30,153 nt of DNA from an archaeon. GTDB taxonomy: Archaea > Nanobdellota > Nanobdellia > Woesearchaeales > UBA9642. The stretch lies in the NCBI GenBank assembly GCA_043806035.1, contig JAZDHK010000009.1, forward strand, positions 1-30,153, read 5' to 3'. This document shows, piece after piece, positions 1 to 30,153 of the stretch (within the stretch, counting starts at the first letter, position 1; every line of letters starts with the position of its first letter). Both the position numbers and the translations under genes were made by a program. The notes under the pieces were generated by a model. It was not told where the DNA came from, searched no databases, and saw nothing but the letters and a program-made list of their open reading frames with translations.

Positions 1-54
1 CAAGTGTTTCAAGTGCAGCTCTGTCTCTATCTTAATCTTAACTGAACGTGCCAC

Positions 55-86
55 AGTATATACCCAGTATATACTAAGTATAAATA
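55..86. promoter_or_regulatory. 11-bp-periodic AGTATA(TAC) repeats overlapping a minus-strand TATA box
   Basis: AGTATATAC at 55-63 and 66-74, AGTATA at 77-82; palindrome AGTATATACT at 66-75; minus-strand TTTATACT at 84-77 preceded by purine-rich CGAAAAA. Confidence 0.45.
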
Positions 87-119
87 TTTTTCGGTTTTCA
101 CAAAACTACTCACGAGAAG

Positions 120-1253
120 TTAATCAGTTACGGAGATACTGGTTGTCTGCAAGTGCTGCTTATTCTCAACAGACCGTGCGTACATGGCAAGGATGTAGTC
201 GTGCAAGTGTGCAGGATGGCTGTGCAGGCGTTTGAGGAATGCGTCTTCAGTGACGGGGATGCCTTGCAGTTTCCTGTGCGCAGAGAGGTTGGAAGGCCAC
301 AATATGTACTGTCGTTGGATGCGGTCATCGAGCGTGAGCGCGACCTCCTCCTCATCCTGGAAATGGCCATCAAGTGGTTCGCCGAAGGCGACATGGACTC
401 TTCCCTTGTAGCCCTTGACGCTGAGGGTCATGCTTCTCCTGTCCTCACCTTCACTTTTTCTGTATTTACCGTTGCTCTTCTCCTTGATGTACAGCTCATG
501 TGCCATCATGCCGTCGCAGGGCAAGTACTCATACGAGAGCGTCACGGGAACGATGCGTAATTCACGGATAATGTCAGGAAAAGAGTCTGTCTGGCGTTGG
601 GCGAGGGTGAGCATCTTGATGATCGCCTGCTGTGTCCTGTCCTCCCCGTCCTTTGATCTGCCTTCCCGTTGCGCGAGCCACATGTTCTTTCCTTGCTGCC
701 TTCGCGTCCAGATGTACTGAGAAAGGTGTTCTGCCTCATGCAGCTTTTCCTTGCTGAACAAATCTCGCTTCACCACATACGCTTTGTTGAGCCTGACGAT
801 ATTCGCTATCCATCTCCTGCTGAGCAAATTCGATCCGATGCCGAGCTCTGCAGTCTCGAAACCGTTCATGTACAGCCCGTAGTTGATGAGCATGGGATCA
901 GTGATGATGTCTTTGTGGTTGGAGATGAACAGGTAGCCTTTGCCATCATTGGCAAGCTGCTCTATGCCCGAGTAAGAAAGTTCGTCAATGGTTGCTTTGA
1001 CGAGATGCCGTATATACCAGAATTCTGCCCGTTGGAGATTACGAACGGTAGGAAGCTTGGGCACCCACGTTGCCAGGCCGAGCAGCCCTCTGCCAAACGT
1101 GGAGAGTGCGCGTGCGGGCAGTTCATATTTTGCAATGCGCAGGCAGAGGTCATGCCATGCGTGCCTGAATTCTGCATCCTTGAGCAAGTGCTGTACTTTC
1201 TTTCGCAGTTCGTGATCTCGATAGGGACGAATATCCGAAAAAGAGTCATCCAT
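120..1253 (-). CDS. Glycerol-3-phosphate/lysophospholipid acyltransferase (PlsB/PlsC superfamily, bacterial type)
   Basis: HX4D catalytic motif (FISNHKDIITD), IGSNL and WLAQREGRSKDG blocks, N-terminal FSDIRPY; TATA-like element about 22 nt upstream. Confidence 0.85.
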   Translation of the reverse strand: MDDSFSDIRPYRDHELRKKVQHLLKDAEFRHAWHDLCLRIAKYELPARALSTFGRGLLGLATWVPKLPTVRNLQRAEFWYIRHLVKATIDELSYSGIEQLANDGKGYLFISNHKDIITDPMLINYGLYMNGFETAELGIGSNLLSRRWIANIVRLNKAYVVKRDLFSKEKLHEAEHLSQYIWTRRQQGKNMWLAQREGRSKDGEDRTQQAIIKMLTLAQRQTDSFPDIIRELRIVPVTLSYEYLPCDGMMAHELYIKEKSNGKYRKSEGEDRRSMTLSVKGYKGRVHVAFGEPLDGHFQDEEEVALTLDDRIQRQYILWPSNLSAHRKLQGIPVTEDAFLKRLHSHPAHLHDYILAMYARSVENKQHLQTTSISVTD

Positions 1254-1285
1254 ACAGGACAGGAATACTGTACTGATTAATATAG

Positions 1286-2248
1286 CTATTGCCGAGCAAA
1301 ACTTCCCGCAACGATCAAGGGGAAGACGATGCTCGCTTCCGCAACAATCTTCACGGCAACGCTGTCCACCTTGAGTTTCGCCCAGGTCTTGGCCTCTTCG
1401 GGATTCCCGCCAGAATCAGAGCCGTCATGCTCTGTCGCGGTCGTTATGTAGACGGCAGAGTCTGCTCCTCCTCTGAAGATGTTTGCGTTGAGGACGTAGT
1501 GCTTAGGCATGCCTCCTCCTAAAAATATGCAGCCGACGTTCTCTTGGGCGAGCATGAAGTCGATGATGCGCTTGTGGTCTTGAGCGACGTCGACGACAAA
1601 ATCACGATGGTTGTAGAGGAAGTAGTAGATGAGGTCGCCAATGCTGCCGTCCATGATGCCCGGGCAGAAGACAGGGATGTCGTGCTTTGCCGCCCAGTAC
1701 AGGTAGCTGCTTTCGTCATTGATAGCTAGCCCTAGCGCTTTTGTCAGTTGGGTGACGCTGATGGTCTTGTGCTCGTAGAGCTTGCTGAGCAAAGGGGTGA
1801 AGAACTGGTCAAAGTAGGCGTATCTGTCGTCGGGGACGAGGATGTTGCCTATCCTGGATATGCCTTGCTCTGCAAGAACCTTTCCGGGAATGTCGAAATT
1901 TCCTAGCTTGAACGTGCCTAGGCATTTGATGATGTCTTCTTCAACGCCCCCTGCCGAGGTGACGATGAGCTGGACTTTCTTATTTTTTACAAGATACGTT
2001 ATGATGTCTCTTAATCCTGAGCTGATGATGTTTGAGGTCATGCTCAGGCAGATGGTCGCTTTTTTTTCCAGCATGTCATTGATGATGCCTGTGCCTTTGC
2101 TGAGGTTTGCCGCCTGCAACCCCGTTGCATCGTATGCAGTGATGAATTCCTGCAGCGTCTGGTCTTTTGAGAAGTCGTGCCCTTTAATGTCCGTGTGCCC
2201 TTCAAGCCTGTTGAGCGTTTTGGGGGCGTAGTGCCGTATTTTTTCCAT
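1286..2248 (-). CDS. dhs: Deoxyhypusine synthase
   Basis: TSNIISSGLR, TSAGGVEEDIIK, RIGNILVP, DGSIGD, GGGMPKH, DGSDSGG-P-EA-TW-K motifs; start moved to ATG 2248, which follows SD AGGTGA. Confidence 0.95.
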   Translation of the reverse strand: MEKIRHYAPKTLNRLEGHTDIKGHDFSKDQTLQEFITAYDATGLQAANLSKGTGIINDMLEKKATICLSMTSNIISSGLRDIITYLVKNKKVQLIVTSAGGVEEDIIKCLGTFKLGNFDIPGKVLAEQGISRIGNILVPDDRYAYFDQFFTPLLSKLYEHKTISVTQLTKALGLAINDESSYLYWAAKHDIPVFCPGIMDGSIGDLIYYFLYNHRDFVVDVAQDHKRIIDFMLAQENVGCIFLGGGMPKHYVLNANIFRGGADSAVYITTATEHDGSDSGGNPEEAKTWAKLKVDSVAVKIVAEASIVFPLIVAGSFARQ

Positions 2249-2292
2249 GAGTATCACCTACGAAAAGTCTGGTGCGTATGCTGAAGAAGTGC

Positions 2293-2322
2293 TTAAGATT
2301 TTGAGCGTACGCAATTCTGCAT
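2293..2322 (-). other. Candidate leaderless uORF MQNCVRSKS ahead of dhs
   Basis: gagcATG at 2322, 21 nt from TTTAAAAA (2351-2344), the same geometry as real starts in this window; TAA at 2295-2293. Confidence 0.4.
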
Positions 2323-2359
2323 GCTCTGGAGAACACCACTCTCTTTTTAAATGCTTTGC

Positions 2360-2677
2360 TTATAGAACTTGGCGGCTGAGCAGTAACGTAATGAATTCCA
2401 TCGCCGACTGATACTGTCCAGAATATTCCTTCACGATCTCTCTCGTAATGTACAATTTCTTGTACTGGGGATGGTTATGGATCACGATATCAATCACGTC
2501 TTCCGCGGGAGCGGGTACTGATCTACATAGGAAGGGATGTCGTTCACAGATGTTGGCCAGGCATTGCTCAAGGCAACCGTTCTCGTACCATACAAATTGA
2601 GAATGCTGCGGCGGGCTGACCACCTTATACTGTTGCCCGCAGCCGCCGAGGTCAATGATGTCAACGCTGTATTCCAT
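2360..2677 (-). CDS. Hypothetical protein (105 aa)
   Basis: Fills the dhs-htpX gap; no motif recognised. Confidence 0.5.
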   Translation of the reverse strand: MEYSVDIIDLGGCGQQYKVVSPPQHSQFVWYENGCLEQCLANICERHPFLCRSVPAPAEDVIDIVIHNHPQYKKLYITREIVKEYSGQYQSAMEFITLLLSRQVL

Positions 2678-2800
2678 GTGCTGTCACACAATCGTTCCAG
2701 CCCTGCTTCTTGCATAAGACACTATTTAAATATTGCGTTTTGTGCGAAAAGAGACAGGTGATACACAAATTATTAAAATGGGCCTGTCACCTCTCCCCAC

Positions 2801-3649
2801 ATGAACAGACGTGGGCTTAATCAGTTCAAGACGGCAATACTGCTCGCAGCATTGACGGGCGTCCTGCTCCTCGTCGGCGGGCTTGTCGCCGGCAAGGCAG
2901 GATTGGTCATTGCGATCATCTTCAGCATCGTCATCAACTTTCTCATGTTCTTCTTCTCTGACAAGATCGCGCTTGCCCTGTACAAGGCGAAAGAGGTGAA
3001 GCAGGCCCAGGCTACTCGCCTGTTCAAGATCGTCAAAGAAACTGCCAGAGAGGCAGGCATTCCTGTGCCGCGCGTGTACATCATCAGCGACCAAAGCCCA
3101 AACGCATTCGCTACAGGAAGGAGTCCGAGCAAGGCAGCTATAGCGTGCACGGAAGGCATCCTTTCTCTGCTGAACGACCAAGAGTTAAAGGGCGTCATTG
3201 CACACGAACTGAGCCATGTCAAGAACAGGGATACGCTCATCGCCACGATTGCGGCAACCATTGCAGGAGTCATTTCGTTCGTGGCGAGCATGGCGCGTTG
3301 GGCCGCTATCTTCGGCAGCGACGATGACAGAGGCAACTGGATAGGATTGTTGGTCATTGCCATCCTTGCACCACTGATTGCGTTGCTGCTCCAGCTGGCA
3401 ATCTCTCGAAGCAGGGAATACCTTGCAGACTACACTGCAGCGCACATCGTGCATGACGGCAAAGGACTGGCACAGGCTCTTGAGAAACTGGAGAAAGGCA
3501 TCCAGGAGAAGCCATTGCGGAGCAATAGCAGAGCGGGTGCTTCCTTGTTTATTGCCAATCCGTTCAATGCAAAAGGCTTGCTGAACATGTTCAGCACCCA
3601 CCCACCCATCAAAGAACGGGTGAGACGACTGCATGCGATGAAATTCTGA
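2801..3649 (+). CDS. htpX: Zinc metalloprotease HtpX (M48)
   Basis: N-terminal TM helices, PNAFATGR, HELSH zinc motif, SRSREYLAD, FSTHPP. Confidence 0.95.
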   Translation: MNRRGLNQFKTAILLAALTGVLLLVGGLVAGKAGLVIAIIFSIVINFLMFFFSDKIALALYKAKEVKQAQATRLFKIVKETAREAGIPVPRVYIISDQSPNAFATGRSPSKAAIACTEGILSLLNDQELKGVIAHELSHVKNRDTLIATIAATIAGVISFVASMARWAAIFGSDDDRGNWIGLLVIAILAPLIALLLQLAISRSREYLADYTAAHIVHDGKGLAQALEKLEKGIQEKPLRSNSRAGASLFIANPFNAKGLLNMFSTHPPIKERVRRLHAMKF

Positions 3650-3785
3650 AAGGTAAAATAGTATGATGTTATACTTGTTCCCTTGCTGCCAGCAGAGGGT
3701 ATTTTGGCTTCCAATCAAAGACTAGAGCAGAACAAGACGTGCTGGTCTTTACAGAACGCTTCTCCCATAAACAGGCGCAGCGGGA

Positions 3786-5513
3786 TTAGCTGTTCACTTC
3801 CCGCTCAAGAGAGACTACGCTTTCCTTGATGAGGTCGAACCCTCGCTGCCAGAATGCTTCCTGCGTGATGTCTATACCTAGCTCGCCGAGCATTTTTTGC
3901 GGTGATGCAGACCCGCCGTAGCTGAGGAGCTTCTTGTACTTGGGGATAAAGCTTTTTCCTTCCTGCTCGTACATGTTGTAGAGGGACAGCACCAAGAGAT
4001 TGCCGAACGCGTACGCGTAGCAGTAGAACGGCGTGTGGTAGATGTGCGAGACGTATTTCCACTCGTGTTGGAACAGGTCAGGGACGGAGAGAGCATCGCC
4101 GAACTGTTCGCGGAGCGTCTCCAAGTACACATGGTTAAGATCGTGCAGGGTGCATCCTTTTGCTATCATGTCATGCGCTTGCTGCTCGAAGAGGGTGAAG
4201 TATGCCTGCCTGGTGATGCTGGCGTACTGGTCGTTGAGCCTGCCCATGAGCAGGGATATCTTTTCTTCCTTGGTTGCCGTCTTCATGAGTTCTTTGGAGA
4301 GCAGCATCTCGGCGAAAATGCTTGCCGTCTCCGCAAGTGGCAGGCAGCTGTGAAAGGTATAGAGTGTCTGGTCTTTTGCAAACAAGCTATGCACGCCATG
4401 ACCCAGCTCGTGCGCCATGGTCGTCACATCCCTGAGCTTTCCCGTGTGGTTGAGCAGGACGTAGGGAGTTATGTTCTGTGTTACCGTCCAGCAGAATGCG
4501 CCGCTCTGCTTGTTCTCAGTGAAGTCTGCATGGACGTGCTGCTCGTCGAAAATGCGTTGTGCTGCAGCGTAGATGTCCGCATCGAACGCCTTGAACGTGT
4601 CGAGCACGAGCCGCTTGGACTGCTCGAAGTCGTACGTCCGCTCTTCTGTGGAAAATGGCGCGTACAGGTCATACCTGTCCATCTTCTTTATGCCGCACAG
4701 CTTCGCCTTGATCTTGAAATAGTCCTGGAAGACCGTCCTGTTCTTGCGCACGACGTTCAGGAGGGCTTGCACTGCAGCGTCGGGAAGGTCGTTGTCGAGG
4801 TTCCGCGCGCTGAGGGGGGAGTCATACTTTCTGATCTTGAGCTGCTCATTCTTTTCGTCGGTGACAATGCTCTTGTACAATTCTCCCAGGACATCCTCTT
4901 CCTGCGCATATTCTTTCATGACGAGCTGGTAGCTTCTCTTACGCAATGCTCGCGAGGGGCTGGTCCAATGACTTGTGATTTTTTCCTGCGGTTCGAGCTT
5001 TCCTTCCCATCTGAATCGGAAGCGGTTGGTGATGAGATCATAGAGCTTGGAGAAATTGTTGCTTGTTATGCCTTTGAGGTTGAGGATGGTCTCTTCCTTC
5101 TCACTGAGCGTGTATTTTCTAAAGCGGCGTGCAGTCTCGAGGACATAGTGGTATTTTCCCGAAATGGCTATGTATTCCTGCACTTTGTCGTCAGGCAATT
5201 CCTTGAACCAGAGGTTGAAGAACAGCAGTTTGTTGCTGATGTCTGCACTGATGTCTTCTATCGTGCTGGAATGCGCCAGACGTACAGCGTCAGAGGTGTT
5301 TTCAGTTAACCACAGTCCCGCATAGCCTTCGAGCCAGGTAAGCTTTTCGAGGAGCGTTTCCTTTTCCTGCAACACGGCCATGAATTGATCGGGAGAGAGG
5401 GTTGGCAATTGTTCTCTGTACTGCGTGAACTTTTCCGTGAGGGTTTGCACTTCGGCAACAAGTTCATTTGTCTTTTCGAACGGATAGATGTCCTCGAGTT
5501 TCCAGACGACCAT
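3786..5513 (-). CDS. pepF: Oligoendopeptidase F (M3B)
   Basis: KQSGAFC, HELGHGVH, LAETASIFAE, HIYHTPFYCYAYAFG. Confidence 0.93.
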   Translation of the reverse strand: MVVWKLEDIYPFEKTNELVAEVQTLTEKFTQYREQLPTLSPDQFMAVLQEKETLLEKLTWLEGYAGLWLTENTSDAVRLAHSSTIEDISADISNKLLFFNLWFKELPDDKVQEYIAISGKYHYVLETARRFRKYTLSEKEETILNLKGITSNNFSKLYDLITNRFRFRWEGKLEPQEKITSHWTSPSRALRKRSYQLVMKEYAQEEDVLGELYKSIVTDEKNEQLKIRKYDSPLSARNLDNDLPDAAVQALLNVVRKNRTVFQDYFKIKAKLCGIKKMDRYDLYAPFSTEERTYDFEQSKRLVLDTFKAFDADIYAAAQRIFDEQHVHADFTENKQSGAFCWTVTQNITPYVLLNHTGKLRDVTTMAHELGHGVHSLFAKDQTLYTFHSCLPLAETASIFAEMLLSKELMKTATKEEKISLLMGRLNDQYASITRQAYFTLFEQQAHDMIAKGCTLHDLNHVYLETLREQFGDALSVPDLFQHEWKYVSHIYHTPFYCYAYAFGNLLVLSLYNMYEQEGKSFIPKYKKLLSYGGSASPQKMLGELGIDITQEAFWQRGFDLIKESVVSLEREVNS

Positions 5514-5537
5514 GCAGAGACGAATGCACCTGGTCTT

Positions 5538-6461
5538 TTAAAGCTTGCTAAAAATAGCTTTTGCTGATTTTTCGTTCGGCGCTTGGACGATGACTCGCCC
5601 GTCAGGGAAGAATGCGCAATTCGCACAGGAGAATGCGATAGTGAATTCTCTGAATGTCTTTTCGGATGCGTATTTTTTCTTGAGCGCAGGGTATGCTTGC
5701 GTTGTCCTGAATTGGAATGTCGTGCCGCCACAGAATGTGCTTGGCAGGGCAGTGCGCTGCATGAATTTTTTGTTGCAGGCAGGACAGTTTTTTCTCGGCA
5801 GAACACGAATTCTGTCGTACTGTTGCCGGATCAGGTCGACATGCGTAACGAACGGCTCGCAGGATTTTTCGATGAGAGTTCTGCATGCCTGCTCGCATGC
5901 CATGCCTGCGATGACGTGGACTATTGACCCGAGAACGCCTTGTGCATCGCACGAATCCTGCACGCTTGTCTCGCCCAGCAGGCAACGCAAGCACGGTTTT
6001 TTCAGCACGGGAAAGACAAATCCTCTTCCTTCGATGACCGCTGCGTGGATGAATGGTTTTTTTGTTTTGAGGCAGTAGTCGTTGAGCAGGAATCTCGTGG
6101 GAAAGTTGTCCGTGCCATCCATGATGAGCTGCGCTTTCTTGAGAATGTGAACGTTGTCTGCAAAAAGTTCAACGGCATGCAGTTCAAGCTGCACGTCCTG
6201 CCGTATCTGGCGAAGGTGCGTCGCGGCAGCGCTGACTTTTGGTTTGCCAACATCCGCTTCCGTGTAGAGTGATTGCCGCTGCAAATTAGAGAGCTCGACG
6301 ATGTCTCTGTCGATGAGGATGAGTTTCTTTATGCCCACCCTGCACAGAATCTCTGCCATGACACTGCCCAACGCGCCGATGCCCACAATAGCAACCGTAC
6401 TCTGCTCGATGACCTGCTGGGCGCGCTTGCCAATGACGGCTTCCTGACGGGAGTATCTCAT
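5538..6461 (-). CDS. ThiF/MoeB/E1-like adenylyltransferase
   Basis: MRYSRQ, GIGALG, DRDIVELSNLQRQ, two CxxC zinc motifs, SC active-site Cys, C-terminal CG...FPDGRVIV extension. Confidence 0.92.
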   Translation of the reverse strand: MRYSRQEAVIGKRAQQVIEQSTVAIVGIGALGSVMAEILCRVGIKKLILIDRDIVELSNLQRQSLYTEADVGKPKVSAAATHLRQIRQDVQLELHAVELFADNVHILKKAQLIMDGTDNFPTRFLLNDYCLKTKKPFIHAAVIEGRGFVFPVLKKPCLRCLLGETSVQDSCDAQGVLGSIVHVIAGMACEQACRTLIEKSCEPFVTHVDLIRQQYDRIRVLPRKNCPACNKKFMQRTALPSTFCGGTTFQFRTTQAYPALKKKYASEKTFREFTIAFSCANCAFFPDGRVIVQAPNEKSAKAIFSKL

Positions 6462-6467
6462 GGTCGT

Positions 6468-7118
6468 TCATCGTCTGAGCACAAAGAACGCGTGGTCCTT
6501 CTCGTAGGGATCGAGGTCTTTCCAGTCAACGACCGTGCCTTGCTGTTGGAGCTGCTGTAACACATCCTTATAGATGACTCTGGGATCTTTGGTGACGTCG
6601 ATGCTTCGTGCTTTGACGGCAAGGCAGGCGATGCCGCCTTTTTTCAAGAATCTGTTGATGTTCTTGATGAAGATCTCGACCTGGTTCTTCTGGGAAATGT
6701 CCATGTAGACGATGTCCACTTTTGGCAAGGGAGGGTAGTTCTCTGGATGGTTGGCATCCGCAAGCAACGGGGCTATGTTCTTGCGTTGTTCTGCGATGAA
6801 GACGAGCTCTCGCAGGACGGTTGGTGAGAATTCGATGGCGTAGATGTTCCCAGAAATGAGCATGTCGCTCAAGTGGCTGACGGTAGTTCCCGTGCTCGCT
6901 CCCAAGTACAGGATCGTTGCGTCCTCCTTGATGTCGAGGTTGATCTTCTTGAGTATGGCTGCACTGAGCTTGCTGCGCGTGGCATCCCACTCCCTGTATT
7001 CTGTGCCGTGCTCTCGCTTGACCCGCTCGCCGTAAACGCTCATTCCCGGGATTGCGTTTTTTGTGTAGATCCGTCCTTTATCGAAAAAGACGCCTTTCAT
7101 GGTGTGGTGGGGATTCAT
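6468..7118 (-). CDS. flpA: Fibrillarin-like rRNA/tRNA 2'-O-methyltransferase
   Basis: VYGE, EYREW...RSKL, LYLGASTGTTVSH, KARSIDVT, LDPYEKDH; ATGA overlap with the nop5 stop. Confidence 0.96.
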   Translation of the reverse strand: MNPHHTMKGVFFDKGRIYTKNAIPGMSVYGERVKREHGTEYREWDATRSKLSAAILKKINLDIKEDATILYLGASTGTTVSHLSDMLISGNIYAIEFSPTVLRELVFIAEQRKNIAPLLADANHPENYPPLPKVDIVYMDISQKNQVEIFIKNINRFLKKGGIACLAVKARSIDVTKDPRVIYKDVLQQLQQQGTVVDWKDLDPYEKDHAFFVLRR

Positions 7119-7831
7119 GGGAATTTTTCCTCGAGCTGCTTCCTGAGCTGGTCGCCAATGAATTGTCCCTTGAAGTAGTCGACACGTGCGGCGATGGCGA
7201 TCTTGTCAGCCAATGCTCTTCCCGCCCTGCCTTTCTGCTTTGCACGTGCGACGATGGGATGTTGGAGGATAAAGCCGTGCTTGGGCGGCTTGCTGTTCTT
7301 GTTGCGCATATGTCTAAACAGTGCTTTTTCTGCCCCTAAAAGTTGGATGGTGGAGCTGTGCACTTCTGCAAGTTTTTTGAGGCTGCCGACGGCGTCGATG
7401 AGCTTTGCACCAACTAATGCGCCGGTGACGGCAAGAAGATTAGGGCAATAGGCGTGCATGACTTTTTCCAGGTACTGCGTGAGCTTCTCTCTCAGAAGAT
7501 ATGCTTGCTTTGCCTGCTGGGCAAGGGCGAGCAGTGCGTCGTTGTCTGCTGTGCTGAGTTCTTTGCCCATGCTGTTCTTTGGCCTGAGCTCTTTCCAGTC
7601 TTTTGTAAGTATGGCGGTGATGAGCGCCTCGTGGTCAGAAAAAGCGTGCTCTGCTTCTGGCAGGGTGAGTGCAAGCCAGTGCCTGAATCGTTTGCTGAGG
7701 GCATTGCAGACTTTGTTGAGTTCTTCGATGGACTGTATGGTCTGCATGACGAGATTGTCATTGCTGATGCTGGCAGCGATGTCTTTCCTTACGTTGACAA
7801 GGAATTCCTGCCGTACCGTGCCAAAGTCCAT
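7115..7831 (-). CDS. nop5: C/D box sRNP protein Nop5 (short, Nop domain)
   Basis: CPNLLAVTGALVGAKLI, STIQLLGAEKALF, PPKHGFI, KIAIAARVDYF; directly upstream of fibrillarin. Confidence 0.93.
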   Translation of the reverse strand: MDFGTVRQEFLVNVRKDIAASISNDNLVMQTIQSIEELNKVCNALSKRFRHWLALTLPEAEHAFSDHEALITAILTKDWKELRPKNSMGKELSTADNDALLALAQQAKQAYLLREKLTQYLEKVMHAYCPNLLAVTGALVGAKLIDAVGSLKKLAEVHSSTIQLLGAEKALFRHMRNKNSKPPKHGFILQHPIVARAKQKGRAGRALADKIAIAARVDYFKGQFIGDQLRKQLEEKFP

Positions 7832-7873
7832 GCTGCGATGAACTGGCTTTCTTTTATAAACGTTTAGGAATTT

Positions 7874-8425
7874 TTAGAATTCTTCAGCGGATCGTCTGCT
7901 GAGCTCTCGTCGTTGCCGCTCCAGCCACTTGTAGACGGAAGCGTGCGTGGAACCTTCGAGCAAGGAGAGCACTGCGCGCTTGGCTATGCTCATCTGGTCC
8001 ACTTGCCCGATGAGCGCTATGGTTTTGCCGTACACGCAGATGAAGCAGCCCGTCAGTTCTTCAATGGTCCGTCGTGACTTGCCATCAGCACCTATTACTC
8101 TGCCTTTCAGCCTGAGCAAGTGATTTTTTTGCTTGCTGTATTCTGCCAAGGAAACAATCTCGAGTAGGTAATCCTGCTTGAGCAGGAGTTTTGCCGTTTC
8201 TGGATTGAAGCCTCTGGCTATGGCCTTGATGACTTCACGCAGTTGATAGAGCTGCAAGGGATCCTTTCCCACGAGGGTGATGTCCCCTTCTTTTGAGTCA
8301 ACGCTCATTTTAGAGAGCGTTGCTTCCTCGAGTTCTTTCTTCGTAGAGCCTTCGACGCCGATGAGCACGGCTACCCTGTCTTTAGGGATTTTGAGCTCGT
8401 ACGCGAATTCCTCAGGACCGTCCAT
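7874..8425 (-). CDS. KH-domain rRNA-processing protein (Dim2/Pno1 family)
   Basis: IPKDRVAVLIG, KAIARGF, RLKGRVIGADGKSRRTIEELT, YGKT, GSTHASVY. Confidence 0.93.
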   Translation of the reverse strand: MDGPEEFAYELKIPKDRVAVLIGVEGSTKKELEEATLSKMSVDSKEGDITLVGKDPLQLYQLREVIKAIARGFNPETAKLLLKQDYLLEIVSLAEYSKQKNHLLRLKGRVIGADGKSRRTIEELTGCFICVYGKTIALIGQVDQMSIAKRAVLSLLEGSTHASVYKWLERQRRELSRRSAEEF

Positions 8426-8450
8426 GCGGCACGAAAACAGCCAATGCTTT

Positions 8451-9401
8451 TTAAACGTTGTGCTTGAGCACGTACGTAGAAATTTCTCGCAGGTCGAGCC
8501 ATTGCTTTTGCAGATCAGCCGGCAGTTGCCCGAACACTCTTGGGTCGGTCATGCCTACATGATAGCTGAGCTGTTCCCCTTTCTTGATATCGCGCAGTGC
8601 GAAGAAGTACGGCCTGAGATCGAGGTCAGTGTTGATGAAGAGGTTCGGTGCATCCGCTGTTCTCAAGTACCTTCCCGAGTACGCCCTCTCCAGCGAGGGG
8701 AGGAAATGCTGGTTTTCACCGACGAGTATGCTGTCCGTTCCTGGTGTTTTTGCAAGGCTGCCATTGAGCGTGAGCACTCTCGTCCCTTGCGCGAGGTCTT
8801 TTGCGGCAAGAAGCGCATAGTCTTTCTCCAACACCGTGCGCAAGTTAGCCAATTGCCGTTTCACATCCGAATCCAGCCACAGCTGGCCGTCCTGCGTCGG
8901 CCAGAGGGAGTAGATTGCTTGGACGATGGCGCACGCGACCTCTCCTTTGTTCTGTATGCCGATGATACTCTGTCCGTGCTTGTCGAGACGTTTTGGCGTG
9001 GTGGTGCACATCCTGTCGAGATCGGCAGTGATGCTCTCTTCCATGGTACGTTTTCCTTCTTCTTCGCTGGAGAAGATGCCGTGTTCTTCCACAAGATAGC
9101 CGCTGTTGTCGGAGGATGATTGTCGCCAGCCGAGTCCTGCGAACGCCCACTGTCCTGGTTCGTGCGCGTATTCGTCGACGAAGACGGATTCCGCTTTTGC
9201 CCCCCAATAGATGTTGCTCAAAAAGATGGTTTCTTTAGCTATTGGAGCGTGCTTTGGGAGTTCGGGCAGGACAGAGGAGTAGTTGACGATGTTGAAGTTG
9301 TGCGTGCCTGCAGCGTAGAGTGCGAGGTGCAGTGCGGACTTCACGCCGGGGCCTTGCCCTGCACCTTTGACGACGATGACGTTCTTGAGTGGGTTGTTCA
9401 T
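8451..9401 (-). CDS. Pyruvoyl-dependent arginine decarboxylase-like domain fused to a degenerate SET domain (316 aa)
   Basis: N-terminal G-G-G...AL..AG..NFNIVNYSSVLP (Ser-Ser cleavage site) and GYLVE; C-terminal LLAAKDLAQG...RYLRTADAPN...FALRDIKKGEQLSYH SET signature; gcATG start at 9401. Confidence 0.8.
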   Translation of the reverse strand: MNNPLKNVIVVKGAGQGPGVKSALHLALYAAGTHNFNIVNYSSVLPELPKHAPIAKETIFLSNIYWGAKAESVFVDEYAHEPGQWAFAGLGWRQSSSDNSGYLVEEHGIFSSEEEGKRTMEESITADLDRMCTTTPKRLDKHGQSIIGIQNKGEVACAIVQAIYSLWPTQDGQLWLDSDVKRQLANLRTVLEKDYALLAAKDLAQGTRVLTLNGSLAKTPGTDSILVGENQHFLPSLERAYSGRYLRTADAPNLFINTDLDLRPYFFALRDIKKGEQLSYHVGMTDPRVFGQLPADLQKQWLDLREISTYVLKHNV

Positions 9402-9447
9402 GCAAGAGAGAAATGCTGTTCTATTCAAAAATCTTTACTTTTTTATG

Positions 9448-9684
9448 CTACTTCAGGGTGACGATTGCATTGATGTCTTTGAGCAGCTGCTCGAACACGT
9501 CATCAGGCATGCCGTGACCCTTGCAGCCTTCTTCCAACGTCTCAAACGGAGAGAGGTGGCAGCCGATACAGTGCAGCCCGTATTCGAAAAGCACAGGGAC
9601 GACAGAAGGGAATTTTTTTGCAATATCCGCGAGGAGCATGTCTTTCGTTATACTGTTGGATTTTTGGCTTGGTTCAGGGCTCAT
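9448..9684 (-). CDS. DUF1858-domain protein
   Basis: ITKDM..ADI...P....VL..YGLHCIGC....FETLEEGC..HG; start at 9684, 20 nt after TTTAAAAT. Confidence 0.85.
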   Translation of the reverse strand: MSPEPSQKSNSITKDMLLADIAKKFPSVVPVLFEYGLHCIGCHLSPFETLEEGCKGHGMPDDVFEQLLKDINAIVTLK

Positions 9685-9753
9685 GGTTGAGCGTAGTCGC
9701 ACGAATTTTAAATAGTTAATGGTGCATAGTCTGTACTGCCAAGGACGCACGTC

Positions 9754-9775
9754 AAAAAAAAAGAAGAAATAAAAG
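9754..9775 (-). terminator. Oligo-U terminator of the propeller/KaiC operon
   Basis: T-rich minus-strand run just after the stop codon at 9780. Confidence 0.5.
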
Positions 9776-9779
9776 AAGT

Positions 9780-10589
9780 TTAGAGCAGCGGCGTCTGGCC
9801 GCCGTACAAGGCGTGGAATTTGCCGTTCTTGAACTCCAATGAGTAGACGTCGTGGTTGCATTCTGTCGCTCGCATCTTCACGATGCTGACTTCCCGCACC
9901 ACATTCCTCCTGAATCGGGTGAGGCTGAGGTGGATGATGCCATCCGAAAGGAAGTCCTCAACACCATATTCGGAATACTGCAATACCCCTATCTCTTTCT
10001 CCCGCATCTCCGAGATGAGGAAGGTCGTGACGTTCTCGTCCCTGAAGAAGTCGAAGATGAAGAACAATTCATCCCGTACTTTGCTCTCGTCGAACTTGTT
10101 GAGCACGTACAGGGCAGAGAGGCTGTCCAGGACAAAGAGGTCGCAGCCGAGTATTTCCTTGACGCGTTTGATGATGTTCTTGATGACGTTCAGCCAGCCG
10201 CTGCCTTGCGAGGGTGTAGCCACATCACGGATCTGCTTCCTGATTGTGCCGACATCAACGATGATGACCGTTCCCGATTTTTTGTCAGCGACTTTTGAAA
10301 GGTCGGTTTTGAGCTTGGCGAGGTCATTGATGATGATGATATCAACGCTCTTAAGGTCCATGCCCATGGTCAGGATGTGTCGCATCAGACTTTCCGAGCT
10401 CTGCTCAAGGCTCACGTACAGGCCGACTTTCTTGAAGTTCAGTGCCTCGTTGAAGAGGACGTTGAAGCAGATGCTGCTCTTCATCGTGCCTGCCGATCCC
10501 GAGATGAGGATGACATGCCCTATGGGAATGCCGCCCATCATGTTGCTGTCCAGTTCAGGAATATACGTTTTTACTCGTTCGTCTGCCAT
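9780..10589 (-). CDS. Single-domain KaiC/RAD55-like RecA-superfamily ATPase
   Basis: Walker A variant GSAGTMKS, YVSLE, Walker B VLDSLS, EDFLSDGII, VKMRAT; SD AGGTGA 5 nt before ATG 10589. Confidence 0.88.
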   Translation of the reverse strand: MADERVKTYIPELDSNMMGGIPIGHVILISGSAGTMKSSICFNVLFNEALNFKKVGLYVSLEQSSESLMRHILTMGMDLKSVDIIIINDLAKLKTDLSKVADKKSGTVIIVDVGTIRKQIRDVATPSQGSGWLNVIKNIIKRVKEILGCDLFVLDSLSALYVLNKFDESKVRDELFFIFDFFRDENVTTFLISEMREKEIGVLQYSEYGVEDFLSDGIIHLSLTRFRRNVVREVSIVKMRATECNHDVYSLEFKNGKFHALYGGQTPLL

Positions 10590-10594
10590 GTGCA

Positions 10595-11845
10595 TCACCT
10601 ACTATGAATGATATTCTTGACTATGCCTTTGTCGGTTATGACGATAATCTGGTTGGCGTCATCTATCAGACCGCAGCCGACGATGATGCCTTCCGTCTGG
10701 TATTGCCAGAGCTTCTTGCCATACATCTCTCCAGGGTTTGCCGTCATGACTTCGTTGTAATGCCCCGTCTGAGCGGTAACTCCTGAAATGCCAGGGACGT
10801 AGTCGAGGATGTAGCTTCCTTTGCTGTCCAAAACGTAGAGACTACGGTCGTAGCTGCCGAGGATGATTTCGGGAAGGCCATCCCTATCTATGTCTCCGAT
10901 GAGCAAGGGTGCAACAACCCAGAAGTCAGTCTCGAAGCTCCAGAGTTTTTTTCCCTGATAGTTGAGCACGTATGCGCGATTATCACAGCTGCCGAAGACA
11001 ATCTCGGGTTTGCCGTCCTTGTTGATGTCTGCAACAGTCGATTTGCTGACGATGGCGCCTTCTGCAGTGAACCGCCAGAGCTCCTTGCCTGATTCGTCAA
11101 CCGCATAGAGTGTGTTGTCGTGCGCCCCGACAAGAATTGCCGTGGTGTCCAGCTCTGCGAAGATGGGTTGGGCAGTGATTTGGTCCTGGACTTTGAAGCT
11201 CCAGTTCACGATGCCTTTCTCGGAGAGGGAGATGAGCCTGCCGTCCTTTGTGCCGAAGAGGACGTGCGTTTTCTTGAAGGAGGCCACTGCAGGGATGCTG
11301 GTGATTTCGCTGCCCGCATCGAATGCCCAGATCATCCTCCCTGTACTGTCGAGGACGTACAGCTTCTTGTCGTAGCTGCCAAAGATGATGTGCTTTGTTC
11401 CTCCCTTGGTGAATTCGTGCACGCACGGCGTTCCCTTGATGGGGCCTCCTGTCTTGAACTTCCAGAGCAATTTCCCGTCAGGGGTGAGTACGTGCAGGTT
11501 GCCCTGTTCCGTGCCGAAGATGATGTTCTTTCTTCCCGTGTCGTTCAGGTCCGCTACTGCGGGTGGTGAGCTGATGCTGTTGCCCGACTCGGCATCAACG
11601 AAGAAGGTGTCGACCTCGCCGAGTTTTTCTGTTGCATCGTACTTCCAGAGCATCTTTCCCTCGCTGTCCAGGACGAGAAGCTGCCCTGACTTCGTACCGA
11701 GAATGATTTGTTTTTTGCCGCTGCCTAAGAGGTCTGCGATGACGGGGCTGCTGATGATGCTGTCTTTCGTGTCATATTCCCACGCAACCAGGAGCCGTCC
11801 TGTTTTTTGGCCGCTGATTTTCCTGAATAAGTCCGCCACACCCAT
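10595..11845 (-). CDS. Beta-propeller protein with PQQ-type and FG-GAP-like repeats, no signal peptide
   Basis: Repeated G-D--LYVLD--GK-LW-F-T blades and ADLND-G/DINKDG/DIDRDG loops. Confidence 0.88.
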   Translation of the reverse strand: MGVADLFRKISGQKTGRLLVAWEYDTKDSIISSPVIADLLGSGKKQIILGTKSGQLLVLDSEGKMLWKYDATEKLGEVDTFFVDAESGNSISSPPAVADLNDTGRKNIIFGTEQGNLHVLTPDGKLLWKFKTGGPIKGTPCVHEFTKGGTKHIIFGSYDKKLYVLDSTGRMIWAFDAGSEITSIPAVASFKKTHVLFGTKDGRLISLSEKGIVNWSFKVQDQITAQPIFAELDTTAILVGAHDNTLYAVDESGKELWRFTAEGAIVSKSTVADINKDGKPEIVFGSCDNRAYVLNYQGKKLWSFETDFWVVAPLLIGDIDRDGLPEIILGSYDRSLYVLDSKGSYILDYVPGISGVTAQTGHYNEVMTANPGEMYGKKLWQYQTEGIIVGCGLIDDANQIIVITDKGIVKNIIHSR

Positions 11846-12008
11846 ACGTGATGCCTTACCCCCTGCCTTTTTTAAAGGTTATGGAAAAACCTTCTCGAGA
11901 GAACACCACTTGAGAATTACATCTGAAAAAAAAGAATGTGAAAAAAAGCACATCAGAAACAAAAATTAAAACGAAAGTATTATAAACTTAATAGTAGTTA
12001 CGGTAATC

Positions 12009-12311
12009 ATGTATTATTTGTTGAAGGATGTCACTGAACAAGAGTACGAACAGCTTAAGGAGAGTGCGTTGCCTATACTCGATGCTGCTGACGAGCAGTT
12101 CGAGGATTACGACGTGCAGATAAAGTACAATCCTGCAAGGAGCATGGTGTCCATTGTTCTGCAGCACAACAAAAAAGGTCCGCTCTACGTTCTGGATAGG
12201 TCTTCTCTCTTGGGATTCAGCGACTCCTCAAAAAGAACAATAGAACTGTTGCACAGTGGGCTAGAACGCAGGCTTCTCGAGATGCGCTTGCCGAACGAAC
12301 ACTGGATCTGA
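12009..12311 (+). CDS. Hypothetical protein (100 aa)
   Basis: TTATAAAC at 11980-11987, 21 nt upstream; protein-like composition. Confidence 0.65.
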   Translation: MYYLLKDVTEQEYEQLKESALPILDAADEQFEDYDVQIKYNPARSMVSIVLQHNKKGPLYVLDRSSLLGFSDSSKRTIELLHSGLERRLLEMRLPNEHWI

Positions 12312-12478
12312 ATGTTCTACCGTGCTGAAAAAGTCCGCACAGCGCAGTCTTCAAAGATAATAACTATTGCGATTGCCCTTGAGACGGGCAGAAATCTTAT
12401 TTTTCTGTACGGAGCGCGGACTGAATCATTTCAATGCATGTTCGTAAAGCATTTAAATGCACGCGTGAGCAAGGCTGC

Positions 12479-13228
12479 ATGCCCCGGCTCATCAGCTACA
12501 ACATCCAGTATTGCATAGGCCTAGAGGGAAAGACGCGGGACTATTTCAAGGTGTGGCGCCTTTTGCGTGAGAAGAAGAACACACGGGAGAACATCATCGA
12601 GTTTCTCAAACAACACAAGCCTGATCTCGTGGCGTTAGTGGAAGTCGATTTTGGATCAGTGCGGACGAAGCGCCAAAACCAGGCGCAGATCGTCGCCAAA
12701 GCCCTCAATCTGCCCTTCATTTTGAGCAAGGTTCGGTATCAGAAGAAACTCATCGGCAGAGTCTTTAACCACGCACCCATTCTTGCACGGCAGGGAACGG
12801 CAGTCCTGTCGAAGCATGAAATTCATGGGCGGATTCACTGGTTCAAGAGAGGGATTAAGCGCTTGGTCTTAGAGGCGAACATCTATATTCCGAAGAAGGT
12901 GAGCATTTTCGTCGTGCACCTGTCGCTCACAAAGAAAGTGCGTGCCAAGCAACTGCATGAGCTTGCGCATATCGTCGCCGAAAAGAAAACGCCATCTCTC
13001 GTCGTCGGTGATTTCAACACCGCTGCGTCGTACGAGCTCAGGCACTTTTTGAGGAAGACAGGGTTTATCATGCATCCTGCCGAGCCGAGCTTCCCCGCGT
13101 TCCGGCCGAAACGGGCGTTGGATTATGCGCTCTCATCACCTAACATTCTCATCAAGAAGCACGTGCTCTTGCCGTTCAATGGCTCTGACCACTTGCCGTT
13201 ATTGGTGGATTTCGAAATGAAGAAGTAG
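12479..13228 (+). CDS. Endonuclease/exonuclease/phosphatase (EEP) family protein
   Basis: LISYNI, PDLVALVEVD, VHL, VVGDFN, ALDY, GSDHLP; start moved to gcATG 12479 after TTTAAATG. Confidence 0.9.
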   Translation: MPRLISYNIQYCIGLEGKTRDYFKVWRLLREKKNTRENIIEFLKQHKPDLVALVEVDFGSVRTKRQNQAQIVAKALNLPFILSKVRYQKKLIGRVFNHAPILARQGTAVLSKHEIHGRIHWFKRGIKRLVLEANIYIPKKVSIFVVHLSLTKKVRAKQLHELAHIVAEKKTPSLVVGDFNTAASYELRHFLRKTGFIMHPAEPSFPAFRPKRALDYALSSPNILIKKHVLLPFNGSDHLPLLVDFEMKK

Positions 13229-13242
13229 TTCTTGCATGCATT

Positions 13243-13356
13243 AAAAAAAAAAGCCTGCACGGGGCAGAATCATTTTCGTGGGGTGAAGGAGGTGTGGGTG
13301 AAAGTGCTTTGCCCCGTGCCGTGCTTACTCACCAGTAAGATTAGTACTTACTAGTA
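13243..13356 (-). ncRNA. Candidate small RNA with an anti-Shine-Dalgarno loop
   Basis: Minus-strand TTTAAATA (13385-13378) with no convincing ORF; ~20-bp stem 13257-13277/13300-13319; loop ACCCACACCUCCUUCACCCCAC; U10 tail at 13252-13243. Strand is inferred. Confidence 0.5.
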
Positions 13357-13459
13357 ATAACAATATAGTATAACTTATATTTAAATGTTTCGTTTTTGTA
13401 ATCACTTAACAGTAACAAAAATAACCACGTTTATAAAGGGGAAGGCATTATCATCAGCC

Positions 13460-14104
13460 ATGCGAATACGAAAGACGCTAGAGAGCATCGTGAAGCGATC
13501 AGAACGATACCTCCCCATAGCGGGAATCACCGCCTTGCAGACACCACTCCATGAAGGACTGCACGCAGGTCTAGCAGAGATCCTGCCTCACACGCACTGC
13601 GCAGGCATCATCATGCAGGACACGTGGTATACTGGCATTCTTGAAAAAATCACTGCAGGCTACATCCATACGGGAACACTGCCCGCATACACGGCAGCAC
13701 AAACCCTCATCACTGCAGAGCAGGACACGATAGGGTATCTTAGCTCTGCCGTCGTCGCTGCAGGTCCTGAGACGCTCACCATGAGCTTAAGCTTGTACTG
13801 GGCCATGACGGCGGTAACCAACATCAGGAAGAGCGGCAGCCGGATGTATGCTGTCGCCTGCGCGTACGGTTCCATGGGTCTTGCGCAAGTGTCAAAACTC
13901 TACATCGATGCCAGCATCGCCTACCACCAGCCAGGCATGGACCACTACAATTTTACGAGCAGCATGCTGCAGGCCGCGCACCTACCGGAAAGCCTTGCCG
14001 CGTACGTCACCGTCCTCGGAGCAGGTATCATGATCGGGAGCGCTGCATACATTGCCGGATTGTTCAAGAAAACGAAGCACAAGAAGGCAACCCCAGTCAC
14101 TTGA
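13460..14104 (+). CDS. Membrane zinc metalloprotease, M50/site-2-protease-like
   Basis: LHEGLH, VAAGP and PGMD motifs with hydrophobic segments; start 22 nt after TTTATAAA. Confidence 0.65.
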   Translation: MRIRKTLESIVKRSERYLPIAGITALQTPLHEGLHAGLAEILPHTHCAGIIMQDTWYTGILEKITAGYIHTGTLPAYTAAQTLITAEQDTIGYLSSAVVAAGPETLTMSLSLYWAMTAVTNIRKSGSRMYAVACAYGSMGLAQVSKLYIDASIAYHQPGMDHYNFTSSMLQAAHLPESLAAYVTVLGAGIMIGSAAYIAGLFKKTKHKKATPVT

Positions 14105-15452
14105 ACTGCATCTGACCTTGCTGGAATTTCTTCATCATCTTCTGCATGCCCTTCTCAGAACCACCCATCATCTTGATGAGCTTCTTGCTCTGCTTGTACT
14201 GCTTGATCAAAGAACGAACGTCCATGATGTCGATGCCTGCGCCTTTCGCGATGCGCTCGGCACGCTTCCCATCGATGATTTCAGGATCCTCGAGCTCTTC
14301 TTTCGTCATGCTGCTCATGGCATACTTCCACTTCTCGAGCTTTCCTTCCTGCACTTCAAGGGCTTCTTTTGGCAACTTCAGTGACCCCATGCCAGGAATG
14401 AGCTCCATGACTTTTCCTAAGGGACCCATCTTCTGCATGGCCTGCATCTGCTGATAAAGATCGATAAGGTTGTAGTCGCCTTGCAGGACGCGCTTGCCCA
14501 GGTCCTCCTCGTTGATGTTCTCTTCTGCTGCCGCTTCTTTCACCTTCTCGAGCAGCAAGGTTAGGTCTCCCATGCCGAGCAGCCTGCCGACGAAGGATTG
14601 CGGCTTGAATTCCTCGAGTGCATCTATTTTTTCTCCGACGCCGATGAAGACGACAGGGGCCTGCGTCACTGCACATGCAGTCAGCGCCCCGCCGCCCTTT
14701 GCCGTGCCGTCGAGCTTGCTGATGATGACGCCAGTAACCCCGCAATGTTCGTGGAATGCTTTTGCTTGCTTTTCTGCTGCCTGGCCGACATCAGCAGCCA
14801 TGACCAAGAGCGTGCTGTCCGCGTGCGCGCTTTCTCTGATGCGGTTGAGCTCGTCGATGAGCTCCTCGTTGAGAGCGTCCCTTCCCGCAGTATCTATAAT
14901 GATGATATCGAATGCGCTGAGTTCCTTCTCGAAGGCATGCAGGATGTCCTCTGGCCGCTTTGCTTTCGGGTTGCCGAAGACGGGGACGTTGATCTGCCTG
15001 CCGAGCTGCACGAGCTGATCATAGGCGGCAGGCCGCCAGGTGTCCGTTGAGAGCAGTGCCACTTTGTGGCCTCTTTTTTGGTAGTATTTTGCGAGCTTGC
15101 CTGCCGTCGTGGTCTTGCCATTGCCGAAAAGACCGACGAGCATGAGCCGGAAGGGTTTCTTGCTGATGAGGATGCCGCTGCCTTCCCCGCCCAAAAATGC
15201 GGCGAGCTCTTCATAGACAATCGTGACGAGCTGTTCCTTCTTAGAAAGCATCTTGGCATCCTTCGTCTCAAGAGCGCGCTTCTTGATCTTCTGCGTTAAG
15301 TCCAGGACGAGCCTGACGTTCACGTCCGCCTGGAGCAGAGAACGCTGGATGTCTTTGACTAATTCGTTGATGAGTTTCTCATCTACAAAGAGACTCTTGG
15401 TTATTTTTTCTATGGTGGCTTTGAGCGACGCCCCCAGATTGTCCAAAACCAT
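14097..15452 (-). CDS. srp54: Signal recognition particle protein SRP54
   Basis: MVLDNLG start, GLFGNGKTTT, DTAGR, SKLDGTAKGGGA, Met-rich M domain. Confidence 0.97.
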   Translation of the reverse strand: MVLDNLGASLKATIEKITKSLFVDEKLINELVKDIQRSLLQADVNVRLVLDLTQKIKKRALETKDAKMLSKKEQLVTIVYEELAAFLGGEGSGILISKKPFRLMLVGLFGNGKTTTAGKLAKYYQKRGHKVALLSTDTWRPAAYDQLVQLGRQINVPVFGNPKAKRPEDILHAFEKELSAFDIIIIDTAGRDALNEELIDELNRIRESAHADSTLLVMAADVGQAAEKQAKAFHEHCGVTGVIISKLDGTAKGGGALTACAVTQAPVVFIGVGEKIDALEEFKPQSFVGRLLGMGDLTLLLEKVKEAAAEENINEEDLGKRVLQGDYNLIDLYQQMQAMQKMGPLGKVMELIPGMGSLKLPKEALEVQEGKLEKWKYAMSSMTKEELEDPEIIDGKRAERIAKGAGIDIMDVRSLIKQYKQSKKLIKMMGGSEKGMQKMMKKFQQGQMQFK

Positions 15453-15568
15453 TGAGAGACGGAGAATTCGTGCATTTATAAATATTCGCACAAAGTGAAT
15501 TATTCACCAAACAAGACTGTAATGCATCCTATCAAAAAGTTTTTAATGCGTACTGCTTCGTCATGAGC

Positions 15569-16357
15569 ATGAAAATAGGCATTGTTTCAGACATACACGA
15601 GGATGTAAACAGCCTTAAAAAAGCATTCAAAGTACTGCATAAAGAGAAATGCAGTCATCTCGTCTGTCTTGGCGACTTCACCGGATATTGCGTACCGTAC
15701 TATGGTTTCCTGCGGTCCAGAAACGCTCACAAAGTCATTTCGTTGCTGAGAAAGACGAACGCAGTCACTCTTGTTGGCAATCACGATTTATTCTCCATCA
15801 GGAAACTACCCGTGCATAAGGCGGGCTTTCCGTATCCAAAAAGTTGGTACTCGCTCGACTATAGAACAAGAAAAAAACAGTCCAAAGGAAAAATCTTTCT
15901 TTACGAGAACAACGAACTGTCTGCACTGCTCACCAAAGACGATAAAAAGTTCATTCGGCAACTTCCCGAGTACATTGTCAAAAAATACGGCGATCTAAAA
16001 CTTCTTTTTTCACATTATGCTTTTCCCGATGTGACAGGCTCGACCACACGTGAGCCAAAAAAGCCAAAAGATGTGCAAAAGCACTTTTCCTTCATGAAAA
16101 AACAAGGCTGCACCATAGGCATATCTGGTCATGATCACAAGGAGGGTATGCTGGTTTTTTCAGAGAAAACAGTGCGTAAAATTCCGTTCAATAAAACCAT
16201 CAGATTGACCAACAACCTGACGTGGCTTCACGGTCCGAGCGTTGCTAATGGCAGTTTTGCAAACGGCGTTCTCGTCCTGGATACGGACAAGGAGGAGATA
16301 CTTGCCATTCCACTGAAGTCAAAAAAACACGTTCCTCCCGCGTGGAGAAAGCTCTAG
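15569..16357 (+). CDS. Calcineurin-like metallophosphoesterase
   Basis: SDIH, CLGD, GNHD, SH, GHDH; second ATG (MKIGIVSD) fits the 21-nt TATA spacing. Confidence 0.88.
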   Translation: MKIGIVSDIHEDVNSLKKAFKVLHKEKCSHLVCLGDFTGYCVPYYGFLRSRNAHKVISLLRKTNAVTLVGNHDLFSIRKLPVHKAGFPYPKSWYSLDYRTRKKQSKGKIFLYENNELSALLTKDDKKFIRQLPEYIVKKYGDLKLLFSHYAFPDVTGSTTREPKKPKDVQKHFSFMKKQGCTIGISGHDHKEGMLVFSEKTVRKIPFNKTIRLTNNLTWLHGPSVANGSFANGVLVLDTDKEEILAIPLKSKKHVPPAWRKL

Positions 16358-16364
16358 CGCCGGC

Positions 16365-17453
16365 CTACTTTTTGAGGATGATGGTCTGCGTCGGGAATGC
16401 CATGCTGATCTTTTCTTTCTCGAACGCTTTTTTGATGGAGAAGTTGATGTGCTCGCGAGCATCCATGTACGTGACATAGTCTGGCGTCTGCACAAAATAC
16501 ACGAGCTCGTACTGTAAACTAAAATCTCCAAAGTCCTTGAAGTGTACACGGTCGAGCGTGACGTCTTTCTGTTTCTTGAGTATGTCAGTTATGAGTTGCT
16601 TGCCGCGCATGAGCTTGCTGGTCGGTGTGTCGTACTCCACACCCAAATTCACAACAACGCGCCGCTTGTCCATCTTCTTGTAATTGTGGATTTTTGAGTC
16701 GGTTAAGAGTTTGTTGGGGACGACGAGTTCCTCTCCTTGCAAGTCCTGCAGTCTCGTGCTTTTCAGTCCTATGTGCTTCACCGTGCCCATCTCCGGGCCT
16801 ATGTCAATAAAATCTCCTTCGACGAACGGCTTGTCGAAATAGATGCTGAAAGAACTGAACAAGTCAGAGAGCACGTTCTGCAGCGCAAACGCTATCGCAA
16901 TTCCTCCGATGCCCAGCCCTGCAATGACGGGCGTGAGTTTTACGCCGAGGTTGGTGAGAATGATGAGCCCTGCAATGACCCACATGATGAAGATGATGAT
17001 GCCACGCAGCACGATGACCATGGACGTACTCGCTCCTTTATACACGGTTTTTCGCTTCTCAATCTCCTTATTTGCCACAAAGTTAACCATGCCCTGGAAG
17101 AACCGCACTGCATAATAGACACCGATGAACAGGAATGCGTATTTGAAAATGTTGTCAATCAAGACGGGCAGCACGAGTGACGTCTCCCCCAGATAGAATG
17201 ACAGGAAGAGGAAGAAAGGCCAACGAAGCCTATCTATTCCTGCAAGAAGGATGTCATCGATGTCATTCTTTGTCTTCTCAGCAAGTTTTTTGAGCCGGTG
17301 CATGACAAATCGCTTGAAGAGCATACAGAGGGCAAAGCACACGACGAATATGCCTGCCGCAGAAAGATACCCTTCTAGCGTGTTCTTGGCTATGGCATGC
17401 ACTGTCTCCTCGAACAGGGTGGCAAACCACAATATGGCTGTTGGAGCGCTCAT
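16365..17453 (-). CDS. Small-conductance mechanosensitive channel (MscS family)
   Basis: AGLGIGGIAIAFALQ, DKPF..GD.I, IGLKSTR, F.DFGDFSL, AFPTQT; start at gcATG 17453 after a TATA box. Confidence 0.93.
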   Translation of the reverse strand: MSAPTAILWFATLFEETVHAIAKNTLEGYLSAAGIFVVCFALCMLFKRFVMHRLKKLAEKTKNDIDDILLAGIDRLRWPFFLFLSFYLGETSLVLPVLIDNIFKYAFLFIGVYYAVRFFQGMVNFVANKEIEKRKTVYKGASTSMVIVLRGIIIFIMWVIAGLIILTNLGVKLTPVIAGLGIGGIAIAFALQNVLSDLFSSFSIYFDKPFVEGDFIDIGPEMGTVKHIGLKSTRLQDLQGEELVVPNKLLTDSKIHNYKKMDKRRVVVNLGVEYDTPTSKLMRGKQLITDILKKQKDVTLDRVHFKDFGDFSLQYELVYFVQTPDYVTYMDAREHINFSIKKAFEKEKISMAFPTQTIILKK

Positions 17454-17485
17454 GCAAAAGAGAAATTTGCTTGATTTTATAAGCG

Positions 17486-18550
17486 TTACTGCTTTTTCTT
17501 GAACTGTTTCATCCACGTCTTGATGTCGCTCATGCCCACCACGACGGGCACGTTCTGCAATCCCGTGTATTCTTCCAGGAGAATGATGAGCAAGGCCAGG
17601 ATTATAGGACCAAGGATCATACCGATGATGCCAAAAGCGCTGATGCCCCCGAACACGCCAAGGACGACGATGATAGGATGGAGCCGCGATCGCGAACTGA
17701 TGAGATAGGGCTTGATGAGATTGTCGACGTTTGTCGTGAAGATGAGGTTGTAGAGCAGGAAGAGTATGCCTATGGTGGTGTTGCCGTTGAGCAGTTCGAG
17801 TATGCCTGCGGGAAGCCACACAAGCGGCGTCCCCAGGAAGGGAATGAAGCTGAAGACGGCCATGGCCAATCCCCAAAAAAAAGGATTAGGGAGGCCGAAG
17901 ATGAGAAATCCGAGCAGTCCTACGGCTCCTTGTGCGAGGGCTGCGACGCCTTGGCCGAAGACGACGGCGTTCGTCACCGTCTCTATCTCTGAGAAGATGC
18001 GCCGCTTTCGCCGATCATCCAGGGGAATGAGCTTGCCGAGTCGAAACCAGGGCCCGTGTATGCTCTTGAATCCGTAGAAGAGGATGAAGAACATGATGAA
18101 CAAGCCAACAGCGATGTCCGTGACTGCCGTGACTGCCTTGAAGCTCTTCGACAGCAGATAGTCGTTCATGCCCTTCACGACATTGGAGAGTAGCGCGCTG
18201 ACATCAACGTTCGTCCCCAGCAGTGCAGAAATTTTTTGGTTGATGCTTGCAAAGCTTTCCGGCACGACGATGCTGGAATAAATCCTACTCGTTTCCTGGA
18301 AGAGGTTCTTGATGAGGAACGCACCGGGAAGGACGATGATGATGAGGATGAGCAGGAGCATAATGATACTGACGAGTATCCTGTTGTTGATACGTTCGTG
18401 CAGCCAGATACTCACGGGCTTGAAGGCGACGAGCAGGAGAATGGCTGCAATGACGTACATGAGATAGGGTCTAAGGACAAAAAAGCCGAGGACGACAAAG
18501 GCGAGAAGCACTATCAGGAACGCCTGCCTGGAGTGGGATTTGTCTTCCAT
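17486..18550 (-). CDS. AI-2E family transporter
   Basis: Multi-TM protein; FIPFLGT, DNLIKPYL, LHP...LGVFGG..AFG..G.ILGP. Confidence 0.92.
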   Translation of the reverse strand: MEDKSHSRQAFLIVLLAFVVLGFFVLRPYLMYVIAAILLLVAFKPVSIWLHERINNRILVSIIMLLLILIIIVLPGAFLIKNLFQETSRIYSSIVVPESFASINQKISALLGTNVDVSALLSNVVKGMNDYLLSKSFKAVTAVTDIAVGLFIMFFILFYGFKSIHGPWFRLGKLIPLDDRRKRRIFSEIETVTNAVVFGQGVAALAQGAVGLLGFLIFGLPNPFFWGLAMAVFSFIPFLGTPLVWLPAGILELLNGNTTIGILFLLYNLIFTTNVDNLIKPYLISSRSRLHPIIVVLGVFGGISAFGIIGMILGPIILALLIILLEEYTGLQNVPVVVGMSDIKTWMKQFKKKQ

Positions 18551-18586
18551 GCCTCTTTTCCTGAAACGAGGCGTATTTAAAGCTTG

Positions 18587-18706
18587 TCAAGAATCGCCGT
18601 TTACCAGCGATTATCTGATTGTGCAACCCACTTGGCAGTCGATTCTTGAGCATGCTCAGAATTAGCCAAGTACGCTGATTTATAAATGGGTAATTCTGAC
18701 ATGTCA
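18587..18706. repeat. Two tandem inverted repeats between divergent promoters
   Basis: TCAAGAATCG 18587-18596 / CGATTCTTGA 18640-18649; TCAGAATTA 18656-18664 / TAATTCTGA 18691-18699. Confidence 0.6.
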
Positions 18707-18752
18707 AAAAGTTTTTAAACAACTACGCTCAGGTAGAAAAAAGGTGGTAGTA

Positions 18753-19154
18753 ATGGCAAGCAATCAAAACATCGTCATAACGTGCAGAGGATGCAACGGC
18801 AAGGCGCCCGTCTCCGAGATGAGACTAGCACAGAACGGCAAGGATATGTTGTGCAGGTCCTGCCAGGAAAAACAGAACTTGCGATCAGGAATGTCAGGGA
18901 GCAAGGCGGCATTCTCGACAAAAAAGCCCATGGCGCAAAGCAAACCTATTAGCAAAGCAGCGCCGGAGAAGACAAAAGCGAGAATCACGGACATGGTGAG
19001 CTATCACTGCCTGAAGTGCAAGTACAAGTTCAGCAGAAAGGCAGACTTCACCCTGAAGAAATGCCCGTACTGCGGCTCGGACAGAATCGAGACGACAGAC
19101 AAGTACTCCGCAGAAACGCTGGTGCGCCAGGCAGACCCTGATGACGATTTCTAG
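18753..19154 (+). CDS. Double zinc-finger/zinc-ribbon protein
   Basis: CRGC..CRSC and CLKC..CPYCGS joined by a Lys/Ala/Pro-rich linker; SD AGGTGG before ATG 18753. Confidence 0.8.
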   Translation: MASNQNIVITCRGCNGKAPVSEMRLAQNGKDMLCRSCQEKQNLRSGMSGSKAAFSTKKPMAQSKPISKAAPEKTKARITDMVSYHCLKCKYKFSRKADFTLKKCPYCGSDRIETTDKYSAETLVRQADPDDDF

Positions 19155-19164
19155 TTTTCTTCAT

Positions 19165-20442
19165 TTATTTTAAAAAATTTTTTCCGAACATGAGCGGTTG
19201 CAGCACATCAGGAATACGTATGCTGCCGTCCTCGTTCTGATAATTCTCGAGAATGGCCACGAGAATGCGCGATGTCGCAAGTGCAGTATTATTCAAGGTA
19301 TGCACGACTTGCTTCGTGCCGTCCTTTCTCGCAACACGCGTGTTCAAATCTCTTGCCTGATAGTCCGTGCAGTTCGAGAGGGACATGACCTCGCCATACT
19401 CTTTTGTCGTGGGACGCCAGACTTCAACGTCTGCCGAGCGTGCCTTCCAGATAGCAAGATCTCCCGTGCAAATGTCAATCACTCTATAGGGCAGCTTGAG
19501 CGCTTGGAGTATTTCTTCTGAATTCTGCAGGAGCTCATCGTAGTACTTCCACGAGTCTTCCGGCAGACAGAACACAAACTGCTCCACTTTGTTGAACTGA
19601 TGGGTTCTCCATAATCCTTTTTCGTTGATGCCATGGCTGCCTATTTCCTGCCGAAAGCACATACTGTAGGAGAAGAGTTTCTTGGGCAGTTCTTCTTCAT
19701 TAAAGGTTATTCCTGCAAACCTGCCGAGCATGGAATGCTCTGACGTGCCGATCATGCATAGGCCGTCATCTCCTTTGACTTCGTAGATAGAATTCTGAAT
19801 GGCGTTGACGTCCATTGCTGCCTCGAGCACGAATCGCTTGATGAGCAAGGGTGTTTCCACGTACGTGTAGCCTTTCTTCTGCATGAACTCTATCGCGAAC
19901 CGAATCAACGCCTGATTGAGCAAGGCCAAGTCCCCTTGCAAAAAATAAAAGCCATTGCCAGAGATACGCGCTGATGCATCAAAGTCGGCAAGGCCGAGCT
20001 GTTCTGCAAGCTCCACATGGTTCTTGACGGGAAAAGAAAATGTTTTTTGCTCGCCCCATGTCTTGATGACGGGATTGTCTCCTGCGTCCTTGCCATACAC
20101 AACCGCTTCGTGCATGATGTTCGGCATGATGCTGAGCTTCTTCTGAATTTCCTGCTCGACGTGGGCGAGCGCTTCCTCACCCTTCTTTATCAGTTCAGGA
20201 AGTTCTTTCACTTCGGCGATGAGCTGCTTGGCGTCTTTGCCCTCTTTCTTTGCCTTGTTGATGCCTTCGCTGAGCGTGTTTCGCTTGTTGCGTAATTCAT
20301 CTAGTTTCTTGCCGAGCTCCCGCCAGCTCTTGTCGAGCTCGATGAGCTCATCTACCACGAGCAATTTTTCCGTGTCCTTGCGCCGGTTCAGCGTATCACG
20401 CATTTGCTCAGGGTGTTCCCTGAAGAGTCGTATGTCCAGCAT
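19165..20442 (-). CDS. serS: Serine--tRNA ligase
   Basis: MLDI start, coiled-coil arm, GTSEH, CFRQE, HQFNKVEQF, SNCTDYQAR, TLNNTALA. Confidence 0.97.
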   Translation of the reverse strand: MLDIRLFREHPEQMRDTLNRRKDTEKLLVVDELIELDKSWRELGKKLDELRNKRNTLSEGINKAKKEGKDAKQLIAEVKELPELIKKGEEALAHVEQEIQKKLSIMPNIMHEAVVYGKDAGDNPVIKTWGEQKTFSFPVKNHVELAEQLGLADFDASARISGNGFYFLQGDLALLNQALIRFAIEFMQKKGYTYVETPLLIKRFVLEAAMDVNAIQNSIYEVKGDDGLCMIGTSEHSMLGRFAGITFNEEELPKKLFSYSMCFRQEIGSHGINEKGLWRTHQFNKVEQFVFCLPEDSWKYYDELLQNSEEILQALKLPYRVIDICTGDLAIWKARSADVEVWRPTTKEYGEVMSLSNCTDYQARDLNTRVARKDGTKQVVHTLNNTALATSRILVAILENYQNEDGSIRIPDVLQPLMFGKNFLK

Positions 20443-20536
20443 GCAGGTGCAGTCGTCTGGAACTTTATAAAGTTTGTGACCAAAACCAGGAGGGCATTCT
20501 CGCAAGTTTTTTAAACAGGCACAGCTCAGGACGAAC

Positions 20537-21259
20537 ATGCAACTTTCTCCCTTGAAAGCGGCGCTCAAGCCCTTGCTCAAGTACGCTGAGATAGAGGGCA
20601 TCTACATCTACGGCAGCTCCATAACGCAGGACAACCCGAACGACATCGACATCCTCATCGTCGTGAATGACCTCGCACCCATACTTCATCATGACCGCAT
20701 CAAGCAGACATGTGACACCATACTCAAGAGCAGCAAGCTCAAATTGCACTTCCAACCCATCAAGGAATTGAGCAAGTGGTGGTTCTTGCTCATGGAAGGG
20801 GAGCCCTGGCTCGTGAGTAGCCTCAAGGACATCCTCATCATCCATGACAGGCAGGGGCTCATCAAGAAAGTCGCTTCCTTCGTCAAAGAGGAAAAATTGT
20901 TCAGGAAGGAACAGAAGGCAGAACGCCTCATGGAGCGGAGCGATGCCAGCGCCGCATGGAACCGGCAGTTGCTGCTCGACGGCATGAACGCCCTTGCGAA
21001 TGCAGGGACGGAGGCGGCACAGGTGCTGCTGCTTTTTGACAACAAGCTCATGCTCAACAAAAGAGAGATAGCGGAGGCACTCGCCTCCTACACAAAAGTC
21101 TTGGGTGAGGAGATCATAGGCAATTATCAGGAAATCATTGACTTGCAGGAGAAAATCCAACAGGGAACGCTCAGCCAGGTCAGCGCGGAGAACATCGATT
21201 ATTATTTGGAGAAGATCCGCAAGTTTATAGTAACGGTTGAGGAGAAGCTCGCACAATGA
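20537..21259 (+). CDS. Minimal nucleotidyltransferase (MNT) with a C-terminal HEPN-like helical domain
   Basis: IYIYGS...DIDILIV Pol-beta NTase motif; helical C-terminus (EAAQVLLL). Confidence 0.78.
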   Translation: MQLSPLKAALKPLLKYAEIEGIYIYGSSITQDNPNDIDILIVVNDLAPILHHDRIKQTCDTILKSSKLKLHFQPIKELSKWWFLLMEGEPWLVSSLKDILIIHDRQGLIKKVASFVKEEKLFRKEQKAERLMERSDASAAWNRQLLLDGMNALANAGTEAAQVLLLFDNKLMLNKREIAEALASYTKVLGEEIIGNYQEIIDLQEKIQQGTLSQVSAENIDYYLEKIRKFIVTVEEKLAQ

Positions 21260-21855
21260 TCGGCACGTGGACATTCCAGGAGACGATGTATTGCATCGGC
21301 GGACAGCCCACTCCTGCTCTGCAAAAAAAGCACAAGTGCAAACACGTCAAGACGTACACGGAAGAAGCGTTCTTCACGGCAGTCATGGACTATGAGCGGC
21401 AAGTGTTCCTGAGCATCAGGGATGGTGATATCGTGCAGGACAATCTCAACCTGCTCAAGCTACTGCGTAAGAACATCAAGAACGGCGTTGTCCTGGGGAC
21501 GAAGGAGATGCTGTTCCGCAAGCTCATGAACATCCGGGAGAGCATGCGGGAAGTGGAACGCATCAAGAAAGAATTCTTTGATAACATCTACACGAGCTGC
21601 CTCGAGGCCGCACAGGCGGCGCTGCTGCTGAAAGGCAAGACAATTCTCGTGCCGAGAAAAGTCCCTGACCTGCTCGAGAAGGAATACGCCAATCAAGGCC
21701 TGGAAAGGACGAGCATTGTGAACTGCAGGACTATTATCGAGACGTTCAAGAAGGTCGAGCACGGCAAAACAACCTTGCCCAAGGGAAAGGAGCTTGACGA
21801 GCTCGCGAAGAAGTGCGCACTATTCAGAGAGGCGGTGAGGAAGGTGAAAACATGA
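21256..21855 (+). CDS. HEPN-like protein with a degenerate NTase remnant, paralog of the upstream gene
   Basis: IRDGDIVQD, NIY...LEAAQAALLLKG...P, FKKVEH; ATGA overlap; no GS/DxD motif. Confidence 0.62.
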   Translation: MIGTWTFQETMYCIGGQPTPALQKKHKCKHVKTYTEEAFFTAVMDYERQVFLSIRDGDIVQDNLNLLKLLRKNIKNGVVLGTKEMLFRKLMNIRESMREVERIKKEFFDNIYTSCLEAAQAALLLKGKTILVPRKVPDLLEKEYANQGLERTSIVNCRTIIETFKKVEHGKTTLPKGKELDELAKKCALFREAVRKVKT

Positions 21856-22424
21856 CAGAACGTACTAGTAAGAATGTAGAAAATAATGTGTATGAACAAA
21901 ATAAAAGAAAAACTCCCGTAACATATACACAAACGAACCTTCCTGAAAAGGATCCGTTTGAGGCCAACGTTGATTATTTGAAACGACATCTTGGTGCCAT
22001 TGCACAAACGTTAGGTACTGAACAAAAGGCAATACGAGAACAGATAAAATTCCTGAAAGTCATTGAACGAAAAACGAAGGAGGAATCTCCACAATACAGG
22101 GCCTTACACGCCGTCTGGGGAGACTTCTGTCTTGCCCATCCTGAACTGTTCAAGGATGCAGAGGAGCACTATACTCAGTCAAAGGACCTGGCTCGCCTGA
22201 ACAACCTCGCATTTCTCTACGTTGCTCACGGGAATGCCGATCTTGCGCAGCCCATCTATGACAAGCTCGTGCAGCGCAACTTCATTCCCGAAGCGGCGAA
22301 CACACTTGACGTGGTACGCATGAACACCCTTGCGTCTCAATATGAGCAGAAAGGACAGCCCGAAACGGCAAAAAAAATCAGAACGAACGCAGCACAATAC
22401 AGCAGCGCACCGAAGAAAAGCTAA
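21852..22424 (+). CDS. TPR-like helical protein, paralog 1
   Basis: RALHAVWGD, KDLARL..LA.LY, LASQYEQKG; SD AGGTGA, ATGA overlap. Confidence 0.72.
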   Translation: MTERTSKNVENNVYEQNKRKTPVTYTQTNLPEKDPFEANVDYLKRHLGAIAQTLGTEQKAIREQIKFLKVIERKTKEESPQYRALHAVWGDFCLAHPELFKDAEEHYTQSKDLARLNNLAFLYVAHGNADLAQPIYDKLVQRNFIPEAANTLDVVRMNTLASQYEQKGQPETAKKIRTNAAQYSSAPKKS

Positions 22425-22930
22425 TGGAAAATGGTGAAAGCATGACGAAAGACCAATATCACAAAGAAATCGATGCAGTCCAGGAGATTCTTGCTCAGAT
22501 CGAGAAACCATTGAAAGAAAAGCATGCGAGCGATGATGACGTGTACAATGCACTGACACAAAAGCTCACGGAGTTGAATCGCGAGAAGCTGACTCCTGAA
22601 AAACGGCGGGCGGTGCATGCTGTCATGGGCGATGTTGAGCTGTCGCGCTTTCACTTCACGAATGCAGAGAGCCAGTATCGTCTCGCAAAGGATCCTGTGC
22701 GACTAGGGGGCGTGGCGCTCTTCTACGAGCGCTCAAGCAAGCCCGAACTTGCAGACAGTCTGTATGCGGAAATCATGCGCATGAATCCTCCTGTGATAAT
22801 ACACGAGTCAAGGGATGCGACGTTCTTTAGTGCACTGGCCAATAGGTACGAACAGAAAGGAAATACGAAAAAGGCGGCAGAGATAAACAAAAAACTGCAA
22901 ACATACCGCGCTTCTCCGACGAAAGGATGA
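22424..22930 (+). CDS. TPR-like helical protein, paralog 2
   Basis: RAVHAVMGD, KDPVRL..VA.FY, LANRYEQKG; TAATG overlap. Confidence 0.75.
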   Translation: MENGESMTKDQYHKEIDAVQEILAQIEKPLKEKHASDDDVYNALTQKLTELNREKLTPEKRRAVHAVMGDVELSRFHFTNAESQYRLAKDPVRLGGVALFYERSSKPELADSLYAEIMRMNPPVIIHESRDATFFSALANRYEQKGNTKKAAEINKKLQTYRASPTKG

Positions 22931-23376
22931 GCATGCAAAAGCCAAGAACGTTCGAGGACAAGAGGAAATTCTTCAAGTACGAGATACAGGCCATGACGTC
23001 CGACAGAGCGCTAGAATACATTACAAAGCAGCTGAAGACGGCAAAGGATGCTGACACCAAACGAGCGTTGTGTTCCGTTCGTGCGGACACGTACTTGGGC
23101 ATGGGGGGCAAGTACTTGAGCAGGGCAGTGGCAACATACAAACAGCAGGATGACGTGCGTGGCCTGGTGCTGGCTGCAGACAAGTATGCCGATATGAAAA
23201 AGAAAAAAAATGCGCAGGAACTGTACGACCTTGCCAGGTCTCTCGGCAGAGGACCAGTAACGTACGACAACAGGGCTGCATACGAATCATTGGTGAGGCA
23301 TTGCAGGGAGAGCAGGCAGTTCTCCGATTCTGCAAGGATAAACAGATTGCTTGCCAATTTTGAGAGAAAAAAATAG
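22927..23376 (+). CDS. TPR-like helical protein, more divergent paralog 3
   Basis: RALCSVRAD, DDVRGL...ADKY, AQELYD; ATGA overlap. Confidence 0.68.
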   Translation: MSMQKPRTFEDKRKFFKYEIQAMTSDRALEYITKQLKTAKDADTKRALCSVRADTYLGMGGKYLSRAVATYKQQDDVRGLVLAADKYADMKKKKNAQELYDLARSLGRGPVTYDNRAAYESLVRHCRESRQFSDSARINRLLANFERKK

Positions 23377-23528
23377 GCAAAGAATATATACTAGCGTTGT
23401 TTCCTAAGAAGCAAAGGGTTGTGGTATGGACAGCAGCGTATTTTTAAGCAAGTGTTTTCTGAGCAAATACTATGCCTTGCGCCAGGAGGACATCGATGCA
23501 TTGTCTGATGACCTTCCTGAAGGGACGC

Positions 23529-25037
23529 CTAATTACGCGTCTTAATAGTGAGCGTACCTTTCTCCACGGCAGCCTGCACGAGCCTTCCTTCTTTCGTGCG
23601 TTTTTTGAAAGAAAAGCTTCCGTCTTCTGCAGTCGTCCTTGCCAACAAGTCATTTCCCGAGAACAGTTCGACCGTTGCGGCCGTGGCGTCTGTTGAGAAA
23701 TGCACGTCCTGGTCATCGCTGCGCACTGTAAACGGAAGTGTACGTGCGGATGCGGTGATGATGGCGTCCTTGTCGAGCACGTGCAGGACGGTCGTGTCTT
23801 TGCCGTCGCTGATCGTGATGGTTGTGCCCTGCATGCGCAATGCAGAGACGCTCTTGACCTGCCCTGCGGCAATGTGTATGATGTGCGTGATGAGCGAGGG
23901 GAGCAGGCTTGGCTCTATTTTGCCGATGAATCGCTGCACTGCCTGCGCGGGATGTTCTGCATGCATGACTACGGCAACAGAAATGCCCGAAAGGCGCAGA
24001 TCGCAGAAGAGCCTGATGTCGGAGAGGGTGCGTGCCTCATCGAAGATGACATTGTCTGGCCTGGAGAGTAGCATGATGTCGTGCAAGTCTTGGGGTGTCG
24101 CGTGGTGCAGGGAGAATTTTGTGATGGCCGCGTTTACAACGAGGTCTCGCGGGCTTTCGATAGTTTTTACTATGCGCTGCTGCTGCACGTAGTGGTTGGC
24201 GAGCGCTTGCGCGAAGGTTGTTTTTCCCTCGCCTGGTCCGCCGATGATGAGCAGTCCTTTGCTTGCGAGCACATGTTTTTCGCCTTGAAAGGAATAGTCT
24301 GTAAGCTGCAATTGCTTGAGATGTGTTGATGCAGTGATCTCATACCCGTCAGTGAGTGGTGGTTTGGTGATGAGCACTCTGTACTTGCCTGCTTGGGCGA
24401 GGGTTGTCCCTTTCTGTTCCCATTCGAGGAAGCCGTCCTTTCGTGATGCCGTGTCTTCGACGATTTGCGTCGAGAGCTTGCGCATGGCATCCCTATCGAG
24501 GCGTTCATCTCCTAAGGGGATGAGTGTCCACGATCCAGGCTTTCCCTTTTTTGCTTGCGGGGTGCATCCTTCTCTAATGATGACTGCTGCCGTGTTTTCG
24601 TCAAAGTATTTTTCGAGCACGAACGGAGTCTCGGTGATGGTGAATTCTACCAGGATGACGGGTATGCCTTTGCTCTCGGCAACGCTGGCTTGCACCTTGT
24701 CTGCGGTGATGAGCGTTGCGTGCTGCTCGAATGCGTACTGCCTGATTAGAGAATCGATGCCGCCTTTTGCGGCGTTCTTGATGTCGAATTCGCTGGGGCG
24801 CTCGCCCGCATACTGCAGGGTTATCGTTCGTTCCTTGCAGATCTGCCTGAGCTTTTTTATCTCTTCAAGGCCGAGTTGTCCTGTCTCCTTGTTCCTGTTC
24901 GCTTGCGCCTCGAGCTCGTTGATGACTGCTTCGTGGATGAGTAGAGTGGTGCAGGTGAGGCTGCCTTCGAGGATGCGCTTGCTCAGAATTCCCTCGATGA
25001 TGACGGAGGTGTCGGGAACGAGTTTGTCCACGTGCAT
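23529..25037 (-). CDS. PIN-domain ATPase (PINA/ATPase-PilT family), divergent C-terminus
   Basis: PIN motifs VPDTSVII, ELE, ID, LITAD; Walker A GGPGEGKTT, KTIESPRDL, RPD...FDEAR. Confidence 0.88.
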   Translation of the reverse strand: MHVDKLVPDTSVIIEGILSKRILEGSLTCTTLLIHEAVINELEAQANRNKETGQLGLEEIKKLRQICKERTITLQYAGERPSEFDIKNAAKGGIDSLIRQYAFEQHATLITADKVQASVAESKGIPVILVEFTITETPFVLEKYFDENTAAVIIREGCTPQAKKGKPGSWTLIPLGDERLDRDAMRKLSTQIVEDTASRKDGFLEWEQKGTTLAQAGKYRVLITKPPLTDGYEITASTHLKQLQLTDYSFQGEKHVLASKGLLIIGGPGEGKTTFAQALANHYVQQQRIVKTIESPRDLVVNAAITKFSLHHATPQDLHDIMLLSRPDNVIFDEARTLSDIRLFCDLRLSGISVAVVMHAEHPAQAVQRFIGKIEPSLLPSLITHIIHIAAGQVKSVSALRMQGTTITISDGKDTTVLHVLDKDAIITASARTLPFTVRSDDQDVHFSTDATAATVELFSGNDLLARTTAEDGSFSFKKRTKEGRLVQAAVEKGTLTIKTRN

Positions 25038-25069
25038 GCCCTTGAGCAGTGCAGGGCAGGTTTAAGTAG

Positions 25070-26941
25070 TTATCGGCGCTTGAAGGCGTTGCGCACTGAT
25101 TGGGAGAATGATGCCAGCCACAACTCGACTTGTTCGCCAAAGCTTAGATCCGTGAGTTTGATGACGATGCTGTGCTGTGCAACATATATTTTTTGCCGGG
25201 CATCAAGGTAGGAGACGGTGATGGTGAAGGGTGTGGCTTTCTTGCTCAAGTGCCTTCCCGTGAATGCCACGGATATGGTTTCCTTGCCGATGCTCGAATA
25301 ATTCCATTGCTCGTCGATGAAGCCGCCTTGCAGTTTGATGGTGATGTTTTCTGGAGGGCTTGCAGGATCTGGCTCGAGCGTGAACCTGATGATTTCCTTG
25401 TCATCATAGTGCATGCTGACGGGATAGGTGACGTCAGTGATGCTGATGGTAGGTGGGGGGATGACTCTGATGGGCAGGAATGCACTGCCTTGCTCAGTTG
25501 TGAGCAGTAGCGTTGTGGGTCCTATGGTTGTTGGCGTGTACGTGAGGGTAGTGTTCGTGCACGTGTTTTCTAGGCAGAAGGGAACAGGGCAGGAAATGAT
25601 TGCGGTTTCTTGCGGGTAGAGCACGTCATGGTCTGCTTCGCACACGACGGGCTGCTTGTCCGGAGGCTGCATGACGTACTGGTCTGCTATGGCTTCTGTC
25701 ATGAACTGCCCTCGTTGGCTTGCCGTGAAGCTCGCCTGCGCAGAGCCGTTCAGGCCGTCATACACGACGATGGGAAACGTGTACGTGTACTTGTCTTCTA
25801 GAGCGCTGCTCACGTGCACTTTCGCATAGAGCTTCTTTTCCTTGCCCGGCCCGAGCACGACGAACCAGCTTTGCTGGGAGAACGTGAGTTCTTCCGTGTT
25901 CGCGAGGAAGATGCGTTCCATGACGTAGTATGGCTGCGGATTCTTGAGGTTGATGATGATGACGTTCCACGAATTCTTTATTACTTCTCCCAGCCAGGGC
26001 GTCACTCTCTTTTCGAGAAGGGGTTGCTGCTGCCCGTTCTGGTCGAGCACGTCTATCTTGTTGGTTATGGGCCCGGTGCTGAGCTTGAGGTCCCTGCTCT
26101 GATACTCGAAATTGACTGCTGACGTTATGGCATCGTTGCTCTGCTCGAGGATGATGTGCGTCGCATCAACATAGCCTAATTCCGAGTAGGCGATGTCGAA
26201 GGGTATCCAGCCCTGGTCGGGGAGGTAGACTTCCGCCCATGCATGATTCACCCAGGGTTCGCTGAAAAGATCATAATTGGTGTAGGCGATGCCTGACATG
26301 TACCTGGCAGGGATGCCAACGCTTCTGAGCATGCTGATGAACAGGCTCGTTATCTCATCGCAAACGCCGTATTTGTTCTTGAAGACCCAGCTGCTCGGCT
26401 GGGCGACGTCCGCAGTTAGCGTGCTCAGATTGTACTTGACGTTCTCGTGGATCCAGGCGGCGATGCTGCCGATGACTTCGTACGCGTCGTTGCTCTGCGA
26501 GAGGGTAACTGCCTGCTTTCTCATCTCTGGGCTGACGTCCAAGTGTTCTGTCGTGAGCAGGTACTGCGTGAGTTCCGGATCGAGGCTTTGCAGGGGGAAG
26601 GGTATTCGTTCTTTCACTTGCGGCCTGTACGTGTTCGTGCTGAGCAGTGCCTGCACTTGGTACGTGAACGGCTCTGGCTTTTCGAAGGTGAATGCCAGCG
26701 TGTCCGTGCCCTGCGCTGGCGGAATGGGGATTAGTGAGATGACGTTTTGCCCGCTGATGCTTTTGGGGAAGTGGTGGAGCTTGACGTTGAGATACTCGAG
26801 CTCGGGATGTTGGCCTGTGGTGACGAAGCTTCCCGTGCCTGTAGACGTGAAATTCATGCTGAGCGTGTTTGCATGCAGCACGCTGTCATCGAGCGCCAGA
26901 GCAAGGGGGATGAGTAGGAGCAGGAGCAGTATTGCCTTCAT
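25070..26941 (-). CDS. Secreted transglutaminase-like (cysteine protease fold) protein
   Basis: Signal peptide MKAILLLLLLIPLALA; triad GVCDE / HAWAEVY / WIPFD; beta-rich C-terminal domains. Confidence 0.88.
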   Translation of the reverse strand: MKAILLLLLLIPLALALDDSVLHANTLSMNFTSTGTGSFVTTGQHPELEYLNVKLHHFPKSISGQNVISLIPIPPAQGTDTLAFTFEKPEPFTYQVQALLSTNTYRPQVKERIPFPLQSLDPELTQYLLTTEHLDVSPEMRKQAVTLSQSNDAYEVIGSIAAWIHENVKYNLSTLTADVAQPSSWVFKNKYGVCDEITSLFISMLRSVGIPARYMSGIAYTNYDLFSEPWVNHAWAEVYLPDQGWIPFDIAYSELGYVDATHIILEQSNDAITSAVNFEYQSRDLKLSTGPITNKIDVLDQNGQQQPLLEKRVTPWLGEVIKNSWNVIIINLKNPQPYYVMERIFLANTEELTFSQQSWFVVLGPGKEKKLYAKVHVSSALEDKYTYTFPIVVYDGLNGSAQASFTASQRGQFMTEAIADQYVMQPPDKQPVVCEADHDVLYPQETAIISCPVPFCLENTCTNTTLTYTPTTIGPTTLLLTTEQGSAFLPIRVIPPPTISITDVTYPVSMHYDDKEIIRFTLEPDPASPPENITIKLQGGFIDEQWNYSSIGKETISVAFTGRHLSKKATPFTITVSYLDARQKIYVAQHSIVIKLTDLSFGEQVELWLASFSQSVRNAFKRR

Positions 26942-27147
26942 GAACCCGTTTCGGGACGAGGTAGTATTAAAAGCTAACGGGATAATTATCTACTTTGTAC
27001 GGGCGTTTGGTGCATTTTCGCTACCATAGTATATTATACTTGCCCTCTACTAGTGTTGATTGAGGCAAGTAAGGGTAAATAGAGGGAGCTGGGGCGTTAA
27101 CCCTTCAGATGACTGTTTAACCAAAACTGCCTTCGAGGTGGGACAAA

Positions 27148-27255
27148 ATGAAAAAGAGTGTGGGCAAGCTGAGTCACGCAGTGGCTTCTCTTACTGAGCA
27201 TGCCAAGGAAAAGATCTGCGATCAATTCTGGTCGAACATGCGAAACAGGAATTAA
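27148..27255 (+). CDS. Candidate 35-aa leader peptide MKKSVGKLSHAVASLTEHAKEKICDQFWSNMRNRN
   Basis: SD GAGGTG at 27135-27140, 7 nt before the ATG; enclosed by an 11-bp long-range inverted repeat. Confidence 0.4.
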   Translation: MKKSVGKLSHAVASLTEHAKEKICDQFWSNMRNRN

Positions 27256-27443
27256 GACAGCGTTTCTCCATAGGTTGGATTTTTGACATCGAAGGCAGTC
27301 CTGTTCATGGAAGAGCATCCTCTTCAGCAAGGGGAGGCAAAAAACGTCATAGCTGCGGCGTTATCAACGGGCAGAGACTGATTCTGTTCACGCGAGCTGC
27401 TCGTTCTGAAAAAAATATGCTCAAAAACCACATTTTTTTATAG

Positions 27444-28376
27444 TTGCCCGTACTTCCTTCAGGCGTGATAGACTCAATCATTAACTGTGATAACATTTCA
27501 GCAGCGGATGTTGTCTTGCTCGCCGCAAATTATGACAGGACCTCTTCTTTCGGGAAAGGCGCGGACAAAGGCCCTCAAGCAATAAAGCGGTGCTTGGATG
27601 GGCAGCTGGAATTGTATGATCCGTATACGGGAACCACTCCAACACAGCTGTACAAGATAGCATATCATGATCTTGGCGACCTTAACTACTTGCGGCCGGA
27701 AGAGATGGTCAGAAAAGTTGCGGAAGAATTCAAAAAACTGTATTGTGCAGGCAAATTTGTGGTAAGCTTGGGTGGCGAGCACTCAATATCCATAGCGCCA
27801 TTCCGTGTTCTTGCAGAAAAGAATCCGCAAGAAGTTACTGTTTTGCAGATTGATGCGCATGCTGACTTGCGGGATGATGATTCTGATTATGCGGACGAAC
27901 CTCATGGCAAGTATGCGCATTGCTGCGTGATGCGACGCGCTCACGAGCTGGGCTTGAAGACTGTCCAGGTGGGCATACGGGCGTATTCTGGAGAGGAGCA
28001 AGCATTCATGAAGGGCATGACTGTATTCAAATGGAACCAGGAAAGACTGCCCGCTGTTGAAGAAATAATTGAGGCCATTACGACAGAGAACGTGTATCTT
28101 ACACTCGATGTTGATGGTATCGATCCTGCGCACATGCCTGCGACGGGCACGCCCGTTCAGGGAGGGCTGAGCTGGCAGTACACGCTTAATTTGTTATACC
28201 GGCTGGCATGCCAGAAGAACGTTCTTGCCGCCGACATTGTTGAGGTGGCTCCCCGCAGCACTGATGCATTGACAGAATACGGCGCTGCCCAACTCTGCTA
28301 CAACCTCATCGCGTGGAACATGCCCCACATTCTTCCTGACGCACGCCAGGAATGCAAACACTCCTACGCAAGATGA
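27444..28376 (+). CDS. speB: Agmatinase (ureohydrolase); start uncertain (TTG 27444, or ATG 27417 with an in-frame TAG)
   Basis: YDRTSSFGKG...GP.AI, GGEHS, DAHADL, VGIR, DVDGIDP, TGTPVQGG, DIVEVAP. Confidence 0.92.
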   Translation: MPVLPSGVIDSIINCDNISAADVVLLAANYDRTSSFGKGADKGPQAIKRCLDGQLELYDPYTGTTPTQLYKIAYHDLGDLNYLRPEEMVRKVAEEFKKLYCAGKFVVSLGGEHSISIAPFRVLAEKNPQEVTVLQIDAHADLRDDDSDYADEPHGKYAHCCVMRRAHELGLKTVQVGIRAYSGEEQAFMKGMTVFKWNQERLPAVEEIIEAITTENVYLTLDVDGIDPAHMPATGTPVQGGLSWQYTLNLLYRLACQKNVLAADIVEVAPRSTDALTEYGAAQLCYNLIAWNMPHILPDARQECKHSYAR

Positions 28377-28430
28377 GCGAACTAAAACTGGAGAAGGCTG
28401 TGCGATCATTATAAACGGGTCGAAGATTCG

Positions 28431-29411
28431 CTAATCTGGCTTTAGCATCTCTTCGTAGGCGGGCATCCATGCTTCGTGAATCATGATGAGATGCTCATAA
28501 TTCCTGATGACGTGGGGGAATCGCTTCCTAAGGTCGTTGACTATAGTGTTAAATTCCTTGTAGTTCTCGACCACAAATTCTGGCTCCATTTCCCACGGTG
28601 CGAGGCTTCGTATGTAGTAGAGAGCTTTTGGATGTGTTCTCATCCATTCGGCAAGGGCTGCCTCGTCTTTTTTCGATACTGTCCTGAAATAGATGAATAA
28701 CTTGAAGAATTCCAGACCAAGTTTTGTAAAATCGACAGCCAATCTGTAGCTCAATATTATTTTTTTCTCCTCTAATTTCTTGATTCGAGCCCGAACGATA
28801 TCGATTGTTGAATGCGCTTTTCTCGCCAATTGCATAAGGGGAATTCTTGCATCATTGGCCAAGATAGTGAGCAATTTGTAATCCAAGTCGTCGATTTCGT
28901 TGTTGACGACATCTCCGCCGAAGACGACGAATGAGCCGTTCGTATCATTGGTGAAGAATTTCTTGTTGTATTGTTTTGTATCGACCATCGTCCCCAGGAT
29001 CTTGCTGACGATAAGGCGTTCCCATTTGGAAAGCAGTGCGTTAATTTGCCGGTAGTATTCGGTGATGCTTTTTGACAGGATGGCAAAGACACAGTCGAAT
29101 GCGCCATCGGAAATGCCCATCCAGTAGATGTCTTTATTGTGCTTTAGTTCTTCAAAGAATTTCTCTCGTTCCTCAGGGATATTTTCAAGCTTCAAGTACA
29201 CCTTGAACATATAGTAACCCAGTTTGTTCGGATTTATCGACGTGATGAACTTCTCTATTATCCCTCTGTTCTGGAGTTGCTGGATTCTATATTTTACTGC
29301 CTCTCGTGATTTGTTGACTTTCTTGGCGAGTATTGAATTGGGGATTCTGCAATTCTTGTCCAATTCTGCAAGTATCTTCCTATCAGTCAAATCAAGCTTA
29401 AATTTCTCCAT
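28431..29411 (-). CDS. Lrp/AsnC family regulator with two tandem HTH+RAM units
   Basis: LDLTDRKILAELDKNCR...LAK...S...V.YRI, repeated as IDDLDYKLLTILANDAR...LAR......V..RI. Confidence 0.88.
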   Translation of the reverse strand: MEKFKLDLTDRKILAELDKNCRIPNSILAKKVNKSREAVKYRIQQLQNRGIIEKFITSINPNKLGYYMFKVYLKLENIPEEREKFFEELKHNKDIYWMGISDGAFDCVFAILSKSITEYYRQINALLSKWERLIVSKILGTMVDTKQYNKKFFTNDTNGSFVVFGGDVVNNEIDDLDYKLLTILANDARIPLMQLARKAHSTIDIVRARIKKLEEKKIILSYRLAVDFTKLGLEFFKLFIYFRTVSKKDEAALAEWMRTHPKALYYIRSLAPWEMEPEFVVENYKEFNTIVNDLRKRFPHVIRNYEHLIMIHEAWMPAYEEMLKPD

Positions 29412-29533
29412 TAGTTTTTACATATGTTGTGATAATATATAAGTTTTACCATAAGACGGTCAAAAATCAATAGAAAGTTTATTATTTCTATTAAGTTACT
29501 ATTGATGAGTAATTAACAAAATGAGGTGACAAA

Positions 29534-29914
29534 ATGACTAATTTGAATTTCGAATACAACACGAAAATAGATGACCAGCTCTATTTCATAGGAACAAGCG
29601 GCACAACGTTCACGGACAAAATCTACGGGGATGTGTACGTGCTCAAAGAGTTGTCCCGTGAATCTACGCACTGGAAAAGAGTCGCAGGTGAAAATATCTG
29701 GGATCATCAAGACGGAGAGTTCACATCCCATGAAACTATCAAGGCCAAACGGATAATTGACTTGCAGCGAATTGTCCTGACTCCACCAGGTGCTGAAAGA
29801 ATAAATCTCGAATCAGAACTAGAAAAGAAACTCGGTCTAGATACTGCCGGAGCAGCTGCTTTTATTGAACCGTTATATGACCATTATGCTAAACTTGCTA
29901 AAGAGAGAGCGTAA
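29534..29914 (+). CDS. Hypothetical protein (126 aa)
   Basis: SD GAGGTGA just upstream; divergent from the Lrp gene. Confidence 0.7.
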   Translation: MTNLNFEYNTKIDDQLYFIGTSGTTFTDKIYGDVYVLKELSRESTHWKRVAGENIWDHQDGEFTSHETIKAKRIIDLQRIVLTPPGAERINLESELEKKLGLDTAGAAAFIEPLYDHYAKLAKERA

Positions 29915-29962
29915 GATCACTCTATTGGCTCGCCCTCGAGAACATGCGTGCTGCTGAAAGAA

Positions 29963-30153
29963 TCATGCTAAAATAGTTTTAAAGAAATCGTCGATGATCT
30001 TTTTCGCTTCTGCAATGGTCTGGTAGTCATCATTAATGATGTAATCTGATCCGTTTATCATGGGAGAGACTCTTTTTCCCGGTGCTGGCCGGAATAAGCA
30101 CAGCACGGGCTTTTTGTTCTCGACAGCCCTGCCGATTTCATACCCGACACCCA
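29963..30153 (-). CDS. 3' part of a nucleoside 2-deoxyribosyltransferase / DNPH1(Rcl)-like N-hydrolase (cut by the window edge)
   Basis: Manual translation GVGYEIGRAVENKKPVLCLFRPAPGKRVSPMING...TILA*, matching the G-G-E-G-A...P-L-L...S-M--G family signature; absent from the ORF track. Confidence 0.85.
   Translation of the reverse strand, partial: GVGYEIGRAVENKKPVLCLFRPAPGKRVSPMINGSDYIINDDYQTIAEAKKIIDDFFKTILA

Follow-up and report, generated by a model that had tools for sequence, protein, structure and literature searches.

What is the function of an archaeal protein in which a pyruvoyl-dependent arginine decarboxylase continues into a SET-like domain, and are both of its halves still enzymes? 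Arginine decarboxylase catalyzes the first step of polyamine synthesis, and in many archaea PdaD is the entry to agmatine and polyamines. The protein in question, P0001, is encoded in the window, i.e. the whole stretch of 30,153 nucleotides that was analysed. A previous sequence-only reading of this DNA took P0001 for a single frame that fuses the two domains, and indeed the frame is open throughout, both folds are recovered, and the motifs that reading quoted all lie where it placed them. The gene is organized as follows:

8451..9401, reverse strand: whole open reading frame P0001, 316 aa plus stop, with PvlArgDC domain, linker and SET-like domain
8898..9386, reverse strand: PvlArgDC (pyruvoyl-dependent arginine decarboxylase) domain, aa 6-168, from Pfam, Foldseek and the model
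8844..8897, reverse strand: linker, aa 169-186, modelled with low confidence
8454..8843, reverse strand: SET-fold domain, aa 187-316, catalytic motifs absent, from Pfam, phmmer, alignment, the model and Foldseek

The frame starts with an ATG at 9399-9401 and stops at 8451-8453. A TTG at 9428 is a possible alternative start that would lengthen it, yet we favor the ATG because the alignment with P0002, a second PvlArgDC-SET fusion, begins at aa 7. It is hardly conceivable that an assembly error or a frameshift has joined two neighboring genes here. Such an artefact might be suspected since the source genome (1.5 Mb, 93.7% complete) comprises 42 contigs, and since the only DNA run containing the stretch, perhaps the source sample, has a depth of 3-5, with contigs that leave 8448-8516 and 8969-9128 uncovered. 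However, a Logan contig piece identical to 8517-8968 bridges the domain boundary (8897/8898) with no differing letter and no indel, P0002, from a different metagenome, has both domains in this arrangement and aligns throughout (aa 7-316, 42% identity, E 4e-66), and neither half has a second, stand-alone copy in the genome. A stop or misassembly at the junction, named in the sequence-only reading as a possible refutation, is not seen in this contig piece. No RNA sequencing run is listed as containing the stretch.

The N-terminal half had been read as PdaD-like on the basis of a self-cleavage site and a catalytic Glu, and Pfam, Foldseek and alignment to 1n2m agree with this assignment. Pfam PvlArgDC (PF01862) matches with 65.8 bits, well above its cut-off of 22.7. 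With the full-length model, Foldseek finds the M. jannaschii PdaD proenzyme (2qqd/1n2m) at E 2e-12 and a TM-score by target of 0.77-0.81 (166-167 alignment columns). The proenzyme fold of PdaD is a four-layer αββα arrangement; in our model this domain has a pLDDT mostly above 90. The phmmer alignment to 1n2m_A, at a constant offset of 10, equates His25 with Asp35, Asn37 with Asn47 and Ser42-Ser43 with Ser52-Ser53 (the latter Ala in the 1n2m S53A mutant). The sites concerned are:

9273..9278, reverse strand: Ser42-Ser43, predicted self-cleavage site by alignment to 1n2m; Ser in 142/146 and 144/146 other PvlArgDC matches
9087..9089, reverse strand: Glu105, equivalent of the catalytic/processing Glu109 of M. 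jannaschii PdaD; Glu in 142/146
9327..9329, reverse strand: His25, by alignment in place of the conserved family Asp (AFDxAL; Asp35 of M. jannaschii PdaD); Asp in 134/146

For what Glu109 does we follow PMC2720952. Asn37, whose column holds Asn in 145 of the 146 other matches, is intact in both P0001 and P0002, and so are Ser42, Ser43 and Glu105. Cleavage is thus predicted between Ser42 and Ser43, which would turn Ser43 into the pyruvoyl group and leave a β chain of 42 aa and an α chain of 274 aa, the latter including the SET-like domain. Outside these residues the domain has diverged. Of 34 family columns conserved to at least 80%, P0001 retains 22 and has changed 12; Thr135 replaces an Arg present in 128/146 matches, a change common to P0002; and the scores stay below the cut-offs of the NCBIfam equivalog models (TIGR00286, 42.8 against 106.95; NF009064, 34.2 against 207).

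The sequence-only reading pointed out the Asp-to-His change and suggested that it may alter the substrate; the change is, however, not peculiar to the fusion. Among 148 aligned family matches this column contains Asp in 134, His in 11 and Asn, Ala and Tyr in one each, and most of the His-bearing matches are stand-alone proteins of ~160 aa. His is likewise found in P0269 and in each of the seven stand-alone PdaDs examined from the sister genus. Furthermore, an aromatic residue stands three positions before the catalytic Glu, at position 102, in 8/11 His forms vs 7/137 others (Fisher p 2e-7, uncorrected for relatedness), so that, at the level of aligned residues, the two positions look as if they had changed together within the active site. 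On a FastTree of 153 decarboxylase domains the His forms are scattered, with at least 10 changes; this tree is poorly resolved (9/150 branches well supported, long-branch warnings) and does not show a single-clade origin of the His forms. In the sister-genus genomes the His-type PdaD is the sole PvlArgDC copy, and no agmatinase above cut-off was found in those genomes, hence a His-type PdaD does not as a rule go together with an agmatinase. This variant with His for Asp and an aromatic residue for Leu is far commoner than the fusion, and its default annotation is arginine decarboxylase.

For the C-terminal half, Pfam SET (PF00856) gives 20.8 bits (E 5e-4), slightly below the cut-off of 22.4, and the same model gives 23.6 bits, above it, for P0002. 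In phmmer against 1.84 billion representatives this half retrieves canonical SET proteins (P0024, E 2.5e-9; P0149, E 5.6e-5). An AlphaFold2 model of aa 165-316 (pLDDT 82.3, pTM 0.78) yields at least 296 PDB matches at E<=1e-3 in Foldseek, and the best among those listed are SET enzymes, with MLL1 on top (E 1e-6) and MLL3/4, SET8, NSD, EZH2 and BurB among them. The proposed SET fold is thereby confirmed by model and Foldseek, even with a Pfam score slightly under the cut-off. In the full-length model (pTM 0.63), computed from an alignment of 15 PdaD and 60 SET rows of which 15/15 and 58/60 are correctly placed, the packing of the two domains is not confident: pLDDT in the linker is 51-63, and the means of 10-residue blocks across aa 171-210 are 63, 52, 51 and 58. 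An atlas search returned SET clusters at a feature score of 0.79, a lead only, and a structure match to PvlArgDC over aa 1-171.

In SET enzymes the GxG and NH motifs contact SAM, and the Tyr of ELxFDY lies at the methyl-transfer site; a post-SET Cys cluster is typical of the subfamily concerned here, not of all SET domains. Comparison with 78 canonical SET relatives showed that these motifs are replaced in P0001, most prominently at two sites:

8655..8663, reverse strand: Arg247-Thr248-Ala249 replacing Asn-His-Ser, with Asp250 next to it replacing Cys
8556..8561, reverse strand: His281-Val282 replacing Asp-Tyr of ELxFDY, by alignment

The NHSC columns are nearly invariant in the relatives (N 76/78, H 77/78, S 76/78, C 77/78) and read RTAD in P0001 and RTSE in P0002. 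The Asp of DY, present in 72/78, falls in SYHV in P0001 and TYHQ in P0002. In GxG, P0001 has D194 and A196 where 70/78 and 72/78 relatives have Gly; P0002 keeps the second Gly. Three post-SET Cys columns (each 77/78) are deleted in both fusions, and the fourth zinc-cluster ligand, C250, has become Asp in P0001 and Glu in P0002. The losses claimed previously (NHS to RTA, DY to HV, and the missing zinc cluster) are therefore real. Judging from these residues, the SET half of P0001 probably lacks methyltransferase activity. The idea that it senses SAM or dcSAM we rather disfavor, because the losses hit precisely GxG, NH and the post-SET lid; a pocket remodelled for another ligand would fit the shared replacement residues better.

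P0002 allows us to ask whether this altered pocket is maintained. Both fusions have R247, T248, F255, H281, G283 and the Cys deletion in common. They are 36.9% identical across the N-domain and 45.9% across the C-domain, and conservation peaks in the SET core, where aa 243-290 reach 68.8%. The SET half thus looks to be under stronger constraint than the decarboxylase half, with a changed pocket that appears conserved and not drifting, which would mark it as a maintained pseudo-enzyme domain instead of one in decay. The architecture itself is rare, as had been suspected: it is seen only twice in the public data searched, both sequences being metagenomic. The phmmer search of 1.84 billion representative proteins returned no fusion beyond P0002, and none was found among 400 genomes of the phylum, where a search had been recommended. 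Contigs of species-representative genomes gave 10 loci, all bacterial SET genes matched within aa 196-287 only, with no fusion; a word search among proteins of similar length, run with all of P0001, recovered P0001 itself and nothing else; and scans of metagenome contigs had no matches, the contig of P0002 itself also being missed. A PvlArgDC-SET fusion is not described in the literature searched.

Two further genes of the window bear on the pathway:

27444..28376, forward strand: agmatinase gene, NCBIfam TIGR01230 equivalog, 213.4 bits against a cut-off of 174.3
1286..2257, reverse strand: deoxyhypusine synthase gene, Pfam DS 333 bits, TIGR00321 322 bits against a cut-off of 304

The agmatinase is likely the consumer of the decarboxylase product. 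Deoxyhypusine synthase carries out the polyamine-dependent modification of aIF5A. The notion that the SET half docks the target lysine of aIF5A was set aside, as the channel Tyr is lost. P0001 is the sole PvlArgDC match in the genome, in which neither a PLP-type Orn/Arg decarboxylase nor a spermidine synthase was found. Two AdoMet_dc-like open reading frames are present and could in principle be an alternative source of agmatine. This gene content resembles the agmatine-based set-up that, in an excerpt of PMC5178350, is proposed for Haloferax volcanii.

Taken together, we consider it on balance probable that P0001 is a working, agmatine-forming decarboxylase whose α chain carries a non-catalytic binding or regulatory domain derived from SET. 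A PdaD-type pyruvoyl-dependent decarboxylase would process itself, with formation of agmatine from arginine as the most likely reaction, and the SET-fold domain would remain permanently attached to the C-terminus of its α chain. This domain would trace back to a small, free-standing SET methyltransferase of the type NHSC...FDY...CxCxxxxC...LPxE and, having lost SAM-binding and catalytic residues together with the zinc lid, would no longer methylate. A binding module is the most likely role for it, because it is non-catalytic yet more constrained than the decarboxylase half; as a small-molecule sensor or a protein-docking surface it may regulate or localize the decarboxylase. Against this interpretation speak His25 in place of Asp, the mere 22/34 conserved columns kept, and scores far below the NCBIfam equivalog cut-offs. 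The absence of an above-cut-off agmatinase from the sister-genus genomes, the two AdoMet_dc-like frames and the low confidence of the domain packing also count against it.

The replacement by His25 and the low equivalog scores can also be turned into a different explanation, in which the His-type enzyme decarboxylates another basic or modified amino acid that the SET-derived domain helps to capture, and is not an agmatine synthase. Asp35 in M. jannaschii PdaD, the equivalent of His25, presumably contacts the guanidinium group of the substrate, and with this Asp replaced by His arginine is perhaps not the substrate; a literature search on the role of Asp35 found nothing relevant. The Arg-to-Thr change at position 135, shared like His25 with P0002, and the pairing of His with an aromatic residue at position 102, significant before any correction for relatedness, point in the same direction. 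We nevertheless regard a non-arginine substrate as unlikely, since the agmatinase in the window needs agmatine, no other type of arginine decarboxylase was found in the genome, and His forms are scattered over the family, albeit on a poorly resolved tree, and constitute the only PvlArgDC copy of sister-genus genomes. Less probable still is that both halves are catalytically dead and that P0001 is a scaffold or regulator made from two former enzymes. The 12 changed N-domain columns and the loss of every SET catalytic motif would be in line with this, but the processing and catalytic residues of the decarboxylase are intact in both fusions, and a genome with an agmatinase in the same window has no other PvlArgDC.

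We deem it very improbable that the SET-like domain retains methyltransferase activity by way of unorthodox motifs and might, for example, N-methylate agmatine. By analogy this idea gains something from PdaD fusions to intact methyltransferases in P0084 (PrmA-like) and P0101 (NNMT/PNMT/TEMT family, 114.5 bits) and from an intact SET fused to AdoMet_dc in P0239. Yet both fusions have lost Asn-His, the Tyr and the zinc lid in its entirety, and GxG as well save for the second Gly of P0002. According to PMC12542666, His93 and His138 of BurB hold the adenine of SAM in place, and the aromatic Tyr124 is required, the Y124A variant having lost almost all activity; our assumption is that the His of the NH motif and the Tyr of DY, both replaced in P0001, are the counterparts of His93 and Tyr124. 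As a minority view we entertain that the SET fold has come to sense a metabolite or to capture a substrate: its rebuilt pocket would bind arginine, agmatine or another metabolite of the polyamine pathway, and the domain would gate the decarboxylase. The residues of the former SAM/lysine pocket common to both fusions are Arg247, Thr248, Asp/Glu250, Phe255 and His281. If true, P0001 would be the first metabolic enzyme with an allosteric domain derived from SET, and it would belong to a wider, unrecognised pattern, the joining of methyltransferase folds to pyruvoyl decarboxylases that act in polyamine synthesis. No regulatory domain on PdaD was found in the literature searched. A PdaD with a conserved, catalytically stripped SET domain would exemplify the natural reuse of a methyltransferase fold for binding, and it would offer a way to study how small-genome archaea with no detectable spermidine synthase control the agmatine supplied for aIF5A modification.

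Compared with known PdaDs (PF01862; 1mt1, 1n2m, 2qqd), P0001 has the same fold, Ser-Ser site, Asn, Glu and catalytic-domain size; it differs by His for Asp35, Thr135 for Arg, the changed third of its conserved columns (12/34), its scores below the equivalog cut-offs, and a C-terminal extension of ~148 aa (aa 169-316), ~130 aa of which adopt the SET fold, where typical members have ~150-200 aa in total. Other PdaDs with C-terminal additions are P0084, P0101, P0110 and P0269; the extension of P0269, considered as a SET-like candidate, has no similarity to the C-terminal half of P0001 and no Pfam match. With stand-alone prokaryotic SET methyltransferases (P0149, P0152, and L027 from an archaeon of the same class) P0001 shares the fold and is alignable over the whole domain, including the F..LP......Y.L tail, with A199, G214, P252, N253, A268, R270, I272, E276 and Y310 kept. 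Unlike them, it has GxG, NHSC and DY replaced and the CxCxxxxC zinc cluster deleted, and it is fused behind a decarboxylase. BurB (PDB 9l4t, 9l4v) is among the best Foldseek matches listed (E 4e-6 to 6e-6), a likeness of fold. PMC12542666 describes it as a SET-domain methionine S-methyltransferase, a small bacterial SET protein that binds free Met in its substrate site; unlike what we predict for the SET half of P0001, it is active and binds SAM. Descriptions of SET-AdoMetDC or PdaD-methyltransferase fusions were not found in the literature searched. P0239 and P0240 (SET and AdoMet_dc), P0084 and P0101 resemble P0001 in that a pyruvoyl decarboxylase of the polyamine pathway and the fold of a SAM-dependent methyltransferase occur in one chain. 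However, their methyltransferase motifs look intact, with NHSC, FDY and the Cys cluster all present in P0239, where the domain order is reversed, and the PdaDs among them keep the Asp that P0001 has replaced by His.

The protein encoded at 8451-9401 (-), P0001, is a known enzyme in a new domain architecture: a PdaD-type pyruvoyl decarboxylase (PvlArgDC) domain is followed by a linker and a SET-like domain. The variant is rare, with two sequences known. The analysis confirms what the sequence-only reading observed and partly supports its interpretation. The N-terminal half matches Pfam PvlArgDC over almost the entire profile (65.8 bits, cut-off 22.7), and the NCBIfam arginine decarboxylase equivalog models score far below their cut-offs (42.8 vs 106.95 and 34.2 vs 207). 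The full-length AlphaFold2 model, computed from a mixed alignment that had been checked (A6), has a mean pLDDT of 83.5, with most values in aa 8-167 exceeding 90, and Foldseek relates this part to the proenzyme of M. jannaschii PdaD (MjPdaD; 2qqd, 1n2m) with E 2e-12 and a TM score by target of 0.77-0.81. By the phmmer alignment to 1n2m_A, with its constant offset of 10, His25 of P0001 corresponds to Asp35, Asn37 to Asn47 and Ser42-Ser43 to Ser52-Ser53. In a MAFFT alignment of P0001 with its best phmmer matches (146 other proteins), these columns hold Asp in 134, Asn in 145 and Ser in 142 and 144 proteins, respectively, and that of Glu105 holds Glu in 142. Since the columns match the family consensus, the residues for self-cleavage and catalysis are intact, with His replacing the conserved Asp, both as originally proposed. 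Of the 34 columns with a conservation of at least 80% in the family, P0001 retains 22; the losses common to P0001 and P0002, a second, metagenomic fusion protein, are D25H, R135T and the terminal Trp. Cleavage at Ser42/Ser43 would leave the pyruvoyl group together with the SET-derived domain on one chain, the alpha chain of 274 residues.

For the C-terminal half, the Pfam SET profile scores slightly under its cut-off of 22.4 bits in P0001 (20.8 bits, E 5e-4, aa 245-289 of the 325-aa form) and reaches 23.6 bits in P0002. An exhaustive phmmer search with P0001 matched this half to the canonical SET proteins P0024 (E 2.5e-9) and P0149 (E 5.6e-5), and the three-way alignment with P0149 runs from 'KDLAQGTRVL' through the C-terminal 'F..LP......Y.L' tail. 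A SET profile made of the C-terminal halves of P0001 and P0002, plus P0149, retrieved 125 proteins at E<=1e-3, and among the 120 listed all but the two fusions carry PF00856. The AlphaFold2 model of aa 165-316 (80-row alignment; pLDDT 82.3, pTM 0.78) gave at least 296 PDB matches at E<=1e-3 in Foldseek; those listed are SET enzymes, namely MLL1 (E 1e-6), MLL3/4, SET8, NSD, EZH2 and the small-molecule enzyme BurB. Because the Pfam, phmmer and Foldseek matches all point to SET, the objection that this half might lack a SET-fold hit fails, and its fold is that of a SET domain.

SET motif positions: consensus residue (count among 78 canonical SET relatives), P0001, P0002
G (70/78): D194; A
G (72/78): A196; G
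Q (72/78): L226; R
N (76/78): R247; R
H (77/78): T248; T
S (76/78): A249; S
C (77/78): D250; E
G (71/78): F255; F
D (72/78): H281; H
A (68/78): G283; G
three post-SET Cys (77/78 each): deleted; deleted

In place of the Tyr that follows the SET Asp, P0001 has Val and P0002 has Gln. With these motif columns changed or deleted relative to the 78 relatives, the elements that bind SAM, the catalytic Tyr and the complete set of four zinc ligands are lost together, in line with the replacement of NHS by RTA and of DY by HV and the missing Cys cluster noticed at the outset. Structural positions are retained (A199, G214, P252, N253, A268, R270, I272, E276 and Y310), and P0001 and P0002 share their replacement residues although the proteins are just 42% identical; their identity rises from 36.9% in aa 1-168 to 45.9% in aa 169-316, and reaches 68.8% in aa 243-290. 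This is what a remodelled, conserved site would show, and not a decaying domain. Methyl transfer is implausible for such a domain. In BurB, a SET domain holds a free amino acid, chiefly by main-chain contacts (PMC12542666). This precedent, together with a pocket that is conserved, polar and rebuilt, suggests that the SET-derived domain may bind a ligand. The full-length model (pTM 0.63; pLDDT 51-63 in aa 171-210) does not place the two domains against each other with confidence.

The gene is a single open frame of 316 codons plus stop. Starting instead from the in-frame TTG at 9428 would lengthen the protein by nine residues (the 325-aa form); we took the ATG start because P0002, the sole relative of the same architecture, aligns from residue 7. 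It is very improbable that the fusion is an artefact: P0002, from another metagenome, has the same architecture and matches aa 7-316 at E 4e-66; a Logan contig piece is identical to 8517-8968 and spans the domain boundary 8897/8898, albeit from the sole DNA run holding the stretch, at depth 3-5, which may be the source sample; and the genome holding the window contains no second PvlArgDC or SET match. P0002 itself (309 aa, JGI metagenome contig of 1188 nt, singleton cluster) is named solely 'pyruvoyl-dependent arginine decarboxylase'. In a phmmer search of 1.84 billion representatives, only P0002 and the query fall below E 1e-30, and among the 150 matches listed none but these two covers both halves. 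Species-representative genome contigs yielded no further fusion (10 loci matched, each a bacterial SET gene), nor did two metagenome scans (where P0002's own contig was also unmatched), 40 relatives searched with the whole protein (9 matched the N-terminal part only) or 400 additional genomes of the phylum searched with the C-terminal half. Five of the latter gave weak matches (20-24 bits), all to stand-alone SET proteins whose NHSC or NHAC motif, DY and Cys cluster are intact. The sequence-only reading knew of no such fusion, and in the openly accessible papers searched we found nothing on PdaD-SET, PdaD-methyltransferase, PdaD-extension or SET-AdoMet_dc architectures.

The gene lies within a co-directional run on the minus strand, in a window of archaeal gene content and a genome assembly of 1.50 Mb (42 contigs, 93.7% complete):
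9780-10598 (-), KaiC-like gene
9448-9861 (-), DUF1858 protein gene
7874-8425 (-), KH-domain protein gene
7115-7831 (-), Nop5 gene
6468-7118 (-), fibrillarin gene
5538-6461 (-), ThiF-family protein gene

The Nop5 ORF has just 238 aa, of which aa 38-237 form the Pfam Nop domain, and the N-terminal Nop5 domain has no Pfam match there. The DUF1858 and KaiC-like ORFs overlap by 82 nt; as the domain of the former begins only at aa 71, translation of that ORF probably starts at an internal Met. Elsewhere, a 502-aa PIN-domain protein with an NTPase-like region (23529-25037 (-)) adjoins a 623-aa transglutaminase-core protein (25070-26941 (-)).

Two further genes in the window belong to the polyamine context:
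27444-28376, agmatinase gene (TIGR01230, 213.4 bits, cut-off 174.3)
1286-2257, deoxyhypusine synthase (DHS) gene (TIGR00321, 322 bits, cut-off 304)

Neither a PLP-type ornithine/arginine decarboxylase, nor a spermidine synthase, nor a TiaS domain (TiaS_FLD likewise) was found in the whole genome. It holds two atypical AdoMet_dc-like ORFs, one of 290 aa (L013 1447-2319 (-) = G000:C35; Pfam 44.5 bits, NCBIfam 41.2 vs an equivalog cut-off of 75.65) and a weak one of 123 aa (L014 1384-1755 (+) = G000:C33; 21.6 bits). The usual cleavage motif of AdoMet_dc is Glu-Ser, which was seen by eye in neither ORF. Within the taxonomic family of this genome (f1), DHS occurs in 19/19 genomes, PvlArgDC in 13/19 with one match each, and agmatinase over the cut-off in this genome only. 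The TiaS_TCKD domain is found in 0/19, though DHS is in all, which raises questions about AUA decoding and about the aminobutyl donor for DHS. On the simplest view, P0001 would supply agmatine. For Haloferax volcanii, a spermidine-free agmatine set (arginine decarboxylase, agmatinase-like protein, DHS) is proposed for aIF5A deoxyhypusination (PMC5178350).

The Asp-to-His change is not specific to the fusion. His occupies the Asp35 position in 11 of 148 aligned proteins: the two fusions and nine that stand alone (151-192 aa), among them an Aenigmarchaeota MAG protein named arginine decarboxylase by its source. Asp35 of MjPdaD is reported to bind the guanidinium group. Seven PdaD-like ORFs examined in the sister genus g3 of the same family (176-210 aa; L003, L005-L009, L011) read '..SYHLAL..', and the His type is the sole PvlArgDC copy in those genomes; Glu stands there in two further relatives, the first from genus g5 of this family and the second from a different family within the order. 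An aromatic residue stands three positions before the catalytic Glu in 8/11 His forms vs 7/137 others (Fisher p 2e-7, kinship ignored). On a poorly resolved FastTree phylogeny the His state requires at least 10 changes, and the supported branches are compatible with a single origin. From sequence, His-type PdaD may be either a tolerated arginine decarboxylase variant or a distinct specificity class. The variant with His for Asp35 and the aromatic residue is recurrent, and its default annotation is arginine decarboxylase.

Other pyruvoyl decarboxylases also carry C-terminal additions. In P0084 and P0101, an Asp-type PdaD is followed by a PrmA-like class I methyltransferase and by an NNMT/PNMT/TEMT-family methyltransferase (114.5 bits), respectively, and in P0110 by a region of ~250 aa with no Pfam match. 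P0269 (L025 1188-2300 (-) = G015:C2), from a genome of the same family, joins a His-type PdaD (99.8 bits) to a ~190-aa extension with no Pfam match and no similarity to the SET half of P0001; Atlas structure rows for this extension are receiver-like, at TM 0.35-0.42 under the bar for naming. P0239 (301 aa; its cluster represents 10 sequences on 10 contigs) and P0240 (281 aa), both from Leptospiraceae, combine an intact SET domain (NHSC, FDY, Cys cluster; Pfam 62.3 bits) with a C-terminal AdoMet_dc domain (78.6 bits); here a SET domain has been fused to a pyruvoyl decarboxylase a second time, independently. As the architectures of P0084, P0101, P0239/P0240 and P0001 show, a pyruvoyl decarboxylase of polyamine synthesis and a methyltransferase fold have been joined several times; unlike the others, P0001 is the case in which the methyltransferase is disarmed.
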